Part shown: positions 1 through 64,000 of the stretch, one piece after another
Layout: each line of letters begins with the position of its first letter
Position numbering within the stretch: the stretch's first letter is position 1
IMG/VR virus record: IMGVR_UViG_2974549060_000001
Coordinates: 1-64,000 of that record
DNA length: 64,000 nucleotides
Reading direction: 5' to 3' (one strand)
DNA from: a virus
Taxonomy: Duplodnaviria; Caudoviricetes
Made by a program: the position numbers and the translations under genes
The notes under the pieces: model-generated
The model's database searches: none
Seen by the model: the letters and a program-made list of their open reading frames with translations, nothing else
Told to the model about the DNA's origin: nothing

Positions 1-3000
1 ATGGCCCGCTCCCTGTTGACCGATGCACTTAATGCTTTGAGCAACGGCGAGTTCACCAATCCATCTCCTGCTGTTTCCGTTCCCCAGGCTGCTCCTATGC
101 AGCCTGTCTCCAAAGAAGACCAAATCCTTGACGCTACCAACCGTATTAACTCTGGCTTTGCAGCTAAAGGGCAATATCCGTCTATCTCTGGTGAAATCGA
201 ACGTCTGAAACAACAGGCCGCTGGCCGTGAACAAGTCACCGCTGCATACGAAGCTGATATGCAAAAATTTGTGCCAACTAATACTTTGGAATCAGGCTCC
301 CCGGTAATTCGTACTGGTGCCCAGATTACCAATGCAATGGCTGGTTTCGGCAGTTCAATTGCACGTATCGCTCTCCAGGTGAAAAACCTCAACAACCTCG
401 GTGCTGTAGCTGCCGGGATGGACGGTGCAACCGATGATGAAAAGCTGGCCTTTAACCGTGAGACCACTGAACGTAGTGCTCAGGTTGCAGCTCAGGTAGG
501 CAACAATGCCCGTCGTGCTCAGGATATTCTGGGGGGTACTCCGGGTGCATCTGCTAAGGCAATTGCCGAAGCGTCCGAAATCCCAACCCAACTACAGGCA
601 TACCCTTCTGCTACCAACCTTCTGAATCGTGAGATTCCGGCTGGTGCTGTGAAGATCCCTTCGGCAGAACAGGATGATTCTGTACTGGGTAGAGTGGGTG
701 ACTACTTCAACAACTTGAATGATCGTATAGTCGGTGCATCCAACTCTTTGTCTGGCGAAAGCAAGGAAGGACAAACTGAATCTGTACGTGACCGTTTGCA
801 GCGTGCTCAGACTGCACTCACCAAAACTCAAAACTCCCTCGGCAATACTACTCAGGGTGTTGATAACGAGTGGGGAACCGATGCTTGGGTTAACCGTGAA
901 CCAACTCAACGTATGGCTCAGCAATTAGCAGAAGAAAACAAAGATGCCTCTTTATTGGGTGCTATTGGTAATACCGTAGGCGAGTATCTTAAAAACCCGT
1001 CACTCGTGATCCAGTCTGCTGCTGAATCCCTTCCATACGCTCTGGGCCGTATCGGTATCATCACCGGTACTACTGGTCAGGCGGTACAAAACCAGACTGA
1101 TGGTTATCGTGGGCAAGCAGATGGTCAACTTCCAACTGATGAACAGATCAACGATGTAACCCGGCTCAATGCGTTACATTCTGGTTTGAACTTTGTGGAG
1201 AACGTCGTCAATGCTCGTGCTCTTTCTGGCCTTAGCAATAGTGCTATCACTGCTCCACTTCGCCGTGGTGGTGAAGCACTGGCTGACACTGCCCTCGGAC
1301 GAGCGGTTGCCAACGTTGTCGCTAGGAATGGCGTATCTCGTGCTGCTGTTGCAGCAGGGCGAGCTGTTACTCCCGCCCCTGTGCGTGAACTTGCAACAAC
1401 TATGGCTATCAATGGTCTGACCGAAGCTGCCCAAAACCAGATTGAAACACGTAACCTGCTTGGCGATGATCGTATCGACTTCGAAGGTAACGTTAACGCT
1501 GGTGTACTGGGTGCTCTGTCTGCCGGTGTTATGACCGGGCCATCTACTCTGGCCTCTGGTGCTCGTGGTATTGGTGACCGTGTTGCACGTACCATTCAGG
1601 AACGTCAGGATGCTGCCAATCCTCGTGGTGCTGAACAGCGTCAGGCTGCTCAGGATGCTGCTAAACCGTTTGCTGATCTGACTAACCCAGAACATGCTGA
1701 CTACAATCCGCAGGCTGCTGTACGCCAACAGACGAACGTATTCGCTGATACCAACGCTACTCCTGAAATGCGTCAGGAAGCGATTGACCGTGCTCAGATT
1801 GTACGCGATAACGCTGAACAGAACCTGGCTTCGGTAACCGAAGAGGTTCAGGGAATCCAGCGTGATGTGGCTATGCGTCAGGAAGTGGAACGCCGTTTAA
1901 CTGATATCGAACAGAATCCAGATAGTGAATACGCTCCAATGCGTGACCAACTGGAAACTATCCGTGACCAGATTGACCAGCGTTTACCGGACGATGCTGC
2001 ACAACAGGATCTGATCTCCCGTTTCCAGACTGCTAACGATAACGTTGAGCGTGTCCGTGCTGCGTATGACCAGTTCGAAAATGCTGCTGACCTCCGCGAA
2101 CGTAATGCCCCGGAAGATACCCAGGCGCAGATGGAAACTGCTACCAACCCGGATGCTACGCTGGAACAGGTAAATCAGGCTGCTGACCATGTGGTCACTC
2201 ACCCAATGCAGTACACCCCGGAGCAATTACAATCTCTGGCTTCTGATACGACTAACCGTTTCTCTGATTCCCAGCGTGACGCTATTCGTGCTTTGGCCGA
2301 TGCCCGTGTTGCTCAGAACGGACTGAAAAAAACTCTGACCGTAAACCAGGATATTATGCAGGGTGGTCAGGGTTACCGTTCACTGGGTGAATATACCTCT
2401 GCTTACGCCGATGCTATCCGTTCCGGCAATGCAACTACGACAGGTAATCTTCGTCAACAACTGGCACGTTTCCAGGCTTCTCATGAGCAAAAAGCTCAGG
2501 TAGCCCAGAACATGATGGACACTGGCAACTACGGCCAGATGATTCGTCGTGATGGTCAGTGGGTGCTTAACGATGGCCCTAAACTCCGTGGTGCTGATAA
2601 AGCTCGTAACGGTGCTCTGGATATTCATAAAGGATCCGCAGGTCTGGTAGCCCAGATTCGTCAGGAAGCTGACGCTATCCGCGCGACAGGCGTGGCAATG
2701 GATGCCATGAATCAGGCTCGTCCGGCTGCTCCCGCTGCCGCTCCGCAGCCGTCCTCCCCTGCACCAGCTAACGACGCAACCACAACGGTGGAGGCGAAGC
2801 CGCAACCGGCAGTGGTGGAGTCGGAAGCGACTGTTACCAAGTCATCCCTTTCTCATTATGCCAATGACGGCATTCTGACTCAGGATGCAGATGGTGATAT
2901 GGCTCTGCGTTTAAACCAGTTCACTCCGGCTGAACAACAGTTCCTACGTGATAACAACATGGTTGATTCTCAGGATATGGTTAAAGCTGATTCCTTACGT

Positions 3001-6000
3001 CGTGCTGCACCTCGTAAAGACGATGCGCATAAACCACGTACTTTGAACCAGCAAGACCGTGTTGCTCCAGCAGAACAGCAGACTCAGCAAGAACAGGTAC
3101 AGGCTCAGGACTCTAATGAGAACGATCCTACTATTGCTGCTACCTCCGAAACTGATGCCAATGTGGTATCTGATCAGACTACTGCTACCAAAACTGACGA
3201 GAACACCAAAGCTGATGGTGCTACCCGTGTGCTGCGTCCAGAAGGACAATCACTCGAAGCAGCCCGTACCGCTGAACGTGCTAAACCATTTGACCAACAG
3301 AACCTTGTGCTCACTGGTTTCATCCAGCGTGTGCGTGAAGGTTTCGTCAACCCACTGGTAACTAACCCGGACTTTATGTCCTCGGTTATGCAGAAGGCTG
3401 ACTGGTCTGGTCGCTTCACTGAACTGAACCGTTACTTGGCTCAGCCGATGAATGCTGCCCAGAAAAATCTGATGGGTATGTTCGTCAATTTCCATAAAGC
3501 CGTTGAAGGGAATATCGATCCTTCCATTAAACAGAAGATCGGTAAAACTCGTGGTGGCCTGGATCGTTCTGCTTATAACTTCCAGGATTTTGTCCAGTTC
3601 CTTACTACTGATGGCAAATTAGATGAAAACACCAAAACCGCCCTGACTGCCTCCATGTTTACCTGGCTGGCAGAGAACGGTAACAAACTGATCGCTACTC
3701 GTGAAGATATCGCCGGTCTGTTCCACATGGACAAAGATGAAGTACCGACTGACGTAGTAAATCGGTTCTCTGAAATTGGTTCGTCCCAACGTGCTGTTAT
3801 CCAATCCCTTGGCCAGCGTGCTTACCAGATGTTGGGCTTCAAGGTACTGAAAGACGTTGACCCTAACCGTGCTGGCCGTATGCAGCAGGCACTGGGTATG
3901 TACGCAATGCACACGATGATGCAGCGTGGTTATCTGGAGCAAACCTCCATGACTGCTCGTGAGTACGCAGACGTTATCGCCTCTGGCTTAGATGTTGAAT
4001 CTGCCCAGGCCAAACGTGCGGAGTTCGCTCGCGAGTTCCTCGGTGGGGAAGATATCAATAAGTCCAAAGAAGTGTTTAACTTCGTCCGTGTACCGCGTCA
4101 GGAAGTAAATGGTCAACTGGTTCCGGCCAACAACATTGGTCGTATCGTGGAAGCGAATAAAGGCACTTCCGGGGTTATGTCTAAGCTGTTTAGCTTCGAC
4201 TCTTCCCAGACGTTCCCGCTTACCAAAAAGCCGGGTAAATTCATGCAGAATACTGTTGGTGATTTCGGCCAGCAGGTTCCGTCTGAACTGGTAGAACGCC
4301 TGACCAAAGCTCAGCAACAACCGTACCGGATTAATGAGTCCCTGGTTAACGCCATGAACACGATCCGCAATGTGGATGAAGCTGCACTTCTGCACATGAT
4401 GGGTGTCCGTACCGAAGCTGAAACTCCGTTCATGCACAACCGTGACCATATCGGCCAGCAGGCGAAGAACGATGATATCGTTCGTGCTCTGTCCAATGCT
4501 GATGAGGTTATCTCTGGTCTGGCTTCCATTGACCAGCAGATCTTCATGCCACTGTCTGTATGGAGCAATAACCGTGTAGGTGTAGCCTCCAACATGCTTA
4601 ACCCGCAGGGCAATAAAGTTCACCGTGCAATGGTAGGTATGGAAGCACACCGTACCTCTATCCCGGTAAACCAGACTGCAACTGACGGTAACGGTAACAT
4701 CACCGAATACGGCCAGTTCCTACTGACTGTAGCTCAGGGTATGGAAGAAGCACCGATCAAAAAACCAGGCACTACTGATAATATGCCTACGGTTGATAAA
4801 GTGACCGGTAAAACTTATCTCCAGGGTATGCAAGGCTATCTCGAAAGCGAACACGTTCAGGCTGGCGTCACCTCCATGATTAACGTCATTGAAGGTAAAT
4901 CCACCCCTCGTGATATTGCTACCGTGAAAGATCTGGTTGCCGAGTTCGGCATGGGGCCACACTCCTTCGAATCGCTGCACGCTCTGGCACTGGCTGAACA
5001 AGCTCGCCGTAACGGTAACGATACGGTAGAAGTGGCAATCGGTGGTGAATCGGATGGTGTCACCAACGGGCCAATCCTTACCAATGTGTTGTATGGAACG
5101 GCAGATACTGACCTTCTCTCTCGTGGTGGCCTTTACACTGCTGACGCTGGTGTTACCAACGTACCGCAGTACCGCGAACAAGGTGGACAGGATTACTACC
5201 AGCTCCTGGGGACAGCTCAGAAGAACGCATGGGATGCCATGTATCCTCCGACGACTGGCCGGGTAACGGATCAGAATCAGAAGTTCCGTCGTGCGATTGA
5301 TTACTTATCTCCTGGTTTCGGCTCTCGTTCGAAAGCCAAAGTACAGGCTACCCCATTCAACTATGGTTCCGGTATGGACTCGCTCAAGCGAGCAAGTGCC
5401 AGAGACACCATTGATAGCGTCTATGGTCATATCACTAATATTGCCGAAGCCTATAGCCGATCCAAAGTTGAGGGTGATTTCCAGCGTCATAAGCTGGAGA
5501 AGGCAATCGAGATCGTACTGGCCCAGGGCAAGACGCTAGGGATTAAAACTCCCGCATTTTCCGGCCTGGGTAAAACGGAATCACTGCTAACCACAGATCT
5601 GCCAAAACCTCTTACTGAGGCTCTGATGCAGATCGATATGGCTACCCGTGGTGAAGCATCACAAACTGCTATTGAGCAAGTTGCTGCCCACTACATTAAA
5701 ACCCGTGATACCAACACTGCTATTACCAACGCAGCGTTTGAGGTAGGGAAAGTTGTACGTGACCGTGCCGAAGCAATTGCTTTAAGCCAGGCAGTAGAAG
5801 ACGGGCAAGTAGGTTCCATTAATGGTGTAGCCGTAGAAGGCTTATCCACTGATGCAAAAGCTAACCTGTCTGCTCAACTGCGTGACTCAAGTGCTATCGT
5901 TCCGACCGCTACCGGTTCCCAGTCCAGCAATAAACTGGAGTCTGGTTACGTGGCAGCGAAGGTTAACTCTACCTTCAAATCCAATGATCCAATGACTGAG

Positions 6001-9000
6001 GTTTACGCCTCATTCATGGATGCGGCAAACCCGAAAGGTACTGGCTTAACCAACACCAAACCGACGACCTTTAAGGACGTTCGTTCCGGTGCTCAGGTTA
6101 AGGAACAGTCTGCTCCGGGTGTGTCTACCAGTGCATTGGTGGTACAGGGTACTGATGCTGCGATCTCAACTCGTGTTATTGCTGAGCGTCCTGCTCAGAA
6201 TTTCCACGATGCCAACCTGTTCGGTATTAAAGATATGGTTGACGGGGCCAAAGCTCAGAACAAAGCGATGTGGGATACAGTAGTCGGTTATGACTCTCAG
6301 TTAGCTAATACCGAAGCGATGATCCGTACACTGGACGGTGCGACCAAACAAGATGGTCTGCAACCTTCCGACTGGACGAATATCGCCGGGGCACTTCGAC
6401 AACTGGCTTTCAAAGCTGAACTCACTGCGTCACCTCGTGATGCCATCTCTCCGAGTGCCGTACTTGGCCGAGTGGTCGGTGATGCGTATAACCGCGAGAT
6501 TGCCAAACTCAGCACGCTCAACGAAGTTGAATACGTGAACCAATATGGTTACGAGGGTGGTGAATATCGAGTTACTGCTGCCGACCGTAAAGCTCTGGCT
6601 GATAAGATCGCTGCTCTACGTGAGCAACGGGATAACGCCATCGTCGCTGCTGAAACCCTGGGTGATACCCTGGCTCAGAAGATGACTGACGGCACTACCC
6701 CTGCTGCCCGTAACGCAGAGAAGGTGGATGCTGCTCAACGCCGTCAGGCGATTGAACAAGCTGCTGCTGATAGCGTACCGGTAACTCGCGATGCCAAAGG
6801 CAAGAATGCTCTGGAGCGTTTCCTGTCCGAAAGCAAAGACGGCACCGTTAATGCTAAAGACCTGATGAACTTCACCGTTAAGGCTCTGGCTTCTGGCCGT
6901 ACTGATGGATCAGCACTGCAAAGCCGTATGCGCACCACTTACAGCGAACTCGCTAAAGTGCTCGCTGCCACACTGCCGGATAACCTGTCCGTGAATATTC
7001 TCTCTGCCCAACATAATCCAAAAGGGGTTATGGGTGCTGAACAGAATGCGAACTCACGAGCATGGTTCTACAGCGACGGTAAGGTAAACCAGATCAACAT
7101 TAAGATGGATGGTGCTCAGGCTCCAGGTCTGGAAGTTGTGCTGCATGAAATGCTTCACGCTGCCACTGCCCGTGCTCTGGATACTGCCCGTCGTGATCCT
7201 AAAGCTAACCCGGCCCTAACTGAAATCGTTGGCCGACTTGAATCACTGCGTAGCGAGGTAGAACAGTCTGTACAGAGCATTCCTGAGTTTGCTCCGGCAG
7301 TCCGTAACATTGATGAACTGATCTCCTGGGGTCTGACTAACCCTGCATTCCAACAACATCTTGATGGTCTGCAATCGTCTATGTATCCCCGTCAACGTGA
7401 GGGTGTACGTAATCGTCTGGGTTCCATGTTCAAAGAGTTTGCCAACACTGTACTGCGGGCGGTTTATGCCTTTACTGGCCGTAAACCAACTGCTAAGCAG
7501 ATGACAGCTATGGAAGCGTTGATCCTTGATACTGCTGACGCTCTCCAGTCCTCCACCGTTAATCCGGGGAATACCAACAGCGTTAACTTGGCAATGGCCT
7601 CATCTACCCGTGCAGCACAAACTGCCGGTCAGTACACGCATCGCCAGGTCTTTGATTCCCTGGTTTCGGCTACTGCTGGTAAACAGAACTCCACCAGCTT
7701 TACCGGGAACCTGGGTAAGATCATTGATAATGTGTCCGATAAACTGTTCAGCCAGGTATCCGGTGATCATCTGACTACTGTACCGGCAGGTCAGGGGTAT
7801 ACTCCGGGCCAGGTCTGGGCTAACGCCTTGAATACTGGTAAGGCTCCGTTCACCACTAAAGCATTGGCTGCTGGCTTCCATATGACCGACCAGGAGGCAT
7901 TCGCTATCGAGTCTATCGAGACTGCGGTTGCGGCTACTCTTAACTCTGGTTTCGGTACTGCTGTTAACCGTGAATTGCGTAAATCCTGGGAAGCTGCTCG
8001 TAAGCAGGTCACCCCAGAACAGTTCCATAATGGCAACTGGAATACGGCTACCCCGGCTGAGAAAGCAATGGCTCAGGCTAAATGGGATCATCTCTTTAAA
8101 CTGGAAGCAACCCAATCTGGACAGAACCGATACCTGTCTCAGTTTGTGGCAATGACTCTGGGCCATGAAGAAACCAGTAACCTGATGGGCTTCACTGCTA
8201 ATGTCGCTGATGCGTCAAAAGCTGTAACGCCATTTGAGAAAGCCTCTGGCTTCTTCAACCATGCTGTTAACTGGGCATCCGGCCAACTGACCCGTACCAA
8301 CGAAGGCCAACTGGTAAGCCAGAAGGCTCAGGCATTGGCTCAACAGCTCGTTGAAATCGAGTTGAAGAACCGTGATAAATCTGAGTCTGCTATTGAGCAA
8401 GCATTCACCTATGTCACTGACATGGGCGAGAAGCTCGGTAACAAAGTATGGGATGCAGCACATGCTACGGCAGACGCGAAACTGATCCGTGAGAACCCTC
8501 TCAGTATCGTTCGTGCGGCAGGTTCTATTACCCGTCTGGCTGCTAAACGTAATCTTGATGGGCTGGCAGATACCATCCGTCAGGTGCGTGACATGAGCAA
8601 TCCGAATACTGCTGATGGATGGGCTGCTCAGATCCTGGGTGATATGACTAACCCCGATAAAGTGCGTAGTGCGTTTGAGTCTCTGCAACGTCACACGAAC
8701 CTCATTGAACAACGTCGCCGTAACCTCTCCGAGATTACTCGTGGCAATGTGATGGGTACGTTTGAAGACGGTGGAAAGTATTTGACCGAAGCGGATAAAT
8801 CCGCCATGTCTTATACCTTGCTCCGTACTGAGGCACACTCTCTGTTGAATACCCGTTCACTGGCAGATGTTCAGGCACTGGTTTCCAGCCCTGCAAAACG
8901 TCGTGCTGAAATCGCTAAACTGGAGCAATCCGTGTTGGCAGATCCGAACGGCAATGATATGGTTATCCGCGCTAAAGCACTCGGCTATTACATGGTAACC

Positions 9001-11082
9001 GGTAAGGCTACCATTGCAGGTATGGCTAAGAACGCTCAGGCTATTGCTTCGGGGGCCGGTACTCACTACGTCACCACTGAGATCGCAGACCGCAACAGTG
9101 CAATGGTAGAGAGCATTGATCAGTTGGCTACTATGTACGCCCTGAACTACTCGAAACCAGAGCATCTGACGGCAACTGCGGCAGTGATGAAACGTGAGAT
9201 GGCTAACCCGGACAACGGTATCAATGCGTTGCTGAACGTGCATAAGGTGCTGTCCGAAGATGCGGCCTCTACTCTGTTCCAGAATAACGAGATCTCGCGG
9301 ATTAAAGGATACATCCCGGAGGTTACTAACCCGTACCGTGATGTGAAAATTGTTGAACAGGGCGAAGGTGCTGAGCTTGAGGCAATGGGCTATCAGTTTG
9401 TAGGCATGGTGCCGACTGATCCGACTATCCCAAGCATGGGCAATAAAGCCATGTACGTGACCAAAGACAACGGCTCTCAGCGTTATGTTTCCGGTGCTAC
9501 CAGCTTAACAAGCAACCAGCGCAAAGGATCCTCTGCTGTCCGTAACCAGAATTACCGTAATGGGCAAGGCCCGACAGTGGCCGATGGCAGCAAAGCTGTG
9601 TATGCCGCTGCTCGTCGCCGTGCTCAAGGTAATCATTCTGCATTCGACCCGGCTGCTGTTAAGGACACATTCATGATTCCGGTCTTCGGAACCGATGGCC
9701 GTATCATGGACTTCCAGTATGAGATGAACGCTAACAATCGTGACACTCTGCTGGATCGCAACAATGATTTTGCTCACCTGCTGGGGCAGTATGCCGGGCA
9801 GAACTTTGATAAACAGCATAGCCCTGACCAGAACCGTATGGTGATGGAAGCCTTAAACCAGGACTACAAATCCAACTACGCTGCTTCACCAGAGCGTTAC
9901 GTTGCAATTGGGCCACAAGCTGCTGATGCTCGCGCCAGAGAAATCTGGGCAATGCTGCCAGAGCAAACCCGTTACGACGCAGAACAAATCTGGGGTGCAG
10001 GTGAACCTATGCAGGTACGCAGTGATTTGGTTAACCTGGTCTTTGGTTTCCGTAAACTGACAGTAGCGAATGCGTTTGATAAGACTGACGCTGATCGCAA
10101 TATGGTCGAGTCTTTAGCTACCAGCGTGTTTAACACTCTGGGTCTGCTGACGAATCGTAATGGTAAGGTACTGGCTTCCCAGACTGAGCGTGCTGCTCAA
10201 GAGGGTGTTGGCCTCCTGAAAGATATTATCGTACTTCGTAACGTTTCTACGTTGATGCGTAACCTTGTTGGTAACGCTGCTCTACTGAAAGCCTACGGTG
10301 TATCTCCGATTGATATCGTGAAGGATACGAAGGTCGCTCTCCAGGCTGGCTTGAGCTACCGCAAAAACACTGCACTGCTGCTGAAATACCAACAGCAACA
10401 ACGTGCGGGTATCGGTAACTTTGAGCAACTGGAACAGCGTATCATCCAGCTTGAGGATCAACTGGCGCGTAACCCACTGCGAGACTTCATCAACGAAGGT
10501 ACGATGCCGAGTATCGTTGACGATGTGGACACTGCTGACACTGCGTATACTTATACGTCTGGTTTGCAGAATAAGATCTCTGGTGTAACTGAAATGATCC
10601 CTGCTTCTGTACGGACGGCGGCTAAGTGGGCGTTCGTGTCTAAGGACACACCGCTATACAAATTCCTGTCCAATACCGCCCAGTTCGGGGACTTCACTTC
10701 GAAATACGTGCTGTATAAATACAGCATGAATAAGGCTGATACTAAGCTGAATCATGCAGAAGCTGTTCAACGTGCGACCGACGCTTTCGTAAACTACGAC
10801 ACGCCAACCTCACCTGAACTGCAATACATGAATGATGTAGGTCTGCTGATGTTTACCAAGTATCGTCTGCGTATTCAGCGTGCGATGCTGACCTTGATGA
10901 AAGAACGTCCGGGTACTGCACTGGCTCAATCCGTACTGGTGTCTCGCTTTACCGATGCACCACCGGCACTGGAGCCGAACTTAATCACTGGCTTGGGTAA
11001 TCCGTTTGCATCTGGCGTACTCCAGTTACCAAACGCCTTGACTCAACCGCTACCGATTAAGTTAATCCTCGGAGTGATCTAA
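1..11082 (+). CDS. Virion-encapsidated RNA polymerase (N4 gp50-like)
   Basis: 3693 aa. T7-like motifs: WSNNRVG, A (ESDGVTNG), B (RSKAKVQATPFNYG), C (FHDA). C-terminal HEMLH zincin motif. No Cys noticed on reading, as in N4 vRNAP. Confidence 0.96.
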   Translation: MARSLLTDALNALSNGEFTNPSPAVSVPQAAPMQPVSKEDQILDATNRINSGFAAKGQYPSISGEIERLKQQAAGREQVTAAYEADMQKFVPTNTLESGSPVIRTGAQITNAMAGFGSSIARIALQVKNLNNLGAVAAGMDGATDDEKLAFNRETTERSAQVAAQVGNNARRAQDILGGTPGASAKAIAEASEIPTQLQAYPSATNLLNREIPAGAVKIPSAEQDDSVLGRVGDYFNNLNDRIVGASNSLSGESKEGQTESVRDRLQRAQTALTKTQNSLGNTTQGVDNEWGTDAWVNREPTQRMAQQLAEENKDASLLGAIGNTVGEYLKNPSLVIQSAAESLPYALGRIGIITGTTGQAVQNQTDGYRGQADGQLPTDEQINDVTRLNALHSGLNFVENVVNARALSGLSNSAITAPLRRGGEALADTALGRAVANVVARNGVSRAAVAAGRAVTPAPVRELATTMAINGLTEAAQNQIETRNLLGDDRIDFEGNVNAGVLGALSAGVMTGPSTLASGARGIGDRVARTIQERQDAANPRGAEQRQAAQDAAKPFADLTNPEHADYNPQAAVRQQTNVFADTNATPEMRQEAIDRAQIVRDNAEQNLASVTEEVQGIQRDVAMRQEVERRLTDIEQNPDSEYAPMRDQLETIRDQIDQRLPDDAAQQDLISRFQTANDNVERVRAAYDQFENAADLRERNAPEDTQAQMETATNPDATLEQVNQAADHVVTHPMQYTPEQLQSLASDTTNRFSDSQRDAIRALADARVAQNGLKKTLTVNQDIMQGGQGYRSLGEYTSAYADAIRSGNATTTGNLRQQLARFQASHEQKAQVAQNMMDTGNYGQMIRRDGQWVLNDGPKLRGADKARNGALDIHKGSAGLVAQIRQEADAIRATGVAMDAMNQARPAAPAAAPQPSSPAPANDATTTVEAKPQPAVVESEATVTKSSLSHYANDGILTQDADGDMALRLNQFTPAEQQFLRDNNMVDSQDMVKADSLRRAAPRKDDAHKPRTLNQQDRVAPAEQQTQQEQVQAQDSNENDPTIAATSETDANVVSDQTTATKTDENTKADGATRVLRPEGQSLEAARTAERAKPFDQQNLVLTGFIQRVREGFVNPLVTNPDFMSSVMQKADWSGRFTELNRYLAQPMNAAQKNLMGMFVNFHKAVEGNIDPSIKQKIGKTRGGLDRSAYNFQDFVQFLTTDGKLDENTKTALTASMFTWLAENGNKLIATREDIAGLFHMDKDEVPTDVVNRFSEIGSSQRAVIQSLGQRAYQMLGFKVLKDVDPNRAGRMQQALGMYAMHTMMQRGYLEQTSMTAREYADVIASGLDVESAQAKRAEFAREFLGGEDINKSKEVFNFVRVPRQEVNGQLVPANNIGRIVEANKGTSGVMSKLFSFDSSQTFPLTKKPGKFMQNTVGDFGQQVPSELVERLTKAQQQPYRINESLVNAMNTIRNVDEAALLHMMGVRTEAETPFMHNRDHIGQQAKNDDIVRALSNADEVISGLASIDQQIFMPLSVWSNNRVGVASNMLNPQGNKVHRAMVGMEAHRTSIPVNQTATDGNGNITEYGQFLLTVAQGMEEAPIKKPGTTDNMPTVDKVTGKTYLQGMQGYLESEHVQAGVTSMINVIEGKSTPRDIATVKDLVAEFGMGPHSFESLHALALAEQARRNGNDTVEVAIGGESDGVTNGPILTNVLYGTADTDLLSRGGLYTADAGVTNVPQYREQGGQDYYQLLGTAQKNAWDAMYPPTTGRVTDQNQKFRRAIDYLSPGFGSRSKAKVQATPFNYGSGMDSLKRASARDTIDSVYGHITNIAEAYSRSKVEGDFQRHKLEKAIEIVLAQGKTLGIKTPAFSGLGKTESLLTTDLPKPLTEALMQIDMATRGEASQTAIEQVAAHYIKTRDTNTAITNAAFEVGKVVRDRAEAIALSQAVEDGQVGSINGVAVEGLSTDAKANLSAQLRDSSAIVPTATGSQSSNKLESGYVAAKVNSTFKSNDPMTEVYASFMDAANPKGTGLTNTKPTTFKDVRSGAQVKEQSAPGVSTSALVVQGTDAAISTRVIAERPAQNFHDANLFGIKDMVDGAKAQNKAMWDTVVGYDSQLANTEAMIRTLDGATKQDGLQPSDWTNIAGALRQLAFKAELTASPRDAISPSAVLGRVVGDAYNREIAKLSTLNEVEYVNQYGYEGGEYRVTAADRKALADKIAALREQRDNAIVAAETLGDTLAQKMTDGTTPAARNAEKVDAAQRRQAIEQAAADSVPVTRDAKGKNALERFLSESKDGTVNAKDLMNFTVKALASGRTDGSALQSRMRTTYSELAKVLAATLPDNLSVNILSAQHNPKGVMGAEQNANSRAWFYSDGKVNQINIKMDGAQAPGLEVVLHEMLHAATARALDTARRDPKANPALTEIVGRLESLRSEVEQSVQSIPEFAPAVRNIDELISWGLTNPAFQQHLDGLQSSMYPRQREGVRNRLGSMFKEFANTVLRAVYAFTGRKPTAKQMTAMEALILDTADALQSSTVNPGNTNSVNLAMASSTRAAQTAGQYTHRQVFDSLVSATAGKQNSTSFTGNLGKIIDNVSDKLFSQVSGDHLTTVPAGQGYTPGQVWANALNTGKAPFTTKALAAGFHMTDQEAFAIESIETAVAATLNSGFGTAVNRELRKSWEAARKQVTPEQFHNGNWNTATPAEKAMAQAKWDHLFKLEATQSGQNRYLSQFVAMTLGHEETSNLMGFTANVADASKAVTPFEKASGFFNHAVNWASGQLTRTNEGQLVSQKAQALAQQLVEIELKNRDKSESAIEQAFTYVTDMGEKLGNKVWDAAHATADAKLIRENPLSIVRAAGSITRLAAKRNLDGLADTIRQVRDMSNPNTADGWAAQILGDMTNPDKVRSAFESLQRHTNLIEQRRRNLSEITRGNVMGTFEDGGKYLTEADKSAMSYTLLRTEAHSLLNTRSLADVQALVSSPAKRRAEIAKLEQSVLADPNGNDMVIRAKALGYYMVTGKATIAGMAKNAQAIASGAGTHYVTTEIADRNSAMVESIDQLATMYALNYSKPEHLTATAAVMKREMANPDNGINALLNVHKVLSEDAASTLFQNNEISRIKGYIPEVTNPYRDVKIVEQGEGAELEAMGYQFVGMVPTDPTIPSMGNKAMYVTKDNGSQRYVSGATSLTSNQRKGSSAVRNQNYRNGQGPTVADGSKAVYAAARRRAQGNHSAFDPAAVKDTFMIPVFGTDGRIMDFQYEMNANNRDTLLDRNNDFAHLLGQYAGQNFDKQHSPDQNRMVMEALNQDYKSNYAASPERYVAIGPQAADARAREIWAMLPEQTRYDAEQIWGAGEPMQVRSDLVNLVFGFRKLTVANAFDKTDADRNMVESLATSVFNTLGLLTNRNGKVLASQTERAAQEGVGLLKDIIVLRNVSTLMRNLVGNAALLKAYGVSPIDIVKDTKVALQAGLSYRKNTALLLKYQQQQRAGIGNFEQLEQRIIQLEDQLARNPLRDFINEGTMPSIVDDVDTADTAYTYTSGLQNKISGVTEMIPASVRTAAKWAFVSKDTPLYKFLSNTAQFGDFTSKYVLYKYSMNKADTKLNHAEAVQRATDAFVNYDTPTSPELQYMNDVGLLMFTKYRLRIQRAMLTLMKERPGTALAQSVLVSRFTDAPPALEPNLITGLGNPFASGVLQLPNALTQPLPIKLILGVI

Positions 11083-11116
11083 AAAATAAAGCCCCTCAAT
11101 CGAGGGGCTTTTTATT
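11081..11116. terminator. Bidirectional intrinsic terminator
   Basis: AAAGCCCCTC-AATC-GAGGGGCTTT flanked by A and T tracts between convergent genes. Confidence 0.85.
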
Positions 11117-11275
11117 ACGGTAGTGCTCTTTCAAGCCAGTGGCGATGATACCGCCAATTATCACTATCACGAGAATTAGGCCAATCCCGAATAGAACAAA
11201 TCTGGCTACCAGGGCAAGGGCAACAACCGCAATTGCGATTGCAATGCCCAGCACCCAGTAAACAAAGCTGAGCAT
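11096..11275 (-). CDS. Small hydrophobic membrane protein (59 aa; not in the ORF track)
   Basis: Manual translation MLSFVYWVLGIAIAIAVVALALVARFVLFGIGLILVIVIIGGIIATGLKEHYRNKKPLD; AAGGTGG SD-like sequence upstream. Confidence 0.65.
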   Translation of the reverse strand: MLSFVYWVLGIAIAIAVVALALVARFVLFGIGLILVIVIIGGIIATGLKEHYRNKKPLD

Positions 11276-11284
11276 TACACCACC

Positions 11285-12073
11285 TTAGCTGAACAGATCC
11301 AGCACCTTGTCATCACCTGCCGGTTTTACAAACCCATCCTCAGTCTGGGTAGTAGGCTGGCCTGCATTTGCAGTCGGAGCCGGGTCAGAAAACAGATCCA
11401 GGCTGTCAGCCGTCACCTCCGGGTGTTCAGCTTCGGTGTTACCACCAAACGGGTTCTGACCAGCAGAAGTTACGACTTCTTTGATATCTTCCGGTTCTGC
11501 GAACAGATCGGCAGCCGGTTGCTCTGGCTGAGATTCCTGTGCTGCTGGCTGCTCTACGCTGCCTGTTGGATCAGCGAACAGGTCAGTTGTTGCTGCTCCT
11601 GCTCCTGCTGCTTCCTGAGTCTCAGTCGCTGCCGACGCCGCTTTATCTGATCCCGTTTCAGGTTTGGTTTCCAGAACTTTTTCGGTTTCCGTACCTTTGG
11701 TTTCAGGCTGCTGCGCGTCCGGGCCTTTTGCTTCGGCTTCGCCAGCCTGCTGCTGTGGTTGCTGAGTTTCTGCTGCTTGTTTAGCTTTCGCTTCATCTGC
11801 TGCAATTTCCTCTTTGGTGCGACGTTTACGACGCTTTTTATCAGGAGTTGCTGCATCAGCATTACCGGTGGCCTTCGGCTCATCTTCGACTACCGGATCG
11901 GTGTCGTCATCGTCGAAAGTGCCCTGCGGAACTTCTTCGCCAACGCCAGCAACAGCTTTGATTTCACCGTTGATTGGCCCGATATGAATTTCGACTGGTG
12001 CCAGGTTAGTCTCGTGCTTCAAGCCTAACAGAACAAGGCGAAGGATATCGTCGGTGGACAGAATGATTTGCAT
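11285..12073 (-). CDS. Acidic, largely disordered protein with a basic KKRRKRRTK patch and four DLF motifs
   Basis: 262 aa, rich in A/E/P/Q/D; follows the resolvase directly. Confidence 0.8.
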   Translation of the reverse strand: MQIILSTDDILRLVLLGLKHETNLAPVEIHIGPINGEIKAVAGVGEEVPQGTFDDDDTDPVVEDEPKATGNADAATPDKKRRKRRTKEEIAADEAKAKQAAETQQPQQQAGEAEAKGPDAQQPETKGTETEKVLETKPETGSDKAASAATETQEAAGAGAATTDLFADPTGSVEQPAAQESQPEQPAADLFAEPEDIKEVVTSAGQNPFGGNTEAEHPEVTADSLDLFSDPAPTANAGQPTTQTEDGFVKPAGDDKVLDLFS

Positions 12074-12078
12074 CTGGA

Positions 12079-12642
12079 TTATTCCTTACTGGCTAACATA
12101 GCCATTGATTTAAATAGATCGGTTTCCATCGCTGCGTAGATCGCTGCAATGGCATCAGCCATATGCTCGGCAAGGCTGGCATTCACCTTACCACCGCGCA
12201 TAGGCCAGGGTGCCTCCGGGTGCTTAGCCATTGCCCAGGCAATCGCCTGAGCTTTGGTAGCTTCGCGTGTACCGGTAATTACCTTTCTGGTTTCAATGGC
12301 ACTCACTTCCACCATTGGGATCTGAGTGTTCGAAGCCAGAGACAGGATACCGATGCACACGCCATAACCGGCCATAGCACGAGCTGACTGGCTCCCGTGA
12401 GGGACTTCTGCTGCTATGAGGTCACATTGCCTCATGCGAGCGATGAAGCCCTTAGAGAGCTGTTTAGCGCGCTCTAAATCCTCAGAACTCTTTCGAGTCC
12501 CTTTGGTCTTCTCAATAACCGGCCTTATAACGTCAAGGTATAAGATCTCAACCTTTTTCACTATTGGGTTATATAACCCTTCGGCAATGCCCCAGTTACT
12601 AAACGATGGGTCACAACCCAGGATCCTTAAACCCTTAGCCAT
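12079..12642 (-). CDS. RuvC-like Holliday junction resolvase
   Basis: ILGCDPSFSNWG, AAEVP and HMADAIA acidic motifs; start trimmed to MAKGLR. Confidence 0.85.
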   Translation of the reverse strand: MAKGLRILGCDPSFSNWGIAEGLYNPIVKKVEILYLDVIRPVIEKTKGTRKSSEDLERAKQLSKGFIARMRQCDLIAAEVPHGSQSARAMAGYGVCIGILSLASNTQIPMVEVSAIETRKVITGTREATKAQAIAWAMAKHPEAPWPMRGGKVNASLAEHMADAIAAIYAAMETDLFKSMAMLASKE

Positions 12643-12973
12643 CAGCTTGCTCGCTTTCTTCGGCTGACGCCTCCGAAGCGACAAGCTGGAATGGCAGCTT
12701 AGCGAAGATTTCACCAGCTACCTGCACACCGGCAACGAATGCCTGGCGTTCAGACGGAGTGAGGCTACGCTCTTTGCCGTGGATGAAGGCTTTGATATTG
12801 ACTTCCTTCGGCGGATTGCTGGCTAGAGCAATCTGCTTCTGCCCATCAGTGTGCCAGTCCACCATAAGTTGTGCGAATAGATCCAGATTTTGAACAGGCA
12901 GCGGGATTACCCCTTTACCATTTGGAGAAGTAGAAGCATGCATATGCTCAGCAAATAATTCGTTATGGCTCAT
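12635..12973 (-). CDS. Hypothetical protein (N4 gp46-like position)
   Basis: Start trimmed to MSHNELF, downstream of a terminator; conserved position after SSB. Confidence 0.65.
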   Translation of the reverse strand: MSHNELFAEHMHASTSPNGKGVIPLPVQNLDLFAQLMVDWHTDGQKQIALASNPPKEVNIKAFIHGKERSLTPSERQAFVAGVQVAGEIFAKLPFQLVASEASAEESEQADG

Positions 12974-12996
12974 AAAAACCTCTGGTTTACATAGAT

Positions 12997-13022
12997 AAAA
13001 AAGCCCACCGAAGTGGGCTTCA
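12997..13022 (-). terminator. Intrinsic terminator (UUCG loop)
   Basis: Minus strand AAGCCCAC-TTCG-GTGGGCTTTTTT. Confidence 0.85.
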
Positions 13023-13036
13023 CTCAAGCCAGATTA

Positions 13037-13801
13037 TTACAGGAACAGATCCGACTGGCCAGCGGTAGTACCGGCAGGTTCGCCTGCACCGCCTGCGAAC
13101 GCACCACCAGGAGCACCGGAAGTACCAGCCTGGCTGACAGCTTTGAACTTGTCGTTCGGTTTACCCTGCCATTTGTCCAGCCACTCTTTGATAAAGACGG
13201 CTTCGGTTTTTTTGGCAATGATTTCACCGACAGTCATGTCGTCGCGGTCGCGGAAGAACTTATCCAGCTCATTGCTGGTACGTTTTTCGTTGGTCGGTTC
13301 GTACTGACCGGTAGACTGGTTTTTCGAGTTTTTGTTTTCGATAACTTCGAGCACACCGGCTTTGATGACTTTGCCGATCAGCGGCATCAGCATCGGTACG
13401 TCGGTAGGCACTTCTTTTTTCAGCTCGTAGTTATAGAGGTTGATGGTTTTCTGCTCGGTAAGATCCTGGAGAGTAACCAGTGGCTTACCAGCAGCTAACA
13501 GGCAGAGGCTATCCATAGACTGGAAGCCCGGCAGATATTTCAGTTCGCCGGTCTGCTTGTCTTTGTATTTGATGGAACCCTGCTTGTTTGACACGTAAGT
13601 GGTAAAGCGGTGTTTGTTGCCAGTCGCAACGTTTTTCAGCTCCAAGTTGACAGCTTTCGCGCCACCAGCAGATTTACTGAAATACGCTAACAGAATTTCG
13701 AACTGATACACGTCAGAGGTCAGGGTTTTAAAACCACCACCTACAACGTCTTTTTCTACCGCATTACCTGCATCGTACTCTGCACTATCTAAAAAGCCCA
13801 T
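13037..13801 (-). CDS. ssb: Single-stranded DNA-binding protein (N4 gp45-like)
   Basis: 254 aa; synteny after the AAA gene; LPGFQSMDSL segment; G/A-rich linker and short C-terminal tail QSDLFL. Confidence 0.8.
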   Translation of the reverse strand: MGFLDSAEYDAGNAVEKDVVGGGFKTLTSDVYQFEILLAYFSKSAGGAKAVNLELKNVATGNKHRFTTYVSNKQGSIKYKDKQTGELKYLPGFQSMDSLCLLAAGKPLVTLQDLTEQKTINLYNYELKKEVPTDVPMLMPLIGKVIKAGVLEVIENKNSKNQSTGQYEPTNEKRTSNELDKFFRDRDDMTVGEIIAKKTEAVFIKEWLDKWQGKPNDKFKAVSQAGTSGAPGGAFAGGAGEPAGTTAGQSDLFL

Positions 13802-13818
13802 AACATTACCTTTCTGGT

Positions 13819-14355
13819 TTATTTTTCGGATCCGTGATTCTCACTAAATCCGAGTTCAATTAATTTTTTGCGTCTGGTTTCAACAGCCTCAGCCGCAGTC
13901 ACGAACGATTTCTGATACACCTTCTTACCGTCCATCGTTATCTCAGCAACATAGCGATTCCTGCGCTTGTTGTACCACACGCCCTGGTGACCAGTAACTG
14001 TATCCCTCAGTGCAGCCTTGTTTCGCATGTTCTGCTTAAAGGTTATGTCCTGGAGGTTGTCGATCCAGTTATGGTCACGAACCTGGTCTTTATGGTCGAT
14101 CTGTCCCTCTGGCCATCTACCGTAGTAGATGAACCAGCTAAGGATGTGTTCCGGGTAGCTCTTACCAAAAATGGTTATGCTACGATACCCCGTACTTGGA
14201 GTTTTACTCCCAGCACGAGAACCGAGAACAATTCCCTTATTATGAAACTTACCAATCCAAACAAGATGTCCAGTATTAGGGTCATATTCCAGTACCGATT
14301 TTAACAGTTGTTGGGTTAGATCTTCTTTACGTAGTCGCATCACCGTAATACTCAT
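13819..14355 (-). CDS. Free-standing HNH homing endonuclease with AP2-like domain
   Basis: YDPNTG...IDHKDQVRDHNWIDNL...GHQGVWYNKRRNRYVAEI. Confidence 0.88.
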   Translation of the reverse strand: MSITVMRLRKEDLTQQLLKSVLEYDPNTGHLVWIGKFHNKGIVLGSRAGSKTPSTGYRSITIFGKSYPEHILSWFIYYGRWPEGQIDHKDQVRDHNWIDNLQDITFKQNMRNKAALRDTVTGHQGVWYNKRRNRYVAEITMDGKKVYQKSFVTAAEAVETRRKKLIELGFSENHGSEK

Positions 14356-15064
14356 GCAGGCGGTCTAAGACCAGTTGCATGTCATTATCAATGAATGTTT
14401 CGTTTGCCGCAAATAGACCCATAGGGCCACGGAGTCTCTCGTTCACCGTGTCTTTTGTGATCATCGTCTGAAATACATACTTGAAGCCCAGAGCTTCTTC
14501 CTGCGGAGTGATCGTCAGCAAGCCAGACTTGTACTCTTCGAGGTCAGTCAGCTTTTTCTTTTTGGCTGCGATAACGCATGAGAAGTAGGATTCAATCCCG
14601 TTATTTTTCAGAGAACCTTTAACAGGTACGGAAGTCTCTCGCACCATCTCGTCAGTCACATCGTCCTTAACATGGGCGGTGAAGATGACGTTCTTGGTGG
14701 ACTTAGCTACCAGATCCTGCATCAGGTATTTGAAGAACTGAGCGAAGTTCGACCAGCCTTCCATTTTATTTGCCAGGGGCAGCACATACTTACTCTCATA
14801 CATATCGAGTAGATACGTCAGACTGTCCACCACGATGGTGTGAATCTCTGGCTTGGACTCCGCAGCAGTAAACATCTGCGGGATGTGTTTGATCGGATCC
14901 GTGATCACTCGTTCAATGAACTTTGAACGGAACGGTAATTTCTTACCGGCTTCGCAGTTCAGGTAGAGAACCCCTTCGGGATTCTTAATGTTACGCAGCG
15001 ATGCAGATTTGCCATTCGCAGCTTTACCTACCAGCAGGACGAGGTTGTCATTGGTATGGGACAT
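14327..15064 (-). CDS. AAA/Sak4-like recombination ATPase (N4 gp44-like)
   Basis: Walker A GKAANGKS; Walker B IVVDSLT; FTAH motif. Confidence 0.85.
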   Translation of the reverse strand: MSHTNDNLVLLVGKAANGKSASLRNIKNPEGVLYLNCEAGKKLPFRSKFIERVITDPIKHIPQMFTAAESKPEIHTIVVDSLTYLLDMYESKYVLPLANKMEGWSNFAQFFKYLMQDLVAKSTKNVIFTAHVKDDVTDEMVRETSVPVKGSLKNNGIESYFSCVIAAKKKKLTDLEEYKSGLLTITPQEEALGFKYVFQTMITKDTVNERLRGPMGLFAANETFIDNDMQLVLDRLHEYYGDATT

Positions 15065-15315
15065 TAATCTTCACCTCCCAACACTTCCACGTAAATTTCG
15101 TTAGGGTCTTCACCGCGTTGCTCGCAGTGTTCTTCCCATAACGCCCAATGCTCACCGAGAAAGTCTCGGAGACTCACAATCTGATCTTCGTCCACCGGTT
15201 GTATTACCTCTTCTGGATTATCGGGTGGTTGAGTCCACCCACATGGGCAATCATGGCATTCACCATCTCCACCCATTAAATAATTTCCGCATGATCCGCA
15301 GTACAGCTTTTTCAC
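15064..15315 (-). CDS. Small Zn-ribbon protein
   Basis: CGSC...CHDCPC; probable GTG start after a GGAGG SD. Confidence 0.6.
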   Translation of the reverse strand: MKKLYCGSCGNYLMGGDGECHDCPCGWTQPPDNPEEVIQPVDEDQIVSLRDFLGEHWALWEEHCEQRGEDPNEIYVEVLGGED

Positions 15316-15378
15316 GCTTTCCTCCTTAAAGATGCCCCCCGAAGGGGGCAAGGCCACACAACGAGCGGAAGCTCGTTA

Positions 15379-15927
15379 TTACTTAAAGCCGTCTACGACA
15401 GACTTAAAGATAAAGTCTTTCGCTTTCTGATCGGCTGGCAGGTCGGCATACGGCAGGAAGCAAGGATGTTCCTTCTTCTCTACGTCTTTGACCGGGCCAT
15501 ACTTCCAGCCATCGGCTTCTTTAACAGCCAGCCGGCTTTCGTGGGATTGCTCCGGAGTAACGTCGTTTGCCAGATGGAAACGGACGCCAGCACGGGCAGA
15601 CTCTTTCTGCCACTCCGGTGCTTCATCCCAGCTTGACTGAGAATTGTCGCCCAGAGATTGGCAGTAACCACGATTAGCAGAGTGTGCAGCACGGCTGATA
15701 AGCTCTACCAGATATGATTCGACTTCGGTATTACCGGCATCGAACACACCTTTCGGTGACCAGGAGTGATACTCTTCCGGGGTGTCTTTGGAGTACACCA
15801 CCAGATAGCCTTCGCTACCTGGGTCACCAATCAGATCTGGTTTCTTGGCGTGTTCTTTGAACTCGCCCAGAGTCATCGGTGCTGCCCACACCAGTTTATG
15901 GCTTTGGTACTGTTTAAGTTCTGACAT
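15379..15927 (-). CDS. Two-domain protein: phage N-terminal domain (KQYxSHK..GYLVVY..SWSPK.VF) fused to a RyR domain
   Basis: C-terminal SHES(R)LAVKEADGWKYGPVKDVEKKEHPCFLPYADLP matches the RyR repeat consensus. Confidence 0.8.
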   Translation of the reverse strand: MSELKQYQSHKLVWAAPMTLGEFKEHAKKPDLIGDPGSEGYLVVYSKDTPEEYHSWSPKGVFDAGNTEVESYLVELISRAAHSANRGYCQSLGDNSQSSWDEAPEWQKESARAGVRFHLANDVTPEQSHESRLAVKEADGWKYGPVKDVEKKEHPCFLPYADLPADQKAKDFIFKSVVDGFK

Positions 15928-15934
15928 GTTTACC

Positions 15935-18097
15935 TCAAGGATGAGCCAGTTTTTTGGAAACGGTGATCATGATGGAGCCATTGATTTCTGCTTCATCAAG
16001 TTTGTCCGGCAGTTTGTTATTGAGGTCAATCACGCGAGCGCGAATACCCTCAAAGTCAAAGCCAGCATCAATAAGAATGGTGGCATAACGCAGCAACATG
16101 TTGTTGCGGTTACCATCACCTGTATTGTTGATAACCCAACGTTCCAGGTTATCCAGTTGCTGTTGGCTACCCAGCAGTTCTTTACGGTCTTCGTTCTTAC
16201 TGGTTTTCGGGATGAATGGTAGTACATCAAACATCTCACCGTCCTGGTACTCAAAGTGCCCCTTATTAGACAGCCACTTTTTACAGCGGTGCTTACAGGA
16301 CTCGTCCACTTCAAACGGTAATCCTTCGATTACGTTCGTCATAAACTCTTTGTATTCCTTCGCATCCATGTACAGCTCATAGTTGACTGGCATGATGATA
16401 CGGAAACGGTTGGCTTGATCGGTGTGACGCTTGGTCGTATAGAACAACGCCTTCTGCCCCTGGAGTAACAGCTTGGCCGTACTCAGTTGCATGGTGCCGT
16501 CGATATCCAGCACGATGAGGTTGAAGCCAGGAATGGCGTTCTCTTCGTTCCGGTATCCGCTCGCAACGTGGTGGTTCAGCCAGTGTACACCATCGGTTGT
16601 CACCATCTGGTGCAGCTTGTCGAACGGTGCTCGCCGGGCCTGATAACCAGTAGTCATATCCTGGTTTTGGGTATAAGCCAGAATCATCTCAGCAAGATCA
16701 GTTTTCTTAAGGGTTTCACCCCGTAGGAACTGAATGCCGTCGTTAAACGACTTCTTGATGATGACGTTATTTTTATAACCCCAGGCAGTTGCCATAGTGA
16801 TCATTTCGTCTTTCTGGTTACGACCCCCACGGAAATATGGCAGGTCTTCATCCAGGTCAGCGAGAGTCACTTCGTTCTTGGTGGTAGCCAGATACTTCGC
16901 CAACTTGACGTAAGGGCGCTCTGGAGTCATCAGCTTGGCAAATGCCTCACCTGATTCTTCCACCAGCTTAATGGCATTCTCCAGGTGATCCTGGGTAATG
17001 ACCGCCGATTCGTCAACGAAGGCATAGGCCGCAGCCAGCTTCAACGTCTTGAAGTAGCGATGATCCATTTCGCTTTTCTTAACGCTTTCGTGTTCGCTGT
17101 ATTCAGCTCCCCGTTCTTCGCATAACAGACGATAGCGAAGCAGCTCCAGACATACCGGCTCCGGGATGAATACCTTTTTACGGACATTCGCCACGTCAGC
17201 CAGACGGCCTAACTGGGTGCTGAGATCTTCGATGAAGTTGTTGCCCGCAGCATTGAACATCTGGGCCATCATCTCTTCTGCCGTTACGCCAGCTTTCTTC
17301 TTGCTGCCAATAACGAATCCGAACAGACAGCGGCGGGCATACCCCATTTCCAGCATGTCATTAAGACGACGCTCGGTAATGTCACCATCAAACAGCTTGG
17401 TCGGAGTACCGAACAGCAGCATATTGGTTGGGGTTGTGCCAGTGAGTCGCTCATGGCGAACGTTCTCGCTGGTGGACTTGACCAGCTTTTCCTTGACCAT
17501 ACCCAGGTCATAAAGTTCCAGGAAGGTGTCCAGCACTTCGGTTTGACCTACGAGGTTTGCACCTACTTCATCAATCTGGAGGTTAACCGCCCCGGCATTA
17601 CCCATCAGCAACTTGTGTCGCATCTGCTTAACTGCCGGGGTGGTGCCTGAGTCAAAGCTGAATAACAGGGAACCCAGACTGTCGAACTCTTTGCGCACCG
17701 CATTAAGTTCGTCATTTGGATCAACCGTGAAGTCAGCAGTGCTCTTACGGGTTGCACGTTTGTGAGCCAGTTCCAGTAAGTGTTGCTCTGCAATCTCTGG
17801 GAACGTATATTCCAGGAAGTTTTCCCGGAACTGGTTTACGATCTCACGTTCGATGAGACTGGTTGAATAACCTTTACCGGTGCCTGACGGCGACAGGTTC
17901 AGGGCATAGATATTGATCGGCAGACTGCCCCGGTCAAAACCGTGGATTTCAGCACGCATTGACGATGCAATTTGTGCCCAGTAATACGCCAGTACCACAC
18001 GGAAGAATAACCGCTCTTGATTCTGGGTTTTAGTGCAGAGAATATCGACGACCTGCTCCGACATTGGATGATAGGCCATCTCACTTACTGGTTTCAT
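15935..18097 (-). CDS. DNA primase/helicase-like replication protein (N4 gp43-like)
   Basis: 720 aa; P-loop SPSGTGKG; C-terminal PriCT-like GNRNNMLLRYA; synteny. Confidence 0.85.
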   Translation of the reverse strand: MKPVSEMAYHPMSEQVVDILCTKTQNQERLFFRVVLAYYWAQIASSMRAEIHGFDRGSLPINIYALNLSPSGTGKGYSTSLIEREIVNQFRENFLEYTFPEIAEQHLLELAHKRATRKSTADFTVDPNDELNAVRKEFDSLGSLLFSFDSGTTPAVKQMRHKLLMGNAGAVNLQIDEVGANLVGQTEVLDTFLELYDLGMVKEKLVKSTSENVRHERLTGTTPTNMLLFGTPTKLFDGDITERRLNDMLEMGYARRCLFGFVIGSKKKAGVTAEEMMAQMFNAAGNNFIEDLSTQLGRLADVANVRKKVFIPEPVCLELLRYRLLCEERGAEYSEHESVKKSEMDHRYFKTLKLAAAYAFVDESAVITQDHLENAIKLVEESGEAFAKLMTPERPYVKLAKYLATTKNEVTLADLDEDLPYFRGGRNQKDEMITMATAWGYKNNVIIKKSFNDGIQFLRGETLKKTDLAEMILAYTQNQDMTTGYQARRAPFDKLHQMVTTDGVHWLNHHVASGYRNEENAIPGFNLIVLDIDGTMQLSTAKLLLQGQKALFYTTKRHTDQANRFRIIMPVNYELYMDAKEYKEFMTNVIEGLPFEVDESCKHRCKKWLSNKGHFEYQDGEMFDVLPFIPKTSKNEDRKELLGSQQQLDNLERWVINNTGDGNRNNMLLRYATILIDAGFDFEGIRARVIDLNNKLPDKLDEAEINGSIMITVSKKLAHP

Positions 18098-18107
18098 TGG
18101 GTCACTC

Positions 18108-19097
18108 CTAATCGAGGATAAGGTCGCCAGACTCGACCAATTTATCCTTTTGTTTACAAACGGTGAATGCAGGGCAGTATTTACACGCCCCGACCTGACC
18201 TCGTACTTCTACGACTTCACCCTTACCACCTTTGCTCTGCCAGAAGGCAATTGCTTCACCTTCATCAGCGAAGTTTTTGGTGGCACGGGCTTTGTTGGCC
18301 GGGTTGCTGTAATACTTCCAGACCGGTTCGCTACGCCATAATTCGTCGTCAGTACATTCAGGGATTTCTTCATCTGGCTTATTCATGTATTCCAGAATCT
18401 GCTTCAAGCGATTCAGAACATAAGCCTCTGTATCTTCCACTGACATGAGCTTGTACTTACGTGGCATCATGCGTCGGGCTGGGTACTTAGGATCAGAACG
18501 GGACATTCCACGCTGCCAGTCAGTAAAGATGAACTGAATGGTGAGTACATCCTTCGTAATAATCTCTGGGTTAAGCCAGCGATAGATTGAGCCTTGCAGG
18601 ATATAGTCTTCATCCTTCCGGCCTTTAATCCAGGTGTAAACACTGGTTGACTTAAAGTCTTCCAGTCCACCATCACCCACAAAGTCGAACTTACCTGAGA
18701 CACGGAATCCCATCAGCTCTTTAAAGCTGCGGAGTTCCATGTAAACAGGGATGCTGTCCGGTTTGAGGTCTTCGGGTTTGGGGTTGAACACTATACGTTC
18801 AATAATGTTCGGGGGATACCCCAAATCCTGGAGTGCCTGCACACGAGTTTTCTCGTCTGACCAGGCTTTCTCGATACCATCGTGAACGGCTGTACCAAAA
18901 CGGGCAGCAATGAAATCCTCAAGATCGGGGATATCAGCACCCTGGGGTACACGACGGGCCAGAATATACTGGCGTAAAGGTCGAATCAGTGACGTAGCCG
19001 AAATGGTCTTCGGGATATAGTCATAATGATCGACGGCGAGAAATAGAGCTACCGACAACGGGATATTCTCCCGGTTGGTAATCTTGCGCTTTCCCAT
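18108..19097 (-). CDS. PD-(D/E)XK exonuclease (N4 gp42-like)
   Basis: GTAVH, SGKFDFVGDGGLEDFKS, terminal CKYCPAFTVC. Confidence 0.82.
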   Translation of the reverse strand: MGKRKITNRENIPLSVALFLAVDHYDYIPKTISATSLIRPLRQYILARRVPQGADIPDLEDFIAARFGTAVHDGIEKAWSDEKTRVQALQDLGYPPNIIERIVFNPKPEDLKPDSIPVYMELRSFKELMGFRVSGKFDFVGDGGLEDFKSTSVYTWIKGRKDEDYILQGSIYRWLNPEIITKDVLTIQFIFTDWQRGMSRSDPKYPARRMMPRKYKLMSVEDTEAYVLNRLKQILEYMNKPDEEIPECTDDELWRSEPVWKYYSNPANKARATKNFADEGEAIAFWQSKGGKGEVVEVRGQVGACKYCPAFTVCKQKDKLVESGDLILD

Positions 19098-19621
19098 TAC
19101 TGTTCCTCACGTTTAGCCTTACTTAAGATCCGGCCAGCGTAATGAACCATTTTCTCGGCATCATAAACACCCTTCTGGCCTGGTTTTCCGTTACCCTGCC
19201 GGGCAGCGGCTGTACGCCATAGAGCCTTGAAGATACAACCTTCATCGAAAGTCATACCCAGTGCCTGGATAATATCCTCGCACTCGGCCATATAAGCATC
19301 TTGTTCCTCACGCTGAGGACTCTCAACGTAAGCGAGGTAGTAATTAACTCTACTACCAGTCAGCTCAGGTGTCTCTGATGGAGTCGCTGTCGCTTCCTCT
19401 TCGGCTATGCCTTCGAGTTGCTCCAGCTCCAGAGCGTATTTCTGAACTTGCCCACTCCAGTAAGCTACCTTACGTGGGTTGCAGGACATTTTCAGGCAGT
19501 TACGAGCATCGTGCAGACGCTCTTTAACAGAAGCGATAGCACGTTCTTTTTTAGTTCTACGAACCTGTGGCATTTCCCACTCCGCATTCATAATTTTGGG
19601 GGAGAGTTCAGGATATTTCAT
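19097..19621 (-). CDS. Hypothetical protein with a DUF3310-like C-terminal domain
   Basis: ECEDII..MTFDEGCIFKALWR..G..YDAEKMVHY pattern. Confidence 0.55.
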   Translation of the reverse strand: MKYPELSPKIMNAEWEMPQVRRTKKERAIASVKERLHDARNCLKMSCNPRKVAYWSGQVQKYALELEQLEGIAEEEATATPSETPELTGSRVNYYLAYVESPQREEQDAYMAECEDIIQALGMTFDEGCIFKALWRTAAARQGNGKPGQKGVYDAEKMVHYAGRILSKAKREEQ

Positions 19622-19646
19622 ACCTGTTCCTATGCCCGGAAGGGCA

Positions 19647-19814
19647 TTACTTACGCTTAACCTGTAGTGACAATCCGTGTTTATAGGCCCAGCCCTTAAT
19701 CCTTTCTGGCTTACAGTTCAGGATCTTTGCCATGATATCTACTGATACCTTACCGGCTTTATCAAAGACGTATCTTTGTTCTGCCGGCGACAATTGGCTG
19801 TACTTCTTGCCCAC
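19647..19814 (-). CDS. Small HTH-like protein (55 aa, GTG start)
   Basis: Manual translation MGKKYSQLSPAEQRYVFDKAGKVSVDIMAKILNCKPERIKGWAYKHGLSLQVKRK; GAGG SD. Confidence 0.6.
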   Translation of the reverse strand: MGKKYSQLSPAEQRYVFDKAGKVSVDIMAKILNCKPERIKGWAYKHGLSLQVKRK

Positions 19815-19821
19815 GGTTACC

Positions 19822-20589
19822 TCAACGAGTTAGTGCGGCCCAGGAGACTGGGTACAGTGGTTCGACAACGGCTTTGACCAGTTCAGCAAGCTCCTGGTTT
19901 TCACCTTGAGCATGTGGGTCAGAGCGTTTGTTATAAAAGTTTGCGTAGGCAAACAGGTTACCAGTCCAAAGCCAGTTAACCATTGCACCTTGCGGTAGTA
20001 CCAGACGGGCTTGCTCTGGGGCAACATTGTATCCCAGCATCTGTTCGTACAGACGGACGGCACTGGTGGTCTGAGCGATATACTCACGCTGAATCAGCTC
20101 GTTCATCGGATGTAGACCGCCACTACCCTGTTTAATCGAACCTTTTGGTTTGGTACGGAACTCCGGCAGGAAGATCTCTGGGGTACTGGTGATATAACGA
20201 CGGGACTCTTCGTTTTCAACCAGTCCCTGTTTGTGCTTAAAGCACTGGGTACGGATTGGGATCGGTGCCTTCATGCTGATACTGATTGCAGTATGGGCGA
20301 AAGGCGTCCAGTGTGTAGCCTGATGACGGATCTGGTTATACAGCTCCAGAGCATCCCCGATACCGTCATAGTCTTCACCGTCAAAGCCACGGGCGATATA
20401 GTCAATAACCTTATCGCATTCTTCAGTACGCAAACCATAAGCCAGGAATTTGATTAGGTTAATATCCTTCTGGACTAAGGGTTGGTCTGAGGGCTTAACC
20501 GCTCCAATACCAAAGGACAGACGGGCTGCATTGACCACCGACTTATCGGTGCCCATATGATCGACATAAATTGCTGATTGTTGGGACAT
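19822..20589 (-). CDS. thyX: Flavin-dependent thymidylate synthase
   Basis: VVNAARLSF, HWTPF, KHKQGLVENEESRRY, EQARLVLPQ, RSDPHAQ. Confidence 0.92.
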   Translation of the reverse strand: MSQQSAIYVDHMGTDKSVVNAARLSFGIGAVKPSDQPLVQKDINLIKFLAYGLRTEECDKVIDYIARGFDGEDYDGIGDALELYNQIRHQATHWTPFAHTAISISMKAPIPIRTQCFKHKQGLVENEESRRYITSTPEIFLPEFRTKPKGSIKQGSGGLHPMNELIQREYIAQTTSAVRLYEQMLGYNVAPEQARLVLPQGAMVNWLWTGNLFAYANFYNKRSDPHAQGENQELAELVKAVVEPLYPVSWAALTR

Positions 20590-20686
20590 GGTATTTCTCC
20601 AGTTTATTACGCATTACCGGGCAGGGAACTGCCCACCGGTAGGAAAATAGTTTATGATTTAGGCATTCGAATATAGGAGAGTAATC

Positions 20687-21406
20687 ATGAGTGATACCTC
20701 AATCATTCCTCAGAACACGACGTTAATTGACGTGTACTTGAAGAATCCGAATGGGCATCCACTTACCCATACCCGTTTCATTGTTAAGCCAGTAAGAGCG
20801 GGCTATTGGAACGATTATGTTGGTGTTGTGGAAGATAAAGAGGAACTGTATTGTACGGATGAAAATGGCTATGTGCAGCTACATTTGTGGCCTCTACCAT
20901 ATCCTTACATGCTGACCTATTCATATGATGACAATGCTGTACCGGGCTACTTTATGTTCTATGTACCGGATACCCGCACCGTTGTTAATCTGCAAGATCT
21001 CATCGTTACTCAGACTAACGATCAGCCTACGTATGGTGAAGAGATCTTGGCTCAAATCGTAGCTGCTAAAGCTCAGGTAACTGCATTGGTCGATGAAGCT
21101 AAAGCTGCTGAATCTGGTGCGCAAGTTGCAGCGAGTGTTGCTACAACTGCTGCGATAAAAGCAACTGAGAATGCCCAGTTGACTGATGTAGATCGAGAAT
21201 ATGTGAATGATGTGCAATTGACCTTACAAGCAATGTTTGGTCAAATGTCCGAAGCCATAATTAAAATTCAGGGTATCAATTTACAAAATAAATTGTTACT
21301 AGGTGGCTACCAACTATGGGTTGATGCTCAAGGTAGGTTGCGTATTAAAAATGGTGACCCGACTAGTGATACTGATGGCACTGTCGTGGGCACTCAAACT
21401 AGTTAA
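20687..21406 (+). CDS. Tail-associated adapter or short fibre protein
   Basis: N-terminal beta-rich anchor, Ala-rich coil, and C-terminal LWVDAQGRLRIKNGDPTSDTDGTVVGTQT motif seen at tail-spike ends. Confidence 0.65.
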   Translation: MSDTSIIPQNTTLIDVYLKNPNGHPLTHTRFIVKPVRAGYWNDYVGVVEDKEELYCTDENGYVQLHLWPLPYPYMLTYSYDDNAVPGYFMFYVPDTRTVVNLQDLIVTQTNDQPTYGEEILAQIVAAKAQVTALVDEAKAAESGAQVAASVATTAAIKATENAQLTDVDREYVNDVQLTLQAMFGQMSEAIIKIQGINLQNKLLLGGYQLWVDAQGRLRIKNGDPTSDTDGTVVGTQTS

Positions 21407-21417
21407 GGAGCAGTTAT

Positions 21418-23964
21418 ATGTGTAATTGTGAACCGTGGAATTGTGTTGAACAGGCTGTTAATGACGTTTGGTCTACCAAACGAGGTCAGATCACAGGTCT
21501 GGTTGATCGCGCTGAGACTGCTGCTGATAATAGCGAGATAAGCGCGAAGGCGTCAGCCGATAGCGCTGTCGAAGCTAGGGAATTTCGTGATGAAGCAGAA
21601 CTCGCAGCAACTACAGCAGTAGCTGCACAGACTGTTGTAGTTGGTGTAGCTACTTCTCTACAGAATACTGCGGATAGTCTCGAACAAAGTGCAGAAGAAC
21701 TCAGTAATGCTATTGCTGGTATTACTGTGGTTACTTGGTACTACACGGCTGTATCTGAAAATCAGACTGTAATTCCTGTGCCTGATGATAAAAACCAGAT
21801 TGCTATTCAAGCAATCTATAGTGAAGGTGCCCGTAAGGAACCGGGGCCAAGTCGTGATTTTACTTACGATCCAGTTACAAAACAAATTACCCTAGTTGAA
21901 GGTATCCCGCTAGGGCAGGAAATAGCCATTATTCTCGGTGTTTACCCTGAGAACTCGGACGATATTACTCATATCCTGGCTTCCTCTGCGGGTGCAGGTT
22001 TGATTGGTACTACCAATGGTAATACTGTTCAAGATGAGTTGAATAATAATCTTCTTAATGACCGTGAGCAATGGCGTCGTAGTCTTGCTGAGGCAGGCTT
22101 AACACTTGTTGATGGTAGCTTTGAGGAAGGGGCCACCGTTGCTTCTGCCACCGACGCGATTTGGCACGCCGCAGGCGGCCAGTGCTATACGTGGGGTGGG
22201 GCATTCCCGAAGACGGTTGATCCGGCGTCTACGCCTGCATCGAGCGGTGGGGTTTCGGGCACTGCATGGGTAAGCGTTACTGACCTGACGCTGCGTAGTG
22301 CGCTGGCGGGTGCTGGTGGTGCCGCTATGCTGGGTGCTGTATCTGGGAAAAATGTTCAGGAAGAGATTGATGATCTTCACGCTAAAGATGAATTGCTTAC
22401 TGGTGAAGTTTCCATGCACAGTGCATCACTTGATGATCTGGCTTATTCGGCAATATCTTCTATTTCGGAGAAAATAAGCGAGATAAAAGTAAAGGATACA
22501 GAAAGATTATATGACGCATTTGGGAATACCGTTTATTACAAAGGGAGGAATTTATTCTCGTTTCGCCGCGCCAAGCTTCATTTTGGCGATACTACGCACA
22601 TTAGTAGCCTATGTATCGGTGAGATATACGAAGATGGGAGCTATGCGATAATTTGGCAAAAAGACTACCCAATTACAATTGATGCAAAAGACCCATTTCT
22701 TAGTATTGATAATGTGAGCGGGGGGCTGATTGTCAGCTATCAGTTAATGAATGTAGCTGAAAATACCTACCGTAATGCCGTTATTGGTGTCGTTGACTTA
22801 AGTAGCAGCGGTTCATTTATTACGAATTCAACAATAACAACGACCAGTGATTACTTTCTATGGGGTAATGTGTTAAGAACCCCTGCTGGTAAGTACATAA
22901 CCACACGGTATGCTATTGACCATCAAAGCGTAGATATCATCACATCGTCAGATGCGAATTTAAACGCCGGAACCACATGGTCAGTCGCGAGAACTTTTCT
23001 TCTTTCGGAGTTCGCAGGGAAAACCGCAATAAACGAAACATGTTTAGGATATTACAAAGGAATGCTAGTTGCAGTGACGCGAACTGGAAGCTCAACATCC
23101 AGCATGTCTACGATGCACATATCAAGAACAAATGATTTAACCGGAGCGTCGGGATGGATAAACTTTGGGACAAATGCTGGATATGCAGGGCCTCATATAC
23201 CAGCGTACACCGACGAAGAAGACCCGCTTATCATAGTCGGGAGTGTATATAGGGACGGGGTTAGATCTGACGTAAGCATGGCCTACACTTTCGATTTAGC
23301 CTCATTATCCACGCCGGTTACTATAGCTAAAATGCCAAGATTTAATGCATATGCATCAGCTAAGAAAGTCAGTAGCGGTATATGGTCGATGGTATTTTAT
23401 ACTGAATATGACGAAAACCCAGATGCCACTCATATTTATCATAAGTACTTCTACTTTGAATCATTTTTGCGGCCTGATAATCAGACAAATAGGGGTAGTA
23501 ATTGGGACTATTCATTTAATTCGGGTCATTCGGCGATTGGTAATCTTGGTGTTGTTAATTCAATAACTTCTTCGCATGAGATATATTTCTCAATGCAGAG
23601 AAGCATGGATAACATAAAAGGAGTTCAATTTGTAGTTGGCCCTATGGCTGCAAGCAAGACGATAACCCCTGTACTTTATCGATTAGATGGATCTCTATTC
23701 GCTTCTTGTGCATCCGTCACGATACCGGCAAGCCCAGAAAATCAAATTGTGACGGCGCTATTCAATGCGGGTAACGTAACACTAAATGCGTTCTCTAGAA
23801 TGAGGCTAAATCTATTATCTAGTAGTGATACATTACCTATCGGCTCCAGATCGCTTCCTTCCGGGCATCAACCTGGGATACCTCTCAACATTCCGTTTAA
23901 CCTCTTCAACTCTGGCGGTCTAGCGTCTGCACCTTACTTTTTATTATCTTTGGTGACGCTGTGA
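21418..23964 (+). CDS. Tail spike / receptor-binding protein
   Basis: Coiled N-terminus; tail-spike head-binding module (WRRSLAEAGL..GSFEEG..YTWGGAFPKTV); AT-rich C-terminal domain with beta-propeller-like strands. Confidence 0.88.
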   Translation: MCNCEPWNCVEQAVNDVWSTKRGQITGLVDRAETAADNSEISAKASADSAVEAREFRDEAELAATTAVAAQTVVVGVATSLQNTADSLEQSAEELSNAIAGITVVTWYYTAVSENQTVIPVPDDKNQIAIQAIYSEGARKEPGPSRDFTYDPVTKQITLVEGIPLGQEIAIILGVYPENSDDITHILASSAGAGLIGTTNGNTVQDELNNNLLNDREQWRRSLAEAGLTLVDGSFEEGATVASATDAIWHAAGGQCYTWGGAFPKTVDPASTPASSGGVSGTAWVSVTDLTLRSALAGAGGAAMLGAVSGKNVQEEIDDLHAKDELLTGEVSMHSASLDDLAYSAISSISEKISEIKVKDTERLYDAFGNTVYYKGRNLFSFRRAKLHFGDTTHISSLCIGEIYEDGSYAIIWQKDYPITIDAKDPFLSIDNVSGGLIVSYQLMNVAENTYRNAVIGVVDLSSSGSFITNSTITTTSDYFLWGNVLRTPAGKYITTRYAIDHQSVDIITSSDANLNAGTTWSVARTFLLSEFAGKTAINETCLGYYKGMLVAVTRTGSSTSSMSTMHISRTNDLTGASGWINFGTNAGYAGPHIPAYTDEEDPLIIVGSVYRDGVRSDVSMAYTFDLASLSTPVTIAKMPRFNAYASAKKVSSGIWSMVFYTEYDENPDATHIYHKYFYFESFLRPDNQTNRGSNWDYSFNSGHSAIGNLGVVNSITSSHEIYFSMQRSMDNIKGVQFVVGPMAASKTITPVLYRLDGSLFASCASVTIPASPENQIVTALFNAGNVTLNAFSRMRLNLLSSSDTLPIGSRSLPSGHQPGIPLNIPFNLFNSGGLASAPYFLLSLVTL

Positions 23965-23976
23965 TGAATAGGAGTC

Positions 23977-24035
23977 CGTGCCGTGCACGTGTCGCACTGT
24001 GCCGATTTGTGACGTGATGTGCCATGCTGTGCCGT
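23977..24035 (+). repeat. Six phased YGTGHCR repeats, about 10-nt period
   Basis: GTG cores at 23978, 23989, 23999, 24009, 24019 and 24029. Confidence 0.75.
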
Positions 24036-24243
24036 AAAAATTCGGTATGAATGCCAAGGATGGCTACCCTAACCAATCAGCCCACCATTGCATCATCTCT
24101 TTGCGCTTGTCGAGGCATTGAGCGTGATGCTGGCTATGGGAGCATATATAGGACAAAAAATTAGCACAAAACAGCCCCCATCAACATACTGGAGTATTTC
24201 TTCGCTGTGATAACATGGGGCTTAAGCTCCATTTTTAATAGAG

Positions 24244-24744
24244 GTGAGTATGGCAATGAAAATGTCTGCTGAGGGGAAGAAAGTTACTAAGTACTTCGAA
24301 TCCCTTAAGCTGAAAGCATACCCTGACCCGGCCACGGGTGGTAAACCGTGGACTATCGGCTACGGCCATACCGGGCCAGATGTATACCCTGGCTTAGTCA
24401 TCAATCAAACGATGGCTGACAAGCTCCTGGATCTCGACTTGGCTAAAGCCGAGGCTGAGGTAAACAAATACTCTCCTAACCTCACGCAAGGTCAATTCGA
24501 TGCCCTGGTGGATATGACTTTCAATATGGGATCCGGCTTCCTTAAGCCAGATAACATCAATGGGGACTTTGATGACTTCGTGGCCTCCGGGAATCTTATT
24601 GAGATGCGCAAGCGTATCCCTCAGTTCCGTAAGGCTGCTGGTAAAGTCAGGAAAGGTCTGGTTCGTCGTCGTGCAGCTAACGTCGCCCTTTGGGACGGTA
24701 AGTCTGGTGACGAGGCTATCAAACTGGGAGTGGCCGCAGTATGA
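24244..24744 (+). CDS. Endolysin, GH24 lysozyme
   Basis: FESLKLKAYPDPATGGKPWTIGYGHTG catalytic E/D/T pattern; QGQFDALV; GLVRRR. Confidence 0.93.
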   Translation: MSMAMKMSAEGKKVTKYFESLKLKAYPDPATGGKPWTIGYGHTGPDVYPGLVINQTMADKLLDLDLAKAEAEVNKYSPNLTQGQFDALVDMTFNMGSGFLKPDNINGDFDDFVASGNLIEMRKRIPQFRKAAGKVRKGLVRRRAANVALWDGKSGDEAIKLGVAAV

Positions 24745-24980
24745 AGCTGGTAGAGAACTGGAAGCAGGCACATCGGTGGTTTTCCGTACACCTGATAATC
24801 GTGCTTGCTGCATTACCCGAAGTCTGGACATGGCTTCCAATGGAGTGGAAGCAATCGCTCCCCCCGGACACCCTGAAATGGGTTTGTGGTGTCGTAGGGA
24901 TCCTGGCGGTCTACGCTCGCGTAGTAAGCCAGACTAAGAAGGTTCCACCTGATGATCCTAAACTGGATAAAGACGTATAA
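24741..24980 (+). CDS. Holin
   Basis: MKLVENWKQAHRWFSVH...two TM segments...RVVSQ; translationally coupled to the endolysin. Confidence 0.8.
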   Translation: MKLVENWKQAHRWFSVHLIIVLAALPEVWTWLPMEWKQSLPPDTLKWVCGVVGILAVYARVVSQTKKVPPDDPKLDKDV

Positions 24981-25452
24981 AGTCTGTATCGGTTTAGCTC
25001 TGGCCCTGGCAGTAATTGCCGGGGCTTGTTGGCTAACGTGGACTGTCACCGACTCTCGGTGGCAATCGAAATATGATTCACTGGAAACTCAGTATGCTGA
25101 TGCTTCCGCAAAGGCCCAGAATGAAGCCAGGGCAAAGGAGTTGGAATATGACCTCAATATCGCTAAAGCCAATGCTGAGGGGGCTAAGAGAGAGGCTGAC
25201 GCTAACGCTGCTGCCGCTGATGCTACTGCTTCTGTTGAGCGGTTGCACCAACGACTCAACACGCTACTTGCTAACACCAGCACCGAAACGACCGGCACTG
25301 GACTCAAGGGCAGAACCCCCAACGAAACCATCATTCTGCTTACCAACGTGTTCCAAAAATCTGTCGAACGAAATAGACAACTGGCTGAGTTCGCAGATAA
25401 TAGCTGGAACGCCGCTAAACAATGTTACGATAGCTATTATACTACCCAATAA
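24952..25452 (+). CDS. Rz: i-spanin (Rz-like)
   Basis: N-terminal TM segment followed by a long coiled coil. Confidence 0.85.
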   Translation: MILNWIKTYKVCIGLALALAVIAGACWLTWTVTDSRWQSKYDSLETQYADASAKAQNEARAKELEYDLNIAKANAEGAKREADANAAAADATASVERLHQRLNTLLANTSTETTGTGLKGRTPNETIILLTNVFQKSVERNRQLAEFADNSWNAAKQCYDSYYTTQ

Positions 25453-25474
25453 TTACGATAACTATATTGTTTAA
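25172..25474 (+). CDS. Rz1: o-spanin lipoprotein (Rz1-like), overlapping Rz in another frame
   Basis: Signal peptide with lipobox LSGC; Pro-rich mature part; CLPTC. Confidence 0.8.
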   Translation: MLRGLRERLTLTLLPLMLLLLLSGCTNDSTRYLLTPAPKRPALDSRAEPPTKPSFCLPTCSKNLSNEIDNWLSSQIIAGTPLNNVTIAIILPNNYDNYIV

Positions 25475-25534
25475 ATTTTAAGTTAGTTTAAACTATAGTC
25501 AGTTAACGTTAACTAAATTTAAGGGGCACAAATT

Positions 25535-25990
25535 ATGGCTCAAATTGGCACTTATATTAAACCGGCTCCTATCGGTTCCGGCGTTGTAACCACTGACCAT
25601 GTTATCGCTCAGGGTTATGATTTCGTTTACCTGAAAATGGGCGGTATGCTGAAAGTTCAGGAATCTCAGGTTGACGGCGATCTGGTACTGGGTGTAGGTG
25701 CTGCATATGTACCACCGATTGCTCTGGTGATTACTACTAACCTTCCAGCGACCAAATCCTTCACTGACGCTCAGACCTTTGAACTGACCATTGCTGGCTC
25801 TGGTGGCGTAGCTCCGTACTCCGTTGAATGGTACAAAGATGGTGCAAAGATTGCTAATGCGAACAGCACCACTCTGAACCTGGGTACTGCGACCACTGCG
25901 ATGGCCGGTAAGTACACTGCGGTCTACAAAGATGCGATGGGTAAATCTGTCAATTCTGTTGAATGTACCGTGACCGTTACCGAAGCATAA
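25535..25990 (+). CDS. Ig-like domain virion decoration protein
   Basis: FELTIAGSGGVAPYSVEWYKDG...AGKYTAV Ig I-set pattern. Confidence 0.8.
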   Translation: MAQIGTYIKPAPIGSGVVTTDHVIAQGYDFVYLKMGGMLKVQESQVDGDLVLGVGAAYVPPIALVITTNLPATKSFTDAQTFELTIAGSGGVAPYSVEWYKDGAKIANANSTTLNLGTATTAMAGKYTAVYKDAMGKSVNSVECTVTVTEA

Positions 25991-26011
25991 TTCAGTAAAG
26001 CAGATTAATAT

Positions 26012-26036
26012 AAGCCCACACTAGGTGGGCTTTTTT
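26012..26036 (+). terminator. Intrinsic terminator ending the late island
   Basis: AAGCCCAC-ACTAG-GTGGGCTTTTTT. Confidence 0.85.
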
Positions 26037-26268
26037 ATAGCATCTGCAATCGCATATCCCGGATGGGAATGTGCCTCAACAGCCTGGCGGCTGTCTCAAT
26101 GCTCATGAAGCTCACTGGTTTACCTTCGGCATCTACCAGTTGAAATTCCTCACCCAGGTTTGGCTTACGGATCACAATGGTGTAGTCCGATTCAGCACGC
26201 TGAACGATGAACCCCGTTTTGCATTGCAGTGCTGGTACATCCCTTACACGAATAGTTTTCCGTTTCAC
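26035..26268 (-). CDS. Hypothetical protein
   Basis: 77 aa; coupled to the neighbouring ORF. Confidence 0.6.
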   Translation of the reverse strand: MKRKTIRVRDVPALQCKTGFIVQRAESDYTIVIRKPNLGEEFQLVDAEGKPVSFMSIETAARLLRHIPIRDMRLQML

Positions 26269-26498
26269 TATTCCCCCTTACGTAATCGGGAGAACAAAAC
26301 ATTACGAACACCCTTAGAGTTCTCACGACGGAATGGCCGTATTAACCTACTGTCTTTCCGCATCTGACGATCTTTTTCCTGCTCCTGTCTCAGCACAGTA
26401 CCTGGTGCATATAAACGTTGAAGCTGCCGTGAACACTCCTTGTGGTTCGCGTGTGCTCGGAGTTTGCCACAAACGGGGCAGTTTGAGAGTGTACTCAT
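26268..26498 (-). CDS. Small Zn-finger-like protein
   Basis: CPVCGKLRAHANHKECS. Confidence 0.6.
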   Translation of the reverse strand: MSTLSNCPVCGKLRAHANHKECSRQLQRLYAPGTVLRQEQEKDRQMRKDSRLIRPFRRENSKGVRNVLFSRLRKGE

Positions 26499-26761
26499 TT
26501 GCCACCCCGTATAAGAGATACAGGATTGTGAACACGACCAGAAAAATTCGGCACGTTAGCATGATCTACCTCAAAAGCTTTTGTGGTCTTATGTTTAGTG
26601 AATAGTACACCATTTATGATGATGTGACTTTCACAATTCCAATCCTTCCGGTACTTGGAGATGGTTAGCTCACTGAGGCCGGTAGCCTCAGCCATACGAG
26701 CACCGTTACCACCATATTGCTGGTTTAGGATTAACGGAATGGAATGCAGCCTTACAGTCAT
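26495..26761 (-). CDS. ninH: NinH-like HTH DNA-binding protein
   Basis: SIPLILNQQYGGNGARMAEATGLSELTISKYRKD..HIIINGVLF parallels lambda NinH (TIPDMLVEAYGNQTEVARRL..TVRKY..HAIVNDVLM). Confidence 0.7.
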   Translation of the reverse strand: MTVRLHSIPLILNQQYGGNGARMAEATGLSELTISKYRKDWNCESHIIINGVLFTKHKTTKAFEVDHANVPNFSGRVHNPVSLIRGGK

Positions 26762-26943
26762 GCAGCATCCTCCCGAAGGTCTTTAACCGTTCCTTTCACT
26801 ACCCAGGCATATGGCACCAGAATGGTGGCCGACTTACCTTCGATTGGGGGAATGGTATACATACCCTGGTACTGGATAATACCGCCACCAATGTTAGGAT
26901 CCGAATGCCGCTTACGGCGTAACTCAAAATTGTATTCAAACAT
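26758..26943 (-). CDS. Hypothetical protein
   Basis: 61 aa; GAGGTGG SD; overlaps the next ORF. Confidence 0.55.
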   Translation of the reverse strand: MFEYNFELRRKRHSDPNIGGGIIQYQGMYTIPPIEGKSATILVPYAWVVKGTVKDLREDAA

Positions 26944-26949
26944 GCCACC

Positions 26950-27756
26950 TCACTTAAGGACTGCGATAATATCGTTCAGGTTCTCCCGGCTATCCGACTT
27001 AGCACTGATAGCACGTCGAGCCGGTAGTTCTGTCAGAGTAAATCCAGCCTTCTCATACAGGTCAAGAATTTTCGGGGCAGCGCTGTTGGTGATTACCGTT
27101 GGCACACCTTTTGCTCTGGCTTTCAGGGCAGCATCTACTACCCGGCGTTGAGCCGAGAAGTCGAATGTTGTGCCTGAGTACGTGGTGAATCCCTTCTTAC
27201 CGGGCATTGGTTCATACGGTGGATCGCAAAAGATTACGTCCCCCTCCTGAGCCATTGCCATATGTTCGGTGAAGTCCAGGTTCCAGGTCGTTGGCTTCAA
27301 GCCAGAGTCTAGATAGGCTTGCAGTTCAGCACGCGGGAAATATGGCTGAGCTTTCTTACCCCAGGGCACATTGAACAGCCCTTGCTGGTTATAACGGCAG
27401 AGGCCATTAAAGCAGGTGCGGTTCAGTATCAGGAAGAATGCTGCCTTTGAGTACGGCGTATAGTCGTAACTGTTCAGGCGATCCTGAACACGGTAATAAT
27501 TCTCTTCGTTCGTTACCCACTGGTGGAGCTGTTCAGCTTCATCCAGCAAACGCTGGCCCTGGTGGTTCAGAACGTTGTAGAGGTTGATGAGATCAGGGTT
27601 CACGTCATTAATGCTATTCTGGGCAAAGCCAGCATTCATGAAGACGGAACCGGCCCCAACAAAGGGTTCAATCAGACGCTTACCTTTGGGAAGGCGGTGC
27701 AGAATTACAGGCAGTTGGCGGAATTTTCCTCCTGGCCATTTTAAAAAGGGTTTCAT
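26950..27756 (-). CDS. dam: DNA adenine methyltransferase (Dam family)
   Basis: LKWPGGK, EPFVGAGSV, FNGLCRYN, DPPY motifs. Confidence 0.93.
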   Translation of the reverse strand: MKPFLKWPGGKFRQLPVILHRLPKGKRLIEPFVGAGSVFMNAGFAQNSINDVNPDLINLYNVLNHQGQRLLDEAEQLHQWVTNEENYYRVQDRLNSYDYTPYSKAAFFLILNRTCFNGLCRYNQQGLFNVPWGKKAQPYFPRAELQAYLDSGLKPTTWNLDFTEHMAMAQEGDVIFCDPPYEPMPGKKGFTTYSGTTFDFSAQRRVVDAALKARAKGVPTVITNSAAPKILDLYEKAGFTLTELPARRAISAKSDSRENLNDIIAVLK

Positions 27757-27768
27757 AAATACCTCAAT

Positions 27769-27790
27769 AAAAAAGCCCCGTTAGGGGCTG
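27769..27790 (-). terminator. Intrinsic terminator
   Basis: Minus strand AGCCCC-TAAC-GGGGCTTTTTT. Confidence 0.8.
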
Positions 27791-27793
27791 TTG

Positions 27794-28114
27794 TTATGGA
27801 TGGGGTTTTTGTAGCTTTGCTTCCAGCAGGCTTTCGGCAAGTTGGAACAACCGGCCACCGAGGTGGGCACATACTGCTACGAAGATGGGGAGTGTCACGC
27901 CTCTTGGTAGACTGTCCTTAAGATCAGGATAGGCACCGGAGGCAAGGTATCCGGCCAGTACAGCGGAGCAGAACTCGACAAGTACCCACATTACAGATGG
28001 ATCAACTTTCCGCATTAGTCTGCGGCCTACTGAAATAAAGCCACTCATCGCAGAAATGATTAGAACCCCAAACAAATCCCAGAATTGCTGATTTGGCTGG
28101 TTTTCGAGTGACAT
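27794..28114 (-). CDS. Holin/antiholin-like membrane protein
   Basis: Three hydrophobic segments; lies outside the lysis cassette on the opposite strand. Confidence 0.6.
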   Translation of the reverse strand: MSLENQPNQQFWDLFGVLIISAMSGFISVGRRLMRKVDPSVMWVLVEFCSAVLAGYLASGAYPDLKDSLPRGVTLPIFVAVCAHLGGRLFQLAESLLEAKLQKPHP

Positions 28115-28172
28115 TACTACTCCGGGGCGTTAATACAGATGCCACGATTCTACATAGAAATTCAGAATATAC

Positions 28173-28520
28173 CTAACTGTTGCTGGCTTTATGCTTTTGT
28201 TTCAGTGTAGTTATGAGAGCACGTTTCATCTTACCATCTTCATGATTCTTGAACTCAAGATCCGCGAAAATGGGATTAAAACCTTTAACACCAACCTTTA
28301 ACTCTCGAAGATAAATAGGACTATCCTCACTCTCCTGGTAAAAGATCAGATCCTGATCGTCTAGTTCCAGCTTACCCACCAGAAGTTTATCGTAACCTTC
28401 GGCTACCTTCTGCTTGTTGTACGTCGGCGGGCTGATCATTACCTGGTCATCTTTATCCCCGTTGTCGAAATAGAATGCCTTCGTGACAAAGGCACGCAGG
28501 GGAATTTTTACCTCGACCAT
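28173..28520 (-). CDS. Hypothetical protein
   Basis: Start trimmed to MVEVKIPL with a GAGG SD. Confidence 0.6.
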   Translation of the reverse strand: MVEVKIPLRAFVTKAFYFDNGDKDDQVMISPPTYNKQKVAEGYDKLLVGKLELDDQDLIFYQESEDSPIYLRELKVGVKGFNPIFADLEFKNHEDGKMKRALITTLKQKHKASNS

Positions 28521-28527
28521 ACTGGCC

Positions 28528-29001
28528 TCACTCAAATTGAATGTTGTGTGGGATGAATTGAACATCACGATTAAAGCGGAAACGCTCACCCAGTTTCATT
28601 AATACTGACTTATCGTCGTCAAACACATGCACTTCGATAGGCTCAGCATAGTCCAGCAGGTTCTGGATTGTTTCTAGTTTCCACTGGGATGGGTGACGAT
28701 GATCGTCAATCGAACGCAGATGATAACGGCAATCCAGGGGCCAGCCAGTATTAGCTAATTTAACTCGGGTTTCTTCAATCAAACTGTTGGCACGGTTACT
28801 AACAATAGCAATTTCAAAACCAGCATCTTTATAAGCAGCAGCCGTTGTAATCAGGGGCAGATTCAACTGCTCTGAGTGGAATGCTTCGTGCCATGGTAAC
28901 CATTCGGCATTATTGCGAATGTCATGGTGGGGCACCAGCTTCTTACGATAGCAGGTGGTGTTCAAGGTATTGTCCAGATCAAACAGTGCCAGCTTGCGCA
29001 T
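28528..29001 (-). CDS. HAD-family phosphatase (PNKP phosphatase-like)
   Basis: LALFDLDNTL motif I, IVSNR motif II, VFDDD motif IV. Confidence 0.8.
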   Translation of the reverse strand: MRKLALFDLDNTLNTTCYRKKLVPHHDIRNNAEWLPWHEAFHSEQLNLPLITTAAAYKDAGFEIAIVSNRANSLIEETRVKLANTGWPLDCRYHLRSIDDHRHPSQWKLETIQNLLDYAEPIEVHVFDDDKSVLMKLGERFRFNRDVQFIPHNIQFE

Positions 29002-29170
29002 CTTTAACCTCTGGTTTCAGTGTACCGTCCTTGTTCAGGTCGTTACGGTTAATATATTCCCGGCGTTCTTCGTTGATACGCTCCAGGTCGCTTTCCAGAC
29101 CGATAATACGACGGTCAAATTCAGCCAGGTTTTCCCGGTGAATTTTTATACGAATTTCTTTGTTCAGCAT
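28979..29170 (-). CDS. Small coiled-coil protein
   Basis: 63 aa, heptad pattern. Confidence 0.5.
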   Translation of the reverse strand: MLNKEIRIKIHRENLAEFDRRIIGLESDLERINEERREYINRNDLNKDGTLKPEVKDAQAGTV

Positions 29171-29198
29171 GTAGCCTCAAAAAAGCCCCCGGAGGGGC

Positions 29199-29384
29199 TT
29201 AGCCGATAAAGTGATGAAGGATTTTGGCACCTACGCCAAACATTACCCCAGTGGTTACTACGCTGGAGGTGAGTGTTACTAACACGTCACCAACAGACCA
29301 TTCTTCCAGGGAAGTGCAGAAGGATGATACTGCGAAGAACCAGGCCATTGTCCAATAAATCCCCCAGACGGTATTGATATCCAT
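29199..29384 (-). CDS. Small membrane protein
   Basis: Two hydrophobic segments; abuts the polymerase stop codon. Confidence 0.55.
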   Translation of the reverse strand: MDINTVWGIYWTMAWFFAVSSFCTSLEEWSVGDVLVTLTSSVVTTGVMFGVGAKILHHFIG

Positions 29385-32096
29385 CTAAGCTCCTGTCCAC
29401 GTACCGTGGGCATCAACGTATTTAACCCAATCCTTCGGCTTCCACTTAGAAGTGTTCTCCGGTGGCGGTGGGCAGGTGTATTTACCTAACTCAGCCCATT
29501 CACAACGACGCCTGAAATACAACTCGTCGTGGATAGCTGACTTAATGCCTTCTTCGGACAGATTGTTGTCCAGCGTGATCGGTGTCGCCCAGTTTGGATA
29601 ATAGATATCCAGGTTGGCCGGTAACGGTACACGAGGGTCAGCAATTTCAGGTAACCCTTTCCAGGCCATCTCTTCAATGAGGTGGTCATTGGCAAATTTA
29701 ATTGCAGCAGGATTCCTGCGAATAAGCAGGTAAATGGCATCGTGAATCAACGCTACAGGCAGAATGTCGTTACGGAAGGGCGAAGCCCAGACCTTCTGCA
29801 TAAAAGCGTTTACAGCTCGGTTGGTGAGCAATCCGTATGACTGACCGCTCACTGCGTTGCCGAGGCTCCGGCCTTCGGCCTCTGCCTCGCGCATCGTGCG
29901 TGAGCTTTTCAGTACAGAACGGTGCAACAGTGGGGTACGGATACGGAGGCCAAAGGCTCCGGTGCCATAACCAACTTTGGTTGCATCTGCAATTTTACCC
30001 TGTACCCACTCGCCCGATACTTCGTAGAGCTTGTGGAAGTTTTCTTCGATCCGCTGAGCTTCTTCTTTAGAGAAGCCGCAGTTCTTGACCAGGGTAAGCC
30101 AGGTGCCCAGATATTGCAGGGCAAATGATACGGGTTTGGATTGACCACGTTCAGCTTTGAACTCTTCCTGGATTCGGTTAACCCCCTCAACGGTGTTCGG
30201 CAGGTGAGTAAACTTCTCCGGCCAGTATGCGTAGGTACGCATGGAGTGAGGATCATACCCGTCCGTAAAGACTTTAATCTTGTTCGGATCCTGGGTGAGT
30301 AGGGCATTGATACGGTCTTCCAGAGCATTGAAGTCAGCCCCGGCAAACAGCCAGCCATCAGGTGCGGAGAAGATGTACTTAATGAGCTTCCCGAATGTAG
30401 AACCGGATGGGAGGTTTTGCAGGTTGGGGTCTGAGGAACTCAGTCGCCCGGATAACGTACCGCCGAGGTTAAAGCTGCCATGCAGATACCAGCGACCATT
30501 ACCCTTATCGAAGCCAGCTTCGAATGCAGGTATGAACGAGCTGAGGATTTTGGACACTTTGTTGTAGTCGATTAACGCCCGCAACAGTGCTTTGGCCTCT
30601 TCCGTCTTGGCGTGGAACTCCAGCTTGTCGATGGTGTCCGATGCAGCAGACGGTTGCTTGGTCTTGGTACGCTCAATGACTGGCAACTGCATTACGTCGT
30701 AAAGCAGGATGCCGACTTGTGGGTTACTGCCTGGGTTAAAGTGCATGTCTTTGAAGTGTTCCAGCGGGTGCTGTTTCGTCTTCAATTTAGCATTGGCTGC
30801 CATCATTGCATTGGTCTGAATGATGCGTTCAGCCTCTTTAACGAAGCGTGTGCCACGCATCAACTGAATAGCGGCATTAAGCCCTTTCTCCAGTTTCTGT
30901 CTGGCTTCTGCAATCTTGACCGGTATCATCGGCATACCAGTCAATTCGATTTGCAGAATGGTTTTCAGTGATGGTAGGAATTGCTCTTTATAAATTTTGA
31001 GCTGCCCGTCACGCACCATGATCGGATAATATTTCTCCTTCACATACATGGTGGACATTGTGTCAATCACGTTGTACTGGAGTAGCTCCGGTAACGGGAT
31101 AGCCAGAATGTTTTTGATATCGTCCTTCGCCCAGTTCCCGGCAAATTCATGAGCCAGGGTTTTAAGACCCAGCTCATTTCCTGCCGTGGAGTTAGTCGCT
31201 AGATACGCAATGAGCTTGGTATCGTCGAGGTTCTTGGTGAGGACTTCAAGCCCTTCCAGCAAGCCAGCATTGTCCAGTGGATCGGTCATATACAGGTTGT
31301 AGATGAGGACTTTGATATCGTAGCCGCCGTGGTGGTAAGTGACCTTACCCTCATAGGCTTCGAAGAACTTTTTCAGCTTGTATCGGAAGTACGGATTGAA
31401 AATCCGGGTATTCTCCCCGTTCTGCTGGATCATGTCACAACGCATCCCGATGCCACCAGTGGTGTCCTTCGAGAACGCGATTGTACCGATACCTGCTTTG
31501 AACGGATGGAGGCTGAAAGTTTCGAGGTCAACTGCGACCTCCGGCCACTTCATGATTTCGGCAAATGCCTTATCAATCTCGTTGTCCGTTACAGGGTAGA
31601 ACGCCCACTTAAGGATATCTGCACCGAGTGCCTGATAGGAACCCTTAAGGCTACTCGCCAGAGTTTTGATGGACAGATCCAGCTTTTCAGACTGGGCAGG
31701 GTTGTACGTCAGTGCCTGGTAGTTAACACCCAGAGTGATCTGGATATCTTCATACCCCGGCCATGCACATGGCAGCATATAACCGAGCTGAGCTTCTGCC
31801 TTCGTATTCTTGGTCAAGACCTTGAAATAATTCGAATCGGCACAATATACATGCTTGGTTTGTAGCTTTTTAAGCGCAGGTAGGAGTTGTTCCAGGTACT
31901 TCTTAATATGCCCTACCGGAGCCTTATTATTCGGCTGGTAGTCCAGTGTGAACACCACCAGATTCTCTGACGCATAACCATCAGCTTCCAGTGGATCAAC
32001 ATAGAAACGTTTAATCTCCGAGGGCATTAATGCTGCCTCTTTGATAAGGATCGCCGTTTCATACGTCGGGCGAGTTGCATAGATTAAGTGTCGCAT
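29385..32096 (-). CDS. Family A DNA polymerase with 3'-5' exonuclease (N4 gp39-like)
   Basis: Exo motifs VDLET, HHGGYD, YNVID. Polymerase motifs GTLSGRLSSSDPNLQN, ADFNALEDR, RGQSKPVSFALQY, IHDA. Confidence 0.96.
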   Translation of the reverse strand: MRHLIYATRPTYETAILIKEAALMPSEIKRFYVDPLEADGYASENLVVFTLDYQPNNKAPVGHIKKYLEQLLPALKKLQTKHVYCADSNYFKVLTKNTKAEAQLGYMLPCAWPGYEDIQITLGVNYQALTYNPAQSEKLDLSIKTLASSLKGSYQALGADILKWAFYPVTDNEIDKAFAEIMKWPEVAVDLETFSLHPFKAGIGTIAFSKDTTGGIGMRCDMIQQNGENTRIFNPYFRYKLKKFFEAYEGKVTYHHGGYDIKVLIYNLYMTDPLDNAGLLEGLEVLTKNLDDTKLIAYLATNSTAGNELGLKTLAHEFAGNWAKDDIKNILAIPLPELLQYNVIDTMSTMYVKEKYYPIMVRDGQLKIYKEQFLPSLKTILQIELTGMPMIPVKIAEARQKLEKGLNAAIQLMRGTRFVKEAERIIQTNAMMAANAKLKTKQHPLEHFKDMHFNPGSNPQVGILLYDVMQLPVIERTKTKQPSAASDTIDKLEFHAKTEEAKALLRALIDYNKVSKILSSFIPAFEAGFDKGNGRWYLHGSFNLGGTLSGRLSSSDPNLQNLPSGSTFGKLIKYIFSAPDGWLFAGADFNALEDRINALLTQDPNKIKVFTDGYDPHSMRTYAYWPEKFTHLPNTVEGVNRIQEEFKAERGQSKPVSFALQYLGTWLTLVKNCGFSKEEAQRIEENFHKLYEVSGEWVQGKIADATKVGYGTGAFGLRIRTPLLHRSVLKSSRTMREAEAEGRSLGNAVSGQSYGLLTNRAVNAFMQKVWASPFRNDILPVALIHDAIYLLIRRNPAAIKFANDHLIEEMAWKGLPEIADPRVPLPANLDIYYPNWATPITLDNNLSEEGIKSAIHDELYFRRRCEWAELGKYTCPPPPENTSKWKPKDWVKYVDAHGTWTGA

Positions 32097-32611
32097 CAGA
32101 CCCCCTCCCCGTGGTTAGTAAATCCTCCATGAAGGCTCTCACGAATATTTTTTAATGCTTCATTCGCAGCGGCTGCTGTAGGGTGACCGTAGGTAGAGTG
32201 GCATACTCCATGTTTGCGTACTTGCCCATACCAGGATTTGGAAGGGGCATGAAAATAAACCCCTTTGAAGCCAGAGGTATTATTTCGACCCCTTCGGGTG
32301 TTACAGCGGTTTTCTGATACATCAGCCTCACGCAGATTGCACCAACGATTATCTGAACGAATATTGTTGATATGATCTGTTTCGTGTTTAGGCCATTTTC
32401 CTGTCATAAATAGGAAAGCTAACCTATGGCAAAGGTAGAGCTTTTTATCAATAACTAGTTCGACATACCCACTAACTGTATTGATATGTCCAGCCGTGTC
32501 CCCAGACTTAGCTCGCCAATTTCTGTCAAAATTCCAGGTAAAGTGACCGGTATCGGGGTTGTACGATACTAAATTTTTCAGTTCAGCTTGTGTTACAGAT
32601 GGTTGCCTCAT
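32096..32611 (-). CDS. Free-standing HNH-AP2 homing endonuclease
   Basis: YNPDTG..TDHINNIRSDNRWCNLRE..SGFKGVYF. Confidence 0.9.
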   Translation of the reverse strand: MRQPSVTQAELKNLVSYNPDTGHFTWNFDRNWRAKSGDTAGHINTVSGYVELVIDKKLYLCHRLAFLFMTGKWPKHETDHINNIRSDNRWCNLREADVSENRCNTRRGRNNTSGFKGVYFHAPSKSWYGQVRKHGVCHSTYGHPTAAAANEALKNIRESLHGGFTNHGEGV

Positions 32612-32645
32612 GAAAATAGACCTCTCTCGTCATTAACATGATATT

Positions 32646-32670
32646 AAAAAACCAGCCCCTAAGGGCTGGC
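32646..32670 (-). terminator. Intrinsic terminator
   Basis: Minus strand CCAGCCC-TTAG-GGGCTGGTTTTT. Confidence 0.8.
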
Positions 32671-32692
32671 TTAAGGTGCTACAGTTTACAGC

Positions 32693-34801
32693 TTACTTCG
32701 TCAGGCTTTCAATCACCTCGACCACTTCATCACTGACGCCTAGAACGGCCCAGGATTTCTTCGCTGCTTTCTTGATTGCCAAAGCTTGCCCAGCAATTTG
32801 AGGGTTAATAATGCCCCCTTTCAGCACTTCGGCCAGTCGAGCTTTAGGGCTACCAGCCTTCGGTGCTTTTGCTTTCAGGTCGTCGAAACCAGATACGGTT
32901 TTAACGGCAACCTTTGGTGCTACCGACGTAGCCTTTTCAGTAACCAGCTCACCGATATCGTCAGACAGGCCCAGGGCAGTCCACGACTTCTTACTGGATT
33001 TCTTGAAGGCCAACAGTTCGGCAGCTTTAGTACCAGCAGTGGTGCTGGTTGCCGCGCCTTTGAACTCATCGTACAGACGCTGAGCTGTTTGGGCTTTCGT
33101 TTCTTTTTTCACGTTTTCAACCTTCGGTTCAACCGGTGTCAGATTTTCCACTTTATTAGCCGGAGCATCTTTCACTGGCTTGAGGTCAGCCGGGAGTACC
33201 GGTTTAGACGGTTCCGGTGGGATTGCACCTTCCGCATCAGGAATGTCCAGATTGGTGTTGCGGATATCTTCTGGTTGCAGGGGTGCAACGGTAGAATCCA
33301 CATCCTCCAGATCCGTAATGGTCAGCTTAGTGCCTTGAGCACCGCCGATTTGTACGGTCTGGTCAATCTTGATGTGCTTACCACGCAGAACAGCATTGAG
33401 CAGTTCAGCACCGCCTTTGACGTTCGACAGTTTACCGCCGTTGTTAACGGTGGCAGTCTGGCCTTTGTCCAGTACGGCCAGGATATCGTAACCAGCAACA
33501 CGCATTTTATTGTTGCTGTACTCCGGCACCGCGATAACGTCTTCCGGGGCAACCTTACCGATAATGGTAATTTCGCCATAGAAGCTACGCAGATAGCTGA
33601 GTGCTGCAACATGCAGTCCATTGGAGCAATCCTGACGGCGATCTGGGTCAACCAGACTTTCATCCATGAAGACGCGGGAGCCGACACGCTGGGTGACACA
33701 ACGGGAGTAAACGTCCACGTAAATGTCACGGCCCTGCTTGTCCTTACCGGATTTGGTCAGACGTTTGTAGATCACAATGGAGCCGTCATCAGCAATTGGT
33801 AGGTCGCCATGCTTCATGAACTTCATCAGATCTTCAACACTGAAACGACGCTTGTTGACGACAGTACCCAGACGTTCCAGGAATTTCTGGAAGCCGGTGA
33901 AGTCTTTAAGCGTGGTTGCAGCTTTGAGCTGATTGCCCAGATGCTGAGCTTCCGGGATGATGGTACGGCCACCGTTGGTAACGGCGACGACTGTTTCATC
34001 TTCCTTAAGTCCTTCTTTGAACTTCGGATCGCTCGGCTTGATGCCTTCGGCTTCGAGAATATCCAGACGAGCATTGGCCTCAGCCAACTTCTCTTCAATG
34101 GTTTTCTCTGCCGGGGCAACCGGAGCCAGTGGAGCAGCAGGTTCAATTACTGGCTTATCCCCAGTCGGGGTTTTCACCAGTTGTACCTGACCACCAGCCA
34201 GCAACACTTGCTCACGAATATCCTGAGCTTTAGCGGCTGTTACGCTGGTGGCGATCATCACGGGCTTAGACGCATTGACCAGATCAGCAGACTCTCTAAA
34301 GCCAGCACCGGTAGTTACACGGATAGCCTTAATAACAGCAACCTTATTCCCATCCAGGTAATCAGTCAGTAGTACATCGTAATTACCCGGTTCGAGGGTT
34401 ACCTCCTCCGCAGGCTCTACTTCACTGCCCGGCACCACGCCCAGAGTCTGGGGTGATACGTAGGCAGATGGTGCAGGATCAGCAACGGCAGGAGCCGGTT
34501 CAGGTTCGTCTTTAAACCAGTCGGCAATGCTTTTCTTCGCTACCTTGAAGAAACGTATTACACCACCACTGGCTTGCTCTGCTTCGCCAAATTCAGGGTT
34601 TTCCATGATAGGGCGAGGCATTTCCAGCGACACTTCTACCGGACGCGGAGGAACCTCGGAGAGAGGTTCTTTTACCGCAGCCATGATATTAGTGATGCGG
34701 GGGTCACCCTGTACCAGAGTGACACTGCTGCCATCCGGTGAGAACAGGATGACGTGGCGAGCGTCTACTGACACCGCCACAACCACTACAGATTTGTTCA
34801 T
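32693..34801 (-). CDS. rIIB: rIIB-like protein with an inserted ribosomal bL12 C-terminal domain
   Basis: Core FLERL..[42 protein letters not shown]; follows rIIA; bL12-like segment at about 34172-34389. Confidence 0.88.
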   Translation of the reverse strand: [702 protein letters not shown]

Positions 34802-37224
34802 TTTTTAGTTCCGTTTTTCATCGCGATTAAAACGAGGGATCGGAAAGCAGCTTTTCTTTCCGGGTTTGACGCAAGCAGGTCACGAAGTTCATCGATACCG
34901 ATGGTTTCAATAACGAAGTCATTCATGACTGACTTGAGTTGCTTAATCCAGGAGAACTCCTGGAGTTTATATTTGTTAACCGCCAGAGCCTGATCGTACT
35001 CGGCTTCGGTGATAACTTCGTCCTGCAACAAACGGTACAGGCTGTTATTGTCGATAACGTCCAGCACACGTTCCAGGTCGGCACGATAGGTCAGCTTCTT
35101 CAAGCCAGGTAGCTTGATACCCAGCGACTCAACCAGTCGGAGGACTGGAGATTTAATGTCGTGGATGTTGCTGAGGTCAGGGCTACGGTGACGAGTTAGA
35201 TATTCCTTCATCTCTTTGCTGAAATAGATCTCCAACATAGGTTTCAGGAAATACTGGTCGATGTGAACAGCACCGCGCTTAATAGCCATGTTGCGTTCTA
35301 CGCCGGTACGCACTACTACCGCGTTGTCCAGCATGTCGTCAGTCAACATAGCCGGTACGCAATAGCGCCCCAGTTTGGTGTATTTAACGGCAGCATAGTC
35401 AACGTAGAAGATTGGAGCATCCACCCAACCTTCCCACTCGGATTTATCTTTAATACTGGAACGGTCAAATACGAATCCGTTCTTAGTAGGCTCACAGATA
35501 TTCCGTAATGGAATAAGACCATTGGATACCTTCGACTTGACTGGTTTCTCTTTGGCGACACGAGCCTTACGGTTCTGTACGACCGGATCCCACTCATGGT
35601 TAAGTGTCAGATCAACGACCTCCCAGCCCGCAGCAGAAAAAGCTGCACGTTCTTTGATGCCATCGTTCTTCTTCTTACCGATGTGGTACACGTAATAGTT
35701 ACGGTTGTGGGCACGGTTTTCGAAGCCCGGCCAGTAGCTGCACGAGTACGTGATTTCCTTCAACCGGGTGGTTACGAATACCACCGGTTTCTGGAACATT
35801 GTAGCCATTGCACGAAGATTCATATTGTCGTTATAGACATGATGGTTACGGGTACGCAGGTTACGATACGGCGACCAGACCAGGGAGCGGAGGCTACCCA
35901 TACTCAGGTCAGGATGCTTCATCACTTTCAGCATTGGTTTAGCCACAAATTGCCAGAACAGCTTACGATAAGACAGCTCATTCTTTGACTCCTTCGCTGC
36001 ATACACCGCTTTCAGGATCTGCTTCTGGAACTTATGCCCTTTAAAGGCTTTCCGATACACTTCCATCTCTGCATTACGCATCATGGATTTGTAATGCTTA
36101 CGGAAGCACTCGCCCAAGCTGCTCAGGATGTAATGCTGAGACAGCGACGGCATAAAGCTAACCCAGTTAATCCACTTCGTCGTATGGAGCTGGTTGATAC
36201 TAAGGCTGGTGATGTATTGGGCTACACGTTTGGCATCTGCCGGGATGCTGGCACGAATGTCTTTCTCAACACGTTCGGTCAGCTTAAGGCAGAGGTCAAC
36301 CACACCGTTCTCTGTCATCTTCTGGCTTGATAAAGCTTCACGGCTTGGGGTCAATGCCAGAGTGTCAGGAGCAGCCTGAACCACAATACGATCCACGGCG
36401 ATGATTTGCATGAAACGCTTAATGGTATCCAGAGCCGGGCGGGTGGCCGGAGTATCCAGAGCCGGATACATCACACCACCATAACGGATGAAGATCTCAT
36501 GGTAACCCATGTAGTCCTGATACCAGGTGTTGCTACTGAACGAGTAGGAACCCGGTTCCGTAGACATACCCAGTTTAGGTAGTAACGGTTTGCTGGAGTT
36601 GGAGTAATACCCTTCAACTTTCAGCTCGATGTTCATCTCGCCGTGCATCGCGATATAACGAATATACGTCAGGAACTCGTACACATCGTTCTCTTCGATT
36701 GGGATACTGACCTCAAGGCCAGACTCCGTAGTCGGAGCTGACATGATTTCAGTGATCCCTGGCTTACCACCGGATTCGACTGAGGACTTGGTGATGTTGT
36801 ACACCGACATCGTACCATTATGGTAAGACGTGACACGGAAGCTGTCGGTATACGCGAACGGTGACTTACAGCCCAGGCCAAAGCCACCAGTGGATTTACT
36901 GTCGTTCTTTTTGGTAGACGCACCATAGGTGCCGTATACCGCACCCATACTTTCTGGGGCGATACCCTTACCGTAATCACGGAAGGTCAGAACAAAGTCT
37001 TCACTGATACGCACCAGACCGGGCACATTGGTTTTACCCGCGTCAATATGTGCATCCCAAAGGTTGCAGAGCACCTCACGGGCTACAGCTAACTTCTGGT
37101 TTGAATACAGGTTCGCAGACAGGATCTGGAAGAACGCCGGATCATCGGTGATACCGAAGTCGATAGTTTTACCACCACCCAGAGTAGCGGAAGTAGCCAA
37201 TTGAGTAGAGTCAGATACATTCAT
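34798..37224 (-). CDS. rIIA: rIIA-like protein (GHKL/HATPase N-terminus)
   Basis: LYSNQKLAVAREVLCNLWDAH, FRDYGKGI, GGFGLGCKSPFAYTD. Confidence 0.9.
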   Translation of the reverse strand: MNVSDSTQLATSATLGGGKTIDFGITDDPAFFQILSANLYSNQKLAVAREVLCNLWDAHIDAGKTNVPGLVRISEDFVLTFRDYGKGIAPESMGAVYGTYGASTKKNDSKSTGGFGLGCKSPFAYTDSFRVTSYHNGTMSVYNITKSSVESGGKPGITEIMSAPTTESGLEVSIPIEENDVYEFLTYIRYIAMHGEMNIELKVEGYYSNSSKPLLPKLGMSTEPGSYSFSSNTWYQDYMGYHEIFIRYGGVMYPALDTPATRPALDTIKRFMQIIAVDRIVVQAAPDTLALTPSREALSSQKMTENGVVDLCLKLTERVEKDIRASIPADAKRVAQYITSLSINQLHTTKWINWVSFMPSLSQHYILSSLGECFRKHYKSMMRNAEMEVYRKAFKGHKFQKQILKAVYAAKESKNELSYRKLFWQFVAKPMLKVMKHPDLSMGSLRSLVWSPYRNLRTRNHHVYNDNMNLRAMATMFQKPVVFVTTRLKEITYSCSYWPGFENRAHNRNYYVYHIGKKKNDGIKERAAFSAAGWEVVDLTLNHEWDPVVQNRKARVAKEKPVKSKVSNGLIPLRNICEPTKNGFVFDRSSIKDKSEWEGWVDAPIFYVDYAAVKYTKLGRYCVPAMLTDDMLDNAVVVRTGVERNMAIKRGAVHIDQYFLKPMLEIYFSKEMKEYLTRHRSPDLSNIHDIKSPVLRLVESLGIKLPGLKKLTYRADLERVLDVIDNNSLYRLLQDEVITEAEYDQALAVNKYKLQEFSWIKQLKSVMNDFVIETIGIDELRDLLASNPERKAAFRSLVLIAMKNGTKK

Positions 37225-37261
37225 TTTGCAAATCCTTAAGTAAGATTTAGAAAGGCTTTTA

Positions 37262-37290
37262 AAAAGAAAAGCCAGATTAAATCTGGCTTG
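37262..37290 (-). terminator. Intrinsic terminator
   Basis: Minus strand AAGCCAGA-TTTAA-TCTGGCTTTTCTTT. Confidence 0.7.
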
Positions 37291-37295
37291 GTTTG

Positions 37296-37490
37296 TTATG
37301 GGTAAACGTTCTTACACGCATTCCAGATCACTTCCCGTAACTCTTTATGGGGTTGAGTTTCTTGCTCCGGCTTGACACCAGAAGGTGGGTTTTGAACTAA
37401 CACTTTCAGAGCAACTACTTGCTCAGCAGAAAGGTTGTTCAATTGCAGAGAATAACTGGAAGTAGTTATTAAACTCGCATTAGCCATCAT
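37296..37490 (-). CDS. Hypothetical protein
   Basis: 64 aa, coupled start. Confidence 0.6.
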   Translation of the reverse strand: MMANASLITTSSYSLQLNNLSAEQVVALKVLVQNPPSGVKPEQETQPHKELREVIWNACKNVYP

Positions 37491-37666
37491 TCACCTGCCT
37501 TATAAATCTTGATGACTTTATCTACAGCTTCCTGCGGATTCAGCCCGGTAGCAGCATGAATCACATACTCATGCTCACCGTACATGTCAGCCTGCCATCC
37601 ACCCTCATACTGAGGTATCAAAGCGATACGATATTGGCAGAGTTGGTCAACAAAAGAGTTTCCCAT
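37487..37666 (-). CDS. Hypothetical protein (59 aa; not in the ORF track)
   Basis: Manual translation MGNSFVDQLCQYRIALIPQYEGGWQADMYGEHEYVIHAATGLNPQEAVDKVIKIYKAGE; overlaps both neighbours. Confidence 0.65.
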   Translation of the reverse strand: MGNSFVDQLCQYRIALIPQYEGGWQADMYGEHEYVIHAATGLNPQEAVDKVIKIYKAGE

Positions 37667-38004
37667 TATTCACCTACCTTCGGCAGTTTACTTGCCATAG
37701 CCTGGAGTACGAAGACGGCCAGATCAGATGCCATGGCGTCAGTCACGTCATCGGGATAAACAATAGAGTCTTCCGACCAACCGTCCAAAATATTTTGTAC
37801 TTCGGCCAGACCAGCCTGAACCATATCAGGAGTCGGCTGAGTAAATGCCTTCTCTAACTGGTCAATGCGGCTAACCAGGGCCAGAACCAGGTTATCTCCA
37901 GTAATGTCACGAAATAACTGGCCGTTACGACGAGCAACAAAGTGAGTACCATTAGTATGGCTAACTTCATAGTCGCCTACCTTTACAATTGTTTCAGTGG
38001 TCAT
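37666..38004 (-). CDS. Hypothetical protein
   Basis: 112 aa, coupled. Confidence 0.65.
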   Translation of the reverse strand: MTTETIVKVGDYEVSHTNGTHFVARRNGQLFRDITGDNLVLALVSRIDQLEKAFTQPTPDMVQAGLAEVQNILDGWSEDSIVYPDDVTDAMASDLAVFVLQAMASKLPKVGE

Positions 38005-38525
38005 TGAATTACCCCCAGGACGTTCTTGGTTACCCGTTGAAACAGGATATCCAGATTGTCCTTATGTTTGAGTTTGAACTCGGCTACCTGTTCGTCCGTT
38101 AATGGGACGAAGTTATCGGTATCCAGTTCTCGTTGGATTCCCATAGCCTCCATACGTGGATGGAGAAGCTCTGGGAGCAGTTGATACAGATGAGTTACAC
38201 TCTCGCACCGGGACGATGCTGCAACGAGGGCTGCTTGGATTTGTGCAGTCTCTACGTCCAGAGCACGCCGGGCAGTTACGATGATGTTCATCTCACCCTG
38301 GAGGAAACCGGCCAGAGTCTGAGGAAAGCGAACCACGCCACTCTCAAACTTATACGTTTGACCTGAGAAGCGGAAAGTCAGCAGAGGCGACTTCTTTGCT
38401 TCCTGGTTTCGTATGGCGATGTTATAGATCGCATCCCTATAGAACTCTTCGGTTTTCTCATACAGTGACCGCAGCAGTTGGCTAACCACCAACTGTTTAT
38501 CTTTGGTCGTCAGATCTTTGATCAT
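38001..38525 (-). CDS. Hypothetical protein
   Basis: 174 aa, directly after the helicase. Confidence 0.7.
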   Translation of the reverse strand: MIKDLTTKDKQLVVSQLLRSLYEKTEEFYRDAIYNIAIRNQEAKKSPLLTFRFSGQTYKFESGVVRFPQTLAGFLQGEMNIIVTARRALDVETAQIQAALVAASSRCESVTHLYQLLPELLHPRMEAMGIQRELDTDNFVPLTDEQVAEFKLKHKDNLDILFQRVTKNVLGVIQ

Positions 38526-39880
38526 TAATACAAATCTCCCGTAAGGAATAGCTGTTTACGGGCGCGTGAGCACGCAACATAAAGTAAGCGCATAAGCATC
38601 TCTTTGTTGCGGCAGAACCCGATATCAGCCAGGTCAATATAGACACGACGATAGGTGGAACCCTGCGATTTGTTAATCGTCTGGGCAAACACCGGGCGAA
38701 GATCCACCCAGTTATTTTTCACCTGGTTCATCTGGTACAGATAGGCTTCACCGGCTTTACGGTCGGTAGATTTCTCATACTCCCTATATAACCGATTAAT
38801 GATTTTCTGTTTGGCCTTATGGTCATTTGGCATAAAGAACTTACGCTTATCATCACCATCCAGGTACACCCAGAACCCTGCTTCGCCATGTTCCACACTG
38901 GCTTCAAGGGCGTCGATATACACCATACCATCGGTACGGATGCCGCCACTACCCTTACGTCCTGAGACATAGTGGTTATTTACTGCGTAGTCACCTGCCT
39001 GGAACTCACGAGTACCAGTGCTGAGACTGTTGATGCCTTTGTTGTACTTCTGCACCCGGTCATTCCTGTAAGCCAGGAATTTGCTGGTGGCGAAAGTCCA
39101 GTCCTCGGCAGTCATATCCTGTACCATCAGCCGGTCGAAGTCCGGGCGAGGTAACCAGATAATATGTTTACCGTCGATAGGGCAGACGGGCACATTAAAA
39201 TCTTTGGCAAGGATACGACGACGCAGCTCGGTAGCCAGTTTGAAGATCGGGGTATTCGTATCGAATCGCTCCACAATGTGCAGCTCTGCTTTACGGAAGC
39301 CAGACTCGAAAGCTGGCAGACTGTTACCATCTCCGTTAGTGAGCTGGGCAGGATCACCAACAAAGATGACTTTCGTATCCTTGTTGGTTTTCTGCTTGAT
39401 CCACGTCCAGAGTTCATCGTCGATGTAACTGGCCTCGTCAATGATGACGATGGATTTACCGGCATTAAATTGCCAGTCCCGGTCGGCAAGAATATCCCTT
39501 CGGGGATTCTGTGGATCCGGGGCCATAGTCAGCCCCAGGAAGCTATGAATAGTCTTCACCTGGGGATTCATCTCAATTTCATCACCGCCTGTTATAGAGG
39601 CATTCAGGCCACGTAATTGCAGCTCCATTGCCTCACACGCTTTGTTAGTAGTCGCGGTGAAATGGATAGGCAGATTGGTTTTACCTTTCATGTCTAGCAG
39701 TTTACGGGTCTTGTGATAGTCGTGCAGGGTACGCACAAAATGCTTAATTACGAAAGTTTTACCGGTTCCTCCGGCACCCTCCAGAACCATAAAGCGTTCA
39801 GTAGAGCTTGAGAGGAACCCGTGCATGACCTGGATACCATTATCCTGATCAGCATTAAGTTTTACTACTTCCTCGGACAT
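38525..39880 (-). CDS. SF1B Dda/RecD-like DNA helicase (N4 gp37-like)
   Basis: GAGGTGKT, IIDEAS, FVGDPAQL, AQTINKSQGST, LYVACSRAR. Confidence 0.93.
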   Translation of the reverse strand: MSEEVVKLNADQDNGIQVMHGFLSSSTERFMVLEGAGGTGKTFVIKHFVRTLHDYHKTRKLLDMKGKTNLPIHFTATTNKACEAMELQLRGLNASITGGDEIEMNPQVKTIHSFLGLTMAPDPQNPRRDILADRDWQFNAGKSIVIIDEASYIDDELWTWIKQKTNKDTKVIFVGDPAQLTNGDGNSLPAFESGFRKAELHIVERFDTNTPIFKLATELRRRILAKDFNVPVCPIDGKHIIWLPRPDFDRLMVQDMTAEDWTFATSKFLAYRNDRVQKYNKGINSLSTGTREFQAGDYAVNNHYVSGRKGSGGIRTDGMVYIDALEASVEHGEAGFWVYLDGDDKRKFFMPNDHKAKQKIINRLYREYEKSTDRKAGEAYLYQMNQVKNNWVDLRPVFAQTINKSQGSTYRRVYIDLADIGFCRNKEMLMRLLYVACSRARKQLFLTGDLY

Positions 39881-39897
39881 GATTACCTCTTAGAGGA

Positions 39898-40365
39898 TCA
39901 ATCGTCCTCCGAAATGTGTTGCCAAGCTTTACCATTCCTGATTTTAGAAATGCAAGATGGACTGACGTTGAACTGTTTGGCGAGTGCTCGCCCCGTTAAT
40001 TTACTGGATTTAATTTCCAGAATAGCTTCGTTCGTTAGAACTGAGCGACCGTGCTTAATACCATTATTCCCACGGTTTCTGTCGATCTTATCCTGAATAT
40101 TTTGCTGAGTCGTTCCGGTGATCAAGTGGGCTGGGTTTACACATCCCGGATTGTCGCAGGTATGCCTGAGTAATAATCCGGTTGGTATGGGGCCGTTGGC
40201 TAACTCGTAGCTAAAGCGATGAGCTGCAACGAATCTGGGAGGATCCCATATTTTCCCGTAACCATTCGTGTTTTTTGCCCCCAACCATTCCCAACAGGAA
40301 TCATCAGGGGTGATGTCCACTTTAGGCCAGAAGCGTTCTACAGTAGGCTTCGGCTTTACAGACAT
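39898..40365 (-). CDS. Free-standing HNH endonuclease (NUMOD-type C-terminal HTH)
   Basis: CWEW..GYG..AHRFSY..LLRHTCDNPGCVNPAHL. Confidence 0.9.
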   Translation of the reverse strand: MSVKPKPTVERFWPKVDITPDDSCWEWLGAKNTNGYGKIWDPPRFVAAHRFSYELANGPIPTGLLLRHTCDNPGCVNPAHLITGTTQQNIQDKIDRNRGNNGIKHGRSVLTNEAILEIKSSKLTGRALAKQFNVSPSCISKIRNGKAWQHISEDD

Positions 40366-40366
40366 A

Positions 40367-41539
40367 TTAATCCTCGTCGGGCATTTTGAAATGCACGGCT
40401 TGTCCGAATGGGGGGATGAAGTTCGGATTGTTGTAAATTGCCCAGATCACTGGCTTACCAGGATTAGGGACACTATGGAGATGGGCTATATAACCATCAG
40501 TTAGGACGATGAGCCATTTTGAGCCATCTTTGGTATAAGACTGCATCAGCTCGTCGATGACTGTACCACCACCACCACCCATTTCAATTTTCAGCAGGGC
40601 TTTCAAATTACGGACACGGTTTTTGCTTACCAGCTTGTGGTCGAATTGCATAACGTCGATGTAGTCCGGGTTGAAGCCTTTCAGGACATGGTGAGTTTCA
40701 CTTACGAAGAAGTTAAACACCTTTTCCGAGACGGAACCGGATACGTCCCAACCGAAAGAGCCTGGGCCTAAACCAGGAGAATATTGGCTTGGCAAATACA
40801 TACCCATTGGTTGATAACGACGATTAGGTCTTGACCAGCTAAAGTCACCTTTAGTCATGGCAAACATCAGACGACGAAGCACACGCTGCCAGGGAATGGC
40901 AGGCTTAAGGATACCGTCGATCAGACGCTGTAAGTCCGGGCCGATATTGCTTGGCATTTTGCCAGCCATCTCTGCCATCGCCTTACCACGCATAACCAGT
41001 TCTTCGACCTGCTGTTTGATCTGCTGACGTACTTCCTGCTCTTTCGGGCCTTTCGGCTCACGTAAGTCAGGTAGGGCACATCCAGCCATAGTACCACCGC
41101 CGCCAGCACCACCATTGGCTTTGTCCTCTTCTTCCAGTAGGCGATACACCTGCATAGTTGAGAGGTTGCGATACTGGGGATCGCAGAGGCCACCGGCAGG
41201 CATCTTCATGCCTACACTGGTGAGGATAAGGTTAATTACATGGTCAGCCGCACGGTTCCAACGGTCGGGATCCATACCTTTGGCACGTTCGGTGCAGTGC
41301 TCAAATGCAATATGCAGCCCCTCATGAGCAATCAGAAATTCACGCTCATCGTTGGTCAGCTTGCCGAAGAACTCTTCGTTGTAATAGCAGTTGAGGCCAT
41401 CGGTGTACGCCGTCTGATTATCCGGGCTGTTGTCCACCAGATGTTTACTACCCATGATGATATGGGTGAAGAAGATCATTTCTTCTTTAGTCAAAAGACC
41501 AATTTTGGCCTTCGACATGAGTTTTCGGAAGTCCATCAT
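40367..41539 (-). CDS. Metallopeptidase-like plus VWA domain protein (N4 gp25-like)
   Basis: TAYTDG, LIAHEGLHI (HExxH), DVSGSV MIDAS, GGGGT, LTDG. Confidence 0.88.
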   Translation of the reverse strand: MMDFRKLMSKAKIGLLTKEEMIFFTHIIMGSKHLVDNSPDNQTAYTDGLNCYYNEEFFGKLTNDEREFLIAHEGLHIAFEHCTERAKGMDPDRWNRAADHVINLILTSVGMKMPAGGLCDPQYRNLSTMQVYRLLEEEDKANGGAGGGGTMAGCALPDLREPKGPKEQEVRQQIKQQVEELVMRGKAMAEMAGKMPSNIGPDLQRLIDGILKPAIPWQRVLRRLMFAMTKGDFSWSRPNRRYQPMGMYLPSQYSPGLGPGSFGWDVSGSVSEKVFNFFVSETHHVLKGFNPDYIDVMQFDHKLVSKNRVRNLKALLKIEMGGGGGTVIDELMQSYTKDGSKWLIVLTDGYIAHLHSVPNPGKPVIWAIYNNPNFIPPFGQAVHFKMPDED

Positions 41540-42074
41540 CGTTACCTTTCAGTAGTCGGAGGGTTTTAAGTTCGACTGCCTCTTGGGTCAGTTCTCGCCA
41601 GGGAAGCTGGCTGAGGAACCTATCCAGGAGCAGCATATCTTTTTTAATGCCTTCGCGCGTATCAACCACCATCCACTGATGAAGCATGAACATCGTTGGC
41701 CGAAGCCAGTAGTACATGTCCACCCGTGCCCGGTATAGCCCGGACTCTGGTTGCATTGGCTCTTTCGAGGCATTGATGATGCAATGCGGGATATAAGCCT
41801 CGGCCAGTTTCTCACCTGGCTTACCGGCTGTTGGTTTGATATAGCGATTAAAGAGGTAAAGGGGATTAGACTGGAGGTAGTGATCAAATGATAACTGCAT
41901 CTCGTCTTGCAGCGGCAGTATGATCCGCTTTGCCTCTTCCATGTAGAAAGAGGGAACTACCACGATTATCTCTTCGGCTTTTTCGAACTGGGAAGCCCAG
42001 TTCTGTTCGTATTGACTTTTGAAATCACGCCCTGACATGCGAGGCGAGACATTCAGCCACGGATCTTTGCTCAT
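41487..42074 (-). CDS. Hypothetical protein
   Basis: 195-aa ORF within the operon. Confidence 0.65.
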   Translation of the reverse strand: MSKDPWLNVSPRMSGRDFKSQYEQNWASQFEKAEEIIVVVPSFYMEEAKRIILPLQDEMQLSFDHYLQSNPLYLFNRYIKPTAGKPGEKLAEAYIPHCIINASKEPMQPESGLYRARVDMYYWLRPTMFMLHQWMVVDTREGIKKDMLLLDRFLSQLPWRELTQEAVELKTLRLLKGNDDGLPKTHVEGQNWSFD

Positions 42075-42088
42075 GGTAGTCCCTCGAA

Positions 42089-42721
42089 TTAGCCTACGAT
42101 AGAACGGTCTTCTTTACCGTGGATACGGACAATTTCAACTGCTGCCTGATACGGCATCAGCTCGATATTGGAGCTTTCAACCAGTGCAGTTTTGCCACGA
42201 TTCATGATGGCATAAACCAGTGGGTTTACTGAGCTACGGTAGATATCTACCGGGCCGAGTAAGCCTTCTTTGCGATCAACCTGCTGGAAGCGCATTTTGT
42301 TTGCTGGTTCGTCAGCTTTCAGCTCACCGAACATGTGGTTGCACGCCTGACAGTCAGGACGACCACAATGCTTTTCTGGTTTAGCAGCATTAAGCAGGGA
42401 TTCCCGGAAATAGCCCAAAGCATCCAGGGTATCGTCTTGATTAGGATCGAAGATATCTGGGTCTTTGTACTCTGGGTTAACGCCAGCCGGTTCAGCCTGC
42501 ATGGTTGCAGTTTCTTCGGCACCAGGCTTAGCAGGGTCAACTGCTACGCGTGGTTTCACGCTCACTTCCATATCGGCAGCAGCAGCCGCAGCAGCTACGG
42601 CTTGCTCTACGATGTTACGCAGATTGCCATAATGATCCTGACGAGCACGAATCAGTGCCAGCTCGATAGCCATGCTTTTCAGAGATTCCGGGAGTGAAGC
42701 AAAGGTGTGAATTAAGGGCAT
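42089..42721 (-). CDS. Hypothetical protein
   Basis: 210 aa; GGAG SD; HCGRPDCQAC cluster. Confidence 0.65.
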   Translation of the reverse strand: MPLIHTFASLPESLKSMAIELALIRARQDHYGNLRNIVEQAVAAAAAAADMEVSVKPRVAVDPAKPGAEETATMQAEPAGVNPEYKDPDIFDPNQDDTLDALGYFRESLLNAAKPEKHCGRPDCQACNHMFGELKADEPANKMRFQQVDRKEGLLGPVDIYRSSVNPLVYAIMNRGKTALVESSNIELMPYQAAVEIVRIHGKEDRSIVG

Positions 42722-42763
42722 TGACTGTCTCCAATTAAGTTTGGGGCCGAAGCCCCAGGGGGA

Positions 42764-43834
42764 TTAATGCCAGATCTGAGAGCTGTTACGCTTGATCCAG
42801 TCTGTCATTGCAGTATGGGATGAGAGTTTCATATCACGAGCCAGAATATGGCGGAATGTGATTACCTGATACTCCATGTCCATACGTTCGATGTACGGCA
42901 CGAGCTTGTCGATATTCTTATCCGTGGCGTGCTGAGCCAGAGAACCGGCCAGAGCATAAACCAGAGAAGGATTATCGTCAGAGTCCGGGCAATGTGCTTT
43001 CATTGGGTCAGCAATGATATCGGCTAGCTTAGGAATGCTGTCGAATACTTTACAGAACGCCATAAATTCAGCACCCACACCGGAGGACACACAACCGCCA
43101 ATTAATGGCAGGTCATGGTCTTCGATACGCTCACCACGGATCAGTTTGTCCAGAAACATCCAGGTACGCGGAGCAGCGAACGTCAGATCGTCATGGTCAG
43201 GATTGAACTGGTGAACATAGTCTGGCTTGAACTCCAGGAACGCAGCGATGCGATAATCAATACCCTGTTTCAGAGCATACTTCATGAAGCATTCCAGATC
43301 GGTATGCACCAGGAAGTTGATCATACGAGACTGCAACGGAGTAGGTAACGGATTGACAATGGCACCATCATCTTCCAGGTTACCAGCAGCCACCAGCAAT
43401 GCACGGGAGTGCAGCTTATGTTGCCCGACCATCTTGTCGAGGATCAGTTTAAACGCCGCAGCCTGTACGGACGGAGCCGCAGACGGCAACTCATCCAGCA
43501 ATACCAACCAACCATTATAGGTGTGGGTGATATTGCCTTCTTTGTCGCGGATAACCGGCAGTTCATCGCCTTCGATTGGGAACACGTCGAACGGTACATA
43601 CTCCGCAATGTTGCGGGCACCGGACGTATTGAAGTACGGCAGGCCGTTCATGTCAGCCGGGTCATACGTACTGAGGCGAACGTCAATCAGCAGCAGGTTA
43701 AATTTGAGTGCGATAGAACGCATGATATCGGACTTACCGATAGCCGGTGAACCGTGCAGCATTGGCACCAGTTGTTTTTTCAGAACACGTTCAACGAATG
43801 GTACAGCTTTGTCTAAACGTACTTTGGTAGTCAT
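42764..43834 (-). CDS. MoxR-like AAA+ ATPase (N4 gp24-like)
   Basis: GSPAIGKS, LLDEL, AAGN, LQSR, PRTW. Confidence 0.9.
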   Translation of the reverse strand: MTTKVRLDKAVPFVERVLKKQLVPMLHGSPAIGKSDIMRSIALKFNLLLIDVRLSTYDPADMNGLPYFNTSGARNIAEYVPFDVFPIEGDELPVIRDKEGNITHTYNGWLVLLDELPSAAPSVQAAAFKLILDKMVGQHKLHSRALLVAAGNLEDDGAIVNPLPTPLQSRMINFLVHTDLECFMKYALKQGIDYRIAAFLEFKPDYVHQFNPDHDDLTFAAPRTWMFLDKLIRGERIEDHDLPLIGGCVSSGVGAEFMAFCKVFDSIPKLADIIADPMKAHCPDSDDNPSLVYALAGSLAQHATDKNIDKLVPYIERMDMEYQVITFRHILARDMKLSSHTAMTDWIKRNSSQIWH

Positions 43835-43838
43835 GAGA

Positions 43839-44588
43839 TTAACCCTGTAAGAAATACTGGTGAACCAGTTGATTGATTAAACGAACGCCAATAGAGCTGT
43901 GCTCATGGGCGATACGGACTTGTGCTTTGATGTGCTTACAGACTGTCTTCGGGTTCTTATTGAACACGTCGCAGTAAGCAGGTATCAGTTTGTTGGCATC
44001 AACGGCAGATTCCATCGACTCCAGGCTGATACGACTGGTTTGAAACAAGAGCGAGACACGGCCCAGGAACTCGGTGCGTACACCCATTTCCCGGAGCTTA
44101 TCTTCGCTGAGATCAGTTTGACCATTGAATGCCCCGGCGAAGACGAATAACGTCTTACCTACGTTCACTTTTTTGTAGTGGCCGTAGTCACCGAATACGC
44201 TGGCAGTTTCACTTTCCAGCATGGTCAGAAATTCGTTCTGGACACCGGCCAGTGCTTCATGAGTGTTATCACTCGCACCATTGGTGAACAGCTTATCGAA
44301 CTCGTCAACAAAGATGACCAGAGCTTTGCTCGGATCCATATTGCCTAACGGAGTTAGGGCTTTGGATAATGAGTTACCAGACACCCCTTCTTTGGTCAAG
44401 CCAGCGGCATTGATCTCCAGGTAGGGGATCTTGTGCTCTTTGGTCAGAGTTTTGATGAGGTGGGATTTCCCCGTCCCAGATTCACCAGCGAGGATGAAGT
44501 GGGGGCGAATCACACCTTCGGATTTAACGTATGCGTTTAATACGCGGTTCAGAATGCCCGCTACTTGTTCCTGTTCTGGCAGAATCAT
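43839..44588 (-). CDS. ClpX/HslU-like AAA+ ATPase core
   Basis: GESGTGKS, IFVDEFDK, VQNEFL, FAGAF, EFLGRV. Confidence 0.8.
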   Translation of the reverse strand: MILPEQEQVAGILNRVLNAYVKSEGVIRPHFILAGESGTGKSHLIKTLTKEHKIPYLEINAAGLTKEGVSGNSLSKALTPLGNMDPSKALVIFVDEFDKLFTNGASDNTHEALAGVQNEFLTMLESETASVFGDYGHYKKVNVGKTLFVFAGAFNGQTDLSEDKLREMGVRTEFLGRVSLLFQTSRISLESMESAVDANKLIPAYCDVFNKNPKTVCKHIKAQVRIAHEHSSIGVRLINQLVHQYFLQG

Positions 44589-44597
44589 GATGACCTC

Positions 44598-45017
44598 TTA
44601 ACGGCAATCGAATGTGATGGATTGCTGGCCTTTACCAGCAGTACGAAATACGCCGTAGAAACCGGCATACTTGTTTAAGCCTTTGGAATACAACAGGCCC
44701 AGCTTGTCATAGCCAATGGCTGAGCTGGACTTAACGTAAGGCAGGTTCGGTGACACGATGGTGACCACACCTGCACGGTTAATGATGGTGAAGCGGTTGC
44801 CATAGTCACGGACGAAGGCAACGCCCAGATCACGTTCGACACCGTTTTCAACGGCAGAACTCATACACCACACATCAGCCGGGGCGGAGGCAACAGCCGT
44901 AACCTGCGGAGCAGGTGCAGGCGTGTTGACGACGCACCCAGACAGAGAGAGAACAGCGACAGCAACAACAATAAATTTTTTCATGATCGATACCTGAGTT
45001 GGGGAAATAAGATTCAC
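44598..45017 (-). CDS. Predicted lipoprotein
   Basis: MKKFIVVAVAVLSLSGC lipobox (likely start at the second Met). Confidence 0.75.
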   Translation of the reverse strand: MNLISPTQVSIMKKFIVVAVAVLSLSGCVVNTPAPAPQVTAVASAPADVWCMSSAVENGVERDLGVAFVRDYGNRFTIINRAGVVTIVSPNLPYVKSSSAIGYDKLGLLYSKGLNKYAGFYGVFRTAGKGQQSITFDCR

Positions 45018-45049
45018 AAGCCAGACTATTGATAATCCGGCTTAGGGAC

Positions 45050-45301
45050 TTACTCCTGACTGATAATGCAGTCAGCGTAGGTATGTACCAGGTTGCCGGT
45101 CTTGACCGACTTGTAGTAGATACCCGATTGATCGATGGTCACCTTACCGGTTGACTCATCGGTGAAGATCTTCTGACCGCCTGACCAGCATTCAACACTG
45201 GTTTTGCTGCCATAAGAGAACAGGGCCGCTTGATTAGCGTCCGTACAGCCAGCTAACGCAAAGACTACGCAGGCAGTCAACAGAGCAATTACTTTTTTCA
45301 C
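45050..45301 (-). CDS. Predicted lipoprotein
   Basis: MKKVIALLTACVVFALAGC lipobox; two further Cys. Confidence 0.75.
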   Translation of the reverse strand: MKKVIALLTACVVFALAGCTDANQAALFSYGSKTSVECWSGGQKIFTDESTGKVTIDQSGIYYKSVKTGNLVHTYADCIISQE

Positions 45302-45726
45302 TTGGCCTCCTTCAAGGCTTTATCACGACGTTTACAATTCTCTTTCTGGCTTACCAGTTCGAGATGTTTAGGGTTACAGCAGAGCCTATTACGGCATTTA
45401 TGATCCACCTGCTTATTGCCGGGGATATAACCGAAATAGTGAGTAGCCATCACAATGTGAGTGGCACATGTTTGTGAGTTGATGCTGATACGGCCATAGC
45501 CTCCACCACGTCCTTCGCCCGAAGTGGGGCCAGTCCAAACATGACAGGGGGATACGATACCGTTTACTCGGTAACCGCAGTCACGGATATCTACACGCTT
45601 CATAATGCGGTCGCAGATCTCCTGACGACGATCAGGATGGGGATGCTTTTTGGTAATCACTCGGCCTCCAGAAACAGCATGGCTTGTTCCAGGGTGGCCC
45701 GGAAGTCTTCCATCTCGGATTTCCAT
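45298..45726 (-). CDS. HNH (Zn-loop type) endonuclease
   Basis: CHVWTG..YGRI..TH..VDHKCRNRLCCNPKHLELV; true start probably internal. Confidence 0.82.
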   Translation of the reverse strand: MEIRDGRLPGHPGTSHAVSGGRVITKKHPHPDRRQEICDRIMKRVDIRDCGYRVNGIVSPCHVWTGPTSGEGRGGGYGRISINSQTCATHIVMATHYFGYIPGNKQVDHKCRNRLCCNPKHLELVSQKENCKRRDKALKEAK

Positions 45727-45932
45727 AGGACAAGTTCTTTTACTGAGTCAGAATACATTGACCGGCCTTGACGGTCGGTTGAATACCTTTCCTCGTGGAT
45801 ATGGATGACGAAGAGGGTATCAGTCTTCGTCCTGGTTTTCGTAACCGTCACCGTCTTCGTTGAGTTCGAATGGGGGTTCTCGATCACGTTGGTTAAGGTG
45901 TGCATAGAATCCCTCGAACGGTTTGCTTTCAT
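45657..45932 (-). CDS. Hypothetical protein
   Basis: ORF track; start uncertain. Confidence 0.45.
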   Translation of the reverse strand: MKANRSRDSMHTLTNVIENPHSNSTKTVTVTKTRTKTDTLFVIHIHEERYSTDRQGRSMYSDSVKELVLWKSEMEDFRATLEQAMLFLEAE

Positions 45933-46194
45933 CCAGCCTCGTGACTGTCTCCCATCTTCTGAAATGAGAATAGAGATACAGTCGGTCAGTGGCCGTGTTG
46001 TAGGACACCTGTTTTCGATGCTTGAAACGAAGCATCATAGCTTCCCTGAACGTTGGTTCAGGGTTAAGCCAGGTAATCCTACGGTAAACGATGACAATGC
46101 GCTTGGCGTAGTTACTGGGCTTGGATTGCCCGTAATATACCCGGCACCAGAAGGACTTGAGCTTAATCACGCTGCCTCCATGCCAGGAGGGCAT
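45820..46194 (-). CDS. Hypothetical protein
   Basis: 124 aa; coupled to the upstream ORF. Confidence 0.6.
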   Translation of the reverse strand: MPSWHGGSVIKLKSFWCRVYYGQSKPSNYAKRIVIVYRRITWLNPEPTFREAMMLRFKHRKQVSYNTATDRLYLYSHFRRWETVTRLDESKPFEGFYAHLNQRDREPPFELNEDGDGYENQDED

Positions 46195-46568
46195 TACCCC
46201 AGTAACTTAGGGGAATCCGGTGATACTGTGATACAGGCGTGATTGAACTCTTCCGGGTACGTTGGGCACGATTGGTGTTCCCACCATTCTGAGCCATCGT
46301 ATTCACGTCGATCTGACCACGTACCATCCGTATACCAGATGGTTCCATAAAGTTCCTGCCCGCCGAAACCACTATCATAGTTAGTGTTAATACGTCTGAG
46401 GAACTCGTTGTAATCCTGATCAGTGAAACCAGGATATAAGAGCACACGCTCCACATCCTCATCACGCCAGCTACAGTTTGGATCGCCCCAAGAAAGGATT
46501 GCACATTTCACGCTGGATACTTCGCGAACATGGTCTTCAAATTCTTTGCGGGCATTGAGCTTAGACAT
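46194..46568 (-). CDS. Conserved phage hypothetical protein
   Basis: YDSGFGGQELYGTIWYTDGTWSDRREYDGSEWW motif. Confidence 0.7.
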   Translation of the reverse strand: MSKLNARKEFEDHVREVSSVKCAILSWGDPNCSWRDEDVERVLLYPGFTDQDYNEFLRRINTNYDSGFGGQELYGTIWYTDGTWSDRREYDGSEWWEHQSCPTYPEEFNHACITVSPDSPKLLG

Positions 46569-46864
46569 TAATTCTCCACCTCTTCTATGGTTACCAGGAT
46601 GCCTTGTTGCCCTAATAGTCGGGCAATTTCATCGATATCCAGGTAACGAGTTGGTTCGCAGTTCATGGTATGGCCTGCGGGCAGATGTACTTCACGGGCA
46701 CCCAGGTCTTTCAGAAGGGTGTTGTGGTACATCATTACCAGGGAATGCACCGTGTTCTCGTCATACGGATACAGGTGCGCTTTAATTTCAGAGAGTGCTT
46801 CGTTGACGTTATTCGCCGTCCGAAACATTGGCACTGGGGCTAGTGGGATCTGCGATTGCATGTT
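46568..46864 (-). CDS. Hypothetical protein
   Basis: Coupled; start uncertain (MNMQSQ). Confidence 0.55.
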   Translation of the reverse strand, partial: NMQSQIPLAPVPMFRTANNVNEALSEIKAHLYPYDENTVHSLVMMYHNTLLKDLGAREVHLPAGHTMNCEPTRYLDIDEIARLLGQQGILVTIEEVEN

Positions 46865-47396
46865 CATAAACCTTTTTAGAGACACGATGCAATAGCGAAG
46901 CCAGTTGCTCCGGTGTCATGTCCTCCAGTTGAGAGTCAATATCCAGAGCACGTTCTAATTGTTCTGGGGCATAAATTTCCTGGTCGTGCAGGATATCCAA
47001 CATGGTGTGGCCGGACTTCTTCACATACTGGCTTATGAAGCCCCAGAATGCTGGAGTCGGCTGACCATTAGGCGTAAAGAAACCAGCCATGACACGGGCT
47101 TCTAAACCAGCGTAGTCAAGGTTGGGAAGATGCTGTTCATACCCACGAGGGTTAATATGCAGACCTTCTGGTACTAGGCTTGGTATGCGTCCAGTTACCG
47201 TACCGGACAGTTTGAAGGTTTGTCTAAATAGATCCTGCTGAATACGTGCATTGAACTGACGATGTTCATCATCCATCTCCAGCTTAATGGCTCGGACTGC
47301 ACCGACGCGAAGGTTATACATACTGGCAACTTGCCATTCACTGTACTGGCCCAACGCCAGACGGACTTTACGATCCATATCTTTACTTAGGGACAT
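46809..47396 (-). CDS. Hypothetical protein containing Pol A motif-like fragments
   Basis: SGTVTGR and LDYAGLEARVMA segments; HTH-like N-terminus. Confidence 0.65.
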   Translation of the reverse strand: MSLSKDMDRKVRLALGQYSEWQVASMYNLRVGAVRAIKLEMDDEHRQFNARIQQDLFRQTFKLSGTVTGRIPSLVPEGLHINPRGYEQHLPNLDYAGLEARVMAGFFTPNGQPTPAFWGFISQYVKKSGHTMLDILHDQEIYAPEQLERALDIDSQLEDMTPEQLASLLHRVSKKVYEHAIADPTSPSANVSDGE

Positions 47397-47592
47397 TGCT
47401 GTTTCTCCTGAGCTTGTAGCAGCCGTTCACTTCAACGTATTCGTTGTTAAGGAATCGGTCACCAGTGATTAATACTTTTGCCATACGATGCAATACATTA
47501 CGTTTGGCTTCCGGGCTTGCTGTTTTTAATGGCTGCCTATTTGGAAGGCAGTTATTTAAATAGTCAGCGGTAAAATGAGCCAATGTAAACAT
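47383..47592 (-). CDS. Hypothetical protein
   Basis: 69 aa; first gene after the AT-rich intergenic region. Confidence 0.55.
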   Translation of the reverse strand: MFTLAHFTADYLNNCLPNRQPLKTASPEAKRNVLHRMAKVLITGDRFLNNEYVEVNGCYKLRRNSNVPK

Positions 47593-47730
47593 AGGTTTTA
47601 TCCCCTAATTTAAGTTATAGGTAGCTTGATTTAGCCTATAGGTTCGGTTAGTCAGACTGTCTCATTTTGGACTGTTTAACATATAGGTTTAAAACTTTTG
47701 ACACATACTAAGTAAGGTTCAAAACTATAT
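47593..47730 (-). promoter_or_regulatory. AT-rich probable middle (RNAP II) promoter region
   Basis: Non-coding region between a terminator and the middle operon; repeated minus-strand AAACCTAT motif (47591-47598, 47684-47691). Confidence 0.5.
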
Positions 47731-47731
47731 G

Positions 47732-47816
47732 AAAAAATACGGACTCCCTAAGATGGGGAGTCCGGTTCAGGGAAAATGCAAAACTAAGTTATGCAGACGC
47801 GAAAGCGTCAATCCGC
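47732..47816 (-). ncRNA. Candidate ORF-less small RNA (~85 nt)
   Basis: Hairpin-promoter-like element at 47820-47834, 5' stem-loop GACGC-UUUC-GCGUC, and a 9-bp terminator plus U6. Confidence 0.45.
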
Positions 47817-47837
47817 ATTCTGGCCGGAGGCCAGCCA

Positions 47838-48080
47838 TTATTTAAGTTTGAAGCGGAGCGTCTGGGTGTTGTCCTGATGATTCAGTACAGATTGAATCTC
47901 GGCTAGGCCATGATCTTTCAACACCAGAACAGCATCGGCTATGTTGGTGAAATCACCGGCCAGCTCAATGATCTTAAGCCCTAAGAGCTTTTTGGTCTTG
48001 AACTCATCCAGCTTGGCCTGAGTCAGGTATATGATCTGGGTGTTTTGTGTAACATGCTGATAACCTAAGAACTGAGCCAT
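47838..48080 (-). CDS. Early small protein, RTxxLLG-motif family
   Basis: YLTQAKLDEFKTKKLLG. Confidence 0.75.
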   Translation of the reverse strand: MAQFLGYQHVTQNTQIIYLTQAKLDEFKTKKLLGLKIIELAGDFTNIADAVLVLKDHGLAEIQSVLNHQDNTQTLRFKLK

Positions 48081-48082
48081 AT

Positions 48083-48325
48083 CTACTCCCGGTACAATCG
48101 AATAAGGTTATCCTCCCCGTCCTTGTAGACAGCGACACCTACCACACCGAAGGTGGGCAGATGGACTCGCATGACTTCCTCTTGACGATGGGCCGGTGTG
48201 ATACGCACTCCCACTTCTTGTAGTCCAGCTAACAGGCTGGCTTTGGTTGTGGACACCAGGGACAGCGGGATATTCATTCTCCCGACTGGCACGTTGTCAC
48301 TAGGTAGTTTGTGTAAAAGTTCCAT
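48083..48325 (-). CDS. Hypothetical protein
   Basis: 80 aa, GAGG SD. Confidence 0.65.
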   Translation of the reverse strand: MELLHKLPSDNVPVGRMNIPLSLVSTTKASLLAGLQEVGVRITPAHRQEEVMRVHLPTFGVVGVAVYKDGEDNLIRLYRE

Positions 48326-48346
48326 AATTGATACCTCAATGAAATA

Positions 48347-48366
48347 GCCACCCTTCGGGGTGGCTG
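48347..48366. terminator. Stem-loop, probable terminator after RNAP II
   Basis: AGCCACCC-TTCG-GGGTGGCT. Confidence 0.6.
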
Positions 48367-48370
48367 GTGA

Positions 48371-48568
48371 TTATTTTGGGTACTTCGGATCATTCTCTTT
48401 AAGCCAGAGAACGTGCTTATTGTAAACGTTAACCAGACGGTTATACTCACCGCCTGTAACGATGTTGATTACGTCGATGCCACACTGATACATGTACGTG
48501 AGGTTATCGAACGCAATACGTGCTTTTCTGGCTTGACGCTTGTGCCACCAGACTTTAAGAAAGTGCAT
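48371..48568 (-). CDS. Hypothetical protein
   Basis: Start trimmed to MHFLKVWW. Confidence 0.55.
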   Translation of the reverse strand: MHFLKVWWHKRQARKARIAFDNLTYMYQCGIDVINIVTGGEYNRLVNVYNKHVLWLKENDPKYPK

Positions 48569-49835
48569 AGTTTGAGTTCCTAATTTTGTCACCCAGGTCT
48601 GGGGACAGTTTGTCGTAGACACCATCAGTGGTCTGATATAACTGGTTCATGAGCATAGCCAGCATCTCGCTATCAGCGAAGTCGGCTATGATCTCTTTGT
48701 ACCAGTAACGGGTGATATCGCAGTTGTTTGCATGGCAACCGAACGCATCATGCACCGTGATAACCGGAAACGGTTTGTAAGTCAGCATGTCGTCGGTGAT
48801 GCTTACCAGTTTGTTCAGCATCCAGTCTGGCAGCTTGTGAACGTTGTCAGCAGTCAGCAGAGGCAGCAGAGACAGGTCAGCAATTTTCGCTTTCATGCCC
48901 AGCTTCGCCAGAGTGGTGAAGTCATCTACTTCACCCAGAGCCTGCTTCTTCGTGCCGGAGGCACGCATTTGCTGAGCGCTGACCAGTATCTCACTAGCAA
49001 CGCACACAACCGCAGGATCGTAGTTGCAACGACGCTCAATGCCACGCAGGAGATAGGCATCACAGCCATGAATGGTATTAGCAACGTTGGCCCGGCCACG
49101 TTCAGTACCCTCATTCACTTTGTATTGCAGAGTGAAGGTAGCGTGGTCGAGTTCATCCACTTCAATTCTGGTTTCCTTCGTTTCCATGACCTTAATCACG
49201 GCAGTGAACCCATCCGGGAACACCAGCGTGTGATTAAGGGCGAATGGACGCCATGAACCCAGGAGTTCATCCATTAACTGGAAGGCACCAGGGGCGATAA
49301 TCATCGCTGCATTGTAGAACGTGTCCAGCATGTCACCTTCACCGAATACACGCTTTGGCACGGCCTTTGAGCCGTAGCCAGAGGTCATTACGGCTTGTTT
49401 CACGTCCTTACGTGGAACAGTGATGGTAGCGTGTCCAGACTCCAGCAGTAGCCTGTTCATCTCGGTGGTGGTGTTGCTATACGCATCCATACGCTGACGC
49501 GGATCAATCATGCCAGTGTTGTAGGCACCAGCAATGCAGCCAGTCAGGGCTGACATAATCTGGATACCAGAACAGCAGGCATCGAAGTGTACGATGTGGC
49601 CTACGGCCAGACCGCGACGAGCACGGTCAATTACCATACTGGCTTTACGGAACAGCTCTGGTTCCTCAGCTTTATCAGCCAGCAGATCCAGGTTGTCGAT
49701 GTTATCTTCAATAAACTGAATGCGAGTTTCGAACAGCTCTTTGTCCATGCCATAGTGGTTGGCAGCATCAATGCAGAGATACTCCCAGCCATTGAAACGT
49801 TGGAAGCCAGTACCGAAGTTGATAGTATGTTGCAT
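48555..49835 (-). CDS. RNA polymerase II subunit 2 (N4 gp16-like)
   Basis: FDACCSGIQIM (motif A), RKDVKQAVMTSGYG (motif B), ANTIHGCDA, TVHDAF (motif C). Confidence 0.93.
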   Translation of the reverse strand: MQHTINFGTGFQRFNGWEYLCIDAANHYGMDKELFETRIQFIEDNIDNLDLLADKAEEPELFRKASMVIDRARRGLAVGHIVHFDACCSGIQIMSALTGCIAGAYNTGMIDPRQRMDAYSNTTTEMNRLLLESGHATITVPRKDVKQAVMTSGYGSKAVPKRVFGEGDMLDTFYNAAMIIAPGAFQLMDELLGSWRPFALNHTLVFPDGFTAVIKVMETKETRIEVDELDHATFTLQYKVNEGTERGRANVANTIHGCDAYLLRGIERRCNYDPAVVCVASEILVSAQQMRASGTKKQALGEVDDFTTLAKLGMKAKIADLSLLPLLTADNVHKLPDWMLNKLVSITDDMLTYKPFPVITVHDAFGCHANNCDITRYWYKEIIADFADSEMLAMLMNQLYQTTDGVYDKLSPDLGDKIRNSNYALS

Positions 49836-49845
49836 AAGTTAATCC

Positions 49846-50508
49846 TCATTTCCTGAAATTTAACGAGAAACCGTCTAAGTGGTTTTCTGTGATGTACTTA
49901 TCACGAGCCATAGCAGCTTCGACCTCGGTACTATAACGTCCCAGGTTTTTGGCTTTGCCGTGAATTTTTATAATTGATAGCCATTTATTTGTTTGTTTAC
50001 AACGGCTTACACCAATGTATTTGGATGATGTACCCGATTTTTTACGTCGGTTACGCTGTTGCAGGTATTCTGTAACCCAGGTGCAATTTGAAGGCCCGTA
50101 GTTGCCATCAGGGTCTTTTCTCTCAATGGTTAGTACGTCGCAATAACCTGCTTGCATAGCCCAACCATAGAAAGCCTCAAAGCTATCCAACCATTCTTTG
50201 CATACAGTAACCCCTTTACCCCCATAATTGTGGTAACCACTTATATTTGGGTTACTACACCGATTGATCATACCTTTGTAGATCTTGTAAATTCGAGATG
50301 TGGACTGACCGTGTTTGGTAATAACTTCTTGGTTGTAACAACCACATGAAGTTGTTTCCCCCCTACGTAAGCTATTGAGCAGTACAATTTTTTCTTTCCC
50401 ACAATCACATTTAACCCACACTCTACGGTCTTTAGTGCAAGACTCGGCATCATCAGTAATGATTAAACGGCCATATACTTCACCCACTACATTTTTTCTT
50501 GGTTTCAT
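49846..50508 (-). CDS. HNH-AP2 homing endonuclease between the RNAP II subunits
   Basis: KCDCG..TSCGC..RC..YGGKGVTVCKEW..TIERKDPDGNYGPSNCTW..SKYIGV. Confidence 0.9.
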   Translation of the reverse strand: MKPRKNVVGEVYGRLIITDDAESCTKDRRVWVKCDCGKEKIVLLNSLRRGETTSCGCYNQEVITKHGQSTSRIYKIYKGMINRCSNPNISGYHNYGGKGVTVCKEWLDSFEAFYGWAMQAGYCDVLTIERKDPDGNYGPSNCTWVTEYLQQRNRRKKSGTSSKYIGVSRCKQTNKWLSIIKIHGKAKNLGRYSTEVEAAMARDKYITENHLDGFSLNFRK

Positions 50509-51491
50509 TTACGTTTGAACTCCTCTGGTACTCCAGTGACAACCTCCGTATCAGCTAAGTTGATCGAGGCTTTTTTGAAAGATGTCCCCTGGCAGTTAAT
50601 GTGATAACCTTGAGAGTACATTCTACCCCTTTTATCAACTTTATTCGACAAATAGAACCGGTTGCCCTGGTTCACCATGAGCGAGTAGAAGTAATAGGAC
50701 TGCTCTTTGTAAGCAGCCCAGTTATCCTTCTGCTTACGGATCATGTCGGCTACCTGCCAATCGGATAAATCCTCGTCGCTCTCAATAGAATCGAGATCGT
50801 GAGTTGGTTCCTCTTCCACTGTACATAGGAACTCCACATCCAGGGACAGAGGAACGCTATTGCGTGAATTGAGTACATCAAGGCAGATGTTTCCGTCATG
50901 ATGGTTGAACCCTCCACCCAGGATGAGCGAGTCGTTCTGGTGGGTGTAATAGGCGGTTGAACGGTTGTTCACGAGCTTCTGAGGCTCACAAACCAGTGGT
51001 GGCAAATAGCATGAATATGCAATGAAATTGCCTAACTCTTCACTAAAGGTGATGTTACTTTGAATCTGGATTGGGCTGTTACGGTGACGTTTGATGAGGT
51101 CAAACACATCGGTTTCAGCCAATACAGCCAGCACTTCGGCAATGGTCTGCACGCTATCACGCTTATCGTCGAAGCCGATGCGTGAAGCCAGTTGACCAAT
51201 GGCATTGACCAGTGGAGTCTCGGCCTGGAAGTACACGACACCCACGAATATCTCGGTGACGAGTTTTTCCAGATCCAGTTGAGCCAGATGATGTAGACGG
51301 ACAGCTTTGCTGTCGTAATACTGCTCGGCCATCCACTGTTTCAGTAGTTCCACACCCTGTGCCACTTCTGGCAGCAGATTCTCTTCACCTTCAAACAACT
51401 CCTTACGGATGTATCCGTCGATATGACGGCGATTAAACTGCCTCTCGTTTATGAGCTGTAATTCTTTAGGCGGTAACCACTTATGTTCCAT
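50505..51491 (-). CDS. RNA polymerase II subunit 1 (N4 gp15-like)
   Basis: YLPPLVCEP, LNSRNSVPLSLD, VDKRGRMYSQGYHINCQG (DxRGR motif). Confidence 0.92.
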   Translation of the reverse strand: MEHKWLPPKELQLINERQFNRRHIDGYIRKELFEGEENLLPEVAQGVELLKQWMAEQYYDSKAVRLHHLAQLDLEKLVTEIFVGVVYFQAETPLVNAIGQLASRIGFDDKRDSVQTIAEVLAVLAETDVFDLIKRHRNSPIQIQSNITFSEELGNFIAYSCYLPPLVCEPQKLVNNRSTAYYTHQNDSLILGGGFNHHDGNICLDVLNSRNSVPLSLDVEFLCTVEEEPTHDLDSIESDEDLSDWQVADMIRKQKDNWAAYKEQSYYFYSLMVNQGNRFYLSNKVDKRGRMYSQGYHINCQGTSFKKASINLADTEVVTGVPEEFKRK

Positions 51492-51497
51492 ACGTCC

Positions 51498-51917
51498 TCA
51501 CTGAGCAAAGCGAATAAAGATTTTCCATACACCACGTTTAGGGTTAACGCAGAGTGTTGTTACTACGATTCCACCGGCCATATATAAGTGGCGACGTTTG
51601 TGATCCTCCTTGATTTGGTCGGCCCAATACACTATCCCGGTAATAGTGAAGTGGTGGGGTTGAGGCATCAGTAACCACCTAGTTTTAATTTCATCCATCA
51701 GTGCCTGCGAAATCTTCAATGCCCGGTTATCACCTCTGGCTTGCAGATACTGCGGCTCAGTTACTGTTTGTAGCTCCAGCGATTCATGCAGAGCTTCTCC
51801 ATACTGTTGGGCATATCTACCCATTTGGCTTTTACCAATACGTCTACCATACCTAATCTCGTTAGCCATATCACCCCAACGCTCTGCTTCACGCTTACGA
51901 TTCTCTTTGTAGCCCAT
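51498..51917 (-). CDS. Hypothetical protein
   Basis: 139 aa, coupled. Confidence 0.6.
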   Translation of the reverse strand: MGYKENRKREAERWGDMANEIRYGRRIGKSQMGRYAQQYGEALHESLELQTVTEPQYLQARGDNRALKISQALMDEIKTRWLLMPQPHHFTITGIVYWADQIKEDHKRRHLYMAGGIVVTTLCVNPKRGVWKIFIRFAQ

Positions 51918-51926
51918 TAGTCACCC

Positions 51927-52211
51927 CTATAGTCTTAACCATGTTTGATAATCAGCTTCCGAATACTCAGTATCCACTGACTGCTTTACGGCTTTCAGTT
52001 CTTTCAACTGGGCACCACGAGTACGCTGTGGGTCAGTGTCTTCCATCAGCTCAATGTGGTCTTCACAAGCGTAATGCTTGTACGTGTCACGCGTACCCAT
52101 ACGTGGGGCATAACGTGTCATACGTGTTGCTACGCGCTTAATTCCTAATGCTTTGCAGAACTTGCAATAGGTATGGCACTTGGCCTTACTGGTTTCAGCA
52201 GACATACACAC
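51927..52211 (-). CDS. Cys/His-containing hypothetical protein
   Basis: CHTYCKFC...CEDH. Confidence 0.6.
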   Translation of the reverse strand: MCMSAETSKAKCHTYCKFCKALGIKRVATRMTRYAPRMGTRDTYKHYACEDHIELMEDTDPQRTRGAQLKELKAVKQSVDTEYSEADYQTWLRL

Positions 52212-52214
52212 CTC

Positions 52215-52246
52215 AATAAAACAGCCATCCCCGAAGGGATGGCATG
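52215..52246 (-). terminator. Intrinsic terminator (UUCG loop)
   Basis: Minus strand GCCATCCC-TTCG-GGGATGGCTGTTTT. Confidence 0.8.
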
Positions 52247-52250
52247 TGGC

Positions 52251-52547
52251 TTACGCGAGTTCGAACTTCTGACCTTCCGGCGTTGCTTCGCCATAGGACA
52301 GTACGATACGAGATGCCAGAGCTTTCAGTCGCTTTTCAACGTCTGCATCAGACTTACAGTCTTTCAGTATGTCGATGATCATGCCTTCCAGCGGGTGAGT
52401 TTCACGCAGGCCGATACCCTGACCACCCAAGCGTTTCAAGCCCTGTTTGGTCATGATGCCAATGTTCAGATAGCCCGCAACTTTGTTACGGTTAGCGTCA
52501 GTAGCAGGAGTGTTTGCAGCAGAAGAACGACGATTGAAACCAGCCAT
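52251..52547 (-). CDS. Probable N4 gp2-like ssDNA-binding RNAP II cofactor
   Basis: AGYLNIG resembles N4 gp2 (YWLNIG); low-complexity N-terminus; own hairpin promoter and terminator; upstream of RNAP II. Confidence 0.6.
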   Translation of the reverse strand: MAGFNRRSSAANTPATDANRNKVAGYLNIGIMTKQGLKRLGGQGIGLRETHPLEGMIIDILKDCKSDADVEKRLKALASRIVLSYGEATPEGQKFELA

Positions 52548-52610
52548 GATAAGTACCTCGATGAATGAGTAGAAGAATGATGGGCGATTTTGCCCTTGAT
52601 TTACCACACA

Positions 52611-52625
52611 AGGCGCTATGCGCCT
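52611..52625 (-). promoter_or_regulatory. vRNAP hairpin promoter (TAT loop)
   Basis: Template strand AGGCGC-TAT-GCGCCT; N4 spacing gives +1 at C52607. Confidence 0.7.
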
Positions 52626-52907
52626 CTAACAGATGACTAAGCAGCTCACACGAGATTGCCAGCCTGCATAAGCAACGGAACTGCTTTCGATTTGGTCGTT
52701 GAAGGCCATCAGGTCTTCGAACGCTTCACGGCCCAAAACAGAGGCAGCAACCTCCGTCTGAGTAGCTAAAGACAGGTCGGTCATGACCAGTTGGGTCAGA
52801 CCTTTACGGAACAGGAATAATGCCAGGTCACGCATTTCACCATCACGCCATGCACGAGCACACCAGCGAAGGTTTGTTTGAGCGTGGTCAATATTCATAG
52901 TCGGCAT
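52626..52907 (-). CDS. Hypothetical early protein
   Basis: 93 aa, AAGGA SD. Confidence 0.7.
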   Translation of the reverse strand: MPTMNIDHAQTNLRWCARAWRDGEMRDLALFLFRKGLTQLVMTDLSLATQTEVAASVLGREAFEDLMAFNDQIESSSVAYAGWQSRVSCLVIC

Positions 52908-52973
52908 ACAGTTTTCCTTTAGGGGTAGACGTGGACACCAGCAGCCCCGATATCCACGATAATTGTTCTATGT

Positions 52974-52990
52974 AACGCGCTATGCGCGTT
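52974..52990 (-). promoter_or_regulatory. vRNAP hairpin promoter (TAT loop)
   Basis: AACGCGC-TAT-GCGCGTT. Confidence 0.7.
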
Positions 52991-53273
52991 GGTTTTCACC
53001 AACCACGTAGAGCAGATGCACCGGTATTACTGGGTACAGCCCCAGCAAACATTTAGTCGCTAATGGGTATCTTTCATCCTTTGGAATAATGAACGTGTAG
53101 TACACGCCAGCATGTCGAAACAGGTAGGATTCATTGATGTCCATTTGAGATGGGGTGTAAGCAAACACACTGAGATCGGCAAGAATCGTGCCTTCATCAA
53201 CAGATGTTATCTGGTTTATATCCCAGTCGATTACTGCGGTTAACTCTTTGGATTTATAAGTATGTTCAGCCAT
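52980..53273 (-). CDS. Hypothetical early protein
   Basis: 97 aa, coupled. Confidence 0.65.
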   Translation of the reverse strand: MAEHTYKSKELTAVIDWDINQITSVDEGTILADLSVFAYTPSQMDINESYLFRHAGVYYTFIIPKDERYPLATKCLLGLYPVIPVHLLYVVGENQRA

Positions 53274-53578
53274 TACATGCCCTTAATTGCCACCTCCACC
53301 ATCGTTACCTCTGGCTTCTTGAGCATGTGATGGGTCACATACACCGCAAGGATAAGGAACTTGCTTTCGATACCAGGGATGGTAATGAGTTGTTGGACGG
53401 CTCCGGCCAGATTGTTCGGGCCTAAGTTGAACTTATTCAGGTTGATGGGCATAGTGCCCTTCCACTCGAATTTAGGTGTCAGCAGACGCAGTGTACGCAG
53501 TTCGTCATACTGGCTGGCAGATAGCCAGCCCAGTGACTCCCCGTCGCTCACACGAAACAGAGCGTGCTCTGTAATCAT
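53273..53578 (-). CDS. Early small protein, RTxxLLG-motif family
   Basis: WLSASQYDELRTLRLLT. Confidence 0.75.
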   Translation of the reverse strand: MITEHALFRVSDGESLGWLSASQYDELRTLRLLTPKFEWKGTMPINLNKFNLGPNNLAGAVQQLITIPGIESKFLILAVYVTHHMLKKPEVTMVEVAIKGM

Positions 53579-53898
53579 ATATACGGTTCCCCACTCGAAT
53601 CGACTGGAGGCTTATATTTCAGCCACCACTTCATCAGTGTTTTACGGTTAACAGTACGGATTGCTGCCTCTGGATCGAATACCTTCCCACGCCAATGTTC
53701 CGGGCAATCCCGGTATACTGGGACAGGTGGATTACCTGCCTCAAACCAGTAAACAATGGTTGGGAAGTCAAACTCCAGGTCAGGCATAATCAGTTGCTGG
53801 GTACGAATTTGATCGAACTCATCCTGGGTCATGGTTGTTTCAGCAATAAGCTGAATACCAGTACCAGCACGTTTAAGTACGTCACGTAGTATTATCAA
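53575..53898 (-). CDS. Early small protein, RTxxLLG-motif family
   Basis: TMTQDEFDQIRTQQLIM. Confidence 0.75.
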   Translation of the reverse strand: MIILRDVLKRAGTGIQLIAETTMTQDEFDQIRTQQLIMPDLEFDFPTIVYWFEAGNPPVPVYRDCPEHWRGKVFDPEAAIRTVNRKTLMKWWLKYKPPVDSSGEPYI

Positions 53899-54188
53899 AA
53901 TGGAATATCCGTTGTGATATTAAAATGCCACATTACTGGCACGACTTGATGCACATTGAGCTTAAGTATCTCGTCACTATCCGGGTCACAAGAACCCTCC
54001 AGCCACTGACCATTACCCAAATCCAGGTATGAAGTAATACCGTGGTCAGACTTAAAAGTATCTGCACGCATCTTCACTTTCTGGCTTTGTCCAGTCAGTA
54101 GCATTAAGGTACGAATATAATCAAGCTCGGCATCCCCCAAATGACATACCAGTCGGCTAAAGCCTATGGCACGGAGTTGATAACTCAT
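53895..54188 (-). CDS. Early small protein, RTxxLLG-motif family
   Basis: HLGDAELDYIRTLMLLTG. Confidence 0.75.
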   Translation of the reverse strand: MSYQLRAIGFSRLVCHLGDAELDYIRTLMLLTGQSQKVKMRADTFKSDHGITSYLDLGNGQWLEGSCDPDSDEILKLNVHQVVPVMWHFNITTDIPF

Positions 54189-54454
54189 CTGCGGAATCTC
54201 GCTATAAGCTCCCCATTCTTTTGGAAGTAGGGGAAGTTAATTGGCCCACTATCTAATTGAAGGAAACTACTATTTGCTGTTACCAACATATGTGGAATAG
54301 GCAATTGAGTTTTCTCAAGGATAGTGGCATCTACGATACAGTCTTCAATACCCAACAAATGCTGGGTACGAATATTATCTACCAGCTCATCGGTCACCTC
54401 GAAATAACGGTGACCATTATCGTTAACACTGATTGCACGAGCAAATTTACGCAT
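54185..54454 (-). CDS. Early small protein, RTxxLLG-motif family
   Basis: EVTDELVDNIRTQHLLG. Confidence 0.75.
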   Translation of the reverse strand: MRKFARAISVNDNGHRYFEVTDELVDNIRTQHLLGIEDCIVDATILEKTQLPIPHMLVTANSSFLQLDSGPINFPYFQKNGELIARFRR

Positions 54455-54457
54455 AAG

Positions 54458-54760
54458 CTACTCGAAGTAGATAAAGACGTTGAGGTCTTCTGAGGTGGGA
54501 CAGCTATAATCCATAACATCAGCAACAGGTACATTGAGATGGATACGGAAACCAGCATCAGGGATGTTATACATACGATGTAAATCACCCCCAAATAACG
54601 CTATGCGGTCAGTTTCCATTATTAACAATGGCAATTTAGTAAACCAATTATGGGCACCTAGTAACCGACGTGTGCGTATTTGTTTAATATCATCAGGCGT
54701 CAATGTAGCAATGAATGTATATTTGTACGCCTGATAGCAGAGATTTACTGGGTGCCCCAT
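54458..54760 (-). CDS. Early small protein, RTxxLLG-motif family
   Basis: TLTPDDIKQIRTRRLLG; start uncertain (MGHPVN). Confidence 0.7.
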   Translation of the reverse strand: MGHPVNLCYQAYKYTFIATLTPDDIKQIRTRRLLGAHNWFTKLPLLIMETDRIALFGGDLHRMYNIPDAGFRIHLNVPVADVMDYSCPTSEDLNVFIYFE

Positions 54761-55116
54761 GTCTTGTGCTCCGGTAGGCACCATGACCACGCTGAGTCAA
54801 AGTAACAATTGAATGGGGCTTCACGGAATAACGGAGCTATTTGGTTGGCTTTATATCCAGCTAGCCCGCAACCAATCTGAGTTACCTGGAACTCAAGTTC
54901 AGGATGCTCTTTGGCATACTTCACGAAGTCATCAATATGAGTCTGGATATCAGCCAGACGTAGGACTTCCATAGCCCAGCCTTTGGTGGGAATAGCGTAG
55001 CTATTACCGAAATGGCCGATGCCTTCACCCCATGCAGCACCCTCATGGAATACTGCATGTTTAGCGGCACCAGCACCGTGGATACCACGGAGATTACTTC
55101 CGAATACGAATATCAT
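54745..55116 (-). CDS. A1S_2505-like macrodomain-fold protein
   Basis: IFVFGSNLRGIHGAGAA..YAIPTK..FQVTQIGCGLAGY. Confidence 0.8.
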   Translation of the reverse strand: MIFVFGSNLRGIHGAGAAKHAVFHEGAAWGEGIGHFGNSYAIPTKGWAMEVLRLADIQTHIDDFVKYAKEHPELEFQVTQIGCGLAGYKANQIAPLFREAPFNCYFDSAWSWCLPEHKTWGTQ

Positions 55117-55496
55117 GGATCAGACCTGTTCAGTTGTTCGATCATTAAGTTCAGTGCTTTACGTTGACGGCCAACCGGCAATTCACCGTTAACACGGATG
55201 GATGCAAACCAGTTCTCACGCTTCATGATGGTGTACGTATTAGCGTCACCACCTTCACGTAACCAGTATTTTGGTGGGTCAAGGGTGAAGTTGGTAATAA
55301 CATCACCACGGCAATATTTATCCTCGTCTGCACATTCATCGAATACTTCGAGAATGGTTGAGCAGGTTGAGGGAATATTATCCTCTGGATACCACCAGCG
55401 AAATTGTCGCCAGAATGTGCGTAGTACATACGGGAACTGGTTATCTTTAATAAACCAGAGCATTAGGTACTCGAATATACGTTTTCTCATTTGCAC
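55113..55496 (-). CDS. Hypothetical early protein
   Basis: 127 aa, coupled. Confidence 0.6.
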   Translation of the reverse strand: MQMRKRIFEYLMLWFIKDNQFPYVLRTFWRQFRWWYPEDNIPSTCSTILEVFDECADEDKYCRGDVITNFTLDPPKYWLREGGDANTYTIMKRENWFASIRVNGELPVGRQRKALNLMIEQLNRSDP

Positions 55497-56143
55497 TCCA
55501 CATAAGCGAATATCACGATTTCAATGTCCAGGTCTTTACGAGCTTCGACCTGTGCATCACGGTCTTCAAGCTGAGACTTACCATAAGGTGATAACCAATA
55601 GTCAGGATCAGCTGAGTTGTACAGTCCGTCGAGTGTTCCACGACGCCACTTAATCAGATAACGATGAGCAGCAAGATGGGATTTAAAGTATTGAGCTTTA
55701 TACACATCTTCTTCGGTAAACTCTCTGGCTTCATCACCCATAGTCTTACGAGATATGAGGCGATGGGTCAGGTATTTACCGGTGGCTTTATCACGCAGGA
55801 AGAACATGCCTTTGAACGTCATGCTTGGTTTCTCAACCAGACGTAGCATGGTAATTTCCATGTCCTCACGCTGACGTGTGGGCACTGCGACTGGTGCTTC
55901 CGGGTATGTCCAGTAATACGAGCCATACTCGTCGCCATCCCAGTCTTCGCCTTTAGGCACATAGCCTTTGAGCCAACCTGTCAGGTAGATCCTGGCATGT
56001 CGCAGCTCACGGAATACACGAGGCCAGACTAAGCGTGGGTCGATGGGTTCCACATAGGAACCACCACGGCCACGGCTGGACTTGGGCATAGGCAGAAATT
56101 CATTACGTCGTTTAACGGCATACACATGCTGAGTTAACATCAG
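55487..56143 (-). CDS. Hypothetical protein with an internal tandem duplication
   Basis: RVFRELRHARIYLTGWLKG..REDMEIT versus QYFKSHLAAHRYLIKWRRG..KDLDIEIV; start probably MLTQHV. Confidence 0.7.
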   Translation of the reverse strand: MMLTQHVYAVKRRNEFLPMPKSSRGRGGSYVEPIDPRLVWPRVFRELRHARIYLTGWLKGYVPKGEDWDGDEYGSYYWTYPEAPVAVPTRQREDMEITMLRLVEKPSMTFKGMFFLRDKATGKYLTHRLISRKTMGDEAREFTEEDVYKAQYFKSHLAAHRYLIKWRRGTLDGLYNSADPDYWLSPYGKSQLEDRDAQVEARKDLDIEIVIFAYVECK

Positions 56144-56382
56144 TTCCTCCGCATCCACGATTCAACGGGTTCAATGTGGAATTGCCAGTGGTTATTACCC
56201 AGGTATTCCACGGAATAGTAATTACCCATATGGTGAGTTTGATCCTTACCCATATGGTTAATACTTACAGCCGGAGCATCAATGACATTAACACCCAATA
56301 GTTTGAGTGTACGCATTTGATCCATCATGGCTTTAGTCAGCCAGATACCTTTACCGGTCTTACGACATTTGAGCTTTTGCAT
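56140..56382 (-). CDS. Early small protein, RTxxLLG-motif family
   Basis: WLTKAMMDQMRTLKLLG. Confidence 0.75.
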   Translation of the reverse strand: MQKLKCRKTGKGIWLTKAMMDQMRTLKLLGVNVIDAPAVSINHMGKDQTHHMGNYYSVEYLGNNHWQFHIEPVESWMRRN

Positions 56383-56653
56383 AGGCTTCCTCCACTAATT
56401 TACGGAGCGATGTCATAGCAGCATTACAGTCCTCACCTGGTTTAGAGATGTGGGTAATTTCAGACGGTGTACCGTCTTCCAGAGTCAGGCCAATATCTGC
56501 ATACAGAATATGACCATCACGGCCATCGGATTCCATAGACAGCTTAACGCCTTTTTCTTTGAAATAGATTTCGTCATCAAGGTTAATATTACGCAGCTCA
56601 ATAGTTATGCGGCTACCATAAGGACGCAGGAATACCAAACATTCGATACTCAT
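56360..56653 (-). CDS. Hypothetical early protein
   Basis: 97 aa, GAGG SD. Confidence 0.7.
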   Translation of the reverse strand: MSIECLVFLRPYGSRITIELRNINLDDEIYFKEKGVKLSMESDGRDGHILYADIGLTLEDGTPSEITHISKPGEDCNAAMTSLRKLVEEAYAKAQMS

Positions 56654-56892
56654 AGGAATAACTCCTCTAAATCAGTGGATGGTTCAAACTTAAGGGATAC
56701 CATTGCAGTCATAGGCTGTACCTCTGGCTCAATACCCGATAAGACTTGTGTTCGGATTTGAGACAGTACATCTTCCCTCGTTAACTCAGTAACAAGGTCA
56801 GTGATATTTAATTCGATAGTACCGTCTTTAATATAACGGCGAAGGATGACTTCATGAACGGCCATAGGATTTAGTCCAGTTGGAAAACTCAT
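56650..56892 (-). CDS. Early small protein, RTxxLLG-motif family (motif internal)
   Basis: LTREDVLSQIRTQVLSG. Confidence 0.65.
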   Translation of the reverse strand: MSFPTGLNPMAVHEVILRRYIKDGTIELNITDLVTELTREDVLSQIRTQVLSGIEPEVQPMTAMVSLKFEPSTDLEELFL

Positions 56893-56895
56893 AAA

Positions 56896-56912
56896 TATGG
56901 CCGGAGGCCATA
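56896..56912 (-). promoter_or_regulatory. Hairpin promoter candidate (GGA loop)
   Basis: TATGGCC-GGA-GGCCATA, immediately downstream (in minus-strand transcription) of a terminator. Confidence 0.55.
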
Positions 56913-56945
56913 AAAAATAAGATAACCCCCGAAGGGGTTATTTGG
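56912..56945 (-). terminator. Intrinsic terminator (UUCG loop)
   Basis: Minus strand ATAACCCC-TTCG-GGGGTTATCTTATTTTTT. Confidence 0.8.
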
Positions 56946-57108
56946 ATTTAAATGGGGTGAGTAAGCAGGACAGCAGGAAACAGCAGAAGCCGAATACGAG
57001 AATGAACGCCGTGAATGCCAGTTCAGCAATGAACATGACAATGGCGAATATAAACGGCAGCAGGCCAGTGAAGTAAAGTACGACCAGTACGATCAGGAAT
57101 GTGAGCAT
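56938..57108 (-). CDS. Small hydrophobic membrane protein (56 aa)
   Basis: Manual translation MLTFLIVLVVLYFTGLLPFIFAIVMFIAELAFTAFILVFGFCCFLLSCLLTPFKSK. Confidence 0.6.
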   Translation of the reverse strand: MLTFLIVLVVLYFTGLLPFIFAIVMFIAELAFTAFILVFGFCCFLLSCLLTPFKSK

Positions 57109-57237
57109 TTATACACCCTTAAATGTAATGGTTAAATAAACAATATCGACTGGATTGATATTTTTAATCCAGTTGCCTAAGTTAATAAAGGAGTTAAACT
57201 CAGCTTCCTGTTTCGCTCCATAATCTATGTAAGTCAT
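57109..57237 (-). CDS. Small hypothetical protein (42 aa)
   Basis: Manual translation MTYIDYGAKQEAEFNSFINLGNWIKNINPVDIVYLTITFKGV. Confidence 0.5.
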   Translation of the reverse strand: MTYIDYGAKQEAEFNSFINLGNWIKNINPVDIVYLTITFKGV

Positions 57238-57251
57238 AAATTCCACATTAA

Positions 57252-57602
57252 TCATTCGGATGTTACCTCTTTCCAGTATTGCATATTGAGATAGCCACCA
57301 CCGGCTATATGTTTAACAATCTTATCTAACGTATGTTCAACCTGAGCTTTCAACTCTGGCTTACAGCCTTCGCGATACTCGGCTGAGTATGCAAGATAAT
57401 ACTCAACACCATAAATGGTTACTTCGATACGGTTGGTGTAATACTGCTGTCCCAGATGCGTTTGCATCAGGCGACGAGCAATACGTGGATATGTCAAAGC
57501 ACGATCGTGTTCACGCTCAAGCCTGATTTCGAAGCCCTGTTTACGGGCTTCTACGATAGTTTGATGCAGGGCATCAATGTCGTGAATCATGTTAGCCATC
57601 AT
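57252..57602 (-). CDS. Hypothetical early protein
   Basis: 116-aa ORF. Confidence 0.65.
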   Translation of the reverse strand: MMANMIHDIDALHQTIVEARKQGFEIRLEREHDRALTYPRIARRLMQTHLGQQYYTNRIEVTIYGVEYYLAYSAEYREGCKPELKAQVEHTLDKIVKHIAGGGYLNMQYWKEVTSE

Positions 57603-57740
57603 TCGTTACGCCCCTTCTGCATAGCAGTGCCGATACGGATAACCAGCACTGTTACGATTGCAGACAGAGTAGCGTAGATACCTAAGCCGATTAAGAATGT
57701 AGTCATGATTAATACCTCTGGTTTAATAGGATTCACCCGA

Positions 57741-57753
57741 CGTGCTATGCACG
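57741..57753 (-). promoter_or_regulatory. vRNAP hairpin promoter (TAT loop)
   Basis: CGTGC-TAT-GCACG; predicted +1 at C57736. Confidence 0.65.
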
Positions 57754-57768
57754 CCAGGCTTTGATTAT

Positions 57769-58269
57769 TTATGCACGGATGACACGGATATCATCCGGCA
57801 TCAGTTCACCAATGTGAGTAGCAGCACACCACACTGCGTTATGTTCACCGTCTTCCATTACCTTCTGTAATTTGTTACGGCTACCATAGGCCCAGGTCAT
57901 AGCTACATAGAACTCTGCACCATCTTCCAGTTCACCGAAGGTGAGTGTCTCAACAGGGACAGGAATGCGGCTCTCTGCACTCAGGTCAGGCGTAGTGAGC
58001 GTAGACGCATCAACTACAGGCAGACTGAGTTCAAACGCTCTGAGAGCGATACAGGAGCTTTTAGGGCCAGTGTTCTCTTCGATGTACTGAAGTATGTCAC
58101 TCCACCCTTCGAACACATAGTCGTTGTTATTGTCATACAGTGTTAACCAGTCGAAGTCTGATTCTCGATGACCATGTAACCATTCAGACAGAGCTGTAAG
58201 GTCAGTGAACTCTTTATCGACTGACTGAGTATCGTCAATGAACTTAACTTCTAATACGAGTGTAGACAT
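57769..58269 (-). CDS. Hypothetical early protein
   Basis: Start trimmed to MSTLVLE with a TGGAG SD. Confidence 0.7.
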   Translation of the reverse strand: MSTLVLEVKFIDDTQSVDKEFTDLTALSEWLHGHRESDFDWLTLYDNNNDYVFEGWSDILQYIEENTGPKSSCIALRAFELSLPVVDASTLTTPDLSAESRIPVPVETLTFGELEDGAEFYVAMTWAYGSRNKLQKVMEDGEHNAVWCAATHIGELMPDDIRVIRA

Positions 58270-58303
58270 AGCTGTAACTCCATAGTGAATTAGATAATCA
58301 CTT

Positions 58304-58320
58304 ATAGTGCTATGCACTAT
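58304..58320 (-). promoter_or_regulatory. vRNAP hairpin promoter (TAT loop)
   Basis: ATAGTGC-TAT-GCACTAT; predicted +1 at C58301. Confidence 0.72.
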
Positions 58321-58741
58321 TACCGGTCGTATACCTACGGTACTACGTACCTACGGTATACTCCCTGTATACACATAGTACATACTATGTAAGGTATACA
58401 TATAGATAAGGTAAATACAGAGATAGTATATAGGGTAGGTATAGGTATAAGTATGATAGTAGATAGGGTATAGGAGATAGAGATATAACTTAAACAGTTA
58501 GTAAGTAAGTAGTAACTAAGTAGTGTTATGTCTAGTAAGTGTCTATGTCTTTACTATAAACCTGTGTCAATGGTTATGTATAAGAACGTTTTGGACTAAG
58601 TGTGTATAGGATTATAATTATATAGAATAAGCATATGATTTATGACCGTCATACCTAGCGCGAGTAAAAGCTGTAAAGTTTTGGTAACTTGTAGCGCACC
58701 TTACTGTCTACAGGTTGGTTGTGTAATGTGTAATTGTGTAG

Positions 58742-58772
58742 AAAAGAATAAGCCTACTCCGAAGAGTAGGCA
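58742..58772 (-). terminator. Intrinsic terminator (UUCG loop)
   Basis: Minus strand GCCTACTC-TTCG-GAGTAGGCTTATTCTTTT. Confidence 0.8.
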
Positions 58773-58778
58773 TAGTGA

Positions 58779-59027
58779 TTACTTATTAGCTGGTGCAGCA
58801 AGAGCAGCCAGTTGATTATCCAGCTCATGCTTAGCTGCGTTGTAGATCATCTGGTCTCTAATCTCGATGAGTTCACCGAAGCGAGTAGCTTTGTTCTCAC
58901 ATACTTTAGCCAGCTCATTACCTGCATTAGCCAGACGATTGACAGCAGTAGCAGTAGTGGTAACAGTGGATACGGTTGCAACAACAGCACCAGTAAGAGC
59001 AGCGAACAGACCAATTGGTTGAGACAT
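58779..59027 (-). CDS. N4 gp1-like first early protein
   Basis: GLFAALTGAVVATVSTVTTTATAVNRLA resembles the N4 gp1 N-terminus; TGGAG SD before MSQ; first-gene position. Confidence 0.65.
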   Translation of the reverse strand: MSQPIGLFAALTGAVVATVSTVTTTATAVNRLANAGNELAKVCENKATRFGELIEIRDQMIYNAAKHELDNQLAALAAPANK

Positions 59028-59072
59028 AAGTAATACTCCATAGCTATAGGATGCGGCAGGATTGCCATGACA

Positions 59073-59085
59073 TGGCCTATGGCCA
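59073..59085 (-). promoter_or_regulatory. vRNAP hairpin promoter (TAT loop), first early promoter
   Basis: TGGCC-TAT-GGCCA upstream of the gp1-like gene. Confidence 0.62.
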
Positions 59086-59089
59086 AGTT

Positions 59090-59516
59090 GTGTAAGGCAG
59101 AGTAAGAATCCTTTTTCAGCCAGCACTATGCGGGGGGTATCCACCCAAATCTACAGCCAGAGTAGTAAGTTGAGCATCCGTACTTAATTAATAAAAAGTT
59201 TAAAAAGTTTTGGCTTTATAATTTTTACCAATTAGCACTGCACATTGACGGATGCTACTTATAGATAACACCCGTTGCCTACCAGTTTTTAAATCTGTTA
59301 CATCACATGTACCAGTCCAGCAATAGTCGATACGATAAACACGCGTACCTCTTGCTGCTACAATACGGATAACTAAACCTGGGCATAGGAAGGTTTCAGT
59401 CATCGTATTCCTAGGAAAGTGCCTCATAAAAAATCCTCACATAAAATTTTTAAAATTTGCCCAACCTTTTCAGCTTACATATACTCTGGCTTAAAACCTA
59501 TAGGGAACCTAAAGAT
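59090..59516. other. Probable junction of the genome ends / terminal-repeat region
   Basis: Divergence point between the first early gene and the terminase genes, as in circularised N4-like genomes; boundaries cannot be determined from sequence. Confidence 0.55.
59200..59403 (-). CDS. Small hypothetical protein
   Basis: MTETFLCPG..., AGGA SD. Confidence 0.5.
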   Translation of the reverse strand: MTETFLCPGLVIRIVAARGTRVYRIDYCWTGTCDVTDLKTGRQRVLSISSIRQCAVLIGKNYKAKTF

Positions 59517-60203
59517 ATGGTTAAGCTAACTCTTGAAGAACTTAAACTGTCCCTGCCGGATGGTGTGCGTAAGACTGTCACTGATGAAGTGCTGAATGGT
59601 GTGAATGCTGCGGTAGCTGACCCAGCCTTTTATGAGTATTACCGTAACAACCTGTTAAGTTATGGGCATGTGCTCAAGGAAGGTAAGTTCAGCGTTAAGC
59701 AGTATACGTCTGCCGTGCAGTACGTTAGTTATAAGCTGATGGGCTTAACTAACCAGGAAGCGTGGATGAAGACGTTTCCCCAGAAGTATCAGTATTTCGC
59801 ACAGCAGGGAACCAGTGCGAAAGTTATCTCCAGTTATGTCCATGCGTATCATAATACGAAGCTGGTTAACCTTGTCATGGAGCAGGCGATTGTTCCTATC
59901 CATGTGGTAGGCCGCGACCTTTTCTGGAAGGCACTGAACGTACAGGCCGAGCTTATGCAGACCGCCGTATCAGAGAAGGTACGCAGCGATGCTGCGAACA
60001 GCGTACTGAACACGTTGCGCCCACCTGAGACTAAGAAACTGGAGCTGGACGTAACCCATAAGGACGATGGTACACTGGAATCATTACGTCAGGCGACCCA
60101 GGCGCTGGTAGACCAACAGGCAGACGCCATTGCCAACGGCACGGCAACGGCCGGTCAGATAGCCGCGTATCGCGTCATTGAAGCGGAGAAGGTCGATGAG
60201 TAA
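59517..60203 (+). CDS. N4 gp69-like protein, putative terminase small subunit
   Basis: YRNNLLSYGHVLKEGKF..AVQYVSYKLMG..SEKVRSDAANSVL; directly upstream of terL. Confidence 0.8.
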   Translation: MVKLTLEELKLSLPDGVRKTVTDEVLNGVNAAVADPAFYEYYRNNLLSYGHVLKEGKFSVKQYTSAVQYVSYKLMGLTNQEAWMKTFPQKYQYFAQQGTSAKVISSYVHAYHNTKLVNLVMEQAIVPIHVVGRDLFWKALNVQAELMQTAVSEKVRSDAANSVLNTLRPPETKKLELDVTHKDDGTLESLRQATQALVDQQADAIANGTATAGQIAAYRVIEAEKVDE

Positions 60204-60369
60204 ACCAGAACTGATAATCATGGGCATAGGCGTGCTGGCATTCCTAGCTGGCCTCTTTCTTGCCTGGCTTCAAAGACGTTGCCACCACAAACACTTCCTG
60301 GTTCGCACCGGGCAGGGTGGCATACGCATCCTGTCATGCTCTAAGTGTGGGAAAATAAAATATGAATAA
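60196..60369 (+). CDS. Small membrane protein with a Cys/His tail
   Basis: TM segment followed by CHHKH...CSKCG; overlaps both neighbours. Confidence 0.55.
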   Translation: MSKPELIIMGIGVLAFLAGLFLAWLQRRCHHKHFLVRTGQGGIRILSCSKCGKIKYE

Positions 60370-61975
60370 CGTGGTAATGGGTGAACAGATTACCACCCGT
60401 ACCGTAGATAGCTGGCTGGCTGACGTTGACTATATCGACGACCCGACTTACCAGCCGTCCCGGTTCGCGTTGGAATTTATTCTGTTCATCAAAATGGTAA
60501 ATGGTGGGCAGGGGGAGGAAAACAAATCCCCCGTGCTGCATTATAAAATGCTCGATCAGGTTGTGTCCGGCGACACCCGTATCGCCAACATGATTCACCG
60601 TGGTGCCGCTAAGACAACCATCATGGGTGAATACCTGTTCCTGTATATCGGCGTGCATGGGGAGATCCCAGGCTTCGGTAAAATTGAACTGGCCCTGTAC
60701 GTGTCGGACTCTATTGATAACGGCGTGAAGAACATGCGTAAGAACCTGGAGTTCCGCTACGAGAACAGCCCGTTCTTGCAGCAGTACATCCCGGTAGCGA
60801 AGTTCACCGATATCCGTTGGGAGTTCCAGAATGTCAACGGCAATAAGTTCGTGGTCAAGGGGTACGGGGCGAAGACCGGCGTTCGTGGTACGAAAGAAAT
60901 GGGTAAACGTCCCCGCCTGGCGGTACTTGATGACCTGGTTTCGGATGAGGACGCCCGTTCGCCTACTGTTATCTCGGCCATTGAGGACACCATCTACAAG
61001 GCGGTGGAGTACGCCCTCCACCCTGAACGAAACATGATGATTTGGTCGGGCACACCGTTTAACGCATCCGATCCACTGTACAAAGCAGTCGAATCCGGGG
61101 CGTGGTCTGTCAACGTGTACCCAGTATGCGAACGTTTCCCGTGTGCCAAAGAAGATTTCCGGGGTAGCTGGCCTGACCGTTTCCCATATGAGTACGTTAA
61201 ACGCCAGTACGATAAGGCGTTAAAGGCCGGGATGATTGCGATGTTTAACCAGGAGCTGATGCTCCGAATCATGTCCGACGAAGACCGACTGATTGCCGAT
61301 GGCGATATTCGTTGGTATCGACGTGAGCTGATCTTGAACAACCCCAGTATTTTTAACTTCTACATCACCACCGACTTTGCTACCGGCGAGAAGCAGGCGA
61401 ATGACTACTCGGTCATTTCTGTCTGGGCCTATAACAATAACGGTGACTGGTTCTGGGTAGATGGGATCGCCAAGCGTCAGGACATGGGTAAAAACCTGGA
61501 TGACCTGTTCCGGTTTAACGCCAAGTACAAGCCTATCTCGGTAGGCGTCGAAGTCTCCGGCCAGCAGCAGGGCTTTATCACCTGGATTCAGGAACGCATG
61601 GTGAAGATGAATAACTTCTTCACTCTGGCTTCGAATGAGAACTCAAACCAGCCTGGTATCAGACCGAACACGAATAAACTGCAACGCTTTAACGTTGTGG
61701 TGCCGTGGTTCAAGGCTGGCAAGATGTACTTTCCCGAAGAGATGAAGAACAGCCCGGCCCTGATCGAGATGATGGAAGAACTTAAGTTGGCCTCGGTTGG
61801 CGGATTCAAGTCCAAGCATGACGACTCTATCGACACCATCTCCATGCTCGCCAGCATGAAAGCATGGAAGCCCAGCGAGGAAAGTACGCAACTTACCTGG
61901 GAGGATGGTAATATTTGGGATCAGAAAGTCGATGACGGTTGGGGCGATAGTGGCCTTAACTCCTACCTACCGTGA
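60362..61975 (+). CDS. terL: Terminase large subunit (N4 gp68-like)
   Basis: HRGAAKTT, RGTKE..RPRLAVLDD, GTPF, TTDFATG, HDDSIDT. Confidence 0.94.
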   Translation: MNNVVMGEQITTRTVDSWLADVDYIDDPTYQPSRFALEFILFIKMVNGGQGEENKSPVLHYKMLDQVVSGDTRIANMIHRGAAKTTIMGEYLFLYIGVHGEIPGFGKIELALYVSDSIDNGVKNMRKNLEFRYENSPFLQQYIPVAKFTDIRWEFQNVNGNKFVVKGYGAKTGVRGTKEMGKRPRLAVLDDLVSDEDARSPTVISAIEDTIYKAVEYALHPERNMMIWSGTPFNASDPLYKAVESGAWSVNVYPVCERFPCAKEDFRGSWPDRFPYEYVKRQYDKALKAGMIAMFNQELMLRIMSDEDRLIADGDIRWYRRELILNNPSIFNFYITTDFATGEKQANDYSVISVWAYNNNGDWFWVDGIAKRQDMGKNLDDLFRFNAKYKPISVGVEVSGQQQGFITWIQERMVKMNNFFTLASNENSNQPGIRPNTNKLQRFNVVVPWFKAGKMYFPEEMKNSPALIEMMEELKLASVGGFKSKHDDSIDTISMLASMKAWKPSEESTQLTWEDGNIWDQKVDDGWGDSGLNSYLP

Positions 61976-61983
61976 GGTGAGGC

Positions 61984-62889
61984 ATGAAATTAAGATTGTC
62001 CGATGTACTGGATAACCTGCTTTACGGCGAGTTCGCTCAGACGGGGTGGGCACAAGATGGTGAGTTCAGCATTGCTAACGTGAACAAGATCATCGTGTTG
62101 CTTAACTCGGCCCTGGCCGATATCTCGTCCCGCTTCTGGATTAAACGTAAAGAGGTATACCTTCAAACCTGCAAAGGGAAAACGCTGTACGTGATCGACA
62201 ACTCGGTCGCAAGCCAGCAGATGAAATTGCAGGGTGGCAACAGTGGATTGAAGACCAGTACTGGGGAAGTCTGGGAAGACGACCTCCAATCCATCTATGA
62301 GATCTATGATTGCAACGGTAATGAGCTGCATATCGCGCACGACGTAGGTTCGCCGCACGTCAGTGCAGGGCGAACCTGCAAGTGCGGTAATAAGCTGACA
62401 CCTGACGAACTGGATGACATGTGCTTCCCGTGCCGACAGAAACGCTTTAAGCAGACCATTGATAAACCAGCAACAATCACTACCCGCTACCATTCCTACG
62501 GTACGCCTAACATTCGTCCGGGCGACAGTGGGTCAGTGCAACTGGCTGCGTATAACACCATCCGTATCCCGGATGATATGCCAGCTCAGAAGCTGCGGAT
62601 TATTTACCGGGCAGCAGCTAAGCCAGTGAAGAAGATTGTAGATAATAACTTATACGATCCGACACGTATCTTTATCGACGTACCGTATGAGTATCTGCAA
62701 GCGATTCTCAACTTTATCGCATCGCGTAAGTTCAACTCGAATAAGTCTGGGGTACAGGGCGGTATGCACGAGGGGAACAACTACTACCAGAAATACATCG
62801 CTGCTTGCACGCTTCTGCAAGACCAGGGTTCTGGTGTGGAGCCGGTCGGTAATAACGGCAGTAAGTTTGAAGATAGCGGTTTCGTGTAA
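61984..62889 (+). CDS. N4 gp67-like virion (head-tail/neck) protein
   Basis: Position after terL; LYGEF..LNSALADISSRF; EGNNYYQKY..GFV C-terminus. Confidence 0.75.
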   Translation: MKLRLSDVLDNLLYGEFAQTGWAQDGEFSIANVNKIIVLLNSALADISSRFWIKRKEVYLQTCKGKTLYVIDNSVASQQMKLQGGNSGLKTSTGEVWEDDLQSIYEIYDCNGNELHIAHDVGSPHVSAGRTCKCGNKLTPDELDDMCFPCRQKRFKQTIDKPATITTRYHSYGTPNIRPGDSGSVQLAAYNTIRIPDDMPAQKLRIIYRAAAKPVKKIVDNNLYDPTRIFIDVPYEYLQAILNFIASRKFNSNKSGVQGGMHEGNNYYQKYIAACTLLQDQGSGVEPVGNNGSKFEDSGFV

Positions 62890-62890
62890 T

Positions 62891-62921
62891 AAAAAAACCC
62901 CCTTAATCGGGGGCTTTCTTT
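62891..62921. terminator. Bidirectional terminator
   Basis: A7-CCCCC-TTAATC-GGGGG-CTTTCTTTT between convergent genes. Confidence 0.8.
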
Positions 62922-63295
62922 TAGATGGTACAACCACCGCCTTCACATTTGCTGTTCTCAGCAAAACCGGCCAGAGCTTTGGCAGTCTCGTCTTTCTCCC
63001 ACATCGCCTGACGCAGCAGATAACCTTCAACCTCCCAGATCTTCTCAAAGGCATTTTCATAGGCATACGCCTTACCTTTCTCTTCATCGTAGTTGGCCGG
63101 ATCAACGCAGGCTGACACACCTTCTACTTTGAAGCCATTCTCCAGGATAATGATGCAGAGAGTTACCAGCTTGAGGTTGTCAAGGACAGCCTGATCGGTT
63201 GTACCGCCATCAGTGGCTTCAACGCCAGAACCAACGTTAAGATAAACGACAGACTTAATCTTCGCTTCGATGGATTCTTTACTTACAGTTGCCAT
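62921..63295 (-). CDS. N4 gp49 / Sf6 gp66 family protein (candidate cyclic-nucleotide sponge)
   Basis: VTLCIIILENGFKVEGVSACVDPANYDEEKGKAYAYENAFEKIWEVEGYLL matches the family pattern; start probably MATVSK (GAGG SD). Confidence 0.8.
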   Translation of the reverse strand: MATVSKESIEAKIKSVVYLNVGSGVEATDGGTTDQAVLDNLKLVTLCIIILENGFKVEGVSACVDPANYDEEKGKAYAYENAFEKIWEVEGYLLRQAMWEKDETAKALAGFAENSKCEGGGCTI

Positions 63296-63319
63296 AAATT
63301 CCTCAGTGTTCATAACGGA

Positions 63320-63345
63320 AAAAGCCCCACCGAAGTGGGGCTATT
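63320..63345 (-). terminator. Intrinsic terminator (UUCG loop) just upstream of the gp49-family gene
   Basis: Minus strand AGCCCCAC-TTCG-GTGGGGCTTTT. Confidence 0.75.
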
Positions 63346-63502
63346 CCAGGCTTGGAGGTCTGGGTACACAAGATTACTTTGCAGACTGGGCTGATTAGGC
63401 ACCGTACCCTTTACTCAGGCTCATGGTAGTTTTGAGTCCCCCATGAGAGACAACCTTGTCGGGTGTTTCCAACCTTTACGCACGAGGCGCAACGACGGGA
63501 AC

Positions 63503-63748
63503 TTATAAACCAGCCTTGATAACTTCTAACTGGCTTTTCATCATCACCCAGAATACGGCTGGTATCTTCTCGTAACCGAGGTTGATAAACATATCGCGTA
63601 TCTGAATGTTATGAATACGTTTGGCTACAAGCAGACTACAACATCTGAGCTTATCGTCAACGGGTTCGTTATACTTTTTTGCCATAGCAATGCAGAGGTC
63701 TACCGTATTCACGGCATCAAGGAACTCATCAATAGGATCGGGGAACAT
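63503..63748 (-). CDS. Hypothetical protein (81 aa)
   Basis: Start trimmed to MFPDPI because the longer ORF runs into the tRNA. Confidence 0.5.
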   Translation of the reverse strand: MFPDPIDEFLDAVNTVDLCIAMAKKYNEPVDDKLRCCSLLVAKRIHNIQIRDMFINLGYEKIPAVFWVMMKSQLEVIKAGL

Positions 63749-63780
63749 GTTTGTTACTCTGGTTTGGGGAAGGTATGAAT

Positions 63781-63863
63781 TGGATGGGGTATCTGGATTC
63801 GAACCAGAGAATGCCGATATCAAAGACCGGTAAAGCAGTATGCTTCACCGTTTAGCTATCCCA
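63781..63863 (-). pseudogene. Degenerate tRNA-Gln(UUG)
   Basis: T-arm TCTGG-TTCGAAT-CCAGA, anticodon arm CCGGT-CTTTGAT-ATCGG, D-arm GCT-AAACGGTGA-AGC and 3' TACCCCA-T-CCA are intact. There is a 10-nt insertion after the D-arm, and 2 nt are missing from the 5' acceptor strand. Confidence 0.8.
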
Positions 63864-63865
63864 TC

Positions 63866-63970
63866 TTATTAATTAAGACACCCTGCCAAAGTGACGATCC
63901 AGTGAGGCTGGCGATGGCACATTGAGATTAGGGTATGAGCCTGTTCAATGTTGGGTATCCTAATTAATAA
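63866..63970 (-). ncRNA. Candidate structured ncRNA (three-way junction)
   Basis: 18-bp closing stem with two G-U pairs, enclosing two hairpins. Confidence 0.55.
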
Positions 63971-64000
63971 GCCCCCTGTAAAGCCGGGGGCAACTCCGAG

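Follow-up and report, generated by a model that had tools for sequence, protein, structure and literature searches.

The window, a stretch of 64,000 nucleotides covering positions 1 to 64,000 of IMG/VR virus record IMGVR_UViG_2974549060_000001, comes from a Cbunavirus phage (N4-like, Schitoviridae) of Pectobacterium. Nine early genes of this phage, encoding proteins of 80-139 residues, fall into a single family, and a whole-genome search of the complete genome (75,764 bp) with the family HMM returned exactly these nine members. The genes and their upstream promoters are as follows.

57727-57756, minus strand: early (virion RNAP) hairpin promoter, identical to a promoter annotated in phage CB4
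56650-56892, minus strand: F9, 80 residues, or 71 residues from Met10; motif at 56734-56784, with one extra residue
56140-56382, minus strand: F6, 80 residues; motif at 56293-56340, starting at residue 15; phrog_25598
54458-54760, minus strand: F1, 100 residues from the ATG at 54760; motif at 54656-54703
54185-54454, minus strand: F7, 89 residues; motif at 54350-54397
53895-54188, minus strand: F8, 97 residues; motif at 54093-54140; start overlaps the upstream stop by 4 nt
53575-53898, minus strand: F3, 107 residues, TTG start; motif at 53785-53832
53273-53578, minus strand: F2, 101 residues; motif at 53477-53524; the sole confidently modelled member
52599-52628, minus strand: early hairpin promoter, one mismatch to the CB4 annotation
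51498-51917, minus strand: F5, 139 residues; motif at 51666-51713, starting at residue 69
47838-48080, minus strand: F4, 80 residues; motif at 47979-48026; phrog_24879

Two of the start codons require comment. F1 most likely begins at the ATG at 54760, as do its orthologues and the PHROG profile, and the GTG at 54790 is less favoured. F9 may begin at Met10, because its orthologues (found in CB4, Kc283 and EK8) are 71-72 residues long. The five consecutive genes at 53273-54760 lie close together: their junctions measure +3, -4, -4 and -4 nt, stop and start codons overlap, and the motifs are spaced 257-308 bp apart. The promoter at 57727-57756 lies upstream of a block containing seven members; the one at 52599-52628 precedes the gp2-like gene at 52251-52607, F5, the RNAP II subunit genes at 50505-51491 and 48555-49835 and, further on, F4, which follows the RNAP II genes and closes the early block. 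By this position downstream of hairpin promoters annotated in CB4, the members would belong to the early expression class. Their net charge ranges from -7.4 to +7.9, being negative in five of the nine and near neutral in two more.

The original prediction held that eight small proteins share a helix motif close to the N-terminus. All eight open reading frames are present on the minus strand with the coordinates and motif segments reported for them, and each fits the pattern h-[TS]-x3-h-D-x-h-[RK]-T-x2-L-L-[GTM]. The ninth member, F5, had been overlooked. Across the family the motif starts at residues 15-69, the last of these in F5. Among six-frame open reading frames of the window, a 16-residue regular expression had 7 matches compared with a mean of 0.000 and a maximum of 0 in 300 shuffles, and the 9-residue motif core had 8 compared with 0.32, both expressions having been built from the same data on which they were counted. 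As a check independent of these expressions, leave-one-out HMMs recovered eight of the nine members at E values of 4e-11 to 9e-4 (4e-11 for F6 and 2e-8 for F5) and reported zero non-member frames and zero of 3,550 decoys; F9, the weakest member, was the only one missed. When entire subfamilies were left out across 13 related genomes, median scores were 13-31 bits; the true background did not exceed 6.7 bits after additional weak members of the same arrays had been excluded.

These results leave almost no room for the idea that the motif is a product of chance, or a repeated DNA or RNA element free of selection on the protein. The shuffles gave 0 matches against the 7 observed, and orthologues with as little as about 51% identity still retain the motif. 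The copies encode identical residues with different codons, and the motif is therefore kept at the protein level and not as a repeated DNA element; the codon, leave-one-out and shuffle results together already refute this reading. Two further frames were considered for membership and set aside. The frame at 41487-42074 (195 residues, with a motif-like C-terminus) scored E 1.1 with the family HMM and was unmatched in the whole-genome search, and the frame at 52980-53273, which is coupled to the five-gene array, was excluded by the same HMM.

The similarity had been ascribed to one 16-residue helix, and in this respect the original prediction was too narrow. The family HMM has 51 match positions that take in a beta-hairpin and the helix, followed by the next strand and a D-H turn, so that the common region is an N-terminal core of approximately 50 residues around the conserved helix. 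Over this core, paralogues in the window share 17-35% identity, whereas orthologues share 51-96% over their full length. Profile-profile alignments between subfamilies are always in register at the motif, and some pairs reach 37-51 columns. The last 25-45 C-terminal residues show no significant sequence or profile similarity across subfamilies in these alignments.

Within subfamilies, the C-terminal part equals the motif in conservation, at 0.56-0.70 compared with 0.51-0.91, a pattern in which purifying selection is seen, at the level of sequence, to act on both halves of the protein. Because the C-terminal parts are conserved inside each orthologous subfamily, it is plausible that every paralogue has a job of its own. 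Across 40 non-redundant cores, drawn from at least 14 subfamilies, the motif Thr is 100% invariant, the mid-helix position is Arg or Lys in 95%, and a Leu is kept in 95%. Additionally, the N-cap is T, S, D or P in 95% of these cores, positions 16, 19, 24 and 25 are hydrophobic in 97-100%, and the G cap is present in 60%. Much of this conservation (N-cap, hydrophobic positions and G cap) is of the kind that a structural helix would need. The invariant Thr and the Arg/Lys exceed obvious needs of the fold, and a shared functional site is therefore possible.

Each window member matches one PHROG family (E 1e-25 to 1e-75), all nine of them annotated as unknown function: phrog_24879, 25598, 27457, 24685, 27528, 23352, 30060, 23171 and 35035. 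PHROGs lists these as separate families; a cross-hit occurs only between 24879 and 25598, with E 0.01 and confined to the motif region. Family members have no match in Pfam or NCBIfam, searches with PDB sequence profiles found nothing, and the ESM Atlas gave no usable match for F2. The individual orthologous groups are thus already catalogued in PHROGs. Their union into one superfamily with a 51-position core, as judged by profile comparison, is recorded in none of PHROGs, Pfam and NCBIfam. No account of the family turned up in literature searches; a 2026 preprint on CB1 gp68 deals with another locus. In phage CB1, virion mass spectrometry is reported to have detected the shared N4 structural proteins as well as CB1_78 and three tail proteins (PMC6027278).

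The distribution of the family was followed by iterated profile search through ten related Cbunavirus-like phages of about 75 kb. Each genome has 5-10 members, which together form at least 14 orthologous subfamilies, and the gene order of members is conserved across genomes. F1 and F3 are found in all ten genomes, F1 being one of four subfamilies with this distribution, and F4 is found in nine, the tenth locus stopping short of the F4 position. The family HMM found no member in N4, Gamaleyavirus, Litunavirus, Ithacavirus, Yonginvirus or Acinetobacter nACB1, and the early frames of N4 gave no match to it even at E up to about 3. Klebsiella phages of the Efbeekayvirus type carry a weak counterpart of F5, a motif-bearing frame near their RNAP II genes (E 0.004-0.04). 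A search of 1.84 billion representatives gave 10 matches, eight of which were orthologues and two spurious. A lineage-specific expansion within Schitoviridae is thus confirmed by the HMM, with 5-10 copies in Cbunavirus-like phages, none in N4 or four further genera and only weak traces in Efbeekayvirus. By sequence comparison, both the paralogy of the nine genes and their restriction to one lineage are shown.

One member, F2, is shown by modelling to be a single compact alpha+beta domain (AlphaFold, pLDDT 89.9, pTM 0.79). The model comprises strands b1 (residues 5-9) and b2 (15-19), the motif helix (21-33), and then b3 (37-46), b4 (58-67), b5 (70-82), a short helix (83-87) and b6 (91-100). The motif helix lies between b2 and b3 without a linker and is integral to the domain. 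Models in BFVD agree with it, at TM 0.95 for the CB1 orthologue and TM 0.83 for a protein of 22% identity; likely paralogues gave only weak Foldseek matches there (TM 0.27-0.46). The model of F1 is poor (pLDDT 44) and has a strand-helix-strand arrangement predicted around the motif. A propensity-based estimate of secondary structure was crude and mis-assigned the helix in the control. Because a reliable model exists for one member only, a fold shared over the full length is extrapolated to the rest of the family.

The F2 fold resembles nothing in the PDB at E <=0.001 by Foldseek, and VIA-align against 48,161 chains gave no convincing fold match (best Z 3.8). About 9 of the 50 VIA-align matches listed are phage tail or neck proteins, with Z 2.5-3.7, well under what chance best matches typically reach. 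Three known folds were considered and not borne out. The AbrB/SpoVT/MazE swapped hairpin was suggested by the b-b-helix-b-b order and an 'RRTLG'-like helix, but none of the nine members had any Pfam hit at E up to 1, the SpoVT_AbrB profile included, and neither did 20 members of subfamily F1 at E up to 5. AbrB and MazE chains are absent among the Foldseek and VIA-align matches listed (best Z 3.8), and the model contains six strands, while its helix is longer. For ribbon-helix-helix proteins (Arc/CopG), which have a single N-terminal strand and then two helices, there was likewise no Pfam hit, and in the F2 model the helix is preceded by a hairpin and followed by strands, a second long helix being absent. 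XRE-type helix-turn-helix proteins, whose helix 1 is motif-like, had no Pfam or NCBIfam hit, and here beta strands come after the helix.

Together, these observations are probably best explained by an old, tandemly duplicated and subfunctionalised family of small single-domain early proteins that is specific to one lineage. The shared N-terminal half, consisting of the beta-hairpin, the 13-residue helix from T/S N-cap to G cap and strand 3, would serve as the folding core. The beta-rich C-terminal half would have diverged past sequence recognition between paralogues while staying constant within each orthologous subfamily, and all members may keep the hairpin-helix-meander architecture. The C-terminal sheet surface of each paralogue might then recognise a different macromolecule of the host or the phage during the first minutes of infection, with a role in host takeover, in counter-defence or in controlling phage transcription.

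The original prediction had gone further and proposed a constant address with a variable payload, in which the helix, or the helix and D-H turn, docks all members on one partner and the C-termini act on different targets. At the sequence level, a constant N-terminal module and member-specific C-termini do exist, but a detachable address fits poorly with a conserved part of about 50 residues and with a helix embedded in the compact domain of the sole good model. The docking reading as a whole is unlikely. The invariant Thr and the Arg/Lys and Leu at 95% of the 40 cores are consistent with it, as are the conserved, subfamily-specific C-termini, net charges from -7.4 to +7.9 that would suit different targets, and a helical wheel that appears conserved over about two-thirds of its circumference, with an acidic/Thr/Leu stripe beside the hydrophobic face. 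Against this, conservation of the N-cap, the hydrophobic positions and the G cap is of a structural sort, and the phyletic pattern picks no partner, since RNAP II and the AAA+ ATPases occur throughout Schitoviridae and the family does not. A sharper form of this reading, that Thr, Arg/Lys, Leu-Leu and the D-H turn make up one surface through which as many as a dozen early proteins in each phage engage one hub, each with a different C-terminal sheet surface, is quite unlikely. The best lead for such a hub would be the phage RNAP II machinery, because an ancestral-looking member adjoins its genes.

That member is F5, which has a basic, Lys/Arg-rich N-terminal extension and a net charge of +7.9 and immediately precedes the RNAP II small-subunit gene wherever it is present in Cbunavirus-like genomes (the placement is kept in CB4, Kc283, L003 and SABI). 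It could be that F5 with its basic tail is ancestral and that family members serve RNAP II, or single-stranded hairpin-promoter DNA, as accessory or regulatory factors. The gp2-like RNAP II cofactor shares the operon, and the sole trace outside the clade is the weak Efbeekayvirus frame near RNAP II genes. However, gene adjacency by itself is weak evidence, N4 and other genera use RNAP II without the family, most members are negative or near neutral in charge, and Foldseek, VIA-align and PDB profile searches recognised no nucleic-acid-binding fold; this link to transcription is distinctly improbable. More improbable still is an assembly of the paralogues with one another, in which the helix would be the common interface and translational coupling would set the stoichiometry. 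Five members are coupled and conserved helix residues lie on more than one face, yet the number of members varies from 5 to 10 between related phages, four lie outside the coupled array, and the sole good model is confident as a monomer.

The family can be set beside three known systems. The capsid-targeting sequence of the T4 internal proteins and Alt is the textbook phage example in which a constant address carries a variable payload, and it too is a short conserved N-terminal segment common to otherwise unrelated proteins. The T4 signal, however, is an extreme N-terminal peptide that is removed by the prohead protease from virion-packaged proteins, whereas the motif here is an internal helix of a folded domain, starting at residues 15-69, in early non-virion genes. 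In coliphage N4, small early proteins (gp1, gp2 and gp8, for example) are likewise encoded by short frames between hairpin promoters and RNAP II genes and transcribed by the injected virion RNAP, but none matches the family HMM. Poxviruses and African swine fever virus, which are large eukaryotic viruses, have multigene families that arose by tandem duplication, with comparable arrays of diverged paralogues and gain and loss between related genomes. Here, by contrast, the family accounts for 9 of about 100 genes in a 76-kb podophage, and its orthologous subfamilies are stable and not rapidly turning over.

In Cbunavirus phages, the family makes up about one-quarter of early genes and roughly one-tenth of all genes, with a fold not recognised. 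Because these phages are being developed against potato blackleg, it represents a large unexplained share of the host-takeover programme. Uniting nine PHROG 'orphans' around an invariant Thr defines a compact set of testable mutants, and the family offers a natural series of related scaffolds for learning how small phage proteins diversify their binding surfaces. A shared hub, if true, would mean interchangeable adaptors for one partner and a new organising principle for early phage proteins; such a design is not known to have been described for them. Relatives of the stretch are present in public sequencing runs from silage, wastewater and other metagenomes, with word shares of 0.30-0.39.

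On the evidence, these genes are most probably an old family of single-domain early proteins that grew by tandem duplication. The N-terminal half would be the conserved core of the fold, with subfamily-specific surfaces borne by the sheet at the C-terminus. All eight minus-strand ORFs of the original prediction were found with their quoted segments, but the family numbers nine: 51498-51917 (139 amino acids, motif at residue 69) had been overlooked. A whole-genome search gave these nine members and none further. A 195-amino-acid protein (41487-42074) with a C-terminal motif-like segment was rejected as a member, as it does not score in the HMM searches.

The motif is statistically real. As a 16-residue regular expression it matches seven times in six-frame ORFs versus 0 of 300 shuffles, and models built from eight members recovered the left-out ninth in eight of nine trials (E 4e-11 to 9e-4) while reporting no non-member ORF and no decoy. 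The sole member missed, 56650-56892, contains an extra residue and is the weakest of the family. Identical amino acids are encoded by differing codons across the copies, indicating that selection acts on the protein.

Similarity had been described as confined to one helix motif; it extends well beyond this. The family HMM, when iteration took in the window plus ten related loci, converged at 60 ORFs with zero decoy matches and spans 51 match positions. Anchored on the motif, each protein has a hairpin-like segment before it and, approximately nine residues past it, a hydrophobic strand with an acidic end and often a His. Among 40 non-redundant cores, one Thr is invariant, the preceding Arg/Lys and the Leu three residues after the Thr are each conserved in 95%, and four more positions are hydrophobic in 95-100%. 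The helix opens with T, S, D or P in 95% of these cores and closes with Gly in 60%.

An AlphaFold model of 53273-53578, built with 23 orthologues, is a confident single domain (pLDDT 89.9, pTM 0.79) in which a hairpin is followed by the motif helix (21-33), four long strands and one short helix. Independent BFVD models match it, namely those of the CB1 orthologue (TM 0.95) and of a protein with 22% identity (TM 0.83). The model of 54458-54760 (20 sequences) is poor (pLDDT 44) and nonetheless has strand-helix-strand at the motif; a crude propensity estimate, which is weak evidence, suggests that in most members the helix is followed by several strands. A common fold across the full length is thus plausible from these models. 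The original prediction instead took the helix for a constant address and the C-termini for variable payloads. The invariant Thr and near-invariant Arg/Lys do exceed obvious fold needs, and conserved positions reach about two thirds of the way round a helical wheel. Still, the helix does not form a separable peptide, and the address-plus-payload model appears unlikely. For the 53273-53578 model, Foldseek returned no solved structure with an E of 0.001 or lower, and the best VIA-align match in 48,161 chains (Z 3.8) is well below the usual chance level. Phage tail-tube, tail-completion and neck proteins make up about nine of the 50 listed VIA-align rows (Z 2.5-3.7), possibly by chance, possibly through very remote kinship with this class of folds.

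The claim that the C-termini are unrelated held in part. Profile-profile comparison of subfamily alignments gave nothing significant outside the core, but the C-terminal parts of orthologues are conserved to the same degree as the motif, so the "variable" part varies between paralogues only. Window paralogues share 17-35% identity over the core; orthologues share 51-96% over their full length. This pattern resembles subfunctionalisation of long standing more than an arms race still under way. The members range in net charge from -7.4 to +7.9 and therefore have no common electrostatic character.

The PHROGs database already files each member under a separate family of unknown function; none is present in Pfam or NCBIfam, and a literature search found no description of the family. 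The superfamily is new, but its type is familiar: paralogues that have expanded within one lineage, here among the early genes of phages. It accounts for about a tenth of the genes in a 76-kb phage and has a predicted fold without recognisable relative.

The whole record is a virus genome of 75,764 bp. Over the 10.5 kb around the family genes, identity is 90-94% with the Pectobacterium phages CB4, CB3, Nepra, CB1 and Possum and 83% with Kosakonia phage Kc283; all of these belong to Cbunavirus (Schitoviridae, N4-like). The lineage-specific expansion that had been proposed as a check was borne out: Cbunavirus-like genomes carry several members each, and the family HMM has zero matches in N4, Gamaleyavirus, Litunavirus, Ithacavirus, Yonginvirus and Acinetobacter phage nACB1. 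A profile search of 1.84 billion representatives yielded no more than ten proteins with an E of 0.001 or lower; eight of them are orthologues within this group of phages and two are spurious. Word-indexed searches returned about 90 proteins; those of their source contigs that were long measured 73-77 kb, bar one of 244 kb. Early regions hold 9-10 members in the window, CB4, Kc283, EK8 and one Logan contig, and 4-7 in Enterobacter phage SABI and JGI, ENA and IMG/VR contigs. Clustering gave 14 subfamilies in conserved order: F1-F3 occur in all ten genomes compared and F4 in nine (the tenth locus ends before the place where F4 would lie), while F5-F8 are widespread and F9-F14 sporadic. The same arrays hold additional sub-threshold motif-bearing ORFs. 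Small motif-bearing ORFs without window counterpart lie in CB4 (8700-8990, 3829-4104) and JGI contig 2228664000 (11179-11472, 11789-12049, 12997-13284), most under the family threshold; the family is thus larger and more fluid than the window's nine genes. The early region of the JGI contig (1431-2598, 7402-8257) also has Pfam DUF7740, Phage_gp49_66, Sequestin and two DUF7279 matches, with no counterpart near the window's family genes. Klebsiella Efbeekayvirus-like phages give weak matches only (E 0.004-0.04), the best near RNAP II genes. Two ORFs close to the RNAP II genes, 12341-12670 in P19-618 (unannotated) and 8369-8680 in K17alpha62, carry a weak motif (…LRTQYMLG…) and may represent the single-copy ancestral state.

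The family genes are encoded on the minus strand, in the interval that runs from the genome end to the genes located downstream of the two-subunit phage RNAP II. Landmarks of this setting are:

50505-51491 and 48555-49835: phage RNAP II subunit genes
52599-52628 and 57727-57756: matches to CB4-annotated hairpin promoters of the injected virion RNAP, 0-1 mismatch
58291-58320: match to a third CB4 hairpin promoter, six mismatches

Given these virion-RNAP promoters, the members would by analogy with N4 belong to the early expression class (PMC6027278). The overlooked member, subfamily F5, is directly upstream of the RNAP II small-subunit gene; its conserved position and basic tail are consistent with a link between the family and RNAP II, which is nevertheless improbable. 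Still less credence attaches to a hetero-oligomer of the members, for which translational coupling is the sole support. The 72-nt gap at 52908-52979 (minus strand), between ORFs 52980-53273 and 52626-52907, contains a GCGC-ATA-GCGC hairpin resembling the annotated promoters (GCGC-ATA-GCGC at 52599-52628, GTGC-ATA-GCAC at 57727-57756) and could be an additional promoter for the virion RNAP within this block of early genes. Adjoining the gene array, 54745-55116 (minus strand) is annotated in relatives as a macro-domain protein or O-acetyl-ADP-ribose deacetylase (N4 gp14-like); it has no Pfam match at E 0.01 or better and a PHROG of unknown function. Between the RNAP II subunit genes lies an HNH/AP2-type homing endonuclease gene (49846-50508, minus strand) that matches phrog_374 (E 4e-65), with Pfam AP2 below cut-off (E 8e-5). 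The two subunit genes adjoin each other in CB4 and Kc283; in Gamaleyavirus UE-M6 an HNH gene likewise occupies the junction.
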